Source of the DNA: a virus
Lineage: Duplodnaviria; Caudoviricetes
Length of the DNA: 53,102 nucleotides
Virus record (IMG/VR): IMGVR_UViG_3300044837_000127
Span: 1-53,102 of that record
Direction: 5' to 3' (one strand)
Numbering within the stretch: the stretch's first letter is position 1; every line of letters starts with the position of its first letter. The position numbers were made by a program, and so were the translations under genes. Of the stretch, positions 1 through 53,102 are shown one piece after another. Below the pieces are notes generated by a model. It saw nothing but the letters and a program-made list of their open reading frames with translations. It ran no database searches and had not been told where the DNA came from.

Positions 1-127
1 CGCATCGCCCAGGGGAACGGGGGGCTGGTCGGGCCCATCCGGCAAGCGCAAGAGGGCAGCGTTTCCGTCACGGTCGCTATTCCAGACGTCCGCGGCCTTG
101 AATTCTGGTTTCTGCAGACGCCCTATG
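1..127. repeat. Terminal direct repeat (assembly circularisation overlap), identical to 52976-53102
   Basis: First 127 nt match the last 127 nt exactly and an ORF reads through the junction. Confidence 0.95.
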
Positions 128-255
128 GCGCGCAATATTGGGCCGCCACCGCCGGCTATCGGACCGCGCATTATGTAGCCGCGCCGCCCTATGACTTCGG
201 GCCTTACGGGTTTGGTTTTGGCGGGGGTTGGGGAAACTCTCGATGGCCGAACTAA
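1..255 (+). CDS. DUF4054-like head-tail adaptor, 3' part
   Basis: Frame 1 open from base 1: EGSVSV...WFLQTPYGAQYWAATAGYRT, TAA at 253-255. Confidence 0.8.
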   Translation, partial: RIAQGNGGLVGPIRQAQEGSVSVTVAIPDVRGLEFWFLQTPYGAQYWAATAGYRTAHYVAAPPYDFGPYGFGFGGGWGNSRWPN

Positions 256-788
256 ACGGCGGCAAAAAGCTGGAGCAAGCGCTGGAATCGCTGGCCCGCA
301 AGCTGGAGCGTGGCGGCACGCTGCGGGTTGGTTTTCTGGAGGGGGCCACCTATCCCGACGGCACCCCCGTGGCCATGGTAGCGGCTCTTCAGAATTTCGG
401 TGCGGCGGCTCGCGGGATCCCGCCCCGGCCGTTTTTCACCAACATGATCGCGGAGAAATCGGAGCGCTGGGCATCGGCTTTGGCGGCCCTGCTGAAGCGC
501 AACGATTTTGACGTGGATAAGACACTCCGTCAGATGGGCGCCGGCATTAAGGGCCAGCTCCAGCAAGCGATCGTCGACATGAATTCTCCGCCGCTGTCGC
601 CCATTACCCTGATGCTCCGCAAGATGCGGTCCGAAGATCCGGACCTGGAGGTCACGGGGGCGACGGTCGGGGAGGCGGCACGGCGCGTGGCGGCCGGGGA
701 GTCGACCGCGGGCGCATCGACCAAGCCGCTGATCGACACCACCCAGATGATCAATTCCGTGGATTATGAAGTGACTGGGGGCGGGTGA
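243..788 (+). CDS. Neck/tail-completion protein
   Basis: LRVGFLEGATYPDG...FGA..RGIPPRPFF...KPLIDT motifs; ATG at 243. Confidence 0.7.
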   Translation: MAELNGGKKLEQALESLARKLERGGTLRVGFLEGATYPDGTPVAMVAALQNFGAAARGIPPRPFFTNMIAEKSERWASALAALLKRNDFDVDKTLRQMGAGIKGQLQQAIVDMNSPPLSPITLMLRKMRSEDPDLEVTGATVGEAARRVAAGESTAGASTKPLIDTTQMINSVDYEVTGGG

Positions 789-1210
789 TGCGGTTGCTGG
801 ACCCGGACCCGCATTTCCTCTGGTACACGGTGGAAACCGCCGATTCCGATCATGGCTGTATCCAGCCGGACGGCATCACCCAATGGGGCGGCTTTGACGT
901 CGATTCGTTTCATTATATTGACCGGATCGCTGATGCCGATGGTATCACGTTCCTTTGCCCCAAATGCTTCGAAGCCAATGGCGGTTCGATCGGCACCCAT
1001 TCGGTCCAGATATATTTCCGGTCTGGCATCGTGCCTTCCGATCTGGGGCGCAACCGTGAGGGCCAGACCGTTCGCTGGAGCGTGACAAAAGGCACCGGAT
1101 ATGACGATTTGGTTCTATCGCCGTCCATCCTGTTGCTTGGCGGGTGCGGCTGGCACGGCTTTATTGGCGCGGCGGATGGAAGCCGGCCGGGCGAAGTGGT
1201 AACGTGCTGA
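785..1210 (+). CDS. Cys/His protein, DUF6527-like
   Basis: FLCPKC...H...W...LVLSPSIL..GCGWHGFI pattern. Confidence 0.55.
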   Translation: MMRLLDPDPHFLWYTVETADSDHGCIQPDGITQWGGFDVDSFHYIDRIADADGITFLCPKCFEANGGSIGTHSVQIYFRSGIVPSDLGRNREGQTVRWSVTKGTGYDDLVLSPSILLLGGCGWHGFIGAADGSRPGEVVTC

Positions 1211-1211
1211 C

Positions 1212-1616
1212 ATGAACCTTCACGCCATCGTCCGCGGCGCCGTGACCGCCATCAATCCCGACGCCAGCGGGCGGGTGTACATTAGCACCGGTCAAGCCAC
1301 GGGCGCGAACGGCAAGCGGGTGCCGACATATGATCGGATTGATGGCGTCCCTATGCAAGTCCAGCCGCTTTCGATGCAGGACGTCGGGCGGCTCCAGCAA
1401 ATGGACGGGCTGAATATCGAAGGCGTCATGCGGTCGGTCTATATCAACGGGGCGCCCAAAGGGGCTGACCGGGTGGAAATGAAGGGCGGGGATATCCTGT
1501 ACCTCATCGGCCATTTCTGGCTGGTGGTGGCCGTTCTGGAGCCGTGGGATACCGCCGGTTGGGCCAAGGTCGGGGTGTCCAAGCAAATCAACGCGCCGGA
1601 GGGGGTAACCGTCTGA
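1212..1616 (+). CDS. Head-tail joining protein
   Basis: MNLHAIVRGAVTAINP...QVQPLS...GGD..WLVVAVLEPW; synteny. Confidence 0.7.
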   Translation: MNLHAIVRGAVTAINPDASGRVYISTGQATGANGKRVPTYDRIDGVPMQVQPLSMQDVGRLQQMDGLNIEGVMRSVYINGAPKGADRVEMKGGDILYLIGHFWLVVAVLEPWDTAGWAKVGVSKQINAPEGVTV

Positions 1617-2149
1617 TGGGCCCAGAAGTCACCGAAGACGATCTGATGACCGCGTTGCGCACTTTCCTGGCAGGGCTCGCGCTGACCGGGGTGGATCCGG
1701 ACGATATTATCCAAAGTCAGGTGAATCGGGTGCCGGAGCCAAAGGCGGCCGATTTCATCGTTATGACCCCGACCTTTAGGCGGCGGATTGCCACCAACGT
1801 GGAAACATGGTCGACCGCTCCGGATCCGGCGCCACCGCCGGACGAGCTTCGCATGGAACGGGACACCGAAGTCACCATCCAGCTTGACATTCACGGGCCC
1901 AATGGCGCGGACAACGCCCAAACGATTGCCACGCTCTGGCGGAGCGACTATGGTTGCCGGGCAATTGACCCGCCGATTTTCCAGCCGCTCTATGCGAGCG
2001 ATGGGCACCAAGCGCCCTTCGTCAACGCGGAAAAGCAATACGAAAACCGATGGGTCATGGCGCTGTTGATGCAAGCCAATGTGGCCGTCTCGACAGCGAC
2101 GGACTTTGCCGATAGTATCAGCGTGGAAATCATAGGAACCGGCGCATGA
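1616..2149 (+). CDS. Tail terminator/neck protein
   Basis: ATG overlaps upstream TGA; QVNRVPEP, QLDIHGP, QYENRW; directly before the sheath. Confidence 0.7.
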   Translation: MGPEVTEDDLMTALRTFLAGLALTGVDPDDIIQSQVNRVPEPKAADFIVMTPTFRRRIATNVETWSTAPDPAPPPDELRMERDTEVTIQLDIHGPNGADNAQTIATLWRSDYGCRAIDPPIFQPLYASDGHQAPFVNAEKQYENRWVMALLMQANVAVSTATDFADSISVEIIGTGA

Positions 2150-3861
2150 CACCCAGCATTCCCGCCAGCGCGATTGTCAATGTCACGCCCAACGTGATCG
2201 GTGCGGGCGGTACGGGCCTGGATCTGAACGGGCTGATTCTGACCATCACCGATTATGTTCCGGTCGGCACCGTCATGAGCTTTGCCACCGCCCAGGACGT
2301 GGCCGATTTCTTCGGGCCGCTCAGTGCGGAGGCAGCCATGGCGGCCATCTATTTCGCCGGTTTCGACGGGTCCAACATCAAGCCCGCCTCCCTGCTGTTC
2401 GTGCAGTATGTGGAAAATATCCCCGGCGTGCCGCCGTACCTTCGCAGTGGTGACGTTTCGGGCATGACGGTCGCCCAGCTCCAGGCACTCGGCTCCGGCA
2501 CGCTGGGCTTCACGATTAATGGTCGGGCGTTCACCAGCGGCACCATCAATCTGTCCGCAACCACCAGTTTCTCCAATGCCGCTGCGCTTATCCAGGCCGG
2601 CCTCGCACATTATGATGCGGTGGTGACGGGCAGCATCGCCGGCACCACGCTGACCGTTACCGCGGTCACCAGCGGCACGCTTCGGATCGGTCAGACCATT
2701 ACCGGCGCGGGCATCACCCCGGTGCGCATCGGGGCGCTCGGCACCGGCACGGGAGGGACGGGCACCTATACGATCGAAGGTGGCTCGCAAACCGTCAGCA
2801 GCACCACGATCAGCGCCGGCCAGACCATCGTTTCCTATAATTCGCAGCTCGGTTCATTCGAAGTCTTCGGCGGGACGCCCGGTGCGAACGGTGGGACCGT
2901 TTCCTATGCAACCGGAGCGCTGTCGGCCGGACTGAAACTGACCGCGGCCACGGGTGCTATCCAGAGCGCCGGCACCAGCACCATGACGCCCGCTGGCGCG
3001 ATGGATGCGGTGGTCGCCAACACCCAGAATTTCGCCAGCTTCACCACCACCTTCAAGCCAAGCGTGGCCGATATGGTCGCCTTCGCCGCCTGGGCCAACG
3101 GTCAGGACAATCGGTTCCTGTACGCCATGTGGGATGACAATATTACCGTGGCGACCGTGCAGGACGATCCGGCGACGGCGGGCTATCTGGTCGCTGCGAA
3201 CGATTATTCCGGCACGGTGCCGATCTATGACCCGCTGAACGGGCAGAATATCGCCGCCTTCGTCATGGGCACAGTGGCCAGCCTGGACTTCACCCAGACC
3301 GAAGGCCGTACCAATGTGGACTTGCGGTCCCAATCGGGACTCGCTGCCGGCGTGACCAGCGCGACCGTTCGCAATATGCTGATCGCCAATGGCTATAATT
3401 TCTATGGCTCGTTCGCGACGGCCAATGACGAATTCACCTTTTTCAATTCCGGCACCGTCAGCGGTCCGTTCGCGTGGATCGATTCCTACGTCAACCAGAT
3501 TTGGATGAACAACGGCTTCCAGCTCGCGCTGATGGTGCTGCTGACCAGCGTTCGGTCCATTCCCTATAATTCGGCGGGCTATGGTCTGATCGAGTCGGCC
3601 ATGCTGGCCCAGGTGGAAGCGGCGGTGAATTTCGGCGCCGTCCGGGCCGGGGTAACGCTGTCCGCTCTGCAGATCGCCCAGGTCAATGCGGCGGCCGGGC
3701 TCAACATCAGCGATACGATCCAGCAACGCGGCTGGTATATCCAGGTGAAGAATGCGAGCGCCGATGTTCGGGCGGCTCGTGGAAGCCCGCCGGTCACCTT
3801 CTGGTACACGGACGGCCAATCGGTCCAGTCCATCAATCTGGCGAGCGTGGAGGTCCAATAA
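2146..3861 (+). CDS. Tail sheath protein (DUF3383) with inserted Gly/Thr-rich module
   Basis: 571 aa; IPASAIVNVTPNVI, GYNFYG, WIDSYVNQIW, RSIPYN, WYTDGQSVQ. Confidence 0.9.
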   Translation: MTPSIPASAIVNVTPNVIGAGGTGLDLNGLILTITDYVPVGTVMSFATAQDVADFFGPLSAEAAMAAIYFAGFDGSNIKPASLLFVQYVENIPGVPPYLRSGDVSGMTVAQLQALGSGTLGFTINGRAFTSGTINLSATTSFSNAAALIQAGLAHYDAVVTGSIAGTTLTVTAVTSGTLRIGQTITGAGITPVRIGALGTGTGGTGTYTIEGGSQTVSSTTISAGQTIVSYNSQLGSFEVFGGTPGANGGTVSYATGALSAGLKLTAATGAIQSAGTSTMTPAGAMDAVVANTQNFASFTTTFKPSVADMVAFAAWANGQDNRFLYAMWDDNITVATVQDDPATAGYLVAANDYSGTVPIYDPLNGQNIAAFVMGTVASLDFTQTEGRTNVDLRSQSGLAAGVTSATVRNMLIANGYNFYGSFATANDEFTFFNSGTVSGPFAWIDSYVNQIWMNNGFQLALMVLLTSVRSIPYNSAGYGLIESAMLAQVEAAVNFGAVRAGVTLSALQIAQVNAAAGLNISDTIQQRGWYIQVKNASADVRAARGSPPVTFWYTDGQSVQSINLASVEVQ

Positions 3862-4299
3862 ATGGCCGGGAAAACCATCACCGCCGCCAACAGCATCCTC
3901 CTTCTGTCGATCGAAGGGCTGTTCGATGTTCCCCAGCAGCTCCAGGGCTTCGCGGCGGACGATGTTTTCGATACGGAGACGATCGCGCCGGCCGAAACCA
4001 TGATGGGCGTGGACGGCCATCTGTCCGGTGGCTTCGTCTTCAATCCGATTCGGCAGAATATCGCGCTTCAGGCGGACAGCGATTCCAACCGGATTTTCGA
4101 AGCTTGGATCGCCGCCATGGTCCAGTCGCGCGAAACCTATATCGCCAACGGTCAAGTGCAGCTCCAGGCTATCCAGCGCAAATATGCGATGGCGCGGGGC
4201 TTCCTGACCAGTATTCCACCGACCCCGGCCGCCCGCAAGGTGCTGCAGCCGCGGCGCTACCAAATCACATGGGAGCGGATTACCGCCGCGCCCTACTAA
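3862..4299 (+). CDS. Tail tube protein
   Basis: TITAAN...QLQGFAADD...MGVDGHLSGG..LQADS; follows the sheath. Confidence 0.85.
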   Translation: MAGKTITAANSILLLSIEGLFDVPQQLQGFAADDVFDTETIAPAETMMGVDGHLSGGFVFNPIRQNIALQADSDSNRIFEAWIAAMVQSRETYIANGQVQLQAIQRKYAMARGFLTSIPPTPAARKVLQPRRYQITWERITAAPY

Positions 4300-4311
4300 A
4301 CGAGGGCCGCC

Positions 4312-4824
4312 ATGCGGAAAACCACCACCGTGACCATAGCGACGGAAGGTCGCGATAAGGGCAAGGTCTTTTTGCTGACCGAAATGCCCGCCAGCCAAGC
4401 CGAAAACTGGGGAATGCGGGCTCTGGCTGCGATCGGCCGGGCCGGTATCGAGATTCCCGACGAAATGGAAGGATCCGGAATGGCCGGCGTGGCGGCGATC
4501 GGCCGGGCCGGTTTCCGACTGCAGGGAAGTCTGGCGCCGGAAGATATCGAGCCGTTGATGGCCGAAATGATGGGGTGCGTCCAGATCGTTCCCGACCCCA
4601 AGCAACCGACGGTCACGCGGGGGCTGGTGGAAGACGATATCGAAGAAGTCGCCACGCGCCTTCATTTACGCAGCGAGGTCATGTCGCTCCACTTGGGTTT
4701 TTCGATAGCCGACGCCCTGTCGAAATTGGGGGCGTTGGCCAAGAGTCGGATCGGGATTACGCCGAGTACGCCAACGTCAGCCGAGCCATCGGTGCCGTTG
4801 TCTCCGCCCGCATCGCCAGCCTGA
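4312..4824 (+). CDS. Tail assembly chaperone (G-like)
   Basis: GRDKGKVFLLTEMPA..DIEEVATRLHLR..LHLGF; between tube and tape measure. Confidence 0.8.
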   Translation: MRKTTTVTIATEGRDKGKVFLLTEMPASQAENWGMRALAAIGRAGIEIPDEMEGSGMAGVAAIGRAGFRLQGSLAPEDIEPLMAEMMGCVQIVPDPKQPTVTRGLVEDDIEEVATRLHLRSEVMSLHLGFSIADALSKLGALAKSRIGITPSTPTSAEPSVPLSPPASPA

Positions 4825-4925
4825 TTGAGCTCGATACGGTCTATGGGACTGAAGACCTTTACGTCCTGCTGGAAATCGTGGAGGTCGACACGCATAACCA
4901 GCAGCTAGCGAACCGGGAAGAATAG
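4695..4925 (+). CDS. Tail assembly chaperone -1 frameshift extension (GT-like)
   Basis: Slippery heptamer G GGT TTT at 4695-4701; -1 frame gives ...ASLIELDTVYGTEDLYVLLEI... Confidence 0.7.
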   Translation, partial: GFFDSRRPVEIGGVGQESDRDYAEYANVSRAIGAVVSARIASLIELDTVYGTEDLYVLLEIVEVDTHNQQLANREE

Positions 4926-4926
4926 C

Positions 4927-6636
4927 GTGGAAATTGTTGACGAATTCGTTGTCACGCTGGGGCTGGATCCTTCCAAATATAAGAAGGAAATGGCCGACTT
5001 CCGTGACGATTTGCGGCGGACGAAAGACGAGACGCGCCGTACCACTCGCGACATGGAAGCTGACGGGCGCCGCGGGGCCGAATCGTTCAGCCGGCTGAAA
5101 AATGAAATCGTCGGGTTGTTTTTGGTGGTAGCCGGAGCGCGAAGCCTGGGCGGCTTTGTCACCGACTTGATCCACGGGGCCGCGGAAACCGGCCGGTTCG
5201 CCCAGAGCGTTGGAATCGCAACAGAGCGGGTATCGGTCTGGGAAATGGCGGTCCACTCCATGGGGGGCACCGCCCAGGACGCCCGTGCCTCTCTGGCGGC
5301 GCTTAATGCCGAATATACCAGCTACATGCTGACCGGCCGGGCGGTCCACGATGCGGATCTGGCCGCGCTCGGCATCAGCGCGCACGACTTACAAAGTCCG
5401 GAGCAATTGGCGCTGTCACTGGCCGAACGCCGGTCACATATATCCCAGCGTGAATTCTATGCCCGATTGCAGCGGCTGGGGCTGTCGGACAGCTTCATTC
5501 GCACCCTCGCGCAAGGTCGGCACGGGGTGGAGGATTTGCTGGGCCAGATGGAGCGCGTTGGGCCCGTGACCGATCGGGACGCCCGCGCCGCCCAGGATTA
5601 TGAACGTCAGCTATCGATTCTGTCCAACCGCATCAAAGCGGACTTGCGGCCAACGCTGACGTGGCTGCTGGAAACCGGCCTTCCTTTCGTCACCAATAAC
5701 ACATGGCTAGCGAATGCTGCGTTCGGCGCATTGGGCGGCACCGTTGCCCTGGTGGCCCTACGATTCGCCGGGTTGCCGGGGCTGATCGCTGCGGCCGGGA
5801 TTGCCATTGCAAGCCTCGCTTCCACCACCACGTCCAGCAATTGGGGGGCCGCAGCGCAATATGAATATTTGCGCCTTCGCCGCTGGATTTTGCAAACGGA
5901 GCTTGAACAGACCACCGATCCAGCGTTGCGTCAGGACGTGCAGCGGCAAATAGCTGCGCTCAATCCACAAATCGAGCAATTACGCATCGCCAGCGGGACT
6001 TTGGCGGACCCGGCTTTTGGGGGTACGGCGCCGGGCCAGCCGGCCGCTGGTGCGCCGGCCGGCGGTGGTGGTGCGGGCGCTCCCGGTGGTCCGCTCGCAC
6101 GGGTGCGGCAAACCGAATCGGGCAATAACTATAATCGGGTGGTTTACGATCTGCCCTCGCCGCGGGCGCCTACCACCATGACCCTTGGTGAAATTCATGA
6201 CGTGCTGCAGCCACAGCTTACCCGGCTGTCTCGCGGGCGCCGAGGCCCAGATGATCCCGGATCGTCAGCGATCGGCGCCTATCAGTTTGTCAGGGCCACC
6301 TTGGCCGCCGCGGCTAGCGGGGTCTTCGGCACGAGGTGGCGCAACCAGCGCTTTTCCCCAGGCACCCAAGACCGGATGGCCCAATGGTTGTACGCCCATC
6401 ACGGGCTGCGCGATTGGGCCATTGGCGGGGGCGCCACGTTGCCGGGTCATGGTGGTGCCCGTACCGCTATCGCGCGGTCTGGCGGAGGCGGCGGCACTCA
6501 TGTATCGGTTGGATCGATTGTCGTTTATACCCCGCCCGGAACGTCTGCCCATCAGGCACGGGCGGTGGCGGAGGAAGTACCCCGCGCCGTCCAACGTAGG
6601 GGCGTGGTGACGCAAGCCAATTCGGGGCTCAATTAG
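4927..6636 (+). CDS. Tape measure protein with C-terminal lysozyme-like domain
   Basis: IVDEFVVTLGLD N-terminus; helical body; TESGNNYN...SSAIGAYQFVRATL...FSPGTQD. Confidence 0.85.
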   Translation: MEIVDEFVVTLGLDPSKYKKEMADFRDDLRRTKDETRRTTRDMEADGRRGAESFSRLKNEIVGLFLVVAGARSLGGFVTDLIHGAAETGRFAQSVGIATERVSVWEMAVHSMGGTAQDARASLAALNAEYTSYMLTGRAVHDADLAALGISAHDLQSPEQLALSLAERRSHISQREFYARLQRLGLSDSFIRTLAQGRHGVEDLLGQMERVGPVTDRDARAAQDYERQLSILSNRIKADLRPTLTWLLETGLPFVTNNTWLANAAFGALGGTVALVALRFAGLPGLIAAAGIAIASLASTTTSSNWGAAAQYEYLRLRRWILQTELEQTTDPALRQDVQRQIAALNPQIEQLRIASGTLADPAFGGTAPGQPAAGAPAGGGGAGAPGGPLARVRQTESGNNYNRVVYDLPSPRAPTTMTLGEIHDVLQPQLTRLSRGRRGPDDPGSSAIGAYQFVRATLAAAASGVFGTRWRNQRFSPGTQDRMAQWLYAHHGLRDWAIGGGATLPGHGGARTAIARSGGGGGTHVSVGSIVVYTPPGTSAHQARAVAEEVPRAVQRRGVVTQANSGLN

Positions 6637-6638
6637 CG

Positions 6639-7322
6639 ATGGCGGATCCCCTCTATCCCAACGTCCCACGCTTCCCAGGCGTCCCCCCGGTCAATCGAAT
6701 CGATACAGGACAGGAGTCGAGTCTGGAACGGCTGACCAGGGATGCCGCCAGCCTCAGTCCGGGACAGATGACCGCATGGGGCATTTTCAGCCAGAAGGGG
6801 GCGCTGGCGCTCCGGCCCGACAATATAACCGCCTTTGAATTCCAGCGCGAATATCGGATTTCCGATTATCCTTTGGAAGCGGGCAGCTTCGAATCGTTCA
6901 ACAAGGTCACCCTCCCCTACGATATCCGCGTGATCATGACCAAAGGCGGTAGTCTGGCGGACCGGAAGGAATTTCTGGACATGGTGGATGCGCTGGTCGC
7001 CGCGCTCGATTTGTTCACCATAGTCACGCCGGAACGGGTTTATTTGAACGCCAATCTGATCCGGCAGGACTATCGCCGCGAGGCGACCAGCGGGGTCTCT
7101 CTGTTGACGGTGGAGCTTCACGCAACGGAGATTCGGTCCAAGGTGTCGGTGCAATTCGTTTCGTCGGTGACGGGCCCCGGCATCGGCGCGATCGCTGCAA
7201 CGGCCGGGACCACCCATGCCCCCAGTGGTGCCAATCCGCGCAATAACGGGTCGGTCCAGGCATTGACTCCAGCCCAGGAACGGCTTTTCCAACAGGGTTT
7301 ACCGATCGACATTGGCCCATGA
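6639..7322 (+). CDS. Baseplate/tube-initiator (Dit-like) protein
   Basis: ISDYPLEAGSFESFNKV..P, IVTPERVY; follows the tape measure. Confidence 0.75.
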   Translation: MADPLYPNVPRFPGVPPVNRIDTGQESSLERLTRDAASLSPGQMTAWGIFSQKGALALRPDNITAFEFQREYRISDYPLEAGSFESFNKVTLPYDIRVIMTKGGSLADRKEFLDMVDALVAALDLFTIVTPERVYLNANLIRQDYRREATSGVSLLTVELHATEIRSKVSVQFVSSVTGPGIGAIAATAGTTHAPSGANPRNNGSVQALTPAQERLFQQGLPIDIGP

Positions 7323-7630
7323 TATCGCAAATTCCCCTTATCGCGGTCGCTTCGCAGACCATGGCCGTCCAGCTTGGCGGTCAGCTTTGCCGTATCGACG
7401 TTTTCCAGAAGGCAACCGGGCTCTATATGGATCTGTACGTTGCCGACGTGCCGGTGGTGCTGGGGGTCATTTGCGAGGATCGCAACCCGCTGGTCCGATC
7501 GATTTATCTGGGCTTCCTAGGCGATCTTTATTTCTGGGATAGCCAGGGCGCCGCAGACCCCGATTATACGGGCCTGGGGGGACGGTTCCTGTTGCTCTGG
7601 GATAGTACGCTGGGCAACCAGTCGGCATAG
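7319..7630 (+). CDS. Small baseplate protein
   Basis: IPL..VASQ...YLGFLGDLYFWDSQG..DPDYTGLGGRF. Confidence 0.75.
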   Translation: MISQIPLIAVASQTMAVQLGGQLCRIDVFQKATGLYMDLYVADVPVVLGVICEDRNPLVRSIYLGFLGDLYFWDSQGAADPDYTGLGGRFLLLWDSTLGNQSA

Positions 7631-7668
7631 AAAAGGGCGGCGCGATTGGACCGCACCGCCCTTCCCTT
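7631..7668. terminator. Hairpin between convergent genes, likely terminator
   Basis: aagggcgg...ccgccctt stem with an A-run on the left. Confidence 0.55.
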
Positions 7669-7688
7669 GTCGCAGAGGGGGCCCGCGA

Positions 7689-8204
7689 TTACTGGTCGGA
7701 CTGGCCGCCGGGCTGATCGGCCGGGACGTCGGAAGCGGGCGCATCGCTGGCCGGCTCGTCCACCTGATTGGATTCGGACGGCTCTTCGTTCGGCTCGCCG
7801 GTTTCGAAGTCGCTGCCGACGCCGTTCTGGTTGCCGAAGGTCGAATCGTTGCCGGAACCGCCCGTATCGCCGGACACCGCCGGATCCACCGCGGGCGCAT
7901 CGCTGGCCGGAACGTCGGAAGCGGGCGCATCGCTGGAGCCGGTGTCGCCGCCCTGGTCGCTGCCATCGGCCGGGACGTCGGAAGCGGGCGTATCGCTGGA
8001 GCCGGTGTCGCCGGCAAGGCCGGCCTGCAGCTCGTCAAGCTGGCCCGCCGCGGCGGTGAGCTTGTCGGCCGCGGCCAGGAGGACGTCGGCGCTGATGCCG
8101 GAATCGCTGTTCACATGGTTGCGGATCGCATCGGCGGTTTCACCGACTTCCTTGCCGACGAGGGCGACGGCGGCCAGAAGCGCCGCGACTGCTTGGGTTG
8201 CCAT
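7689..8204 (-). CDS. Hypothetical protein with acidic low-complexity repeat tail
   Basis: SD-like aggaaagg before ATG 8204; repeats of SDAPASDVPA and GDTGSS. Confidence 0.65.
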   Translation of the reverse strand: MATQAVAALLAAVALVGKEVGETADAIRNHVNSDSGISADVLLAAADKLTAAAGQLDELQAGLAGDTGSSDTPASDVPADGSDQGGDTGSSDAPASDVPASDAPAVDPAVSGDTGGSGNDSTFGNQNGVGSDFETGEPNEEPSESNQVDEPASDAPASDVPADQPGGQSDQ

Positions 8205-8317
8205 TTTGGTGCCTTTCCTGATTTCGTAAGAGATTGAGAAAACGGATAAAGCGATAAGGACCAGCGCTGCCGCGTTCATTCGTTTCGCCCTTTCCGGAGC
8301 GGTCACCATACCAGCGC

Positions 8318-8331
8318 TGACGGTGCGGTCA
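8318..8331. promoter_or_regulatory. TGAC-N6-GTCA palindrome over leftward -35
   Basis: TGACGGTGCGGTCA. Confidence 0.7.
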
Positions 8332-8378
8332 ATAGGGGCTATGTGGACCGGCGATAAATATTTGGCTATGCCAAGCGC

Positions 8379-9263
8379 ATGTCATTCGCCCATCGTCGAA
8401 TCGATCTGGAATTCCAGCTAGGCCAAGGCGATTTTGGCAAAGCGGACTTCGATACCGTCCGGGTTTCCGGGTTGCGGGTCACGGCCACGGTCACGCGGTC
8501 GGGCGGCGCCCAAATGAGCGAATTAAACATGCGGGTCTTCGGGCTCCCGCTGGACGTCATGAACAAGCTGACGATCCTGAACATCCTTCGTCAGTATGAC
8601 GCCCGCCGCAACACCGTGGTCTTTTCGGCCGGCGATGATGGCAGCGTGGCGACATGCTTCATCGGCAACATCGTGGAAGCTTGGGCGGACATATCGCAGC
8701 CCGAAGGCGCCATGTACGTCCGGGCGGCCAGTGGCTATCTGGACTTGCTGCAGCCGGTGGCCCCGACCAGCTACAAAGGTGCGGTGGATGCGGCTTTCAT
8801 CCTGTCGGGGCTGGCGGCCCGGATGAATCCGCCGTTGACGGTGGAAAATAGCGGGGTGTCGGTCCAGCTCAGTAATCCGTATCTGGCCGGAACGCTGCTG
8901 GACCAGATCCGCGCCATCGCCCAGGCGGGCAATTTCAATTGCGTCATTGACGATGTAAACCGACGGTTGGCGATCTGGCCGGCCAACGGTGCCCGCGGCG
9001 GCCAGCGAACGGTGGTCGGGCCCGACACCGGCATGGTCGGCTATCCGTCATATACCCAGAGCGGCATTCAGCTAACGATGCTCTACAATCCGGCCATTGC
9101 CTTCGGTACGGAAATCCACGTGGAGTCCCAGCTCTTGCCGGCATCGGGCGGATGGATGGTCGCCCAGGTTTCGCATGATCTGGAAAGCGAGGTTCCGGGC
9201 GGCAAGTGGTTTACAAGGGTAGAGTGCGGCCTGATCGGTCAGGCGGTGCCGATCATCACTTAA
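8379..9263 (+). CDS. Baseplate hub protein
   Basis: VSGLRV..., TGMVGYP, LYNPAI.FG, HDLES..PGGKWF. Confidence 0.8.
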   Translation: MSFAHRRIDLEFQLGQGDFGKADFDTVRVSGLRVTATVTRSGGAQMSELNMRVFGLPLDVMNKLTILNILRQYDARRNTVVFSAGDDGSVATCFIGNIVEAWADISQPEGAMYVRAASGYLDLLQPVAPTSYKGAVDAAFILSGLAARMNPPLTVENSGVSVQLSNPYLAGTLLDQIRAIAQAGNFNCVIDDVNRRLAIWPANGARGGQRTVVGPDTGMVGYPSYTQSGIQLTMLYNPAIAFGTEIHVESQLLPASGGWMVAQVSHDLESEVPGGKWFTRVECGLIGQAVPIIT

Positions 9264-9311
9264 CCACAGAGCCCTAGCCGCCCCCGCCCCAGCGTGATAA
9301 TCTCCCGCCCC

Positions 9312-9893
9312 ATGCCGGACGAATCCTATAAGGGCCAAGCGCGCATTCCCGACGCGGGGGGCGACTTTAACGAGCTCGCCTTTGTTTTCCGTCAGCTTTC
9401 CAGCGCCCTGGCCACCAGCCAGCCGGTTCTGGTGCAAGCGGTCGGTGCCGATGGTCTGACGGTCGACGTCCAGCCAATGGTGGCCCAGATCGACGGGGAG
9501 GGCAACGCAACGCCCCACGGGGTTATCCACAATGTTCCGGTACTCCGGGTCCAGGGCGGCACCAATGGAATTATCGTGGATCCGGTGGCCGGCGATATCG
9601 GCATGGCGGTCATTGCCAACAGGGATATCAGCAGCGTGAAGGCCAACCGCGCCCCCAGCAACCCCGGCTCGCGCCGGCAATTCGACTGGGCGGATGCGAT
9701 CTATATTCCGGGGATTCTCAATTTGACGCCCATGCAATTCGTCCGGGTCGGTGGTGCCGGCATCGCGCTGGAGGCGCCGCTGGTCACCGCGAGCGATAGC
9801 ATGCAAGTCGGGGCTGGCGCCACTGGGGTCATCACCGATATTACCGGACGGGTGGCCACGTTCGTCAAAGGCATCCTGGTGGAGCTCGCATGA
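9312..9893 (+). CDS. Baseplate spike (gpV/Gp138-like)
   Basis: VDVQPMV...NVP..RVQGG...DPVAGDIG....RDISSVK...PGSRR. Confidence 0.8.
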   Translation: MPDESYKGQARIPDAGGDFNELAFVFRQLSSALATSQPVLVQAVGADGLTVDVQPMVAQIDGEGNATPHGVIHNVPVLRVQGGTNGIIVDPVAGDIGMAVIANRDISSVKANRAPSNPGSRRQFDWADAIYIPGILNLTPMQFVRVGGAGIALEAPLVTASDSMQVGAGATGVITDITGRVATFVKGILVELA

Positions 9894-10225
9894 CCTTCGC
9901 ATCCGACGCCATCGCCCAGATCGACCGCGTGACCACGCAAGCGGAGCTGGACGCTATTGCACCGATCGTCACGGGGGCGCTGGGGGCCCAGATATCCGCC
10001 GCGGGCGCCGCCGAAGCGATTGTGGGACCACTGGCCGCGCTTGCTACCGCCAGCTTTTCCACGCTCCCCCAGGTGGTCACGTTCCTGCAGAGCATCCAGA
10101 CGGCGGTGCTGGGGCCCCAGGCGGCGGCGGCGGCCAAGCTGGTGGCCAACGGTGTGGCGGCCACTGCGGATCTGGCGGCGGTGACGGCCGCTATCGCTGC
10201 GGCGGAGGCACGGATTAACGGCTAG
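9890..10225 (+). CDS. Hypothetical Ala-rich protein
   Basis: ATGA coupling to the spike gene. Confidence 0.6.
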   Translation: MTFASDAIAQIDRVTTQAELDAIAPIVTGALGAQISAAGAAEAIVGPLAALATASFSTLPQVVTFLQSIQTAVLGPQAAAAAKLVANGVAATADLAAVTAAIAAAEARING

Positions 10226-10322
10226 GTCAGTAGCCGGATAGCGACATACGCACAGTCGACCAACAGGGCCACCCGAAACCAGCGGGCGCATGTCGCACCA
10301 AAATACTCTTCGATCTTGCCTA

Positions 10323-10520
10323 TCATCGCGGCACCAAGCACTTGCTGCAGCAATGAATCCAGCCATTCCCACGTCTGAAAACGCGCCAATGGGCCCGACT
10401 CAATTTCTCGAAAGCATCGTTCCAGTCGGACTCGCCGGTTTCCAGAGTCTCTTCGCAATTGACCATATTCTGCTGGTCGCAGAGAAAGACGATCGCTCCA
10501 TATTGGCGTTCGACGGTCAC
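10323..10520 (-). CDS. Small Cys-containing hypothetical protein
   Basis: GTG overlaps upstream TGA; C..C and CSKC. Confidence 0.5.
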   Translation of the reverse strand: MTVERQYGAIVFLCDQQNMVNCEETLETGESDWNDAFEKLSRAHWRVFRRGNGWIHCCSKCLVPR

Positions 10521-10708
10521 GGTGTGTGGCCCGCGCGAAGAAGCGCCTCTGCGATATCCCCGGCCAGCCGCGCCGCTTCGTCCGGACATAGTTCGATCGC
10601 TACGCCGGTCACTTTAGGGCCATCCAATTTGGCGAAATTTAACGTCACGCCTTCCGCGGTTGGAGTCACCATTGCGCGCAGGCCGCTACGGAGATTGAAG
10701 CCGCTCAT
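10517..10708 (-). CDS. Hypothetical protein
   Basis: Member of a translationally coupled minus-strand cassette. Confidence 0.5.
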   Translation of the reverse strand: MSGFNLRSGLRAMVTPTAEGVTLNFAKLDGPKVTGVAIELCPDEAARLAGDIAEALLRAGHTP

Positions 10709-10941
10709 GCCGCGTCGTTCTGCCCGTTATAGGGCGTATCGAGCGGCGGCGGGAGGACACTTTCCAGCGCCCGAATCTCCGCCATGGTTCCGGCAATAGC
10801 CATCGCCCTTTCGCTGTCGAGCCACGATCTTTTGCGCCGATAGATTTCGATCATTTCGCGCCGCGACCGTAGCAAATTGCACAACTCGATTCTGATTTCG
10901 CGGCACGTCAGGCCATGATTCTTGCCCTCAAATTTTTCCAT
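10705..10941 (-). CDS. Hypothetical protein
   Basis: SD aaggag before ATG; downstream of promoter near 11000. Confidence 0.55.
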   Translation of the reverse strand: MEKFEGKNHGLTCREIRIELCNLLRSRREMIEIYRRKRSWLDSERAMAIAGTMAEIRALESVLPPPLDTPYNGQNDAA

Positions 10942-10984
10942 TTCGAATCGCTCCTTCTCTGTCCCGACTCGTATTATCGAGTGC

Positions 10985-10998
10985 TGACCGAGCCGTCA
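10985..10998. promoter_or_regulatory. TGAC-N6-GTCA palindrome
   Basis: TGACCGAGCCGTCA; leftward TTGACG-N17-TAATAC. Confidence 0.7.
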
Positions 10999-11045
10999 AT
11001 CCCCCATAATTGCCCACACCCCGCCGCCATGCTAGACCCGTGACT

Positions 11046-11396
11046 ATGGCCTCAACGCTCTTGCTGGATCGAAACGCCTGGGATTTAGCGGTGGATGCCA
11101 TCGGCAACATCGCATTGGCCAGCGAGCCCTACAGCATCCTGCAGGACGTGGCGTCCGCTTGCCGGTTGTTCCAGGGCGAGCTCTGGTACGGGGGGACCGA
11201 CGGGCTTCCCTATTTCGATCAGATACTGGGCGAATATCAGCCCATCCAGGTGCTGAAGGATGGGCTGGTGCGGGCCGCGCTGTCGGTGCCGGGCGTACTG
11301 GCCGCGACGGTTTTCCTGACCGCCGTGGTGGGCCGCCAGATCAGCGGTCAGGTCCAGATAACCACCAGCGCCGGCCCGGCAATCGTCACGCTCTAG
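11046..11396 (+). CDS. Baseplate wedge protein (gp25-like)
   Basis: TLLLD..AWDL..D..GNIA...QDVASACRLFQGELWY...GLPYF. Confidence 0.8.
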   Translation: MASTLLLDRNAWDLAVDAIGNIALASEPYSILQDVASACRLFQGELWYGGTDGLPYFDQILGEYQPIQVLKDGLVRAALSVPGVLAATVFLTAVVGRQISGQVQITTSAGPAIVTL

Positions 11397-11650
11397 CGGG
11401 GTGGCGGCAGCGAGTCCGGGTGCTTGGGGCGGAAGCCGCCCGCATCTTGCGCCCGATCAAACGCATCCTTGCGCGCTTTGACGGCATCGGGCAGGCCGGT
11501 ATCGAACCGGGCTTGCTCTGCCGGGACGCCGCCCAGCAGCGTGCTGATGCCCGCCGTGATCTTGGTGAAGGCCGGCGTATCCGCGCCCGCCAGCCGTGCC
11601 GCCTGTAGCGCAAGGTCGACGAAGGGTTTGATTTTGGTCAGGTCGATCAT
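11393..11650 (-). CDS. Hypothetical protein
   Basis: ATGA-coupled to the upstream lipoprotein gene. Confidence 0.55.
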   Translation of the reverse strand: MIDLTKIKPFVDLALQAARLAGADTPAFTKITAGISTLLGGVPAEQARFDTGLPDAVKARKDAFDRAQDAGGFRPKHPDSLPPPR

Positions 11651-12135
11651 TGGCCGGATCCTCTCGCATTGGCCGCGCGGACAAGCTCCGCGAGCTGATT
11701 CGTATAGCTGTCCGCTTTGGCCAGATTGTCCGCGAAGGCGACGGGATCACGCGCATCGAACGCGGCGCCCGCACGGTCCAGATGATGCTCGATTCGGCAA
11801 CCCAGCGCGAGCGCCCGGCCCCCTTCGTCGGTGATCGTCGCAAGGTCCGCCATGACCATCGCGCAGAAATTAGCGCGCGGACGGCCGGTGTCCGGATCGT
11901 TGGACCGCGCAATGGCGCCCGATGTGAAGGCGGCGGTCAGATTGTCCGCGACCGAACGGGCCAGATGGTTGGCGGCGGTCAGCTTCGTCTGGTCCAGAAC
12001 GATCGCTCCGGCCGGCGGTGGCGCGGCGCCCAGCAGCACACCCAGGCCCCCCAATCCGATGCCGGCGGCATTTTGCCAACCGGCACACCCGGTAAGCGAC
12101 AGGACGATTGCGGCGACGATGGCAAAGCGTTTCAT
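11647..12135 (-). CDS. Lipoprotein
   Basis: MKRFAIVAAIVLSLTG-C lipobox signal. Confidence 0.7.
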   Translation of the reverse strand: MKRFAIVAAIVLSLTGCAGWQNAAGIGLGGLGVLLGAAPPPAGAIVLDQTKLTAANHLARSVADNLTAAFTSGAIARSNDPDTGRPRANFCAMVMADLATITDEGGRALALGCRIEHHLDRAGAAFDARDPVAFADNLAKADSYTNQLAELVRAANARGSGQ

Positions 12136-12398
12136 GTCCGATCCTTCAGCGTGATTCGTGGGGCAATGTCTTGGGTGAGGCGGCCCTGGACCGTCATACC
12201 AGCGCCAATGACGCCAAGTAACGTCAGGGCAAAATCGGTCCATACGGCCAAATCGTTCGGTGCGATATCCCGAACAAGGCCGGTGCGCTCCAGAATGGTG
12301 GCGAAAGCGGCGACTAGAGCCCCGACGATCACGCGGGACCGATACCACGGCATGTTGCGGGCGTATCGGACGGTCTTGCGGCTTTTGGTCATAGTCAC
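12132..12398 (-). CDS. Holin-like two-TM membrane protein
   Basis: PWYRSRVIVGALVA and a second hydrophobic helix ending GR. Confidence 0.55.
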   Translation of the reverse strand: MTMTKSRKTVRYARNMPWYRSRVIVGALVAAFATILERTGLVRDIAPNDLAVWTDFALTLLGVIGAGMTVQGRLTQDIAPRITLKDRT

Positions 12399-12415
12399 GC
12401 GGGTTTATCGGCAAT

Positions 12416-12429
12416 TGACCGTGCCGTCA
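12416..12429. promoter_or_regulatory. TGAC-N6-GTCA palindrome
   Basis: TGACCGTGCCGTCA; leftward TTGACG-N17-TAAACC. Confidence 0.7.
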
Positions 12430-12439
12430 ATGCGAGCCG

Positions 12440-12598
12440 TTATAATCGCCCCAGCAGCCACAAAATGAGAATGATAACAAGCACCGTGCCGAGCAACCCG
12501 GACGGCCCGTATCCCAAATTGCGGGCGTACCCCCATGTCGGCAACGATCCGACCAGTAAAATCACAAGGATGACGATAATGAGGGTGGTGACGGACAT
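12440..12598 (-). CDS. DUF3309-family small membrane protein (52 aa, not in ORF track)
   Basis: Manual translation MSVTTLIIVILVILLVGSLPTWGYARNLGYGPSGLLGTVLVIILILWLLGRL. Confidence 0.8.
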   Translation of the reverse strand: MSVTTLIIVILVILLVGSLPTWGYARNLGYGPSGLLGTVLVIILILWLLGRL

Positions 12599-12665
12599 GT
12601 GCGTTTCCTTCCGTGCGAGCCGCGACTATAGCGCCTTGCGCCCCCTTATGCTACGCCTCTAGCCG

Positions 12666-14093
12666 ATGGCTACCAACGTCCCGCAACCGACCTTCGGACC
12701 CAACGGTTTTATCGCACCGCTGGAGTCCGCAATTCTGGCCGGGATACTGGCGGATTACAACGCGGCGTTCGGTGGCAACCTCAATCTGGACCAGACCACC
12801 CCGCAAGGCCAGCTCGCGGTCAGCATGGCGGCGGTGCTGGGCTATGCGAACGATTTATATCTGGCGTACACCAACGGCGTCGATCCGGCCTTTGCGAACG
12901 GCCGGATGCAGGACGCCATTGCGCGCATCTATTTTCTGGAGCGCAAGCCGGCGCTGCCAACGACGGTCCAGGCGGTTTGTAGCGGCCTGACCGGGACCAT
13001 CATTTTCAGCGGCGCCAAGGCCATCACCACCGACGGCCACATTTTCCAGGCGACGGCCACCAGCACCATTCCGGCCGGCGGCTCGGTCACGCTGCCCTTT
13101 GAGTGCCTGGAAACCGGGCCGATCCCATGTCCGCCGGGGGCGCTCAACAGCATTTATCAAACCCTCCCCGGCTGGGACAGCGTGACCAATCCCGATTACG
13201 GCATTTCGGGGCAGGACGTGGAGAGCCGCGCGGACTTCGAAGAGCGTCGGATTGAATCTGTTGCGATCAATGCGGCCGGTACGTTACCCGCCATTCACGG
13301 ATCGGTCCATGGCGTGGCCGGAGTGCTGGATGCCTATGTGACCGAAAACAATACTGGTTCGCCGGTGACGATCGGCGGTGTCAGCATCGCCGCGCACAGC
13401 CTGTACGTATGCGTTGCCGGTGGTGCGCCAGCCGACGTCGCCAAGGCCATCTGGCGCAAGAAAAATCCGGGGTGCGGCTACACCGGCGCCACCACCGTGA
13501 CCGTGGTGGACGATAATAGCGGCTACTCGATTCCCTATCCCAGCTATTCGGTCAGTTTTCAGACGGCCGCACCGTTGCAAATCGTCTTCGCGGTCAGCAT
13601 TGCGTCCAACGCCCTCATACCCGCGGATGCGGAGGCCCAGGTGGCGGCGGCCATTATCGCGGCGTTTACCGGAAGTGACGGTGGGGAGCGGGCCAAAATC
13701 GGCGCGACCGTCTTTGCCAGCCGTTTCTATGCGAACGTGGCAGCACTGGGGGCCTGGGGACAATCGATTATCGCCATCAATGTCGGATCGGCCAACAGCC
13801 CGGCGGCCACTTATACCGCAAGCATTTCCGGTCTGACCATGACCGTCACGGCGGTGGCGAGCGGAACGCTTGCGGTCGGTCAGACCGTAACCGGCGCGGG
13901 GTTGCTGCCGGGCACGGTCATTACCGCGTTTGGCACCGGAGCTGGAGGCACCGGCACCTATACGCTTGGCAAATCCCAGACGGTGGCAAGCGGTACCCGC
14001 AAGTCGGTATCGGCGACCGCGGACAGCGTGACGGTGAATATCGACCAGGTTCCGACGCTGGACGCCGCCGATGTTCATGTGACGATTGTTTAA
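12666..14093 (+). CDS. Baseplate J/gp47-like protein
   Basis: [46 protein letters not shown]. Confidence 0.9.
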
Positions 14094-14770
14094 TGTCAGG
14101 GACGCCTTCCCCTCCGCACCCGCCGCCGCTACCTCCACCCGTGCCGCCACCGCCGCCGGGACCGGATTATCCACCCGCGCCTCCGCAAGCGCCCGGTCCG
14201 CCATATCCGATCGCCCAGACGATCATCAGTCAGTATCAGAACAGCCCGATTCTGATGCGGCTGGTGGCCAACCTTGTGGAGTATTTTGATCCCACGGTCC
14301 GGCTCAACGACTTTTACAATTTGATCTGGAACATCGATTCCGCGCAAGGCTGGGGGCTTGACGTCTGGGGGCGCATTCTAGGCGTCGGGCGACTACTGCA
14401 CGTTCCTATTCCGGGGACGTATCTGGGGTGGCTGGAAGCAACCGACGGACATACTTTTGGGGAAGGTATCTGGTACGGCGGCGCCGCGCCACTGACGGAA
14501 AATTTCTATCTGTCGGACGGGGTGTTTCGCCGGGTGCTGCTGGCCAAGGCATTTGCCAACATTTGCGACGGGTCGATTCCGGCCATAAATCAGATCCTCA
14601 TTAACCTGTTTCCGGACTATGGAAACTGCTATGTCATTGACAACCTGGATATGACGATAACCTATCGCTTCACCGACGTATTGAGCGCTCCGGACTCCAC
14701 GCTCGCCCAGCAATCGGGGGTGTTACCGAAGCCGGCCGGCGTAGCGGCAAGTTTCCACATAGGACCATAG
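14093..14770 (+). CDS. DUF2612 baseplate wedge protein with Pro-rich N-terminus
   Basis: TIISQYQNSP, WNIDSAQGWGLDVWGRILGV, LPKPAGV. Confidence 0.85.
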   Translation: MSGTPSPPHPPPLPPPVPPPPPGPDYPPAPPQAPGPPYPIAQTIISQYQNSPILMRLVANLVEYFDPTVRLNDFYNLIWNIDSAQGWGLDVWGRILGVGRLLHVPIPGTYLGWLEATDGHTFGEGIWYGGAAPLTENFYLSDGVFRRVLLAKAFANICDGSIPAINQILINLFPDYGNCYVIDNLDMTITYRFTDVLSAPDSTLAQQSGVLPKPAGVAASFHIGP

Positions 14771-14773
14771 GCG

Positions 14774-15559
14774 ATGCTAGCAAGCGACATTCCGACCACC
14801 AAATTCCCGATTCCCTGGGGCAACAACGCGAGTGGCACCTATAAGCTGGTACCGATTCCGACCGCCTCGCAAATCGGCGTGACCAGTGGCGCCGCATCGC
14901 TGACCGACGGCTTTCCCCCACTCAATTTTCAGTCGGTTGCGTCCGGCGGCGTCCCGCCCCGCGGCAAGGATATGAACGGCATTTTATACGAACTGTCGGG
15001 ATGGTCACGCTGGGCGCAAGCGGGCGGCCCGATCCAGTATGACGGCACGTTCGCTGCCGCGATTGGGGGCTATCCGGCTGGTGCGGTGCTGATGAGCAAC
15101 CCGATCGGCATTCTTTGGGTATCGACCGCGGACAATAATACCACCGATCCCGATGGCGGCTCGCCGGCCGATTGGGAACCGCTGATGCCGGTGAAGGCGC
15201 CGGACCCCCTGGACGAGACGGACGATACGAATTTTGTCACGCCGATGGGGCTCGCTGCGGCGTTGTTGGAATTGCCGCCTGGGTGCGATCTCAATCAGAA
15301 CGGCTATTACACGCTGCCCGGCGGCCTGATCCACCAGTGGGGCCGGTTCACCATCAGCAGCGGGATCAATCTGACGGTCGGTTTCCCGATCGCTTTTCCG
15401 ACCGCCTGTTTTTCTTGTGTGGTCGGTGGCGGCAACAGCACCGCCAACCAAGATAATCAAGTGTCGCTTATTTCGGGCAGCATTACCCTCAGTCAATTCC
15501 AGACCCGCTATTTGCCGTCGGGTAGCGTACAGGGCACGTTTATCGCCTATGGCAATTAG
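14774..15559 (+). CDS. Tail fibre protein
   Basis: ASLTDGFPPL..GGVPPRGKDMNGIL, AIGGYPAGA; C-terminal NGYYTLPGGLIHQWG..FPIAFP. Confidence 0.85.
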   Translation: MLASDIPTTKFPIPWGNNASGTYKLVPIPTASQIGVTSGAASLTDGFPPLNFQSVASGGVPPRGKDMNGILYELSGWSRWAQAGGPIQYDGTFAAAIGGYPAGAVLMSNPIGILWVSTADNNTTDPDGGSPADWEPLMPVKAPDPLDETDDTNFVTPMGLAAALLELPPGCDLNQNGYYTLPGGLIHQWGRFTISSGINLTVGFPIAFPTACFSCVVGGGNSTANQDNQVSLISGSITLSQFQTRYLPSGSVQGTFIAYGN

Positions 15560-15614
15560 CGGAACGGTGCGCTAGGTAGTAAAGTAATAGTCCGCCAGAT
15601 CAGGGGATTTTCCA

Positions 15615-16166
15615 ATGCAGCTATCCGTTGCCGTCCGTAACGCCCGGCTCGATTCGATCGAATTGACCATCGGCACCGCCGCGCTTCTTCGCATCTATTC
15701 GGGCGCCATGCCCGCCAATTGCGCCGCCGCGGCGACCGGCACGTTACTGGCCGAGCTCGCGTTGCCGTCGGATTACATGGCGGCGGCGAGCGGTGGCAGC
15801 AAGGCCAAGTCCGGCACGTGGGAAGATACCGCCGCGAACGCTTCGGGCTATGCGGGCTATTATCGCTTCTATGACAGCGGCGGGACCAATTGTGGCATTC
15901 AGGATCTGGTATCCCAAGCCTGGGCGGCCAGCACGGCGTACGTCCTCAACCAGCAGGCCAACAATGGCGGCAACGTCTACCGCGTGACCACGGCTGGCAC
16001 GTCCGCCGGGTCGGGCGGTCCGACCGGCACCGGCACGGGCATCACCGACAATACCGTGGTCTGGGATTATGTCGGTCCCGTCGGTATGACCGTCGATAAT
16101 ACCAATTTCGCGGTCGGACAGGACTTCCTGGTCACGGGGTACACCCTGACCGACGGCAACGCATAA
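15615..16166 (+). CDS. Virion-associated protein with small Trp-rich module
   Basis: LRIYSG.MPAN...GTLLAEL; WAASTAY...YRVTTAGTS...DNTVVW. Confidence 0.65.
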   Translation: MQLSVAVRNARLDSIELTIGTAALLRIYSGAMPANCAAAATGTLLAELALPSDYMAAASGGSKAKSGTWEDTAANASGYAGYYRFYDSGGTNCGIQDLVSQAWAASTAYVLNQQANNGGNVYRVTTAGTSAGSGGPTGTGTGITDNTVVWDYVGPVGMTVDNTNFAVGQDFLVTGYTLTDGNA

Positions 16167-16178
16167 GGGCGCGGCGGC

Positions 16179-17696
16179 ATGGCCGCATGGTACGTCAGCA
16201 GCGTCGGATGGACGGCGGTTACGCCTTGGGCCGCGCTGACCAGCTACAGCGTTGGGGACTTGCGCCGCCAGCTCGCCGCGCCGAGCGTCGGCAACGAGCG
16301 CGTCTGGCGCTGCACCACGGCGGGGGTTAGCGGCGCCGCCGAGCCGACATGGACGCTGACCAAGGGCAGCACGACCAACGACGGCACGGCTGTCTGGACG
16401 GAGGTTACGGGGAGCAGCACGTATAACTCGGCGTCCTCCTATGCGGCACCCCACGCCCGGACTGTTAATGCTATTGCCTGGGGCGCGGCTGGCGACGATT
16501 ACTATTTTCCAGCGTCTCATGCTGAAACACGAGCCAACACGCTCACAATAACATTCAACGGCACGAGCACGGCTCCAGATCGTGCTTTGTGCGTCGATTC
16601 TTCTGGCGTCTTAACAACCGGAGCGTCCATCACAGTTACGGGTAATTTTGCGCTTACCCTAGCCGGTGTAGTTTATGGGTATGGGATTACGTTTAATTGT
16701 GGCACGGGGTCATCGGCCTCAGCCAATCTTAACATATCCAATGCCAACGGCAGCATTCAGACGTGGGAAGCCTGCGCTTTTAATCTGATAACCACATCAG
16801 GTTCTGCCGGGATAGTCACAGGGGGGGGTTCGGCGTCCTCCTTGGCCACCCTCGTTAACTGCACCCTGTCTTTCGGCGCTACCGGGCAATCGCTTAAGCT
16901 GGGCAGTTCAAAGACGACCATAGCCTCTAAGCCGGGTTCCGTATTTGTAACAGGCGCGACAGTACCGACGACGCTGGTTTCGACGCAAAATGCTGGGGCG
17001 GCCCTTGTCATGAGCGGCCTTGATCTTAGTGCGTCCGGCTCGGGGGTAACGCTTTTTGGAGCTAGCTCTTTGGCTGTTGCCAACATCGTAAATTGCAAAC
17101 TTAACGCCAGTGTTACCGTCGCGGCCACCCCCACAAATGCGCTGTTTATTGGCCCGGACCTCATCGGCTGCAACTCGACAACCAACGTCGAGCGCAATGA
17201 GCGCTACCGCTACCAAGGCACCCTCACTACCGAATTGACGATCATCCGCACGGCTGGCGCGTCGGACGGCACGACGGCCTACAGTTGGAAGATCGTCACC
17301 ACCGCCAACAGCAAGCGCACCTTCCCCTTCGAGACATTCGAAGGCGCGATCTGGAACGATGCGATCGGCTCGCCGCTGACACTCACCGTCCACACCGTTA
17401 CGGACAATGTGACCCTGACCGATGCTGAAATTTGGGTTGAGGTCGAATATCTCGGCAGCTCGGCAACGCCGGTCGCAACGCTTATCACCGATGCCAACGC
17501 CACGGTGCTGACGACCCCGGCCAATCAGACGAGCGACAGTGGCACCGCTTGGACCACCACGGACCTTGGTACGCCCGTCAAACAGCAACTTAACGTCACC
17601 TTTACCCCCCAGATGAAGGGTCCGGTCCGCTTCCGGGTTAAGGTCGCCAAGGCGTCCACCACCGTTTACGTCGATCCCAAAGCGGACCTCGCGTAA
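16179..17696 (+). CDS. Putative receptor-binding/tail-associated protein
   Basis: 505 aa beta-rich; N-terminal WAALTSY...WRCTTAG.S..EPTW module. Confidence 0.6.
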   Translation: MAAWYVSSVGWTAVTPWAALTSYSVGDLRRQLAAPSVGNERVWRCTTAGVSGAAEPTWTLTKGSTTNDGTAVWTEVTGSSTYNSASSYAAPHARTVNAIAWGAAGDDYYFPASHAETRANTLTITFNGTSTAPDRALCVDSSGVLTTGASITVTGNFALTLAGVVYGYGITFNCGTGSSASANLNISNANGSIQTWEACAFNLITTSGSAGIVTGGGSASSLATLVNCTLSFGATGQSLKLGSSKTTIASKPGSVFVTGATVPTTLVSTQNAGAALVMSGLDLSASGSGVTLFGASSLAVANIVNCKLNASVTVAATPTNALFIGPDLIGCNSTTNVERNERYRYQGTLTTELTIIRTAGASDGTTAYSWKIVTTANSKRTFPFETFEGAIWNDAIGSPLTLTVHTVTDNVTLTDAEIWVEVEYLGSSATPVATLITDANATVLTTPANQTSDSGTAWTTTDLGTPVKQQLNVTFTPQMKGPVRFRVKVAKASTTVYVDPKADLA

Positions 17697-18862
17697 TGTC
17701 TCGGCAATGGGTCGGACCCTCCGGCACATTGACCGAAGAAACCGGCACGCGGCAATGGGTCGGGCCGGGCGGAACACTGGTTGAGGAAACGGCCAGTATA
17801 TCGGGGTCCGCCACGACCACCCTTGGCGCCGCGGCGGCCAGCGCGGCCAGCACCGTCAAAATCCAGGGGACGGCCAATACCTCCACCAGCCCGCTGACCG
17901 CAGTAGCAACCGGCGCCATCGGTATCCACGGTGCGGCCAGTACCGCTCTAGCCCCGGCAACGGGAGTCGACGTGGCAACCGACCGCATCAGCGGGACCGC
18001 CAGCACCACCCTTGGCGCCGCGACCGGCAGTACCACGGGCACCCTTCCGATCCACGGCACGGCCAATACCACCGCCAGCAATCTGACCGCATCGGCCCAA
18101 GGCGTTCTGGTCCTGCAGGCGGTCAGCATCGTCACGCTTGCCGAAGCGACCGGCATTGATACCGGAACGGAACGCATTGTCGGAACCGTGGCAACGATCC
18201 TTGCCGATGCGACCGGCAGCGAGGCGGCGACCGATCGTATCTCGGCATTCGCAGCGACCACGCTATCCCCCGCAACCGCACTTACCGCCGGCCTCCTTCC
18301 GATTCACGGCGCGGCCAGCATCACCCTTGCCAATGCAACCGGCGTTGAGGCCGGAACCGGCGGGATCGTGGGGTCCGTCAGCACCACCCTTGGCGCGGTG
18401 ATACTGGCCGCCCCATCGCAACCCCGGCAATGGGTCGGGCCGCGAGGGACGTTAATCCAGGAAACCGGCCAGCGGCAATGGGTCGGTCCCTCCGGCACTC
18501 TGATCCAGGAGACTGCGGGCACTGGCGGACCCAACGGGCGCTTGCGGCTCCAGGGCAGCGTGACCATTACCCTTAGTCCTGCCAGCGCGAGCGGTGCCGG
18601 CCGCCTCTCAATCCACGGCGCGTCGGTCCATGCGCTTGACCCGTTGGTCGCCAGTGCGGTCAGCGCGCTCCGTCTCCACGCGGCCAATGATACCGACCTT
18701 GCGCCCCTTACCGCCGAAGCCGCCGGGCTTCATTATGCGCTGCCCGATAATTGCCGTGTGTTGCGGATAGCGCGCCAAGACCGTATCGTGCGCGTGGCCC
18801 GGCAGGACCGAACAATCCGGGTGCCCTATCAGGATCGGGCGATCAAGGTGAGGGCGTGCTAG
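17696..18862 (+). CDS. Repeat-rich Thr/Ala virion protein
   Basis: RQWVGP.GTL..ET four times plus I.G.A.TTL repeats. Confidence 0.6.
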   Translation: MSRQWVGPSGTLTEETGTRQWVGPGGTLVEETASISGSATTTLGAAAASAASTVKIQGTANTSTSPLTAVATGAIGIHGAASTALAPATGVDVATDRISGTASTTLGAATGSTTGTLPIHGTANTTASNLTASAQGVLVLQAVSIVTLAEATGIDTGTERIVGTVATILADATGSEAATDRISAFAATTLSPATALTAGLLPIHGAASITLANATGVEAGTGGIVGSVSTTLGAVILAAPSQPRQWVGPRGTLIQETGQRQWVGPSGTLIQETAGTGGPNGRLRLQGSVTITLSPASASGAGRLSIHGASVHALDPLVASAVSALRLHAANDTDLAPLTAEAAGLHYALPDNCRVLRIARQDRIVRVARQDRTIRVPYQDRAIKVRAC

Positions 18863-18863
18863 G

Positions 18864-19142
18864 ATGGCCGATTACCAATTGCCCACCAGGTACACGCCGG
18901 ACCGGCTGGACTATGCGGTCGATTGGTCCGACTGGCTCGGTGATGAAGAGTCGCTGACCGGGGTATCGGTAACGGTCACGGGGGATCTGGACGTTTCGGA
19001 TATCACCCATAACGCCACGTCCATGATTTTCTGGCTGACCGGCGGGACCGCCAGTTTTCAGACCGTCGCCATCACCGCGACCACTGACCATTCGCCACCG
19101 CGCGTTCGGGAAATCAAAGCGTCAATTATTTGTAATTCATAA
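18864..19142 (+). CDS. Small fibre-associated protein
   Basis: P.DRLDYAVDWSDWL...WLTGG. Confidence 0.55.
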   Translation: MADYQLPTRYTPDRLDYAVDWSDWLGDEESLTGVSVTVTGDLDVSDITHNATSMIFWLTGGTASFQTVAITATTDHSPPRVREIKASIICNS

Positions 19143-19154
19143 AGGAAACGACCG

Positions 19155-19958
19155 ATGCGCAAATTACTCGTATTGCTGGCCGTGCTGCTATTGCCGGTCA
19201 CCGTCTATTCCCAACCGACCGTCACGCTGCCTGCCGCAAAGACCGTCACCGGCCAAGCGGTACAGGCGATGCCGACCATTTCGCTGGATGCGTCCGGCGC
19301 TTACGCTTCTTCCGGTTATACCGGTCCCGTCGCCGCGCAGCTCCCGGCGTCCCTGGGCTCCCAGACCGGCGCCAACAGCCTGTCGGTTACCCCGGCGAGC
19401 AACGCGACCTTTACCGTGGGGCTTCCGTCCGGCGCGTCCACCAGTGCGCTCCAGACCACCGGCAATACCGCGCTGACGACCATCAATACTACCCTTGGCT
19501 CGCCTTTCCAGGCGGGCGGCTCGATTACCAATATCAGCGGCACCGTCAGTTTGCCGACCGGCGCGGCCACCAGCGCCAACCAGACCGCGCTCTCCGCCCA
19601 GATACCGGCCAGCCTGGGGGTAAAGACAAGCGCAGCAAGCCTGTCCGTTGTCCCCGCGAGCGATGCGGCATTTACCGTCACACCGGCCGGCTATAGCTAC
19701 GCCCATCTATCGACGGCCACCACCACGACGATCAAGAGCGGCGCGGGCGTGCTGCATACCCTGTCGGTCAATAACCTCGGCACGGTCGCCTCCGTCACTA
19801 CGGTCTATGACAATACGGCGGCTTCCGGCAGCGTCATCGCGGTCATCAACACGCTGGCCGGACAGGAGTCATACATTTACGATGTGGCTTTTAGCACGGG
19901 GCTGACCATCGTTACCACCGGGACCGTTGCGCCCGATATCACTATCTCCTACCGCTAG
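19155..19958 (+). CDS. Signal-peptide-bearing Thr/Ser-rich protein
   Basis: MRKLLVLLAVLLLP signal; LPSGASTSALQ / LPTGAATSANQ and PASLG repeats. Confidence 0.65.
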   Translation: MRKLLVLLAVLLLPVTVYSQPTVTLPAAKTVTGQAVQAMPTISLDASGAYASSGYTGPVAAQLPASLGSQTGANSLSVTPASNATFTVGLPSGASTSALQTTGNTALTTINTTLGSPFQAGGSITNISGTVSLPTGAATSANQTALSAQIPASLGVKTSAASLSVVPASDAAFTVTPAGYSYAHLSTATTTTIKSGAGVLHTLSVNNLGTVASVTTVYDNTAASGSVIAVINTLAGQESYIYDVAFSTGLTIVTTGTVAPDITISYR

Positions 19959-20326
19959 GCGCTCTGCCCGGCAACCGGCAAGCGCCGCCGGTCCATGTAA
20001 AGCGTGCCGCTGTCGAATAGCCGCGCCACGTACTCCGCGACCGGTGGACGGCCGGCCGCCTTGTCGGCATCGTTGAGCATCCGGGCGATCCGGGTCAGCT
20101 CGCTACGGGCTTGACCGCAGATCGGTTGAGTCCCCCCGTGCCCACCGCCTCGCGTGGCGAACATCGCTTTGACCAGTGGTGCGAGGATTTTACCCTCAGC
20201 CGCCATGCGATTATTGAAATCCACCTGACATTTGCGCCGGCAGAACCGGCGGCCATAACGAACCTCATAAGATTGGCCGCACTGGGGGCACAGGGCGGTT
20301 TCCGGGGGTTTTGGGGTACCTGACAT
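19955..20326 (-). CDS. Zn-finger hypothetical protein
   Basis: CPQC...FCRRKC. Confidence 0.6.
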   Translation of the reverse strand: MSGTPKPPETALCPQCGQSYEVRYGRRFCRRKCQVDFNNRMAAEGKILAPLVKAMFATRGGGHGGTQPICGQARSELTRIARMLNDADKAAGRPPVAEYVARLFDSGTLYMDRRRLPVAGQSA

Positions 20327-20371
20327 GCCAGCGACTCGCTTTGTTAAGTGCAAGTCACTTGTAGCGAGCGG

Positions 20372-20385
20372 TGACGGAGCGGTCA
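20372..20385. promoter_or_regulatory. TGAC-N6-GTCA palindrome
   Basis: TGACGGAGCGGTCA; leftward TTGACC-N17-TACAAG. Confidence 0.7.
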
Positions 20386-20970
20386 ATCCTTTATCGGTTT
20401 CCATTCGGCGCACGTTCTACCGGAGCGAATCGGGTAGGGGCCAATATACGGTTGGGGGGGAATTCCGGCGTTTGCGCTCTTCCCACGGGCCAGCGGGTGC
20501 AAAGGCATCCCATCGTCCGTGGTGCCCAGACATAGTAAGGGGGACGAATTGTACCGGGTGAAAGCGCCCAGCATCCGCCGGCAATGCTCCGGGTGGCGGC
20601 GCATAGGTTCCGCTCCGAAAGCGACCACCAGCCGATCGGCCGCCCCTCCGATCAGCTCCAAGGCCCGTTCATTCGCCAGAATCATGTCTTCGGTGATGCG
20701 ACCCGCTGCCAACGCCGTCCAAAGGTCGCGTGGATACGGGGTGCGCCAGCTCCACATATTACCCAGCAGAGACATGCCACCCCCGTGGTCATCGCTGGTG
20801 GTCACGGTCCGTCCGCATGTAGGGTCATCTATCAGATGGCTGGCCACGGACGGATTGGTCATCAGCCATGCGAAGACGAGCCGCGAGCCGTCCCAGCAGC
20901 GATAGAGCATCGGCCGGCACTGGGGGATGCCGTCGGCATTGAAATTGGTCAGACTGGCGCCCCGGAGCAT
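20383..20970 (-). CDS. DUF1643-family protein
   Basis: MTNPS.A...DDPT, RTPYPRDL, LCLGTT.DG.PLHPL. Confidence 0.8.
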   Translation of the reverse strand: MLRGASLTNFNADGIPQCRPMLYRCWDGSRLVFAWLMTNPSVASHLIDDPTCGRTVTTSDDHGGGMSLLGNMWSWRTPYPRDLWTALAAGRITEDMILANERALELIGGAADRLVVAFGAEPMRRHPEHCRRMLGAFTRYNSSPLLCLGTTDDGMPLHPLARGKSANAGIPPQPYIGPYPIRSGRTCAEWKPIKD

Positions 20971-23231
20971 CAGACCTTCCTATAGACTCGGCCTCGCCAG
21001 CCGCCTTCGGCCCGGATGGGCCAATCGTGCGCAAAGGGCGGCGGGGTCGACAAGATCCCTTCCACATGCCCCACCGTCCCAAAGCCGTGCGGAACCTCCA
21101 GGACCACTTCGTCATAAACCTCCATGACCGGGACCGGATAGCCGGCGGCAATCAGCGCTTTGATGCCGTGGCGCTGGATTTCCACTTCATGACCCATAAC
21201 CACGTTTTCCGTCAGCGAGCCCCCATAGGTGGACAGCCGTTGCCAGCCGGGCGCCCCGCGCTTGGGGTTGCTGTTATATCCGGAATAGCTGATGGCCAAT
21301 TCGTCCATATTACGATCGGACTGGGCGAGCCGCGGGTGCCAATAAGTCAGCGAGCGAAGCCCGCTTAACAGACCGATCGTCAGCTTGTCCGTGGTCGCAT
21401 CATAGAGAAACGGCATTCCCCGGAACGTATAGACCACGCCGGGCGACTGGAGCGCGGCGATAAAATAGCCTTCCATGCCATAGAGTTCCGCCCGTTCGCG
21501 CCGCCAGGGCGGGCCGCGCCACTGGCCACCCCAGAACTCAACGATGGCGGGATTGGCCGCACGCCACGCGAGAATCTGGGTTCGGATTACATCGTCGGGC
21601 TCTTCGGATCCGAAAGCGCGGTAACTGGGAATCCAGCCTTGGAATCCGCAATTATGAACCAGCAGATGGCCGGTGGCCGTCTGGATCGTAAATCGGTTCC
21701 GCGGCCCCGCATGTGCAATGTCGTAAACGGGCTCGCAAGGCGTCCAGCTCGCGCTGCATCGCTTGGATAGATCGTTTGTTGCCAGTATTCGCTCGGCGCG
21801 TAACAAAGCGGAGATTGCCCGGCTCATAGTTACCATCCGTTTCGATACGATCAAGCTCCAGCGCCGGTTGATCCCAGCCGTCCAGAGTGACAAGGTAGGC
21901 CAGAAATTCGCGACGTCCGTCCGTACCATTAGTCCAGGGCTCATGGACGCGAATTCCGCGTTTTCCATAGTTGGGGTGGCCCTCTGGTCGACACCGAGTA
22001 AGGCAGGCTGAAATTCGGTTAAGAAGGCGGCGTCGGTGCCCATCATCCGGCACGATGACGGCGTATTTCCAAAACATTTTTTGGTATGCGCCAGCCGCTT
22101 TTCGGGCGCATACCCCGCAGCGAGTGCTAGCCCCCTTGCGAAGATTAGAAGCCGCAACATAGTACGGTTTCGAATCGCACCCACCGCACGTAACCAAAAT
22201 CGAGCTAACGGCCCCCCACTTGCCGTATCCAACCACGGTAAGCTGGCCGAACCTGTCGCCAATGCTTGGCGGAGCATGGTGCGGTTGGAAACGAGTCGGC
22301 TTGCCGGCTTCCAAAAACCGTTCAAGAATATCAGATGATTCGGGGTCATCCCGACGCCATCCAGGCGGACGGTCTCCGCGATACCCTTTGCGACTACCCC
22401 CGCATGGCAAACCCATTCCACCCCATCCCAAAGTAAATCGGTTAGACGAACAGCCACAATATCCACGTATCCGCGGGCCGTCAACACTTGGGTTTGACGG
22501 TTGAAACAAGCAAGCTCGGAAACCTTGCCGATCTTTTGGCGGTCCGGGTGGTGCTGGCGGTACGCTGGGTCCGGGTGCGATTGCTCCCAATACCGGAGGT
22601 ACTCCGAAACCGGCACCCCCGTAATCTTACTCGCCCCCAGCAAGTAAATCGGCTTGCCAGCACGGAAGGCATCGATACGCCATTGCTCGCCCGCGAGACA
22701 GGCCAGCACCACGGCTTGCAAGCTGCTGTAATCGGTAGCGATGAAATCGTAACCATCCGCGGCGATGAACAGTGACCGGATGCAGCCGGATATGGCCAGC
22801 AGGGCGTCCCCGAAGAACCGTTCCACCATGCCCAGATCCCGCGTGGCCATAATCTCCAGCACGAAGGGGACCATTTCCACGGTCCATTCCCGGCGCCGAT
22901 CGGCCGCGCCCAGGTTTCCGCACCATGGGCAGAACGGCGCGAGCTTATGGGGGCGGAGGCATTTTTCGCACCAGACCAGCCTGGGGCCGGCCTTCGGGAG
23001 ATTTAGCGGTTGAACCGCCCCGCCCGTAGGGCGCCCTGGCTGCGTTCCGTGATGGATGATAAGGTCGCGAAGGCGGTTGTCGCGGCACGCCTGGTTATCC
23101 ATCGCGTAGAGTTTTTTAACGCTTGCGGAGGCGGTTAGCTGACGGAGCTCCAGTACCCGCCGCACGTCCGCCGGCAAGTCGAGTCGCTCCAGAGCCGCGC
23201 TTACCGTTTCGCTGTCCAGAGAGGCTATCAT
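20970..23231 (-). CDS. Family A DNA polymerase, C-terminal polymerase part, intein-containing
   Basis: QPLNLPK, motif A DYSSLQAVVLA, motif B RQKIGKVSELA|CGFQG split by the intein, YGGSLTEN, motif C VYDEVV. Confidence 0.9.
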   Translation of the reverse strand: MIASLDSETVSAALERLDLPADVRRVLELRQLTASASVKKLYAMDNQACRDNRLRDLIIHHGTQPGRPTGGAVQPLNLPKAGPRLVWCEKCLRPHKLAPFCPWCGNLGAADRRREWTVEMVPFVLEIMATRDLGMVERFFGDALLAISGCIRSLFIAADGYDFIATDYSSLQAVVLACLAGEQWRIDAFRAGKPIYLLGASKITGVPVSEYLRYWEQSHPDPAYRQHHPDRQKIGKVSELACFNRQTQVLTARGYVDIVAVRLTDLLWDGVEWVCHAGVVAKGIAETVRLDGVGMTPNHLIFLNGFWKPASRLVSNRTMLRQALATGSASLPWLDTASGGPLARFWLRAVGAIRNRTMLRLLIFARGLALAAGYAPEKRLAHTKKCFGNTPSSCRMMGTDAAFLTEFQPALLGVDQRATPTMENAEFASMSPGLMVRTDVANFWPTLSLWTAGINRRWSLIVSKRMVTMSRAISALLRAERILATNDLSKRCSASWTPCEPVYDIAHAGPRNRFTIQTATGHLLVHNCGFQGWIPSYRAFGSEEPDDVIRTQILAWRAANPAIVEFWGGQWRGPPWRRERAELYGMEGYFIAALQSPGVVYTFRGMPFLYDATTDKLTIGLLSGLRSLTYWHPRLAQSDRNMDELAISYSGYNSNPKRGAPGWQRLSTYGGSLTENVVMGHEVEIQRHGIKALIAAGYPVPVMEVYDEVVLEVPHGFGTVGHVEGILSTPPPFAHDWPIRAEGGWRGRVYRKV
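21651..22508 (-). mobile_element. Intein (286 aa) in polymerase motif B
   Basis: Starts CFNRQTQVLT, block B MTPNH, block F VYDI, ends LVHN followed by Cys+1. Confidence 0.9.
21652..22416 (-). CDS. HNH-type homing endonuclease nested out of frame inside the intein (start uncertain: ATG 22416 or TTG 22314)
   Basis: GDRFGQLTV, C..C, NLRKG.STRCG.C, RC...HPNYGKRGIRV..W, LDRIETDGNYEPGNLRFVT...N..NKR. Confidence 0.85.
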   Translation of the reverse strand: MGLPCGGSRKGYRGDRPPGWRRDDPESSDILERFLEAGKPTRFQPHHAPPSIGDRFGQLTVVGYGKWGAVSSILVTCGGCDSKPYYVAASNLRKGASTRCGVCARKAAGAYQKMFWKYAVIVPDDGHRRRLLNRISACLTRCRPEGHPNYGKRGIRVHEPWTNGTDGRREFLAYLVTLDGWDQPALELDRIETDGNYEPGNLRFVTRRANTGNKRSIQAMQRELDALRARLRHCTCGAAEPIYDPDGHRPSAGS

Positions 23232-23884
23232 GCCTTTTTCGCTCGGTTGGTGGCCTGTAGTGTCTCCCGGCGCCGCGCGATGTAGTCGGCATAGCGGTCT
23301 GGATCGGCACGCAAGTCCACCCAGAATTGCTTAATCCCACGGCTGGCGGCTTCGGCCCTTTGTCGGACGTCTCCCTTGGCGCGCGCGGCCAACATTCGTT
23401 CTTGCTGGAGCGCTTTGAACGCCGGGTCTTCGGCGCATCGTCTTTTCAGAGTGGCGGAAATAGTGTCGAAAATTTGCCGCTTGCGCTTCGGGCTTCGGGA
23501 CGCCCAGACCCCCCGCGTGACTTCCGAAGACCGAAGACTATAGGCGGCATAAAATGTCGGGTCGGTACTAAGCCGGTGCCGTAAAGCGATGGGGCCGGTC
23601 AATGCGTCATAGTCTCCGCCCGGCGAAATGTTGTATCCGTCCGACCGGTCCGCGCTATTGAGCATGGCGATCAACGATATCTCTGCGGCTTTTGCGGCAA
23701 CAAGGTCTGGATGAGAAGAAACAATTTCCATCGTGAAGGCGTCCCGTCCGTATTTCTTCATGGCTCGATAAAGCGGATGAGCCTTTTTGCACTTTCGATG
23801 TTGACGCCAGCGTTCTTTGGGATTGTTGGTGATCCCCACGTACGCTTTGCCTGTTGGTCCCAGGATGACATAGAGATAGGTCAT
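23228..23884 (-). CDS. Free-standing GIY-YIG homing endonuclease splitting the polymerase
   Basis: YLYVI...AYVGIT....RWRQH...LYRAMKKYG..F...E....GYNISPGG. Confidence 0.85.
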   Translation of the reverse strand: MTYLYVILGPTGKAYVGITNNPKERWRQHRKCKKAHPLYRAMKKYGRDAFTMEIVSSHPDLVAAKAAEISLIAMLNSADRSDGYNISPGGDYDALTGPIALRHRLSTDPTFYAAYSLRSSEVTRGVWASRSPKRKRQIFDTISATLKRRCAEDPAFKALQQERMLAARAKGDVRQRAEAASRGIKQFWVDLRADPDRYADYIARRRETLQATNRAKKA

Positions 23885-23919
23885 TCAGATAGATTAAGCG
23901 GCTAAAGTTTCCACGTCAA

Positions 23920-24828
23920 CTAAAATGGGATATCGTCCGCTAAATCTTCATCATATTGCTGACTGAAGCCGTAACCGCCGGCACCGTTGGAGCGAAACGT
24001 CGGACCGTGCATCCTGCCCTGAATCCACCCCACAAGCGCTTGCACTTGGGACGGGCCGATACCGCCGGTTATCTCGCGGCATTCGGCGCCGTAGCGCTCC
24101 AGCACCGCCTCCAGCACCGCCCGGCAATCCAGCACCGCCGGCCGGTCAATGCCGATGCCTCGCCAATTCATTTCCTGATTGATCTGCCAGATTTCCAGCT
24201 CGCTGGGTGACATGGGCGGCATGGCGGAGCTGGCCGCTTGCTCCGTTTGCACGTCCCGATCGCAATAGAGGCATAGCCGTTCAAAATCTTCGGGGTCATC
24301 CTCCGGCCGGATCCGGCGCCGGCTATCGGCCTTGGTAGGGTTGCGGGGCACGCTGAATTTATCCAGCAGCCGCTTACCTTCCTTATCCTTCCGGGTTTCC
24401 AGCCGCAGCACGTCGCCCAGCGCGTCCAGCTTGCCGGGGAGGCTGTTGACGCGAGCCGTGGCCATGCTGCAGCGCTGGACTCCGGGAGGGAGCGGCGGCC
24501 ATCCGTACCGGGGAACGCAAACGTTCGCCCAGATCAGCCGTTCGAACATGGCGTTATGCGATTCGAGCTCCGCCCCTGGGCGCGTGACGTGGATGAACAA
24601 ATCTTCGGGCGGTGGCAGATGGGGACCAAGGCGCCGGATGCCTTTGCCGTCCAGCAGATCATAAGAGCCGGTCAGCACTTCGGTGGTTGGATGCTCGCTA
24701 TATGCGGGGGCCCCGACCGACTCCAGACCCTTTTTCCGGGCACCCTCCGGCATCCGCCATTTCTGGGTTGTTTCGTCCCATATATGGCCGGCTTCCGAAT
24801 AGGTTTCAAAGTCCAGGGCTGGGCGCAT
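23920..24828 (-). CDS. DNA polymerase A N-terminal 3'-5' exonuclease part
   Basis: ExoI DFETYS, ExoII HNAMFER, ExoIII YCDRDV, MNWRGIGID; ends DDIPF. Confidence 0.85.
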   Translation of the reverse strand: MRPALDFETYSEAGHIWDETTQKWRMPEGARKKGLESVGAPAYSEHPTTEVLTGSYDLLDGKGIRRLGPHLPPPEDLFIHVTRPGAELESHNAMFERLIWANVCVPRYGWPPLPPGVQRCSMATARVNSLPGKLDALGDVLRLETRKDKEGKRLLDKFSVPRNPTKADSRRRIRPEDDPEDFERLCLYCDRDVQTEQAASSAMPPMSPSELEIWQINQEMNWRGIGIDRPAVLDCRAVLEAVLERYGAECREITGGIGPSQVQALVGWIQGRMHGPTFRSNGAGGYGFSQQYDEDLADDIPF

Positions 24829-24831
24829 TGG

Positions 24832-25209
24832 TCACGCGGTGCCGGGGAGCGGCGAATCAGACGGCCGCGAATCATATTTGGCACGAATGCGGGCAATCAT
24901 GGCCGGGGTGTCGACGCGGCCCAATTCGATATAAGCGCAATCCGCCATGTCCATCTGACGCGCCAAGCAAAGCGCCGCCAGCGTAACCATTACCCCGCCA
25001 GCCTCCGATTCAGGGATACCCTTGGGGCGTCCAAAAACATAATCAACCAGACGGTGCGCGTCTTCGGCGGTCATATCGCACGCTTGGACTAGCTCCAGCG
25101 CTTCCTCCAGAAACCGGTTATTCCGTTCGGCTGGATCCATCCCGAAGCCAGCGGGAAAGCTCCGGCGCATCCAGTGGAGTACCGCTGTCTGAAACGCCGA
25201 CATGGCCAT
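24832..25209 (-). CDS. MazG-like nucleotide pyrophosphohydrolase
   Basis: ERNNRFLEEALELVQ...E.GGVMVTL. Confidence 0.65.
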   Translation of the reverse strand: MAMSAFQTAVLHWMRRSFPAGFGMDPAERNNRFLEEALELVQACDMTAEDAHRLVDYVFGRPKGIPESEAGGVMVTLAALCLARQMDMADCAYIELGRVDTPAMIARIRAKYDSRPSDSPLPGTA

Positions 25210-25724
25210 CAGTCGCACCCCGGCCCGACGCTCGCGCTGTCCCCAGAGGCACCGAAGGCGGTAAAATCCTTCCAGTGACGCCAGCCGTTGGGACAATGGA
25301 ATCCCCATTCACGGACCGTGGGACCGGTGGCGAAGAGCGAAATACACCGGCCACCTTCGGGAATCTCCAGGCGGTGCGCATCGGTCGCTTCCCGCGTGAC
25401 AATATCGCCCGGAGCGCGCCAGACCCGCCGGAACGGTCCGTCCGCCCCCGTGCCGTCCGGCTCCGGCATGATTTCCCAATAGCCCCCTTCCAGCACGAAG
25501 TTGGTATTGGGCCACGGATGATCGTGAAGCGCCCGGTCATCGTCGCTTCGTTGGGTCAGGTGGAGATAGAGATTCATCGAATCGTTGCGGGGAATGATCC
25601 ACCAGCGACGGATATAATCAGGCTCCCCTGGCCCGATAATGAAATCCGGCTTGGGGCGCACGATCATAGTGGCGCGAGCCCAAGCCACCATTTCCTCCAG
25701 GGTAGCCGTAAACTGTCCGCTCAT
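25209..25724 (-). CDS. Cupin-like hypothetical protein
   Basis: YLH..RSDDDRALHDHPW...L.GGYWE...HRLE. Confidence 0.65.
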   Translation of the reverse strand: MSGQFTATLEEMVAWARATMIVRPKPDFIIGPGEPDYIRRWWIIPRNDSMNLYLHLTQRSDDDRALHDHPWPNTNFVLEGGYWEIMPEPDGTGADGPFRRVWRAPGDIVTREATDAHRLEIPEGGRCISLFATGPTVREWGFHCPNGWRHWKDFTAFGASGDSASVGPGCD

Positions 25725-25894
25725 TCCTTCGTCTCCCCAACGTGGTCGGGACATAAATGCGTCCCGCCGCTGCAATGCCATCCCATCCGGTTCAACCCAT
25801 GAGCGGCCATAATCTCTTCGATTGGCGGGGCCGGGCGGTCACAAACGTTGCAATGGATCCGGGGGTTATCCCCGGCATCGTCACGCTTGATCAT
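25721..25894 (-). CDS. Small Zn-finger protein (57 aa, not in ORF track)
   Basis: Manual translation with CNVC...GW...HLCPDH; stop overlaps the next ATG. Confidence 0.55.
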   Translation of the reverse strand: MIKRDDAGDNPRIHCNVCDRPAPPIEEIMAAHGLNRMGWHCSGGTHLCPDHVGETKE

Positions 25895-25915
25895 CGCCCG
25901 GCCCCTTCCGATCGG

Positions 25916-26890
25916 TCAGGCGGCCGGCGCCTGCATCATACCGTTGGCGATAAGCTGGGCGTCCGTCCAGCCCTTGGCAATGAAGGCTTCATAGGTGGTG
26001 CCTTTGGCCGCCGGGAGCATGACCGGGCCGGCCGCCTTCTCGGTGATCGGATAGGACGGCGCGGGCGGTGGTGATGGGGCGGCCGGAGCTGCCGGGTAGC
26101 GGGCCGCCAGATCGGCATCGGTCAGCACGTCCTGGCCCTTGTAATGATAGCCTGGGGACGTCGGGTGCTTGATCCAGCCATCGGCCACCGCAGCCGCGAG
26201 CGGGTCATGGGCCGCAGCAGGCGCCGCGGGAGCGGCCGGAGCCGGCGGAGGCGGGGGTGTCGGGGTGGGAGCGGGCGGAGCCGCCGCAGCGCCAGCCGCA
26301 CCCGTGCCGAAGGCTTGTTCGGCCGTCGGGCCCATGACGATGCGCTCGCCCTCGCGGTCCATCGCGACCATATTGAGGTTCATGTACATGCCGGGCGACT
26401 GGGCGGACTGGTTGGACTGGCACGTGCCGCTGATCATGACATAATCGCCCAGCTTGACCTTGCCCGGCGCCGTCTGCATCCAGCCGGCGGGCCCGCGTTC
26501 GAAGACGGTCGGGGCGAATTGGCTGGCGCACTTGACGATCCAGCAGCCGGCCCAGCCTTCGCGGGTCGCATAGGACTGGCCCTTGCTGTCCGCGCCATCC
26601 CCGTCCGTGATCTTGTCCGCGAACGTGGGGTTGGTGCAATTGCCGTTGGCATCGTGGAATTGCGGCCACGCGGCGCGTTGCTCCACCATCAGCGCTTCCC
26701 GGAACGCCGGCCACAGCGGGTCATTCTTCGGCACGGCCACGGCGGCGAAAAACTGGGTTTCGGCCTGCCCGGCATTGGCATGACCGACCGGATAGATTTT
26801 CGGCTTGCCGGTTGCATCCTTGCGGGGCTGGGCGATGTAGGGGTCGCCCTGGACCATGCGGCCAACGGGGGTGGTGAAATTCACGCTCAT
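25916..26890 (-). CDS. Phage ssDNA-binding protein-like with Pro/Ala-rich tail
   Basis: TPVGRMVQG, KITDGD, G.AGCWI, PGMYMN; sits between exonuclease and polymerase genes. Confidence 0.65.
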   Translation of the reverse strand: MSVNFTTPVGRMVQGDPYIAQPRKDATGKPKIYPVGHANAGQAETQFFAAVAVPKNDPLWPAFREALMVEQRAAWPQFHDANGNCTNPTFADKITDGDGADSKGQSYATREGWAGCWIVKCASQFAPTVFERGPAGWMQTAPGKVKLGDYVMISGTCQSNQSAQSPGMYMNLNMVAMDREGERIVMGPTAEQAFGTGAAGAAAAPPAPTPTPPPPPAPAAPAAPAAAHDPLAAAVADGWIKHPTSPGYHYKGQDVLTDADLAARYPAAPAAPSPPPAPSYPITEKAAGPVMLPAAKGTTYEAFIAKGWTDAQLIANGMMQAPAA

Positions 26891-27051
26891 TTTGGTTGCT
26901 CCTGGTTAAATATATGTGTCCGTCCATCGGGCCTTTTCGATTTTCTCCGCTTGCTCCAAAATCGGGCCGTAGAATTCGTCCCCGTGGGCTTGCGTACCCT
27001 CTTCGCAAAGACGGCGAATCTCTTTCAAAGCGTTACGGATCTCTTCATGCA

Positions 27052-28215
27052 TTACAAACCGCTCCCGAATGCCTTGGCCGCGGTCGAATCGTCCAGTGGG
27101 ACGAGCTTCAGCGACCCCAATGGAGTATCGGCATATTGGTCAATGACGGCTTGGTCAATACCCGCCTTTATCGCTTGCTTCGGGGTGATCGCATCATCCT
27201 TACGCAGATCCACCCCGAAGAGCCGCCCCATGGCCACCACGTCCGGGATGGGTTGTTTCCAGACGGTCCGCGGTTGGGTGCGCCCCATCGTCCAGTGCGG
27301 GACGGACTGCCCCTTGCGCACCAGTCCAACGGCATGTTCCTCCAGGGCGTCCAACCGCGCCTTCATGCGTTTGGCCGCCGCGGTCAGAATGGCGAGCTCC
27401 AGCCCGACGGCCGGCGCGGGCATGTCGATCGGGCCTTGCGCATAGGAGAAATCCACCGCGGACATGGCCGCCCGCTGCAGCGCCGGGCACGCATGGGCCG
27501 CGAGACAATCCCGGCAATGATCCCCGGTCTTCAGCGGCGGTTCCGGTTGGCTGGCATGGATGGCCGCAACCCTCAGCGACTCGCGATGGATTCCCAGCGC
27601 GCGGCCGTTTATAAACCACTCGCGCATCGGGCCTTCCGGCGCATAATTGCGCGGCTGGGCCACGGTCAGCGTGATTTGCCAATCTGCATAATCTTCGATC
27701 CCATGGGTTTCGAAGACCCCGACCGCATAGGCCAGTATTTGCCAATTCATATAGGCCCGCACGTAGCGGTGCCCATATTTGTAATCCCAGACGTGAAGCC
27801 GCTTGTTGGCCCAGTCGATAATATAGATATCGGGCGTTCCCCAGCAATCGCCATGGATGGCATGGGCCATGGTCACGCGGGATTCGATGTGCGCGTCATC
27901 GGGCGGCAATCCGGCCGCGCTAAGGGTGTCCCGCACGTCCACCAACAAATCGGCGGCGCACTGGATCATTTCCAGATCCACCGGGAAGCCGTTGGGGGCC
28001 AGCGTGCCGATCGCCGGCTGGCGGTCCTGGAGCGTTTCCGTCAGATACCAGTGCGCCGCGGTGCCTTGGCGGGCCGCTTCGCTGTCTTCATCCTCCGGAT
28101 AATGATCTTCCATCGCCGCGGAACCGGCGCAACCATGCGGGCCCCAGCGGAAGGCGCGGGACGGCGCAAGGCGAGCGTGCTGGCTGTCAATGCCCATGGG
28201 GACGACTCGCTTCAT
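27052..28215 (-). CDS. Cas4-like PD-(D/E)XK exonuclease (DUF2800-like)
   Basis: HARLAPS, GTAAH, WGTPD...DYKYG, QILAYA, GDHCRDC...C. Confidence 0.85.
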   Translation of the reverse strand: MKRVVPMGIDSQHARLAPSRAFRWGPHGCAGSAAMEDHYPEDEDSEAARQGTAAHWYLTETLQDRQPAIGTLAPNGFPVDLEMIQCAADLLVDVRDTLSAAGLPPDDAHIESRVTMAHAIHGDCWGTPDIYIIDWANKRLHVWDYKYGHRYVRAYMNWQILAYAVGVFETHGIEDYADWQITLTVAQPRNYAPEGPMREWFINGRALGIHRESLRVAAIHASQPEPPLKTGDHCRDCLAAHACPALQRAAMSAVDFSYAQGPIDMPAPAVGLELAILTAAAKRMKARLDALEEHAVGLVRKGQSVPHWTMGRTQPRTVWKQPIPDVVAMGRLFGVDLRKDDAITPKQAIKAGIDQAVIDQYADTPLGSLKLVPLDDSTAAKAFGSGL

Positions 28216-28350
28216 AGCCCGGCCGTTGACGCTGGAAACGTAACGGCGGGGGCGGTGCTGGGGGAACCGGCGCGATGCCTTTGGGGTCGCAATAACCCCG
28301 GCACCCGTCGACCGATGAACAGCCGAAACGGCAGATGGTTAAGTCAGCCA

Positions 28351-28584
28351 TCAGCTCGCCTTCCGAATGCGATAAGCAACGATATCATCGGACGGTTTGG
28401 TCCGGCGATGCTTCCAGATCCATTGTTCCGGCGCGTCATCCGATGCGGTTGAACCGTCCCGGAATTTCACCTGATGGAGCGTGCCGGCAGCGAGCGGGGA
28501 CTTTTTGCTGCGGCCGTCCCAATCGATCCATGGCCCCCATTTATAGGTGACGCGGATATCGTCTATGATGGTACGGGCCATCAC
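28351..28584 (-). CDS. Hypothetical protein
   Basis: WIDWDG..P...VKFRDG..W.W....DIVAYR phage motif. Confidence 0.6.
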   Translation of the reverse strand: MMARTIIDDIRVTYKWGPWIDWDGRSKKSPLAAGTLHQVKFRDGSTASDDAPEQWIWKHRRTKPSDDIVAYRIRKAS

Positions 28585-28853
28585 GCCATCCCCAGCGCGG
28601 CTTTATAGGTGTCCAGCAGTGCTTCGGCTTGCTGGCGATCGTGCGTTTCCATCCGCCTCAGCCGGACGATGATACGCATCGTTTTGGCGTCATAGCCGCG
28701 CGCCTTGGCTTCGCCATAGACGTCGCGAACGTCCGCGCCGATGCTGGCGCGCTCTTCCTCCAGCCGTTCCACCCGCTCGATCAGCAGGCGCAATTCATCA
28801 GCGGCGATAGAGCCGTCCGGGCTTTTGTTATGGGTCGGTGCGTCAGGCATCAT
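28581..28853 (-). CDS. gapR: GapR/DUF2312 nucleoid-associated protein homolog
   Basis: ELRLLIERVERLEEE...DVYGEAKARGYDAKTMR.IVRLR...E.LLDTYKAALGM. Confidence 0.9.
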   Translation of the reverse strand: MMPDAPTHNKSPDGSIAADELRLLIERVERLEEERASIGADVRDVYGEAKARGYDAKTMRIIVRLRRMETHDRQQAEALLDTYKAALGMA

Positions 28854-29080
28854 TCTTTCCCCAGCACTTCCTCTAGTTTCCGGCCGTACCAATTGGCTTT
28901 GGCCGCTTCCTGGGCGGGGGTATCCTTAAGGCCCAGCCGCCACTGATATTTGATGATCTGCCCCCGAAGAAAGCCGATAAATTGTTCCCGGCCCAGCGCC
29001 GCTTCGATCCCGTCGATACATTCGATCGCGCCGTTATTGTAATGCGGCGGGTGATCGACGGCGCTGGGCTTTCGGGCCAT
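28850..29080 (-). CDS. DUF3310 (SaV-like) protein
   Basis: VDHPPHY..G.IECID...FLRG.IIKY.WR..K. Confidence 0.85.
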   Translation of the reverse strand: MARKPSAVDHPPHYNNGAIECIDGIEAALGREQFIGFLRGQIIKYQWRLGLKDTPAQEAAKANWYGRKLEEVLGKE

Positions 29081-29082
29081 TG

Positions 29083-29886
29083 TCAGGCGGCCGGCGCTTC
29101 CGCGATCTTCGCTTCCATGGTGTCAGCGAACAATCGCAGCGTGGTGGCCGGGGCCTTGGCGAGCGAAGCGAATTTCTCCAGCCCCATCGCCACGGCCATG
29201 GCGTTCAGAGTGTCATAGTCCAGACCCCCTTCGTTCGCGCGGGACAGGACGGCCGGATAGATCAGCTCGCCAGCAGCCGGCGCGGCGGGAGGCGGCGGGG
29301 TCGCATCGGCGGCTGGGGGCGAGGGCACGTCCGCAGCGGGCGGCGCCGGGGCGTCAGACGCACCGCCGGCACCGGCCGCCCCAAACGCCGTGGCTGCATC
29401 GGCGGCGGTCGCGGCCGGTGCCGGCTCCGAAGGGGGCGGCGGGGCATCGGCGGCCGGGGGCTGTTGGGCTGCGGCCTTCAGCTCCGCGGTGACGCTGGCG
29501 ACCAGCGCCGGATCCGCGCCGCGCTTGGTGCGCCACGATTGGTCCGCATTCTTGACCTTGGTGCCGGCGTGGATCCGGGCGTCCCACGGAATGCCATTGG
29601 CGTCGAGCTCGCCCGTGGCCGCGGCGCCGGCCGCGCGATTGGCTTCCGACTGGATTAGCGCTTCGCTGGTCGGGGGATCTGTGACGGGAGGGTCGGAAGC
29701 CGGCGGTGCGGCATCGGCGGCCGGAGGCGGGGGTGCGGCGGGTGCCGGAGTGGGCGCTGGCTCGACATGCGAGCGCTCTTCGGGAATTCGGATGGTCGCA
29801 TCGCCGCGTAACACCGCGATAAGCGCGGCAATCGCCATCAATTCCGTCTCGTTGGTTTCGCTACTTACGGTAATTTGGATCGTCAC
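29083..29886 (-). CDS. Pro/Ala-rich conserved phage protein
   Basis: ELDANGIPWDARIH...W..KRG core. Confidence 0.7.
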   Translation of the reverse strand: MTIQITVSSETNETELMAIAALIAVLRGDATIRIPEERSHVEPAPTPAPAAPPPPAADAAPPASDPPVTDPPTSEALIQSEANRAAGAAATGELDANGIPWDARIHAGTKVKNADQSWRTKRGADPALVASVTAELKAAAQQPPAADAPPPPSEPAPAATAADAATAFGAAGAGGASDAPAPPAADVPSPPAADATPPPPAAPAAGELIYPAVLSRANEGGLDYDTLNAMAVAMGLEKFASLAKAPATTLRLFADTMEAKIAEAPAA

Positions 29887-29929
29887 GGTTTTTCTCCCGA
29901 TTGCTGTTGCGACTCGGAATAACGAGCAT

Positions 29930-29943
29930 TGACGGGGCGGTCA
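29930..29943. promoter_or_regulatory. TGAC-N6-GTCA palindrome at divergent replication promoters
   Basis: ATTGACGGGGCGGTCAAT gives a TTGAC -35 on both strands. Confidence 0.75.
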
Positions 29944-29962
29944 ATACGGTTATTTTGACGGC

Positions 29963-30226
29963 ATGATTCAAGATTATCCGGACGAATGGATTGATGACGC
30001 GATTGTTCGCGCTGCATCGTCCACCTTCGATGTAATTCCGCGCGCACGGCTCATTAAATGCCGCGAAAAAATGATCGCGATCAGAGAAACCGCCCGCAAA
30101 GAAGTGGTCCGAATCGCCCCCGGCATCCGCCCGTCCGAAGACGAGGATATCCAGACGGCTCTATATTTACGGGCTGGCGATATTCTCGGAACGAATCGCA
30201 AAAGCGGATGGATGCCCAAGGCGTGA
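29963..30226 (+). CDS. Hypothetical protein
   Basis: First gene after a divergent promoter; coupled to the helicase. Confidence 0.55.
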   Translation: MIQDYPDEWIDDAIVRAASSTFDVIPRARLIKCREKMIAIRETARKEVVRIAPGIRPSEDEDIQTALYLRAGDILGTNRKSGWMPKA

Positions 30227-31872
30227 CCATCACCCTTCGTCCCTACCAAGATCAGATGGTCCAAACGGTCCGTCAGGCATGGGCCGATGGCGCCCAGAAT
30301 GTGCTGATGCGGGCCGATACTGGCGCCGGTAAAACGGCCATTCTAGGGTATATCCATAATGAGCATTCGGGCGCTTCGGCCATCATAGCGCACCGCCAGG
30401 AATTAGTCGGACAGCTCAGCTTAACCCTCGCACGCTATGGACTCCGTCACGATCTAATCGCTGCGGACGCCACCAAGCGCGCTATCGCTCGCGCCCATGT
30501 GGAAGAATTCGGCCAGTGCTATTTCACCCCCGGCGCCCGCGCCAAGGTGGTCAGCATTGACACCCTCATAAGAGCGGACGGGCTGGACTCCTGGGCGGCC
30601 CAGGTCACGCTGTGGACCAATGACGAAGGGCACCATCTGGTCCGGGATAACAAGTGGTGCAAGGGCGTTTCGCTCTTCACCCATCCTGAATGCCGGGGCC
30701 TGTTACCGACGGCCACCCCGAAGCGGGCGGACGGCAAGGGCCTGGGGCGCCACGCGGACGGTTATGCCGATGTGATGGTGGAAGGGCCGCCCATGCGGTG
30801 GCTGATCGAAAATGGCTATCTAACGGATTACAAGATCGTCTGCCCACCAACCGATATTCGCCAATTCCTGGAGGAAGAGACGCCAGGCGCCAGCGGCGAC
30901 TGGTCGCCCAAACAGCTCCGGAAGGCGGCCCAGCGCTCGCATATCATCGGGGATGCGGTCCAGCATTATTGCCGATGGGCGCATGGCAAGCGCACCATCG
31001 CCTTTTGCACCGACGTGGACACCGCGGTGGAGACGGCCGCCCGCTTCAACGCCGCGGGCATTCCGGCCGCTACGCTTACGGGCAAAACGGACGATCGGTT
31101 GCGGCGCCACATCATCAAGCAATTGGAGCGGGGCGAAATCTGGGTGCTTTGCGCCGTCGATATCATTTCCGAAGGCTTCGATCTGCCCGCCGTGGAATGT
31201 ATCATCATGGCCCGGCCAACCGAGTCGCTGGCCCTCTTTATGCAACAATTCGGCCGCGCACTTCGAATCATGGCCGGCAAGCAATGGGCCATCATCATCG
31301 ATATGGTCGGCAACGTGGTACGGCTGGGCGGCCCCCCGGACCGGCCGCGCGTCTGGTCGCTGGACCGGCGGGACAAACGATCGGCCGCCAAGGAAGGAAT
31401 CCCCTATCGGATATGTGTCGAATGTTTCCAGCCGTATGAGCGATATTACCGGGAATGCCCATTTTGCGGCCACTATCCGGAGCCGGAGGGCCGATCGCAA
31501 CCCAATCAAGTAGATGGTGACCTGGAAGAGCTGGATGCGGCCACGCTCGCGCGGCTCCGAGGCGAAGTCGCCGCAGTCGATATGTCCGAATGGGACTATG
31601 CGCACCAGCTCAACCTAAAGCACGCCCGGCCCGAATGGATAACCACCCATTGCCGCCGGCACCGCGAGCAACAGGCGGCCCAGGCGGAGCTCCGCGCCAC
31701 CATGGACCGCTGGGCTGGCCCTCGGCATTATCACGCGGGGCGAACCGATTCGCAGATCCAGCGGGAATTTTATCTGACTTTCGGTCTGTCCATCTTGGAG
31801 GCGATGGCGCTGGGGACGGCTGATGCTTTGGCGTTAACCGCGAGGGTTGACGAGGCGGTCAGTGGTGGATAA
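30223..31872 (+). CDS. SF2 DExH helicase
   Basis: LRPYQ, TGAGKT, DEGHH, TATP, EGFDLP, QQFGRALR, C-terminal Zn finger. Confidence 0.92.
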   Translation: MTITLRPYQDQMVQTVRQAWADGAQNVLMRADTGAGKTAILGYIHNEHSGASAIIAHRQELVGQLSLTLARYGLRHDLIAADATKRAIARAHVEEFGQCYFTPGARAKVVSIDTLIRADGLDSWAAQVTLWTNDEGHHLVRDNKWCKGVSLFTHPECRGLLPTATPKRADGKGLGRHADGYADVMVEGPPMRWLIENGYLTDYKIVCPPTDIRQFLEEETPGASGDWSPKQLRKAAQRSHIIGDAVQHYCRWAHGKRTIAFCTDVDTAVETAARFNAAGIPAATLTGKTDDRLRRHIIKQLERGEIWVLCAVDIISEGFDLPAVECIIMARPTESLALFMQQFGRALRIMAGKQWAIIIDMVGNVVRLGGPPDRPRVWSLDRRDKRSAAKEGIPYRICVECFQPYERYYRECPFCGHYPEPEGRSQPNQVDGDLEELDAATLARLRGEVAAVDMSEWDYAHQLNLKHARPEWITTHCRRHREQQAAQAELRATMDRWAGPRHYHAGRTDSQIQREFYLTFGLSILEAMALGTADALALTARVDEAVSGG

Positions 31873-32693
31873 TGTCGTTACGAATCGAACGAAAGGATGG
31901 GCCGATGCTTGCATTTCACAATGACCCGGCGATTAAAGCAAAATATCTGGCCCGCGTAGAAGAGCACCAGAAAGCTGACCAGATCGTCAAAGGGCTTTAT
32001 TGGGAGGGCGGGCGCGGATGCGCGGTCGGTTGTACCCTCCACAGCTCGAATCACGCGGCATACGAAACGGAAATGGGCATCCCTGAAATGCTGGCCCGGC
32101 TGGAAGATGGGATTTTTGAAGGTTTGCCGATGGCCTCCGCCAAGCTCTTCCCGCACCGATTCCTTTCGGCCATTCCCGTCGGTGCCGATCTTTCGCTTGT
32201 CGGCTGGAAATTTCTTTCGTGGTCTGTTGAATTGACGCTGAAGCGCCACGGGACTCGCTCCGTTCGTGACGGATGTAAGCCAGCAATTCAATTATTGCGC
32301 GATATGGCCGGAGGGAAACAAATCACGGAGTCGGCGGCGGCGTGGGCGGCGGAGTCGGCGGAGTCGGCGGCGCGGGCGGCGGCGGCGGAGTCGGCGCGGG
32401 CGGCGGCGTGGGCGGCGGAGTCGGCGCGGGCGGCGGCGTGGGCGGCGTGGGCGGCGGCGTGGGCGGCGTGGGCGGCGGAGTCGGCGGAGTCGGCGGCGGC
32501 GTGGGCGGCGGAGTCGGCGGAGTCGGCGGCGCGGGCGGCGGCGGAGTCGGCGCGGGCGGCGGCGGCGTGGGCGGCGGCGTGGGCGGCGGAGTCGGCGCGG
32601 GCGGCGGCGGCGTGGGCGGCGGCGCGTGATGAACAGGCAAAAAAAGTATTGGAATTATTGGCCGCTGCGCCGGTGCCGGCCAATGTCGTCTGA
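31872..32693 (+). CDS. Hypothetical protein with Ala/Trp/Glu/Ser repeat tract
   Basis: GCAVGCT N-terminal domain; AAWAAESAESAA repeats. Confidence 0.7.
   Translation: MSLRIERKDGPMLAFHNDPAIKAKYLARVEEHQKADQIVKGLYWEGGRGCAVGCTLHSSNHAAYETEMGIPEMLARLEDGIFEGLPMASAKLFPHRFLSAIPVGADLSLVGWKFLSWSVELTLKRHGTRSVRDGCKPAIQLLRDMAGGKQITESAAAWAAESAESAARAAAAESARAAAWAAESARAAAWAAWAAAWAAWAAESAESAAAWAAESAESAARAAAESARAAAAWAAAWAAESARAAAAWAAARDEQAKKVLELLAAAPVPANVV
32326..32625 (+). repeat. Degenerate tandem repeat of gcg units with gagtcg/tgg/cgg variants
   Basis: About 300 bp built from gcggcggagtcg, gcgtgggcg and gcgcgggcg units. Confidence 0.9.
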
Positions 32694-33090
32694 AACCGAA
32701 GTCCAAGCGACTGTCCGATTGGAATATGCGAGACGTGGCTATCGGCTTTGGAGAAACAATTCCGGGGTCATGATCGACCGGACGGGACGCCCCGTACGAT
32801 ATGGGCTGGCTAATGATAGCGCCCAACTTAATCGTCGGTTAAAGAGTTCCGATCTAATCGGCTGGCACCCGGTAACCCTAACTTCCGAAATGGTCGGCCA
32901 AACCGTAGCTATATTTACGGCACTGGAATGCAAGCCATCCGATTGGCACCCGTCGACAAAATACGGGCCCGAAGATATCGCCTTGGCCACCACCCCCGAA
33001 TCGGTCCGACGCGAGCTCGCGCAACAGGCGTGGCTGGATCTGGTCCTTGCCGACGGTGGCGAAGCGCGCTTTATGACGGGGGTGGACTGA
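32683..33090 (+). CDS. VRR-NUC nuclease
   Basis: LWRNNSG...VRYGL..SSDLIG...ALECK...Q..WL..V...GG.A. Confidence 0.85.
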   Translation: MSSETEVQATVRLEYARRGYRLWRNNSGVMIDRTGRPVRYGLANDSAQLNRRLKSSDLIGWHPVTLTSEMVGQTVAIFTALECKPSDWHPSTKYGPEDIALATTPESVRRELAQQAWLDLVLADGGEARFMTGVD

Positions 33091-33500
33091 TGCCGGAATG
33101 GACCGTCCTGCCCGGCGATTGCCGCCAGACGATGCGCCTTTGCTTGGCGCCCGACTCGGTGGATAGCATCGTGACGGATCCACCATATGATCTGTTGTCG
33201 ATTCACGAACGCTTCCGTAATTCCGTCCGAACCGAAAGCACCCGATCGTCCAGCGGGCCGCATCAACGCACGGCGCGGGGCTTTATGGGTCAGACCTGGG
33301 ACGGCTCCGGCGTGGCGTTCGATCCGGACACATGGCGCGAAGCGTACCGGGTGCTCAAGCCGGGCGGCCATCTGATCGCTTTTGGCGGCTCGCGGACCTA
33401 TCATCGGCTGGCGTGCGCCATAGAGGATGCCGGCTTTGAAATCCGCGATCAGATTATGTGGCTTTATGGGTCGGGGTTTCCCAAGTCGCATAATGTTGGA
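33090..33500 (+). pseudogene. N6/N4 DNA methyltransferase 1, N-terminal fragment, interrupted by IS
   Basis: GDC, IVTDPPY, FMGQTWD, RVLKPGG, AIEDAGFEIRDQIMWLYGSGFPKS. Confidence 0.88.
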
Positions 33501-33547
33501 GGCGTTTATCCCCTTGACCCACCCTCCGAAACGTTCTAAGAGAGGGA

Positions 33548-34447
33548 ATGACCAATCGCAGCCCCTCCGCATCGCCCGCTTTTCCGGTCCGCCAGTTCTT
33601 TGAACGCTTCCCGAATGAACACGCCTGCCTAGAGCATATCATGGCGGTGCGCTTCGGCGGGACCGTTCTCGACTGCCCGTCTTGCGGTGTCCCCGACGTT
33701 CAATTCCACAAGCTGCGCGAGAGGCGTGTTTATGCCTGCCCGCATTGCCGGTTTCAGATTGCCCCCACCGCCAACACCATCCTGCACGATACCCGGACCC
33801 CGCTCGTCTCCTGGTTCTATGCGATGTATCTTTTCTGCACGACGCGCCACGGGGTGAGCGGCAAGGAGCTACAGCGCCAGCTCGGCGTGACCTATAAGAC
33901 CGCGTGGCGCATGGGTCAGCAAATCCGGGATCTGACTACGCTGGCGGACGTAAGCGCGCTGTTGAGCGGCCATATCGAAGCTGACGAAGCCTATGTCGGC
34001 GGGCGCCGGCCGGGCAAGCGGGGCCGCGGCGCTGCCGGTAAAACTGTAGTGTTCGGCATGGCAGAACGGGGCGGTCCGATCAAAACGGCCATTGTCCCAG
34101 ATGCCAAGCGCGCCAGCCTTCGCGAGGCGTTGCTGACGCGGGTCGAGCCGGGCTCGATCGTCTCGACCGACGAATGGATGAGCTACGGTTTATTGACTGG
34201 CGACGGCTACCGGCACGGCCACGTCAAGCACGCGGCAAAGGAATGGTCGCGGACCGACCCGGACGGCGTTCGGCATTCAACCAACCATGTTGAGTCGTTC
34301 TGGCTGATGTTCAAAAATTCGATCCGCTCGACGCACATTCATATCAGCCAAAAGCACATGGCCCGTTACCTGTCGGAATTCACTTTCCGCGCGAACCATC
34401 GCGAGCGGGAGAATGCGATGTTCGATGTGCTGGTTGGGGCGCTTTGA
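33548..34447 (+). CDS. IS1595-family (ISXO2-like) transposase
   Basis: Zn ribbon CPSC/CPHC, GVSGKELQRQLGVTYKTAWRM, EADEAY, STDE, TNHVESFW, YLSEF.FR.N. Confidence 0.93.
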   Translation: MTNRSPSASPAFPVRQFFERFPNEHACLEHIMAVRFGGTVLDCPSCGVPDVQFHKLRERRVYACPHCRFQIAPTANTILHDTRTPLVSWFYAMYLFCTTRHGVSGKELQRQLGVTYKTAWRMGQQIRDLTTLADVSALLSGHIEADEAYVGGRRPGKRGRGAAGKTVVFGMAERGGPIKTAIVPDAKRASLREALLTRVEPGSIVSTDEWMSYGLLTGDGYRHGHVKHAAKEWSRTDPDGVRHSTNHVESFWLMFKNSIRSTHIHISQKHMARYLSEFTFRANHRERENAMFDVLVGAL

Positions 34448-34574
34448 CCAGTCGGTCTAATCGAGCGTCAAACTCGGCAGGATCGACTGGACCGATGGCC
34501 TCACCCTCAGCCTGACGGATGAACGATTCGAGATCGTCGGTTGCGAGTGCGCGCGATAAGGTCAGGCGAGTCAC
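34380..34574 (-). CDS. Small IS passenger ORF convergent with and overlapping the transposase 3' end
   Basis: GTG at 34574; LESFIRQAE...FDARLDRLVK. Confidence 0.5.
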   Translation of the reverse strand: MTRLTLSRALATDDLESFIRQAEGEAIGPVDPAEFDARLDRLVKAPQPAHRTSHSPARDGSRGK

Positions 34575-34605
34575 CGCACCCGTATAGACTAACTCATTTG
34601 GTTTT

Positions 34606-34750
34606 GATAGAAGGGGGCCGGACGTGATGCCCGGCCCCTGCCGGTTCAACCGGCTAGGGTCTTAACAAGGCCATCATGGCCCCACCTCCTTTCTCCCGTG
34701 ATGGGAAGGGAGTTGATAATCGGCCCACCGGGTGCAACCGGTGGGCCGCA
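34606..34750 (-). ncRNA. Candidate structured RNA/leader inside the IS
   Basis: Five consecutive hairpins, a strong SD and a 7-codon ORF. Confidence 0.45.
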
Positions 34751-34812
34751 TTGTTTTACCGCAACAACCCGTAATGAATCAAGGCTAAGTCTTTGATATC
34801 ATTATCCGCCGT

Positions 34813-34826
34813 TGACCGAGCGGTCA
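34813..34826. promoter_or_regulatory. TGAC-N6-GTCA palindrome inside the IS
   Basis: TGACCGAGCGGTCA. Confidence 0.55.
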
Positions 34827-35041
34827 GTCTGTAGTTTCTCCTAAGATTCCATTATGATGCTCGCCATCCATCCGGTCTTGGTACACCGGGCGGTCGCGCT
34901 TTTGCGCCGAGACTCCAGTCGCCTATGTCGGGCGGCCTACGGAATAAAACACCCTCACGGGGAATACGTGGGGCGTGCTCTCCTAGGAGTCTCGCACGTA
35001 CCAACCACCCGGCGCCAGCCGGGAAGGGCTGGAGGCGAGCG

Positions 35042-35545
35042 ATGCGAAACGGGACGATCCTGGGGCTGGCAGTAATCGTCGGCGTCGGAACGATGGTGGC
35101 GCTGCGTTCGAACCCTCCCGCCGCTCGATCCGCACCGGCCATTGTCACGCCTTCGCCAGCCGAAGAAGCGCCGGTGTTGCCGCCCGCAACCGCCTCCGGC
35201 GACCCACTTTCCGACAACCCCCGCATAGCTGCGTATCAACAGGTAGCAGCCTCTATCGACCGGAAAATTGCCGTCGCTAATGTAGTGGCCGATTGCGGCA
35301 TTCGGGACATGGACTGGTACAACAGCGTGACCAGACGGCTTGAGGATTATCGGAACGGTCCGGCTGTCGCGCCGCTTATGATGGTGATGAACAGCGCGGA
35401 GCTGCGTGAGGCCCAAGGCTTCGATATGCAAATCACCCGTCAGCACGAACAATGGTTGAGGCCGAATGGTCGGTCGGATTGCGCCCGGATCGCCCGGGAG
35501 CCCTTTCCGTACAATGACGCCGCGTACGATCCGGTAGCCGATTAG
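35042..35545 (+). CDS. IS passenger: membrane-anchored or exported protein
   Basis: SD ggagg; N-terminal hydrophobic helix, Pro-rich linker, two Cys. Confidence 0.65.
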   Translation: MRNGTILGLAVIVGVGTMVALRSNPPAARSAPAIVTPSPAEEAPVLPPATASGDPLSDNPRIAAYQQVAASIDRKIAVANVVADCGIRDMDWYNSVTRRLEDYRNGPAVAPLMMVMNSAELREAQGFDMQITRQHEQWLRPNGRSDCARIAREPFPYNDAAYDPVAD

Positions 35546-35581
35546 GTTCGTTTTTACGGGTGGGTCAAGGGGATAAACGCC

Positions 35582-35893
35582 ATGCGCTATTTGTGTCGGC
35601 TCGTCACTCCGCCGGGCGGGACGGTGCTGGACCCGTTTGCCGGCTCTGGCAGCACGGGCAAAGCGGCGATACTGGAGGGATTTTCGTTCATCGGCTGCGA
35701 AATGACCCCGGAGTATATCCCGATTGCCGAAGCCCGGCTGGCCCATGCGCTCGCCAAGTATCTGGCCGCCCAGTCGTGCCGGCGGTGCGACAATACCGGG
35801 GACATTCATCGCGCTGATGGTGCCTACGTGGGGCCATGTGATTGCGGCGCGCCGAGTCTATTGACCGACCCGTCACCATTGGCTACCCCATGA
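35582..35893 (+). pseudogene. DNA methyltransferase 1, C-terminal fragment
   Basis: MRYLCRLVTPPGGTVLDPFAGSGSTG SAM-binding motif starts right after the right TIR. Confidence 0.88.
35862..35875. promoter_or_regulatory. TGAC-N6-GTCA palindrome upstream of the HTH gene
   Basis: TGACCGACCCGTCA; TTGACC-N17-TACCCC. Confidence 0.65.
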
Positions 35894-36426
35894 CCATGGA
35901 CTCTCTGGACCCCTTCACCGCCGAACCGTCCGACCGCGCCTTGTCGGTGCTGGAGGCGGCAACCGCCGAAGCGCGAAGGGTCGGACTCGCCTTTATCACG
36001 CGGGACGGAGTGGCCGCGCGGGCCGGCGTTCCGGCGGGATCCATGTGTCTCTTCGGGTCCATGACCGATATCAAACAAAAGGTGGCCCAGATGGACCCCA
36101 GCCTACAGACCGACCAGCTCAACCGATACGATGCCGCCCGCGGTGAAACCGACCAGCGAATCATGGACGCGGCGCTGACGCTCGCGGTGACCGGCCGCTA
36201 TGATCGAATCACCCGCCGCCAGATTGCCAATGCCGCGGGCGTAAGCCCCGCGCGGGTCAGCCTGCTGGCCGGCGATATGGACGGGATGCGCGATGCGATT
36301 ATGCGGGCCGCGGTGACCGCCGGTAATGCCATCGTGGTCGCCCAGGGACTTGCCGATCGGCACCCGGCGGCGCTGGCCGTATCCGACGAATTGAAACAAG
36401 CTGCACTTGCGGCTCTGTCCGACTAG
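35890..36426 (+). CDS. Tandem TetR-like HTH DNA-binding protein
   Basis: ITRDGVAARAGVPAG and ITRRQIANAAGVSPA. Confidence 0.65.
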   Translation: MTMDSLDPFTAEPSDRALSVLEAATAEARRVGLAFITRDGVAARAGVPAGSMCLFGSMTDIKQKVAQMDPSLQTDQLNRYDAARGETDQRIMDAALTLAVTGRYDRITRRQIANAAGVSPARVSLLAGDMDGMRDAIMRAAVTAGNAIVVAQGLADRHPAALAVSDELKQAALAALSD

Positions 36427-36441
36427 CAGCTAAACCGATAA

Positions 36442-36475
36442 CGGCCCGCCCGTCGGGGGCGTGACGGGCGGGCCG
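36442..36475. terminator. GC-rich hairpin
   Basis: cggcccgcccgtc / gacgggcgggccg 13-bp stem; no U-tract. Confidence 0.45.
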
Positions 36476-36499
36476 GAACATTAACCACGCGGGGCCGCG

Positions 36500-37457
36500 A
36501 TGGCGCGAGACGATATAGCCGAAGCCTTGGGTGCTGTCCAGACCGCCCCCGAAACGCTCCTTCTCCCGGTCGATTGCCGGGCAGGGATGCGGCTTTGTCT
36601 GGCGCCCAAAAGTATCCATACCGTGGTGACGTCGCCTCCCTATTTTGGGCTGCGCAATTACGATCATGATGGCCAGCTAGGACAGGAACAGACGCCCGAA
36701 GAATATGTGGCGGCGTTGGTGGCGGTATTCGATGAAGTCTGGCGGGTGCTTCGGGATGACGGCACGGTCTGGTTGAACCTTGGGGACAGCTACGCTCGCA
36801 ATCCCGCGAAAGGAACACCTAATGGCCGTAATCTAGCAAAAATGGGCTATAGCGGCGGTGCTGGGATTCCCGTCGGCATTAAAGAAAAAGAATTGATCGG
36901 AATTCCTTGGATGGTGGCCTTTGCCCTTCGCGCGGCGGGTTGGTATCTCCGCCAAGACATTATATGGGCCAAATCTAACCCCATGCCCGAAAGCGTTACA
37001 GATCGATGCACCAAGGCGCACGAATATATTTTTCTACTGACCAAATCCGCCCGCTATTATTTTGATGGCGATGCGATTGCCGAGCCGGCCGTTTCTACCC
37101 ATTCTTCAGGTAATGGTTTCGCCGGGCGTCAGGGCGGCGCAGCACATATGCCTATGTCGGGTGGACGTGGAACCATAGAAGAGTGGAAACCCGGTGGCAC
37201 GCGCAATAAACGATCGGTTTGGATGGTGCCGAGCCGCCCCTATAAAGGCGCGCATTTTGCTACCTTCCCGCCCGATCTAATCGCGCCGTGCATTTTGGCC
37301 GGAAGTCCAAGGGGGGGGGGTTGTGCTGGATCCGTTCGGCGGCGCCGGCACCACCGCTCTGGTCAGTCAACGGCTGGGCCGCTCCAGCGTTACATTCGAT
37401 ATCAACGCGGGCTATTGCGAAATGGCCGAAGCGCGGCTGGCGGCCGATAAGGCGTGA
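36500..37457 (+). pseudogene. N4/N6 DNA methyltransferase 2, frameshifted at G10 tract (37311-37320)
   Basis: VTSPPY, NLGDSY, W.K.NPMPES..DR, HFATFP; VLDPFGGAGTT lies in another frame after G10. Confidence 0.85.
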
Positions 37458-39862
37458 CCCTCCCCGTGCCCCTCCAGCCGCTGGGCTTGTACCGACAATG
37501 GATTACGTACCGGCTGGTCCCCCATCCGACGAAGGCCGGCAAAACCGACAAAATCCCCTGTAGCTGGCGGACCGGGGGCGATATCGATTTGATGAATCCC
37601 GCCAATTACGGCAGCTATGACGAAGCGGCGGCCGGCGCCCATCTGGCTGATATCGGCTATGGCCATGGGGTTGGCTTCGTCTTCACCGATGCGGACCCCT
37701 TCTGGTTTCTCGACATAGACGGGGCGTTCACCCCCGCAGGCGAGGGGGCAGACCGCCAATGGTCGATCATCGCGCGCACGCTCTGGGACCAGCTCCATGA
37801 AGCGGCCTGGGAATATAGCCAGTCCGGCAACGGACTTCATGCCTTCGGCTCCGGGCCGCTCCCCCCGCACGGCACGCGCAACAATGGGTTAGGTCTGGAG
37901 CTCTACCATGCCCGGCGCTTTGTCGCGCTGACCCTCAATACGTGCAACGATGGGTCCGCCGCGGCGGTCATCCCCGCCATTGCCGACGTCGCGACCACCT
38001 ATTTCCCTGCCTTGGTCGATACCGGTGGTGCGATCGATGATGCGTGGACCACACAAGCCGTCCCCGAATGGTCGGGCCCGGAGGATGACGAAGAGCTGTT
38101 ACGGATGATGCTGGCGAGCCGCACCGCCGCCCAGGCGTTCGGCAACGCTGACGGTACCACCGGTAAGGCGACCGCCGCGCAATTATGGGCCGGCGAGACG
38201 CAGGGCTACGGCCAGAGCGAAGCGGACGCGGCGCTGGCCAGCCACCTGGCGTTCTGGACCGGCAAAAATTGCGAACGCATTGAACGGCTGATGCGCCTCA
38301 GCGCACTGGCCAGAGAGAAATGGGACCGCGGCTCCCCCTATCTGGTCCCGACCATCCTTCGGGCGTGCGCAACGGTCAGCAAGGTGCTTCAGGCGTCGGC
38401 GGCCACCGCGGCCCAACCGATTCCGGAAGACGCGGCCAAGGCACTTGCGATCGGACAGGAATTCGGCGGCTACATTCCGCCGGCCAGCTACGGGGCGTAC
38501 TTCTCCGGCGCCGTTTATGTCATCGCGCACAATCAGATCTTCACCCCCGGCCATGGGCTGGTGGGGGCAACCGCTTTCGATACGATTTATGGGGGCCGCA
38601 AATTCATCAAGGATGGCGAGGGCCGGCCGGCCAGCATCACCGCGAGCGCCTGGGATGCCTTCCGCATGTGCGAAATGTGGCGACCGCCGATCGCATCGGA
38701 TACGTGCTTTCGCCCGGAGCATCCAACCGCGGCGCTGGTCGACATAGAGGGCCGCGCGTTCGTCAACACCTATGCGCCCATCATTACCGCTCGCGCGGCC
38801 GGCGACCCGGCGCCCTTCCTGGATTATCTGGCGCGGCTGATCCCCGACGAACGGGACCGGCGCATCATATTGTCCTACATGGCGGCGGCCATCCAGTCGC
38901 CTGGCCGTAAATTCCAGTGGTGGATCGTGCTGCAGGGCACCGAAGGCAATGGCAAAACCACCATTCTTCGCATCATGTCGCACGCGATCGGCCACAGATA
39001 TACCCATCTGGTCAACCCGGAGGCGATGGCGAAGACGGGCGGCCAATTCAACCTCTGGGTCCAGGGCAATTTGTTTTGCGGCTTCGAAGAAATCTATATC
39101 GGCCGGCGCCGCGATTTCCTGGAGACGTTCAAAGCCACCGTGACCAATGACCGGCTGGCTATGGAAGGCAAGGGCACCGCCCAATTCACCGGGGACAATC
39201 GGTGCAACGGTATCATGCTGACCCAGCATCCGGACGGCGTGCCCATTACCACCGATACCCGCCGCTATGCCGTCTTTCTGACCGCCCAGCAGAGCGAAGA
39301 GGATCTGGCCCGCGATGGGATGCTGGGCGACTATTTCCCCAAATTATACGATTGGCTGAAGGGCGAAGGCGAGTGGTCCGGCCATGGCGTGGATTACGGC
39401 TATGCGGTGGTTAACGATTATCTCCAGCGCTACGTGCCGGACGAAGAATTCAATCCGGCCGGCGCTTGCCAGCGAGCGCCAAAAACCAGCAGTTACGGTG
39501 CGGTCATTCGCGAGTCGCTCGGCAATGCCGAACAGGAAGTGCTGGAGGCGATCGAGCAGGGCCAGACGGGCTTCCGGGGCGGTTGGGTCAGCTCGCATTA
39601 TCTGGTGCTGTTGCTGGAGCGAATCCGGATCAGCATCCCGCCGGGCAAGCGGCGCAAATTTATGAATTCCATCGGCTATGACTACCACCCGGCAATGCCC
39701 GACGGGCGGGTCAATAATCCCGTCCTGCCCGATGGGGTCAAATCGCGGCTGTACGTGCGGCGCGATCATCTGGTGGCGCTCAACGTGGTCAACCATGTGG
39801 CGATCTGCGATGCGTACACCGCGGCCCAACAGCAATTACCGAGCGAACGGGCGGTGGGTTAA
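37454..39862 (+). CDS. Primase-polymerase fused to SF3/DUF5906-type helicase
   Basis: KIPC, FLDID, EYSQSGNGLH, SEADAAL..LAFW, Walker A GTEGNGKT, TRRYAV. Confidence 0.88.
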   Translation: MTLPVPLQPLGLYRQWITYRLVPHPTKAGKTDKIPCSWRTGGDIDLMNPANYGSYDEAAAGAHLADIGYGHGVGFVFTDADPFWFLDIDGAFTPAGEGADRQWSIIARTLWDQLHEAAWEYSQSGNGLHAFGSGPLPPHGTRNNGLGLELYHARRFVALTLNTCNDGSAAAVIPAIADVATTYFPALVDTGGAIDDAWTTQAVPEWSGPEDDEELLRMMLASRTAAQAFGNADGTTGKATAAQLWAGETQGYGQSEADAALASHLAFWTGKNCERIERLMRLSALAREKWDRGSPYLVPTILRACATVSKVLQASAATAAQPIPEDAAKALAIGQEFGGYIPPASYGAYFSGAVYVIAHNQIFTPGHGLVGATAFDTIYGGRKFIKDGEGRPASITASAWDAFRMCEMWRPPIASDTCFRPEHPTAALVDIEGRAFVNTYAPIITARAAGDPAPFLDYLARLIPDERDRRIILSYMAAAIQSPGRKFQWWIVLQGTEGNGKTTILRIMSHAIGHRYTHLVNPEAMAKTGGQFNLWVQGNLFCGFEEIYIGRRRDFLETFKATVTNDRLAMEGKGTAQFTGDNRCNGIMLTQHPDGVPITTDTRRYAVFLTAQQSEEDLARDGMLGDYFPKLYDWLKGEGEWSGHGVDYGYAVVNDYLQRYVPDEEFNPAGACQRAPKTSSYGAVIRESLGNAEQEVLEAIEQGQTGFRGGWVSSHYLVLLLERIRISIPPGKRRKFMNSIGYDYHPAMPDGRVNNPVLPDGVKSRLYVRRDHLVALNVVNHVAICDAYTAAQQQLPSERAVG

Positions 39863-39863
39863 A

Positions 39864-40289
39864 TTACTCCACCCATTCAAAATGCAGATCTTTGACGGGC
39901 GTGTGGTAGCTTAAGGCTCTGGCCAGCCGTCCCACGGTTATGTTGAAAAAGGTCAGTACCTTTACGAAATCGTCAAAGACCATATCGAGCTCCACGCACC
40001 GGATACGGTCGCCCCGGCGCGGTTTTTGAAAATCTGGGTTGTTTTCATAATTACAGCACGGACGATGCTGGCGAATCAACTCTCCTTCATGATTATAAGC
40101 ATCGAATCGATTGTCAAACCAAGCCAGGATATCAACCGATATTTTCTTCCGCTTTGTCATCCGGTGCCAACGAATCGAGCGTTTATCGGCAAAAGCGCGA
40201 GCCGGGGGACCGGAGCCAATATAAATTATCTGCGTGCCGTTAAAATGCGCATAAACGCAATATGGCTTGCTGAAGGCGTCTTTGATCAT
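39864..40289 (-). CDS. GIY-YIG nuclease
   Basis: YCVYAH....IYIGSG...RA...E.ELI..HRP..N. Confidence 0.75.
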   Translation of the reverse strand: MIKDAFSKPYCVYAHFNGTQIIYIGSGPPARAFADKRSIRWHRMTKRKKISVDILAWFDNRFDAYNHEGELIRQHRPCCNYENNPDFQKPRRGDRIRCVELDMVFDDFVKVLTFFNITVGRLARALSYHTPVKDLHFEWVE

Positions 40290-40299
40290 GGTTATAATC

Positions 40300-40575
40300 C
40301 GTATACCCCAAATGGTTCGGGGTAAAGTGATATCGTTAACTAGTTTATAATAGATTGATAGTAAACGATAAACCCGAAAATACCCCGATACCTGTGTTTG
40401 AATCAAGTCGGGCTGGCTTGTGCGTGCGGGCGCGATGCGCATGGGCGTGCGTAGCGCGCTATACGTGCGTAGCGATGCGCTCTAAAAAGTCAGGTATTTG
40501 GGTAGAATCTAAATAATCTAATAGAATCAACGGTCTGACAATACCCCGAACCCATACCCCGATAGTACCCCTATT
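40300..40575. other. Non-coding region with TACCCC repeats, candidate origin or packaging site
   Basis: TACCCCNA at about 40304, 40381, 40542, 40555, 40566 and inverted near 40317; AT-rich blocks. Confidence 0.4.
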
Positions 40576-40690
40576 ACACCAGTAACACACTAACACACTC
40601 CGTAAGGGCGATGACGATGGGTACAGACCGGACGGCTGGAGCGCTGGCGGGTTGCCAACGGTGCCCCCAGCGTGATAATTCCGGCGGGTT

Positions 40691-41263
40691 ATGACGGATG
40701 CGCTTAATAACGGTGGTGCGGTGGCATTGGCGGTGCCGGTTGACGATGCGACCGCCCCTCCCACTGATTCGGGTGGTTCGCGCGTGCGCACGGCGCCGTT
40801 CGTCGCCCCGCCGCTGATGGTTGAATTGATTTGCGATGCGATTGCCCAGGGGCGATCGCTCATGGATATTTGCCGGGAAATTAACGTGCCGGACTCAACG
40901 GTGGATAGCTGGATTTTGCGCGATACGAAATTTGGCACCCGCTACGCTTATGCCCGGAGCAAGCGATTCGACCGCATCACCGAAGAGTGCCTGACCATCG
41001 CGGACGATCGGTCCCAGGACGATATTATCGACCACCAGGGCTTTCGGCGCCCCAATAAGGAATGGATTGCCCGATCGCGGGTGAAGATCGATACCCGGCT
41101 GCGACTGCTGGCCCTTTGGGATCCGAAAAAATACGGGGCCAAGCTGGAGCTCAATGGCGATCTGACCACCCGCAATTTGAATATCAACGTCCCGGTGGAT
41201 CCGGTCCAGGCGGCCCATGCCTATGCGGACCTGATGCGCGGCCGGCCGCCGGTTGACGGTTGA
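40691..41263 (+). CDS. terS: Terminase small subunit
   Basis: ICDAIAQG.SL..IC, YAYAR, IADD, RSRVKIDTR..LL..WDPKKYG. Confidence 0.88.
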   Translation: MTDALNNGGAVALAVPVDDATAPPTDSGGSRVRTAPFVAPPLMVELICDAIAQGRSLMDICREINVPDSTVDSWILRDTKFGTRYAYARSKRFDRITEECLTIADDRSQDDIIDHQGFRRPNKEWIARSRVKIDTRLRLLALWDPKKYGAKLELNGDLTTRNLNINVPVDPVQAAHAYADLMRGRPPVDG

Positions 41264-41415
41264 CAGCTCCGCCACGGCCGGGTAATTGCCGAATCACGGG
41301 CGAGCCACCAAGCCCCGCCATCATGATCGGTCTGGACCGAAACACTGGGGCAGAAAGAACGGCAGGGCGCGGCAAGCCCGGTCGGTTTCCAGACACCGGC
41401 CCAGCCGCAAGGGGA

Positions 41416-41449
41416 GGCCCCGCCGGCAACGGTGCGGGCCTTTTCCTTT
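41416..41449 (+). terminator. Intrinsic terminator
   Basis: ggcccc-gccg-gcaa-cggt-gcgggcc followed by ttttccttt. Confidence 0.65.
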
Positions 41450-41456
41450 GTCCGAT

Positions 41457-41470
41457 TGACCGACTCGTCA
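41457..41470. promoter_or_regulatory. TGAC-N6-GTCA palindrome
   Basis: TGACCGACTCGTCA; TTGACC-N17-TATCAA. Confidence 0.65.
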
Positions 41471-41983
41471 GCCATCATTATCAACCGTTCCCGACTCGGT
41501 CGGACGGCACCCGCGAATCGACGCGGAACCGAAGGGGGTAAGACTCCACCGCGCCGGCCGGGTTAACGGGAGGGGCGGATTATGGGTGTGCTGCTGGTGA
41601 TTGGAGTGCTGGTGATGCTGGGCGGAATAGCGGCGATGGACCGGACCACCGGAGCGCTGCGGCGTAAGGTTGCCTGGGCGTCGACCGGCGCCGCGGTGCT
41701 GGTGGTGTCCATGCTGCTGGTGGCACCGCCCGACGTCTGGATCAGGCAATGACCGGGCTATGTATGGCGGTCGATTGGGGACCCTTGGCATTTATCGGGC
41801 TTTTAGTGGCGGCAGTTCTAGTGCCCATAGGGATTTATGAAATTATCGATATTCAACGTTCTATTAATCGGATGCGGAAGGGTAAGTAGGTGCCGGCGAG
41901 CCCCCAGCTCCAGGCGACGCTTGATTCGCTGGGGGCGACCCTGGCCGCCAGCACTCGCCAGCCAACGGTCCGAACGGAGGGCG

Positions 41984-42301
41984 ATGAACGGATTTGCGCG
42001 GCCTGCTGGCGCCGATGGAGGCTCGCGGAAGAGCGGCCCGACTGCGAACGGGGCTGCAATGGCCGGTAATTATGGAGCTTGGGGCCGCGGGCGGGCCTTT
42101 ACGGCACATCGGGCGACGGCCAAGCGGGCCAAACTTAACCGCTTCGCCCAGGCGCTGGCGGATAGCGCGACCGGAAGCATTAGCGAGGCCGCCCGCGCCG
42201 CCGGCATCAGTCAGCAAACCGGGAGCATTTACTTCCGGGAGATTTGTGGGGCGATCAATGCCGCTCAACGGGCGGCGGGGTATGGAGACTGGGCGACATG
42301 A
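41984..42301 (+). CDS. Small HTH-like protein (start uncertain)
   Basis: SISEAARAAGISQQTG. Confidence 0.5.
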   Translation: MNGFARPAGADGGSRKSGPTANGAAMAGNYGAWGRGRAFTAHRATAKRAKLNRFAQALADSATGSISEAARAAGISQQTGSIYFREICGAINAAQRAAGYGDWAT

Positions 42302-42660
42302 CGGACCCGACAATTATCATAATCACCGCCGGATTGCTGCTGGCCGCCCTGACCGTCTTGCTGGTCCGCCGCCTGTCGCCAACCGAGCCGATCGCCGCGC
42401 CCCGGCTCTTTGGACCACCGGAACCGCCCGTGCTGGTAGTCGCCCCACAGCCAGACGAATTTTGTTTGATCACCAAGATCGGTGAGGTCGTATCGCACGG
42501 CATGGATCGGGTCGACGCCATGCGGCAATTCGGAGCGGACCGCTTTCTGACGTTCATGCCGATGCCGGACGGGACGTGCTGGTCCCTGACCGTGGTGCAT
42601 CACCCGAACGAAGCGACGGCCAAGGCCAGCTATCGGCCGGCGCCGTTGGTCACGCACTGA
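42298..42660 (+). CDS. Membrane-anchored hypothetical protein
   Basis: N-terminal TM helix; coupled start and stop. Confidence 0.55.
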   Translation: MTDPTIIIITAGLLLAALTVLLVRRLSPTEPIAAPRLFGPPEPPVLVVAPQPDEFCLITKIGEVVSHGMDRVDAMRQFGADRFLTFMPMPDGTCWSLTVVHHPNEATAKASYRPAPLVTH

Positions 42661-42893
42661 TGGCAACCGCTCCGCCCGCGCCGGTAATCGACTGGTACGC
42701 CCTGGGCGGAACGGAATATCTGAACGATAAGCACATGCCGGACCGAATGTGCCGGATATACCCCACCCGCGACCGCCATAGCGAGGAAGACGAGCGGCGC
42801 TATCTGGCCGGCTGGCGAGCGGCCCAGGAAGCGGACCAGACCCAACATGCCGATATGACGGAGCGCGAAAACGTCTGGGGGTGGATGGAGTGA
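42660..42893 (+). CDS. Hypothetical protein
   Basis: TGATG coupling at both ends. Confidence 0.5.
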   Translation: MATAPPAPVIDWYALGGTEYLNDKHMPDRMCRIYPTRDRHSEEDERRYLAGWRAAQEADQTQHADMTERENVWGWME

Positions 42894-43056
42894 TGGCCGC
42901 CACCAGTAATTATCGCCGCCGCCGGTTCAGCTCCACCCCGCAGCAAATTATGGAAAGGCTGGTGCGGACCGAGCCCAAGGGCGGTGCGGCGCTCATGATC
43001 TTGCGCTGGCTGACCGATAGTGCGGCCCGTGATGGGGCGGTGCCCAAAGACGCATA

Positions 43057-44706
43057 ATGCCGAATATTTCCCAACAAAATCAATCTGATGGGGTGGTGAC
43101 CTTCGACTGGGCCCATCCGGATTATGCAGCGGTCTTTCGCCAACGGGTGGACCGGCTAAAATGGCTGCAGGACAATCCCGACCAGCTCCCGGCCATCCGC
43201 GCCTATTACCGCTCGCATATTGCCGACTTCATCAACGATTGGGGCTGCACGGTCGACCCGAAACGGGCGGACGATAGCCGGCCGGCCATGCTCCCGTTCG
43301 TCCTCTACCCTCGCCAGCGCGAATTTATCGACTGGATGCTATGGCTATGGCGGACCAAGCAATCCGGCGCCGCCCCCAAATCTCGCGAAGTCGGGCTGTC
43401 CTGGCTGGCCATCGCCACTAGCTGTTCGCTCTGTCTGTTCCATCGGGATTTAGCCATTGGTTTCGGATCAAGCAAATTGGAGCTGGTGGATAAGCTGGGC
43501 GACCCCAAGTCGTTATTTTGGAAAGCCCGGGAATACATGGCGTTGCTGCCGGCCGAATTCACCAACGGATGGACCCGCGCTGACGCCCCCGAAAAACTGA
43601 TTAAGTTTCCGGCTACGGGCAGCACCATGGCCGGCGAAGGAGGCGATGATATTGGCCGTGGCGGCCGTACCAGCATGTATTTTGTGGACGAAGCGGCTTT
43701 TCTGGAACGGCCGATGCTGGCCGAAGGGTCTTTATCGGAGAATACCTTTTGCCGAATTGACATCAGTACCGCGCATGGCATCGGCAACCCCTTTTATGAG
43801 AAGGTCACGAAGACCTATCCGCCCGCGCGGGTGTTTCGTTTCCACTGGCGCGACGATCCCCGCAAGGATGATGCGTGGTACGCGGACCGGGTGGCCAATC
43901 TGGACCCGGTGACGGTCGCCCAGGAAATCGACATAGATTTCTCCGCATCCATGGAAGGCGTGGTGATTCCCTCTGCCTGGGTGCAAACCGCGATCGACGC
44001 CCATTTGAAGCTGAATATCGCCCCGACCGGAGCGCTGACCGGCGCCCTGGACGTGGCGGACGAAGGGCGCGATCTGAACGCCTTTGCCGCAGCCCAGGGG
44101 ATACTGGTCGACCACCTGTCCGAATGGTCGGGCAAGGGATCTGACGTTTTTGGCACCACCCAGCGAGCGTTCGGCCTTTGCGACGATCTGGAGCTGGAGG
44201 GCTTCCGATACGATGCCGATGGGCTGGGGGCGGGCGTGCGCGGCGACGCCCGCGTGATCAATGAACAGCGCGCCGCCGACGGCCGGGCGGAAATATTGGT
44301 CCAGCCGTTCCGGGGGTCCGCCGAAGTGATGGAGCCGGAGCGCGAGGACGTAAAGGGCCGCAAAAACAAGGATTATTTTGCCAACCGTAAGGCCCAATCA
44401 TGGTTTGCGCTGCGGCGCCGCTTTGAAATTACCCATCGTGCCGTCACCGCCCCGTCGGTGGCTGCGGCGATGGGCTGGGGGCCCGACGATATAATTTCGC
44501 TGTCGAGCAGCCTGCCGATGCTGGCGAAACTGATGGCCGAATTGTCCCAGCCGACCTATACGCTTAACACCGTCGGCAAAATCGTGATAGACAAGGCCCC
44601 TGATGGAACGCGGAGCCCCAACCTTGCGGATGCGCTGATGATCCTTTTTGGACGGGCAAACCGGCCGCCAATGAGGATATCGGACCGGGCGCTGGAGGAG
44701 ATTTAA
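43057..44706 (+). CDS. terL: Terminase large subunit
   Basis: KSREVGLSW, GRGGR, YFVDEAAF, LDVADEG.D, SPNLADA. Confidence 0.93.
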   Translation: MPNISQQNQSDGVVTFDWAHPDYAAVFRQRVDRLKWLQDNPDQLPAIRAYYRSHIADFINDWGCTVDPKRADDSRPAMLPFVLYPRQREFIDWMLWLWRTKQSGAAPKSREVGLSWLAIATSCSLCLFHRDLAIGFGSSKLELVDKLGDPKSLFWKAREYMALLPAEFTNGWTRADAPEKLIKFPATGSTMAGEGGDDIGRGGRTSMYFVDEAAFLERPMLAEGSLSENTFCRIDISTAHGIGNPFYEKVTKTYPPARVFRFHWRDDPRKDDAWYADRVANLDPVTVAQEIDIDFSASMEGVVIPSAWVQTAIDAHLKLNIAPTGALTGALDVADEGRDLNAFAAAQGILVDHLSEWSGKGSDVFGTTQRAFGLCDDLELEGFRYDADGLGAGVRGDARVINEQRAADGRAEILVQPFRGSAEVMEPEREDVKGRKNKDYFANRKAQSWFALRRRFEITHRAVTAPSVAAAMGWGPDDIISLSSSLPMLAKLMAELSQPTYTLNTVGKIVIDKAPDGTRSPNLADALMILFGRANRPPMRISDRALEEI

Positions 44707-46220
44707 TGCGATTCGCCCGCCTTCGCCGCTGGTTGGCCACCCAATTGGCACCGCCCATCCAGACGGTGACGGAGCAATTGGCCGATCTGCCCGAAGCCCG
44801 CGGGGTCAGCATGATGGCCCTGGCCGAAGCCTCCGCCGGCTACGGGCAGCCCCTCCAGGCGTTCCATTCGTTGCCGGCCGCGGCGCCCGGCGTGATGCCG
44901 ACTACCATGGCGATGGATGCCGGTGTTCCGGCCTATGCGTCCCAGGCGGCCGGCGCGATCATGCAATGGGGGCTGGAAAGTCGCTTCCATGAAGGCATGG
45001 CGTTCCTGGGCTTCCCCTATCTGGCGGAGCTCGCCCAGCGGTCCGAATATCGAAAAATGACGGAGACGATCGCACGGGACGCCACCCGCAAATGGATGGA
45101 ATTGAAGGGTCCGGACGAAACGAAGCTGAAGGCCCTGAAGGATGCGATAATCACGCATGGCGTCCGCGCGAAGCTGCAGCATGTGGCGGAGCTGGACGGC
45201 TATTTCGGCCGCGGCCAGATCTTCGTGGACGTCGGGGAAACCAATTTGCGCACCGCCATGGTGATCGACAAGAAGGCGATCGGCAAAGGCAAGCTGAAGG
45301 GCTTTACGGTGGTGGAGCCGGTTTGGACCTATCCGGGCGAATATAACGCGACGGAGCCGCTGAAACCGGACTTCTTCGTGCCGCGCGAATGGTACGTGAT
45401 GGGCGATATCATCCACCGATCCCGACTGCTGGTCTTCATCGCCCGCGAAGTGCCCGACATGCTTAAAGCCACCTATGCTTTCGGTGGTCTCAGCATGTCC
45501 CAGATGGCCAAGCCCTATGTGGACAATTGGCTGCGCACCCGTCAGTCCGTCAGCGATTTGATCCATTCGTTTTCCACCATGGTCCTGAAGACCGATATGG
45601 CATCGATTTTGACCGGCGGCCCGGCCGCCAATGTCCTGGCCCGACTCCAGCTCTACACGCAATTCCGCGATAACCGGGGGGTCTTCGCGGTCGACAAAGA
45701 GTCGGAAGAGCTGGAGAATGTAAGCGCGCCGCTCGCCAATCTGGACGATCTGCAGACTCAGGCGCAAGAGCAAATGTGCACGGTATCGGGGGTGCCCCGG
45801 CTGCTATTGTTGGGCCTGTCGCCTAAGGGCTCCGGCATAGGCGATTCGGGCCAAGGCGAAATTCAGGCGTATTTCGGGTATATTATCGCCTATCAGGAAC
45901 GCTTTTTCCGGCCGCACCTGACCACCATCATCAACCTGATCCAGCTCGACCTTTGGGGCGAAGTCGACCCGCTGATTACCTTTGAATTCCACCCGCTACA
46001 GGAAATGGATTTGAAGGAACTGGCGGAAATCCGCAAGAGCGATGCCGAAGCCATCACCCTCTATGTGAACGCCGGGTGCGTCTCGCCCGACGAAGCGCGG
46101 GAAGTCATTTCGGAAGACGAAAACGGGCTGTTCTTTGGCGTCGATCTGTCCGCCCCGGCGCCAGAGCAAGATGACGATACCGATGTGTTGAACGGTCCGC
46201 CCGATGCCGGCGGTGGCTAA
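44706..46220 (+). CDS. Portal protein (DUF1073-like)
   Basis: FLGFPYLAELAQRSEYR, FGGLSMSQ, LLGLSP.G; follows terL. Confidence 0.9.
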   Translation: MRFARLRRWLATQLAPPIQTVTEQLADLPEARGVSMMALAEASAGYGQPLQAFHSLPAAAPGVMPTTMAMDAGVPAYASQAAGAIMQWGLESRFHEGMAFLGFPYLAELAQRSEYRKMTETIARDATRKWMELKGPDETKLKALKDAIITHGVRAKLQHVAELDGYFGRGQIFVDVGETNLRTAMVIDKKAIGKGKLKGFTVVEPVWTYPGEYNATEPLKPDFFVPREWYVMGDIIHRSRLLVFIAREVPDMLKATYAFGGLSMSQMAKPYVDNWLRTRQSVSDLIHSFSTMVLKTDMASILTGGPAANVLARLQLYTQFRDNRGVFAVDKESEELENVSAPLANLDDLQTQAQEQMCTVSGVPRLLLLGLSPKGSGIGDSGQGEIQAYFGYIIAYQERFFRPHLTTIINLIQLDLWGEVDPLITFEFHPLQEMDLKELAEIRKSDAEAITLYVNAGCVSPDEAREVISEDENGLFFGVDLSAPAPEQDDDTDVLNGPPDAGGG

Positions 46221-47016
46221 CAGCGCGGATCCGGTCCAGCCGGCCGCCCCCATCCGGACCGAATATCAGCGCCGGCTGGAACGCGCGGTCACCGACATGC
46301 ACAAGTCCGTCCGCTTTTGGGTGGCAGGCTGCTATCGGGTCCAGATGGCCAATGCGCCGATCGTGCTGGCCGCGGACGCACCCCCACACCATGCTGGGGA
46401 CGCATCGGCGCCTCGCGAGCTCCAGGATGCCATCCGCAAATTGTCGCGCCGGTGGCTCCGCAATTTCGACAAGCTCGCATGGAAATTGTCGGACTGGTTT
46501 GCTACCAAGGTGGAAGAGCGGTCGACCGTTGGTTTGCGGGAATCGCTGCGAAAACATGGGTTTACTGTCCGGTTCAAGCCAACGCGGGCGATGAATGACG
46601 CGGCCCAGGCGGTCGCGGCTGAAAATGTCGCACTGATAAAATCCATTCCAGAACAATACCTTAAGAGCGTTGAGGGCGCCGTGATGCGCTCCGCCCAGAC
46701 CGGACGGGATCTGAAATCGCTGGTCGACGAGCTGACCCAGATCGAAGGCATCACCCGGCGCCGAGCCAAGCTGATCGCCCGGACCCAGAACAATCAGGCC
46801 ACCGCGGCGATGACCCGCGTGCGGATGCTGGAGGCCGGAATTACCCAAGCGATCTGGGTCCATACCGGTGCCGGCAGAACGTTCCGGCCGGCCCACGTCG
46901 CCATGTCGGGTCGACGCTATAGCATCGCGGACGGCGCGGACGTGGAAGGGCGCTGGCCCGGCGTGGCCATAAACTGCCATTGCATTCAACGGCCGGTCAT
47001 TCCGGGATTTGATTAG
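46204..47016 (+). CDS. Head morphogenesis protein (Mu gpF-like)
   Basis: ENVALIKSIPEQY, RAKLIARTQ, RPAH, PGVAINCHC. Confidence 0.88.
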   Translation: MPAVANSADPVQPAAPIRTEYQRRLERAVTDMHKSVRFWVAGCYRVQMANAPIVLAADAPPHHAGDASAPRELQDAIRKLSRRWLRNFDKLAWKLSDWFATKVEERSTVGLRESLRKHGFTVRFKPTRAMNDAAQAVAAENVALIKSIPEQYLKSVEGAVMRSAQTGRDLKSLVDELTQIEGITRRRAKLIARTQNNQATAAMTRVRMLEAGITQAIWVHTGAGRTFRPAHVAMSGRRYSIADGADVEGRWPGVAINCHCIQRPVIPGFD

Positions 47017-47149
47017 GAGACGTCCAATGCTTGCAATTTTCGCCCTTTACGCATCGCTCGTCGGCCCCGGCCCGGTTATTGAGACATGCGCGTTCCTGCC
47101 GGCCACTCGACTTTGCGTTCATCCAGGCTACCCGTGGCGGCGGGGCTAT

Positions 47150-47163
47150 TGACCGTCCCGTCA
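47150..47163. promoter_or_regulatory. TGAC-N6-GTCA palindrome upstream of candidate sRNA
   Basis: TGACCGTCCCGTCA; TTGACC-N17-TAGACG. Confidence 0.7.
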
Positions 47164-47182
47164 GTAATCGCTAGACGGTGAT

Positions 47183-47272
47183 TTGCGCGGTTTTGGCATT
47201 CCCCTTTTCCGCGCAACCTCCCTGATACTGGGGCGCCGGGTGGGCTGTTCAAAGCCCGGCGCCCCGTTTTTT
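47183..47272 (+). ncRNA. Candidate sRNA with anti-SD motif
   Basis: Promoter TTGACC-N17-TAGACG, hairpin, CCTCCC, terminator hairpin plus T6. Confidence 0.5.
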
Positions 47273-47329
47273 ATTGGCGGTTCGGCCGGCTTTGGCATAG
47301 GCTCTTGGTGACGCCAAGACCGGGAGGCA

Positions 47330-47542
47330 ATGATGCAGCTATCCGATTCCGCAATGGTCAAAGCCCGCGCGATCAAGCGGGCTCTGGAGCGGGCGCACGA
47401 AGCGCACCCCAATTCCCTTGCGCTCAACCGTCTTCATCGTGCGATGGAAAACGGGGTTTTCGAGCTCGACTTGCCCGATGATCAGCGGATCGCATTGGGC
47501 GGCGGCACGAACAAGGATGACGATGGCGACGGCGGCCCGTGA
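47330..47542 (+). CDS. Small hypothetical protein
   Basis: SD gggagg; coupled to the next gene. Confidence 0.55.
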   Translation: MMQLSDSAMVKARAIKRALERAHEAHPNSLALNRLHRAMENGVFELDLPDDQRIALGGGTNKDDDGDGGP

Positions 47543-48018
47543 CCCACTACATTTTCCTGATTTATGGCGCTCTGGCAGTCTTGGCGCTATGGTCGTCTGG
47601 TCACGATCGTGACTTGCGAGCGATCGGCATATGCCTAGTCTTGGGCTGGGCATTTTCCAATATTTTGGATTGGTCATTCCCCGCAACCGATAAGCCCGGC
47701 CCCTACACATTCATTGAGCTCATCGTTGCACTATTCGCCTATCTGGCCTGGGAGGTCCGCCAGCAACGGTCGATTCTGTTGATTTTATGTGTCAATATTG
47801 TCTCAATTTGTTCGAATATCGCCCTTGCGTTAAATAATCTTCCAGATGCGCGACATATTTACGTCCATGCACTGACTACAAATCTGTGCTTTGCCGCGGA
47901 ATGCGGGTTGGTCATGTGGATTGGGGTTGCTGATGGATATCGGATTGGGCGTTTCCATTGGCGGCCTTTTAATCGTCGGGCTTCTGCTCAACCGGGCGTT
48001 AGTGGCAAGGCGCCGTAA
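47539..48018 (+). CDS. Polytopic membrane protein
   Basis: About five hydrophobic helices. Confidence 0.7.
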   Translation: MTHYIFLIYGALAVLALWSSGHDRDLRAIGICLVLGWAFSNILDWSFPATDKPGPYTFIELIVALFAYLAWEVRQQRSILLILCVNIVSICSNIALALNNLPDARHIYVHALTTNLCFAAECGLVMWIGVADGYRIGRFHWRPFNRRASAQPGVSGKAP

Positions 48019-48023
48019 GCGCG

Positions 48024-48533
48024 ATGAGCGGCGGGATATCTGAGTGGTTTTTGTGGGTCCAAGGCTTCGGCTGGGTCGCTACTGCCACCATCGCCTCGCG
48101 CCTCTATACCACTAACAAAAAGCTTCGGATCGAAGCCGACAGCGCTGCGGCTACGGCTCGTGCCAGCGACCGCGCCAGCGATCTGGCCGTTGAGACACAT
48201 CGTGACGAATTGACCATACAGCTCCTGACCGCGGCGCGTTCAGAGTGTGAGGCGTTGCGGATCGAACTCGCGCGGCGGGGTCCGGTCAATGAAGAGCACG
48301 CCCGACATTTCATGAGCGCTCTTAATCACATTCAGGCGATCGTAATGGCCGACAACCCGGCCGAACGGAAGACCGCCGAACGGTCCGCACTCGCCTTTTT
48401 AACTAGGATGCGACGGCTGGCCGATGTGCGCGGCACGTTGGCGAACGAAGCCCAGCGGCTCCAGAGTGGCATCGGTTTGATCGATCGTAAATTGGCGGAG
48501 GGGGACACCGGAGCGGACGATGACCAAGAGTAA
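48024..48533 (+). CDS. Single-TM coiled-coil protein
   Basis: N-terminal hydrophobic segment followed by helical region. Confidence 0.6.
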   Translation: MSGGISEWFLWVQGFGWVATATIASRLYTTNKKLRIEADSAAATARASDRASDLAVETHRDELTIQLLTAARSECEALRIELARRGPVNEEHARHFMSALNHIQAIVMADNPAERKTAERSALAFLTRMRRLADVRGTLANEAQRLQSGIGLIDRKLAEGDTGADDDQE

Positions 48534-48939
48534 CTGCTCTTCCGTATCGCTAAAAAAGCACCTTTCCATGCGGGTGGACTATGTGGAAGCGGCCAGTCGC
48601 GAGCGGGACGTGGATGCAGAAAAGCGCGAGCTGGAGCGCTTCGACAATCTGACCCATATCATGACGGCCAATGCCGCGGCCCAAGCTAAGGCGGTGGATC
48701 TGGCCCTGACCGGCACCGCGGCCATGGCGGACCGATTAGCCGAAGCCAACGCCACCAGTACGGAACGCATCGTCACCCGCCTAGAGGCGGTGGAAAAGGC
48801 GATTTTGACTGGAAGTAGCCAAAAAGCGGGCGTGGAAAGCTGGTGGACCAAGGCGCGCATCAACACCGCCGCAACCATCGGATTTCTGGGTTTCCTGATT
48901 ATGGTAGGAACGAATCTCGCTATCCTTTTGCGGGGATGA
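48520..48939 (+). CDS. Coiled-coil protein with C-terminal TM
   Basis: C-terminal hydrophobic helix. Confidence 0.6.
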   Translation: MTKSNCSSVSLKKHLSMRVDYVEAASRERDVDAEKRELERFDNLTHIMTANAAAQAKAVDLALTGTAAMADRLAEANATSTERIVTRLEAVEKAILTGSSQKAGVESWWTKARINTAATIGFLGFLIMVGTNLAILLRG

Positions 48940-48946
48940 TAGACTG

Positions 48947-50305
48947 TTGGTGATGACGCTCAGCCCCGCCCTTGCCTTCGATCGCGGAAGCGTGCGCACG
49001 CTGGACGTGGACGGCCGGCTACACATCAGCGTGACCAACATCAGCAAGGCTACGGTCAATCCGTATTTGGGCAATGAGATTCCCGGCTGGCAAGCGATGG
49101 GCCTGCAACCGGATCGAATCTACCGGTTGCTGCGGTGTCCCGTGGAACTTGCCGCCGCCGCCGGCACCTTCAATAATCTGCCGATCCTGGACGTTCATAT
49201 GGCAGTGGACGCCTATGACGAAGGGAACCACCGCCCGGATATCATCATCGGATCCACCGGGACCGATGCTGCATTTGCGGACCCCTATCTGCAAAATAGC
49301 GCGGTGGTCTGGTCCAAATCGGCCATTGATGACGTCGACGCGGCTATCCGTGCCGACCAGCAGGGCCGGGAGTCCGACCGTGGCAAGCGGGAGTGGTCAT
49401 GTGCCTATCGCTACACCCCCGATATGACCCCCGGCAAATTTATGGGTTTGCCATATGATGGGGTTATGCGTAACATCATTGGTAATCACGTGGCGCTGGT
49501 CAAAGAGGGCCGGGCCGGTCCGGACGTCATGATTGGGGATTGTTCAATGAAATCTCGCATGGGTCTTTTCCTCTCCGGCGCGCTGGTCGGACTGGTCACG
49601 CCGAAGCTGGCCGCGGACGCCACGGTCAATCTGGAACCTCTGCTGGACGATATCACGGCCGACAATTTGCCCGGCCGGGCCGGCAAGCTGGCGGTTTCGA
49701 TCGCCGCGGCGGTGGAGCCGCATCTGGCCACCGATCAATCGCTGGACATGGACGATATCGTTTCCGTCATCGCGAGCGCCCAGGCCAATCCGATGGCCGC
49801 CGATGCGGAGCCGGCGCCGCCGGCCAGTCCGCCCGCGGCTGACGCGGATCCCGACGAGGATGGCGGTGCGGCGGATGCCGACCCGGACGATGACGATGAA
49901 GAGGCCAAGAAAAAGGCCGAAGACGACGCGGCTGCGGCCGGTGCTGCCGATTGCGACGACACCGCCATGGACAGTGCCACGGTTGCCACCATGATTGCCG
50001 ATGCGGTCGGGCGCGAGCGGCGCCGCGCGGCGGCCATCGCCACCGCCCGCGAAGAAGTCGCCCCGTATATCGGCGCGGTGACCGGCGCGGCGGACAGCGC
50101 GGCCGATATCTATAAGCTGGCGCTGGACGGTGCTGGCATCAACACCACCGACGTGCCGAAGACGTCTTTCCGTCACATGGTGGCGATGCTTCCGAAGCCG
50201 GGCGATACCAGCGCGACCGCCGCAGCCATGGCCACTGACGCCGCGGCCGGCTCTTCCTTCCGCAAGCGGTTCCCCCAGGCGGGCGCCCCCAGCAAGGTGA
50301 TCTAG
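48947..50305 (+). CDS. Prohead protease/scaffold (DUF2213)
   Basis: DGRLH...ISKATVNPYLG.EIP, EWSCAY, NHVALV.EGRAG; acidic C-terminal half. Confidence 0.88.
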   Translation: MVMTLSPALAFDRGSVRTLDVDGRLHISVTNISKATVNPYLGNEIPGWQAMGLQPDRIYRLLRCPVELAAAAGTFNNLPILDVHMAVDAYDEGNHRPDIIIGSTGTDAAFADPYLQNSAVVWSKSAIDDVDAAIRADQQGRESDRGKREWSCAYRYTPDMTPGKFMGLPYDGVMRNIIGNHVALVKEGRAGPDVMIGDCSMKSRMGLFLSGALVGLVTPKLAADATVNLEPLLDDITADNLPGRAGKLAVSIAAAVEPHLATDQSLDMDDIVSVIASAQANPMAADAEPAPPASPPAADADPDEDGGAADADPDDDDEEAKKKAEDDAAAAGAADCDDTAMDSATVATMIADAVGRERRRAAAIATAREEVAPYIGAVTGAADSAADIYKLALDGAGINTTDVPKTSFRHMVAMLPKPGDTSATAAAMATDAAAGSSFRKRFPQAGAPSKVI

Positions 50306-50308
50306 GCT

Positions 50309-51226
50309 ATGACCGGATTTCAGCGCGAGATTCACACCGAGCCGGCCCCTGCGGTCGACGGCGATTTTGCCAGCGCCAATCCGCGCGCTTCGATGCTGGC
50401 GGGTCCGGCCGCACTGGTCGCCGGCCCGTTGGGCGTCATCGTCGGTCGCTTCGCTCGCGCCAATTTCAACACCGGGGTGGCCACCAACGCGGATCCAGGC
50501 GTTGGTGCCTCCAGTGCGCTAGGTTTCGTCGCACGGCAGGGCAATATCGCCTCAATCATCCAATGGCTGGGCGAATCCAGTATGATGGTGATGGCCGGCC
50601 GGGAAATCACGCTTCATGCTGCGGGCGATTTCTGGACTCGCTTTGCGGCGGGCGCCACGCCGGGCCAGAAGGTCTTTGCGTCCTATGGCGACGGCACGGC
50701 TGTAGCCGGTGCGGCGGCTGGTACGGTGGCCGGCGCGGTGGTCACGGCGGTTGGCGGAGCGGTGGTTACGGGCGCCATCGCCGGCACCGTCCTGACCGTC
50801 AGCGCGGTGACCAGCGGTACGCTGGGCGTCGGCTCTGTCCTGTCCGGCACTGGCGTCACCGCCGGCACCACCATCACCGCGCTCGGCACTGGTACGGGAG
50901 GCGTGGGCACATATACGGTCACGCCCAGCCAGACCGCGGCCAGCACCACCATCACCGCCACCAATCAGATCCTGACGGTGACTGGCGTTACCAGCGGCAC
51001 GCTTGCGATCGGTCAGCCGATCAGCGGGTCCGGCGTGACGGCCGGCAGCTACATCAGCGGCCTGGGCACCGGCACCGGGGGCGTCGGCACGTACACCATC
51101 AGCGCCGCCCAGCAATTCGGCAGCGCAACGGTCACCGCTCTGGGTGGCGAAGAAACGCCTTGGTACGTCTGGTCCACGGCGCTTTCCGGCGAGCTCGCCA
51201 AGATCAGCACGGCCCCGGTGGTCTAG
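50309..51226 (+). CDS. Head decoration/cement protein with two Gly/Thr modules
   Basis: GFQ...[31 protein letters not shown]. Confidence 0.8.
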
Positions 51227-51238
51227 GAGACGAATGGC

Positions 51239-52342
51239 ATGAACGCTCCCGCCCGCTTTCGCGATTTCCAGTCGGACCGCGGCCTTCTGGCCATGGACTG
51301 GGGCATCAACACCCAGGCCCTTGGCTATGTCGAAGACGCCTGGAAGGGCAATATCGTCGCGGCGATCGAAGCGGCCCCCGATGCCATCGGTATGGCGCTG
51401 CAGCGCGCCGCCGGCCTGGGCATGGACGCCCAGCCGCAGCTTATTACCGTTGCCAACGCCGGCATTCCGGCGTTCCTGACCAACCTGATCGACCCCCAGG
51501 TCATCCGGGTGCTGGTCGCTCCGATGCGGTCGGAAGAGATTTACGGCTCCGCCAAAAAGGGCGACTGGACGTTGCTGTCCACCCAATTCCCGATCGTGGA
51601 ATCGGCCGGCGAAGTCACCAGCTATGGCGACTTCAATAACAACGGCAACGCCAGCGCCAACATCAACTGGGTGTCGCGCCAGTCCTACCATTTCCAGACC
51701 GTCACCCAGTGGGGCGAGCGCGAGCTGGCCATGTATGGCGTGGCCCAGATCAACTATGCGTCGGAACAGAACATTGCGTCCGCGCTGGTGATCAACAAAT
51801 TCATGAACAAGGTCAATTTCTTTGGCATGTCGGGGCTGCTGCTCTACGGCGCGCTGAATGACCCCAATCTGATCGCGCCCGTTCTTCCGACCGTGAAGGC
51901 GGCCGGCGGCTATACCTGGGCGGTGGCGATCGCCGCGGAAATCTATTCCGACGTGCTGAAGCTCTATACCCAGCTCAACACCCAGATGACCGGCATTCTG
52001 GACATGAACGCCAATCTGACGCTGGCGCTGTCCACCACCATCATGCCTTATCTGCACAAGGTGTCGGCGTTCAACGTCACCGCGCTGCAAACGATCAAAG
52101 AGAATTTCCCCAATCTGCGCATCGTCGCGGCGCCGGAATTCTCGCTTCCGTCGGGCGAGCTGATGCAGCTCATTCTGAATGATGTGGACGGGGTGACCAC
52201 CACCCTGACCGCGTTCACCGAAAAGATGCGGGCCCATCCGGTCATTCCGGAGCTGTCGAGCTTCAAGCAAAAGAAGAGCGCCGGCACCTGGGGCTTCATC
52301 GGGCGCCGCCCGGTGGCCATCTCCCAAATGCAGGGAATGTGA
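51239..52342 (+). CDS. Major capsid protein (DUF2184)
   Basis: MDAQP, KKGDW, YGD, RQSYHFQT..WGERE, YGALNDPNL, QKKSAGTWG. Confidence 0.92.
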   Translation: MNAPARFRDFQSDRGLLAMDWGINTQALGYVEDAWKGNIVAAIEAAPDAIGMALQRAAGLGMDAQPQLITVANAGIPAFLTNLIDPQVIRVLVAPMRSEEIYGSAKKGDWTLLSTQFPIVESAGEVTSYGDFNNNGNASANINWVSRQSYHFQTVTQWGERELAMYGVAQINYASEQNIASALVINKFMNKVNFFGMSGLLLYGALNDPNLIAPVLPTVKAAGGYTWAVAIAAEIYSDVLKLYTQLNTQMTGILDMNANLTLALSTTIMPYLHKVSAFNVTALQTIKENFPNLRIVAAPEFSLPSGELMQLILNDVDGVTTTLTAFTEKMRAHPVIPELSSFKQKKSAGTWGFIGRRPVAISQMQGM

Positions 52343-52345
52343 TCC

Positions 52346-52747
52346 ATGGCCGATAAAGGTATCATCGCGTGCAAGCTCCCCAACGGGCTGACGATCGACC
52401 ACCGGGACGTGACGGTCACGCTGAACGGTTCCGATCATGCGTCCGCCGTCTCTGGCTACGGGCTGACGCCCGGCGTGGACGTGGAGTGGTTCCAGGATTG
52501 GGTCACGGGTCCGGCCAGGGATTTCCCGGCGGTCGCCAGAGGGCTCATTTTCCTGGCCCCAAACGAGCGTTTCGCCCAGGATCAGGCGAGCGACCAGGGC
52601 GCCCATATCGCTTCGGGCCTGGAGGGGATCGACCCCGACAACCCCGCCAAGTCGGATCCCGCGCTGGCCGGCGTGGAGCCGACCGACGAACAGCGCCGCA
52701 ACATGGGCAAGGCGCGCTCCGAAGCGGCGGGCGACAAGCTGAAATAG
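52346..52747 (+). CDS. Conserved virion-module protein
   Basis: ACKLPNGL...GYGLT.GVD...GLEGIDP. Confidence 0.7.
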   Translation: MADKGIIACKLPNGLTIDHRDVTVTLNGSDHASAVSGYGLTPGVDVEWFQDWVTGPARDFPAVARGLIFLAPNERFAQDQASDQGAHIASGLEGIDPDNPAKSDPALAGVEPTDEQRRNMGKARSEAAGDKLK

Positions 52748-52771
52748 CCCGCTGCTGGGAGGCGTGACCAT

Positions 52772-53102
52772 ATGGCCGCAGCGGTCTTTAACTACGGCCA
52801 ATGGGCGTTGCTCTATCCCAATCTGGCGCTTTGCGTCAGCGAGCCTCAGGCACAAGCATTCTTCCTTCAGGCGGGTCTGTACTGCGACAATTCCGATTGC
52901 TCGCCCATAAGTGACTTGGCCCAGCGTTTGATGCTGATGAACCTGCTGGTGGCCCATCTGGCGGAAATCAATCACCGCATCGCCCAGGGGAACGGGGGGC
53001 TGGTCGGGCCCATCCGGCAAGCGCAAGAGGGCAGCGTTTCCGTCACGGTCGCTATTCCAGACGTCCGCGGCCTTGAATTCTGGTTTCTGCAGACGCCCTA
53101 TG
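52772..53102 (+). CDS. DUF4054-like head-tail adaptor, 5' part (continues at 1..255 across the junction)
   Basis: Manual translation MAAAVFNYGQW...LLVAHLA...GPIRQAQEGSVSV...WFLQTPYG; lies just downstream of the capsid gene. Confidence 0.8.
   Translation, partial: MAAAVFNYGQWALLYPNLALCVSEPQAQAFFLQAGLYCDNSDCSPISDLAQRLMLMNLLVAHLAEINHRIAQGNGGLVGPIRQAQEGSVSVTVAIPDVRGLEFWFLQTPY
52976..53102. repeat. Terminal direct repeat, second copy
   Basis: cgcatcgcccagggg...cagacgccctatg identical to 1-127. Confidence 0.95.

Follow-up and report, generated by a model that had tools for sequence, protein, structure and literature searches.

A phage DNA polymerase intein with a probable homing-endonuclease-type gene in the -1 frame of its linker

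Layout of the polymerase locus

The window, by which we mean the whole 53,102-nt stretch of DNA that was analysed, carries on its minus strand a polymerase open reading frame (23231-20970, 753 aa) that runs uninterrupted through an intein. PHROG profiles match it as DNA polymerase (phrog_17, E 5.6e-27; phrog_10285, E 1.4e-24; phrog_7766, E 6.8e-20), Pfam DNA_pol_A reaches 26.4 bits and so misses its cut-off of 34.3, and relatives are annotated as polA or DNA polymerase I. The 286-aa intein that a first-pass annotation had placed between KVSELA and CGFQG (CFNRQ...LVHN, followed by CGFQG) is indeed found in this reading frame. It sits in the conserved R-x-x-G-K...G-[FY]-x-G segment (motif B) of what is probably a family-A polymerase. 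The host gene is not divided into two reading frames at the intein, so in the window we are not dealing with a split intein or a fractured gene. From the 5' end of the gene, the features are:

22509..23231, minus strand: N-extein, ending ...KIGKVSELA; phrog_17 and phrog_10285 DNA polymerase
21651..22508, minus strand: class-1 intein of 286 codons, Cys1 to His-Asn, with Cys+1 at 21650-21648; boundary residues kept in 96 resolved group-1 relatives
22239..22508, minus strand: Hint N-terminal part, intein residues 1-90, with the Cys1, WDGVEW and TPNH blocks; pLDDT 97-98
22456..22484, minus strand: sigma-70-like promoter candidate within Hint-N codons (TTGACG 22484-22479, 17-nt spacer, TATTGT 22461-22456)
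22422..22430, minus strand: Shine-Dalgarno-like TGGGATGGG within codons for Trp-Asp-Gly, 6-14 nt upstream of the ATG
21652..22416, minus strand: putative nuclease ORF nested in the -1 frame (254 codons and a stop); start ATG 22416-22414, TAA 21654-21652
21712..22275, minus strand: residues 48-235 of the nested protein, its conserved core; predicted to form a beta module bearing a 4-Cys zinc ribbon and, after it, a nuclease-like beta-beta-alpha domain (D189, R190, Y197, N201, N210)
21747..22238, minus strand: polymerase-frame linker, residues ~91-254; stop-free, otherwise unconstrained, predicted disordered
21651..21746, minus strand: Hint C-terminal part, residues 255-286 (VYDI..GPRNRF..VHN); pLDDT 97-98 at 261-286 and 78 at 251-260
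20970..21650, minus strand: C-extein, beginning CGFQGW...; phrog_7766 DNA polymerase, E 6.8e-20

The second reading frame lies on the same strand, its codons beginning at polymerase codon position 3, and it stays open from 22590 to the TAA at 21654-21652. As had been noticed earlier, this stop is written out of the terminal His-Asn codons of the intein (CA-TAA-T), and the motifs GDRFGQLTV, CxxC, YGKRGIRV and LDRIETDGNYEPGNLRFVT are all present in this frame.

In the polymerase frame, the window has the residues of a class-1 intein: C1, T55-P-N-H58 and H285-N286 followed by Cys, with boundary codons TGT for Cys1 (22508-22506), AAT for the terminal Asn (21653-21651) and TGC for the +1 Cys (21650-21648). 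An alignment of 52 inteins shows no variation at C1, T55, H58, H285 or N286. The predicted polymerase-frame fold consists of two confident Hint halves and a disordered linker; in the model, most of residues 95-241 fall below pLDDT 50 and have no secondary structure. The first 45 PDB matches listed by Foldseek for this model (ranks 1-46) are all intein, Hint, BIL, Vint or hedgehog structures, with probabilities of 0.54-1.00 and E-values of just 2.5e-3 to 0.4. Read in its own frame, the intein has no endonuclease domain between blocks B and F: the centre is disordered and the nuclease homology is in the -1 frame. This bears out the earlier view of a stop-free centre devoid of LAGLIDADG or HNH motifs; in other respects its sequence is unconstrained. 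The expectation that profiles and models would return Hint in one frame and HNH in the other was borne out in part, by the Hint fold in the polymerase frame and PHROG HNH families in the -1 frame, but not by Pfam and NCBIfam, which gave zero matches for either intein frame, neither Hint nor HNH. Given the intact catalytic residues and their conservation inside an essential replication gene, the intein would be expected to splice.

Both reading frames in related loci

We surveyed loci with a nuclease match of at least 36% identity (n=100, window included), and we used 76 representatives below 85% nucleotide identity, again with the window, for codon-phase tests. All 100 loci share the same layout: the host frame (315-1280 aa) has no stop over the nuclease match, and the third frame has 5-38 stops over the same stretch, at GC contents of 0.39-0.65. 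In 96 of them the intein can be resolved, with 276-386 aa, Cys1, WDGxxW at +26 or +27, and a terminal HN followed by C or S.

The two frames divide the intein between them. Across the 76 representatives, variability peaks at polymerase codon position 3 over intein codons 1-65 and ~255-286, whereas for windows that cover codons 71-259 the peak (0.48-0.71) is at nuclease position 3; within the linker, no site varies more than polymerase codon position 2. That nuclease position 3 is the most variable over ~190 codons points to purifying selection on the nested protein, as judged by a test of codon-phase variability, which differs from a formal dN/dS on a tree. When the nuclease frame was permuted among synonymous codons in the 76 loci, 2.88 host-frame stops were expected per locus against 0 observed (mean P(0) 0.049, figures that are not independent probabilities since the loci share descent), and the same permutation gave 11.2 expected stops for the other frame against 10.6 observed. 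In a Firmicutes-type group of 22 representatives, a related nuclease occupies the other alternative frame at the same intein site, and in this second register the host frame has 0 stops against 8.76 expected. Hence the dual-frame layout is more than chance. The loci have what defines an intein with an out-of-frame endonuclease, namely an ORF in another frame, an open host frame and a nuclease frame under purifying selection, and the earlier prediction that homologues would keep both frames open with selection on the nuclease frame holds: 100 of 100 loci share the layout, and the 76 representatives show the codon-phase switch.

Could the offset be an error of sequencing or assembly, in which a pair of compensating indels makes an HNH domain that is really in frame with the intein look out of frame? 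The window is a metagenome assembly, and the read check is not independent, because the sole run that contains the window is probably its own source. A second assembly of this likely source run nevertheless gave a 52,736-base contig identical over 21400-22800 at a depth of 157, with no indel. Moreover, the same offset recurs in all 100 related loci, which come from separate samples and from cultured phages such as SETP3, and the codon phase switches across the 76 representatives. An artefact is thus refuted for practical purposes, and we give it next to no probability.

It is very improbable, too, that the locus is a canonical intein in decay, whose once in-frame HNH domain has become an out-of-frame pseudogene. 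Selection on the polymerase by itself would keep the host frame free of stops, as this account needs, and 2 of the 76 representatives do have a stop inside the nuclease core. In the other 74, however, the core is stop-free, and the phase of variation described above is that of a selected nuclease frame. In addition, the start and the overlapped leader are open beyond expectation: the 40 overlapped Hint-N codons lack a nuclease-frame stop in 72 of 76 representatives against 48% expected, whereas an upstream control segment is stop-free in 14 of 76 against 14% expected. Finally, an in-frame form resembling the ancestor was not found, the nuclease being in frame with the intein in none of 128 classified loci; this also disposes of the suspicion that all homologues might carry the nuclease in frame. 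A search for longer, fused proteins returned a single one of 447 aa and none of polymerase length, which the tool rates as weak evidence.

A candidate expression cassette within the Hint codons

How might a gene nested in this way be expressed? Of the routes suggested by the first-pass annotation, an internal start at ATG 22416 is the one that conservation backs. This start is supplied by the Glu-Trp codons of WDGVEW, more generally by the x-Trp codons of the conserved WDGxEW motif, and a start codon occurs at the conserved spot in 72 of 76 representatives (ATG in 59, GTG in 13). From there the nested ORF measures 238-261 aa in 70 of the 76. The alternative start at TTG 22314 has no such backing.

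The other suggested route was a programmed -1 frameshift, which would yield a fusion of N-extein, Hint-N and nuclease with no start of its own. Such a fusion is physically possible in the window, where the -1 frame is open for 210 nt upstream of the ATG. Yet the proposed slip site, GGT-TTT-TGG, is neither a canonical heptamer nor conserved, and no conserved slippery heptamer was found among the relatives, X_XXY_YYZ occurring in just 9 of 76 loci at scattered positions. In most relatives a nuclease-frame stop lies 0-57 nt upstream of the conserved ATG or GTG (median 21 nt, interquartile range 3-57 nt for the nearest stop in the 76 representatives), and M1 and G2 are nearly invariant in a 24-sequence alignment of independently called relatives. 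We regard a frameshift as very improbable and infer that the nested protein is separately expressed.

The Shine-Dalgarno-like sequence before the ATG has a duplex energy with the anti-Shine-Dalgarno of -7.09 kcal/mol, against -2.78 at control positions. Its likeness to a Shine-Dalgarno stems from the Trp-Asp-Gly motif and not from codon choice, since synonymous resampling gives -6.77 against -7.09; a codon bias toward a stronger Shine-Dalgarno was rejected on the same near-equality.

Further upstream, synonymous sites appear to spell a sigma-70-like promoter, TTGAC-17-TATnnT. Of 64 loci, 50 encode Leu9 as TTG, a codon with 16% usage in the host; 52 of 74 loci have a T at nt 48, where 12.4-15.4 would be expected, and no other synonymous site shows so large an excess when the intein's own background is used; and a full promoter match of at least 9/12 is present in 53 of 74 loci. 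This evidence is pooled: locus by locus, 19% of synonymous resamples score equally well, and a consensus promoter scan of the window region found 2 sites against 1.8 expected, which is chance level overall. Further biased synonymous sites lie at nt 9, 147 and 162. The second-register group gave no promoter signal (6.33 vs 6.28).

The nested protein, the probable mobility of the element and known out-of-frame nucleases

What does the nested ORF encode? Against PHROG, the -1 frame matches phrog_374, 'HNH endonuclease', at E 6.3e-25 and three further nuclease families. The matches that bear the HNH label have E-values of 6.3e-25, 1.6e-12 and 3.9e-11, and endonuclease VII is matched at E 0.0036 only. 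The nested protein has 176 database matches of similar length at E<=1e-5. Its predicted structure has a mean pLDDT of 79.5, with 88-98 across residues 50-215, and places strands at 187-190 and 202-205 before a helix at 207-233. Four residues vary little or not at all: Asp189, Asn201, Asn210 and Tyr197, the last of which lies in the loop that joins the two strands. Where an HNH enzyme would have its histidine, after Asp189, 76 of 76 representatives have Arg190.

Other searches were less telling. Among 24 family members, a single one matched Pfam HNH_3, at E 0.085; the 41 domain sequences gave no match to it, and NCBIfam yielded no HNH match for the nested protein. Foldseek found nothing at E<=0.001 in the PDB with the nested-protein model. 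In the wide VIA-align search the best Z was 4.9 (Tudor/SH3-like barrels, residues 43-99), below the tool's meaningful level, as is the weak match to PacI (3m7k_A: Z 4.5, rmsd 3.8, 87 residues). PDB sequence profiles turned up nothing but a synthetic helix and, at E 0.019, a similarity to the COX5B zinc ribbon, and the nearest ESM Atlas clusters are viral hypothetical proteins, with I-HmuI_NUMOD-like, NUMOD3 and AP2 leads all below 0.9. The earlier label of a clear HNH-type endonuclease therefore needs qualification: its motifs and the PHROG HNH families stand, but the histidine is an invariant Arg, and Pfam HNH models and PDB searches fail to detect the protein. We suggest that the nested protein is a His-Me-finger-like protein without the canonical histidine that resembles PacI. 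Like PacI, it has no catalytic His and, in the predicted structure, a loop Tyr between two strands, Asp and Asn that could bind metal, and Cys4 zinc site(s) (PMC5714182, PMC4081073, as far as the available parts of these papers describe the enzyme). PacI differs in being a restriction enzyme and not a homing enzyme, and the only link between the two is the weak structural match, with no match in sequence.

The missing histidine also invites another reading, in which the nested ORF is real and selected but its product binds specific DNA sequences and has no nuclease activity, serving either as a regulator or as a helper that recruits another nuclease. The replacement of His by Arg in every representative and the failure of Pfam and PDB searches to detect HNH speak for it, and His-less His-Me fingers that have lost catalysis are described in the available part of Jablonska et al. 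2017 (PMC5714182). The same domain occurs in 2-4 tandem copies beside HTH modules in other phage proteins, an arrangement that a DNA-binding role would fit too. Against this, the Asp, loop Tyr and two Asn residues are retained, and PacI functions with Asp, Asn and a loop Tyr instead of His (PMC5714182, PMC4081073, same parts). In the tandem-repeat relatives, certain copies have lost exactly the Asp/Tyr/Asn motif residues and others retain them, as expected if these residues are catalytic. A protein that only binds DNA is thus unlikely, and nuclease activity is the reading that we favour.

The distribution of the element is relevant here. We counted 296 relatives in one viral collection, 80 of which were examined, and the carrier polymerases diverge down to 29% identity. 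The element is unannotated in 166 cultured-phage records, among them Salmonella phage SETP3, whose polymerase contains an intein of 299 aa in which the nested ORF is intact. In the polymerase of phage skrot, the exteins of which are 98.1% identical to those of SETP3, the element is precisely missing and the junction is clean (RQIGKA/CELGLGY). This precise presence and absence among near-identical Jerseyvirus polymerases, a comparison drawn within these relatives of the window, calls for homing activity and counts against mere DNA binding; the element would thus appear to home. A fractured form with the same nuclease family is found in one relative, L002.

Taken together, we consider it quite likely that the locus is a mobile two-part element, in which a class-1 intein carries a free-standing gene of homing-endonuclease type in the -1 frame of its linker, its product being separately made. 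The core of this reading, a mini-intein-like Hint unit, a -1-frame nuclease, two open frames and a separate protein, had been put forward in the first-pass annotation; comparative evidence and two structure models support it, and we infer separate expression. The insertion site of the element would be the conserved R-x-x-G-K...G-[FY]-x-G segment in a phage DNA polymerase of family A. The Hint halves of the intein, in the polymerase frame, would rejoin the polymerase by splicing, and the sole demand on the ~165-residue disordered linker would be the absence of stop codons. The nuclease gene would use the -1 frame of this linker and extend into both Hint halves, and its own ~254-residue protein would be translated from ATG 22416, created by the Glu-Trp codons of WDGVEW, with the preceding Trp-Asp-Gly codons acting as a Shine-Dalgarno-like sequence. 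Transcription would probably be driven by the sigma-70-like promoter candidate, TTGACG-17-TATTGT (22484-22456), which shares its bases with codons of the first splicing block. The protein, a zinc-ribbon/beta module with a His-Me-finger-like domain that lacks the usual histidine, would presumably cleave intein-less polymerase alleles, and in this way the whole element would spread.

A bolder version, to which we give somewhat less than an even chance, is that the entire expression cassette is overprinted on splicing-block codons with no regulatory DNA of its own: Val-Leu-Thr would provide TTGAC, x-Ile-Val TATnnT, Trp-Asp-Gly GGGAYGG and x-Trp the ATG. The partnership might then be stable and ancient rather than a transient intermediate, have arisen in both frames, use a PacI-like tyrosine mechanism and have spread through the family-A polymerases of many phage groups.

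In the usual textbook account, an intein is a single polypeptide that joins a splicing domain to a homing nuclease, and canonical inteins with an in-frame HNH domain were reportedly described by Dalgaard et al. in 1997. These combine Hint with an HNH-superfamily nuclease, as the present element probably does, but in one polypeptide, whereas here the nuclease has a separate reading frame. Out-of-frame endonucleases in inteins were already reported in 2025-2026, with other nucleases and in other hosts; ours is a new, widespread case in phage family-A polymerases. A nested ORF in a family-A polymerase intein is not mentioned in the available parts of the literature searched, including PMC8425127, with subscription journals and supplements outside this search.

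The closest precedents concern actinobacteriophage inteins, which have an endonuclease VII-like homing endonuclease 'in reading frame 3 relative to the intein' (available parts of Gosselin, Arsenault & Gogarten, bioRxiv 10.1101/2025.01.02.630785). The strand, the offset and the position of the nuclease ORF between the splicing blocks are the same as here, the centre of the intein frame likewise has no recognisable structure, and the proposed origin, a free-standing endonuclease gene that invaded an intein, is the idea that we advance too. In contrast, our nuclease is of the phrog_374 type, with an Asp-Arg...Tyr...Asn...Asn motif, and the host is a family-A polymerase instead of DNA polymerase III alpha, minor capsid, terminase or thymidylate synthase. 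We add start-codon, promoter and codon-phase analyses, none of which we met in the main-text parts of that paper. An out-of-frame LAGLIDADG endonuclease in a cyanobacterial dnaX intein is described in the available parts of Phillips, DeSimone & Gogarten (bioRxiv 10.64898/2026.09.14.751524); both preprints trace the idea of an out-of-frame intein endonuclease to Gorbalenya 1998. There too the overlapping ORF lies within the intein, a secondary invasion of a mini-intein is proposed, and dN/dS is low in the nuclease frame with a relaxed intein frame, comparable to our findings. The differences are a LAGLIDADG enzyme in a cellular gene there, and a His-Me-finger-like protein in a phage polymerase, in two frame registers in two lineages, here.

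Two further systems share parts of the layout. The ShiLan insertion in a mycobacteriophage DNA methylase conceals an HNH in another frame (Arsenault et al. 2025, PMC11855218, available parts). As here, an HNH-type ORF lies out of frame in an open host frame and its stop falls in the last bases of the insertion; but the ShiLan insertion has no splicing domain and is thought to be retained in the protein, whereas canonical Hint blocks flank our ORF, and no ribosome-binding site is detectable there, against a Shine-Dalgarno-like sequence and a promoter-like element here. In fractured genes, split inteins have a free-standing homing endonuclease gene between their halves (Dassa et al. 2009, PMC2677866, available parts). 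The 3' end of that gene overlaps the downstream intein part, as in our case, and the same evolutionary model applies; there the host gene is divided between two ORFs, with nucleases of GIY-YIG or Vsr-like type, whereas here the host frame is continuous.

According to one model, inteins originated through the invasion of mini-inteins by free-standing nuclease genes, and nucleases in a separate frame put this model to the test. Few families of such nucleases are on record; the layout is rare, and here it is conserved in many phage lineages. Given that this family is large, old, found in both alternative frames and has one fractured relative, it may display intermediate stages of the invasion model within a single gene. 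It also reveals a general blind spot of annotation: a nested, conserved protein of ~250 residues has been overlooked in much-used Salmonella and E. coli phages, because gene callers report the polymerase only. And since some carriers grow on laboratory hosts, overprinted expression, His-less cleavage and the tolerance of a ~165-residue linker are directly testable.

The intein and its nested frame

The polymerase intein of the window is very probably a functional intein within which a real, selected and separately encoded gene is nested. The first-pass annotation had read it as a dual-coding intein, and frames, selection and relatives support that interpretation overall, with caveats about the nature of the nuclease and about prior art. 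The window, a viral record of 53.1 kb from a soil metagenome, is complete, has terminal repeats and encodes the gene set normal for a tailed phage. The minus strand carries, in separate pieces, a family-A-type DNA polymerase, and the intein, the -1-frame ORF and the CA-TAA-T stop that had been reported were each found in place.

Features of the polymerase locus in the window
24828-23920, minus strand: polymerase exonuclease part (ORF, domain and PHROG searches)
23884-23228, minus strand: GIY-YIG homing-endonuclease gene (Pfam PF01541, E 7e-11)
23231-20970, minus strand: polymerase part of 753 codons with the intein inside (ORF and PHROG matches)
Cys1 codon 22508-22506 to terminal His-Asn codons 21656-21651, minus strand: intein of 286 codons, followed by Cys 21650-21648
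22590 to TAA 21654-21652, minus strand: open -1 frame; nested ORF of 254 residues from ATG 22416

The intein junctions read ...KIGKVSELA/CFNRQ...LLVHN/CGFQGW... (slashes mark splice points). Codons of the -1 frame begin at polymerase codon position 3, and its stop is built from the CA-TAA-T of the intein's His-Asn codons. DNA-polymerase PHROGs match the polymerase frame on both sides of the intein, which is itself spanned by an 'endonuclease' PHROG; in the -1 frame the match is to phrog_374 'HNH endonuclease' (E 6.3e-25), alongside three other nuclease PHROGs.

The GIY-YIG gene splits the polymerase into two ORFs, unlike the related locus L001, where the same polymerase is a single 1068-residue ORF. 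No intein halves lie on either side of this break, and the split polymerase resembles intein-less 'fractured' genes such as Aeh1 nrdA.

Structure models agree in part with the expected pairing of Hint in frame 0 and HNH in frame -1. The polymerase-frame intein, modelled with 52 aligned inteins, reaches pLDDT 97-98 at residues 1-90 and 261-286, while most of residues 95-241 fall below 50, with no secondary structure predicted. In a Foldseek search with this model, intein, Hint, BIL, Vint or hedgehog structures fill the first 45 listed rows (ranks 1-46); matches include 7cfv, 6qaz, 1mi8, 2in8 and 4kl5, with modest E-values. The Hint half of the pairing is thus borne out, but the -1 frame, despite its PHROG match, is no canonical HNH. 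The nested-protein model has a mean pLDDT of 79.5, with residues 50-215 at 88-98 and residues 1-26, overprinted on Hint-N, below 50.

Relatives and constraint on the two frames

The nested layout is neither an assembly error nor a one-off. A second assembly of the sole public run with the window gave a 52,736-base contig (depth 157) identical over 21400-22800; since the window itself probably came from that run, the agreement checks the assembler and not the sample. The same offset is common to 100/100 related loci, which also speaks against the compensating indels that had been raised as an artefact. A polymerase search led to two viral contigs, with polymerases 49% and 29% identical, and each carries the nested ORF at the window's frame offset. 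At E<=1e-5 the nested protein matches 176 database proteins, 45-65% identical among the 120 listed and mostly of 240-260 residues; Met-Gly at residues 1-2 is nearly invariant in an alignment of 24 relatives.

Loci were gathered with a 24-sequence alignment (80 of 296 viral relatives plus 49 genome loci) and their frame layout was assigned by tblastn anchoring. In all 100 loci with a match at least 36% identical, window included, the host (+1) frame is stop-free across the match, within host ORFs of 315-1280 residues; the remaining frame holds 5-38 stops, and GC ranges from 0.39 to 0.65. Inteins could be resolved in 96 of these loci (276-386 residues), and they share Cys1, WDGxxW at +26 (rarely +27), a TP[DN]H block, VYD..GPRNRF, and a final HN followed by C or S. 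In none of the 128 classified loci do nuclease and polymerase share a frame, the arrangement on which, had all homologues shown it, the first-pass reading would have foundered, and a search among longer proteins for fused forms returned one 447-residue protein only.

For 76 representatives (<85% nucleotide identity, window included) we compared nucleotide diversity at the three codon phases from one end of the intein to the other. Over codons 1-65, polymerase position 3 is the most variable phase (0.53-0.65). Across the windows that cover codons 71-259, nuclease-frame position 3 (polymerase position 2) takes over, at 0.48-0.71 against 0.17-0.52 for the other two phases, and in the last ~30 codons the peak returns to polymerase position 3. 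Constraint thus acts on the splicing blocks as polymerase-frame protein and on the centre as nested protein, in line with the purifying selection proposed for the nuclease frame. The polymerase-frame translation of the centre is free to change, and the absence of stops is the only visible constraint on it. In fact, the host frame has no stop in 76/76 loci, where synonymous-codon permutation of the nested frame expects 2.88 per locus (mean probability of zero, 0.049) and the third frame has 10.6 stops against 11.2 expected; the loci are kin by descent, so these are not independent probabilities, and even so, ordinary synonymous positions in this region are near saturation. The nested core is stop-free in 74/76 representatives, so that both frames stay open in homologous inteins, as had been anticipated. 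The remaining two loci, L067 and L091, have a single stop each in the core and may be decaying copies or sequencing errors.

Nature and probable expression of the nested product

The nested protein has two parts, a beta module with four invariant cysteines, whose zinc ribbon shows weak COX5B-like similarity (E 0.019), and a C-terminal domain. In the latter, a predicted strand (187-190), loop, strand (202-205) and helix (207-233) follow the beta-beta-alpha layout of His-Me (HNH) nucleases, with the defining histidine replaced by arginine. Asp189, Arg190, Tyr197, Asn201 and Phe204 are invariant, and Asn210 is present in 75/76 representatives. The description 'clear HNH-type endonuclease' therefore needs tempering: the phrog_374 match favours it and the predicted order of elements would fit it, but the histidine is gone and Pfam HNH_3 matches 1/24 members only (E 0.085). 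PDB profile searches with the nested domain gave no match, and fold searches link it only weakly, at Z 4.5, to PacI. According to two reviews, PacI has no such histidine; it works with a loop tyrosine between the strands and coordinates its metal through one Asp and one Asn (PMC5714182, PMC4081073). The invariant residues of the nested domain would fit this pattern. We think it fairly probable that the product is an active homing nuclease.

The wider domain family (97,416 cluster representatives at E<=1e-3) offers another reading, in which the product only binds DNA. Many of its proteins have 2-4 tandem domain copies interleaved with HTH modules; in the long phage proteins P0134, P0160 and P0166, tandem Asp-Arg...Tyr...Asn...Asn copies alternate with HTH-like modules. 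Some tandem copies are degenerate at exactly the motif residues, having lost Asp-Arg and Tyr. Such copies make a DNA-binding-only product a real possibility, if an improbable one, and a homing nuclease remains our preferred reading.

The routes to the product that had been suggested were an internal start, at ATG 22416 or TTG 22314, and a -1 slip. The start at 22416 is well conserved: it consists of the TG of the second Trp codon in WDGxEW plus the base just before it, which ends the preceding codon, reads ATG in 59, GTG in 13, TTG in 3 and CTG in 1 of the 76 representatives, and opens an ORF of 238-261 residues in 70/76. The nearest upstream stop in the nested frame lies a median of 21 nt before it, often 0-3 nt. 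The 40 overlapped Hint-N codons lack nested-frame stops in 72/76 loci (48% expected), and the ~31 codons upstream of the start are stop-free in 14/76, as expected (14%). The slip found no such support, as slippery heptamers show no conservation, occurring in 9/76 loci at scattered positions. The Trp-Asp-Gly codons spell a Shine-Dalgarno-like TGGGAYGG, with an anti-SD duplex energy of -7.09 kcal/mol against -2.78 at control positions; codon resampling still gives -6.77, so this likeness is a by-product of the motif and not of codon choice.

A consensus scan of the window placed TTGACG-17-TATTGT at 22484-22456, 40 nt before the ATG, though the scan's overall yield is what chance would give (2 sites, 1.8 expected). 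Relatives show strong synonymous-site bias at these positions (intein nucleotides counted from the Cys1 codon). The Leu9 codon is TTG in 50/64 loci against 16% host usage; nt 25 is T in 60/74 (expected 16.7 from host usage, 33.0 from the inteins' own usage); nt 48, which ranks first when the stricter background is used (z 10.7), is T in 52/74 (12.4 and 15.4); and nt 51 is A in 34 loci (8.5 from host usage). Matches to TTGACA-17-TATAAT average 8.77 of 12, against 6.92 expected, and reach at least 9 in 53/74 loci; Salmonella phage SETP3 has TTGACC-17-TATTAT. The signal is weak per locus because 19% of resamples match as well, and none appears at these positions in a second group of loci with another frame register (described below). 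We are evenly divided on whether this candidate promoter, overprinted on the first splicing block, would drive the nested gene.

Two further excesses are unexplained: C at nt 9 (window 22500; codon 3, position 3) in 51/74 loci against 20.8 expected, and A at nt 78 (window 22431; codon 26, position 3) in 46 against 19.8. In many loci the latter creates an additional in-frame ATG, five codons before the main start and often followed by a stop.

Distribution and related arrangements

The element is present in 166 cultured-phage records, 145 from Salmonella and 11 from Escherichia phages, with Vibrio, Pseudomonas and EBPR phages also represented; in all annotated records listed, the match lies under a polymerase or hypothetical-protein feature only. 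In SETP3 a 299-residue intein sits at RQIGKA/C...VAHN/CELGLGYEGG. The polymerase of phage skrot, with exteins 98.1% identical to those of SETP3, lacks the element exactly, a contrast that speaks for mobility of the element. Separately, the annotation of SETP3 gives its helicase gp34 a Hint domain. Loci with the window's frame offset use three neighbouring insertion points in the same polymerase segment, which suggests site shifts or several invasions.

Insertion points and related loci
GKxxELA/CG[FY]xG: insertion point of the window
GK[TPVN]/[CS]ELxLG[YF]G: insertion point of, for example, locus L086; the SETP3 junction RQIGKA/CELGLGYEGG is related
GKVA/CLALGYG: insertion point of, for example, locus L012
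SETP3 (L133), 981-4079: polymerase locus with an intact nested ORF of ~247 residues
L101, 2182-3108: example of the second register
L002, 2-1018, 858-1643 and 1582-3393: ORFs of the fractured intein

The second register group (L101-L130) comprises 27 mostly Firmicutes-type loci with a 309-311-residue intein at GKxxELA/CGYGG, the window's site. Here a related nuclease occupies the other alternative frame (polymerase = nuclease frame +2), with the same phase switch and no host-frame stops against 8.76 expected (22 representatives). In the second intein of L002, a distant relative, the polymerase is broken into two ORFs with a nuclease ORF between them, in three different frames: N-extein and N-intein end at a stop, the related nuclease ORF follows in another frame, and C-intein plus C-extein starts at its own ATG in the third. 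This fractured form carries the nested ORF's nuclease family in the 'fractured gene' layout that Dassa et al. 2009 (PMC2677866) describe.

Out-of-frame endonucleases in inteins are a known but rare arrangement, to which the window's family adds. A 2025 preprint describes endonucleases in another frame or on the opposite strand of inteins; in actinobacteriophage inteins one such gene, endonuclease VII-like, lies 'in reading frame 3', claimed there as a first report (bioRxiv 10.1101/2025.01.02.630785). A 2026 preprint describes an intein of cyanobacterial dnaX in which a LAGLIDADG gene lies out of frame, and credits the idea to Gorbalenya 1998 (bioRxiv 10.64898/2026.09.14.751524). A further paper of 2025 reports an HNH lying out of frame within a methylase that has no splicing blocks (PMC11855218). 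Our search of the main texts of openly accessible literature turned up neither this polymerase intein family nor a nested ORF in Jerseyvirus polymerases. The arrangement was thus already known, and within it this family stands out for how widely it occurs, for having two frame registers, and for a histidine-less nuclease domain and candidate overprinted expression signals.
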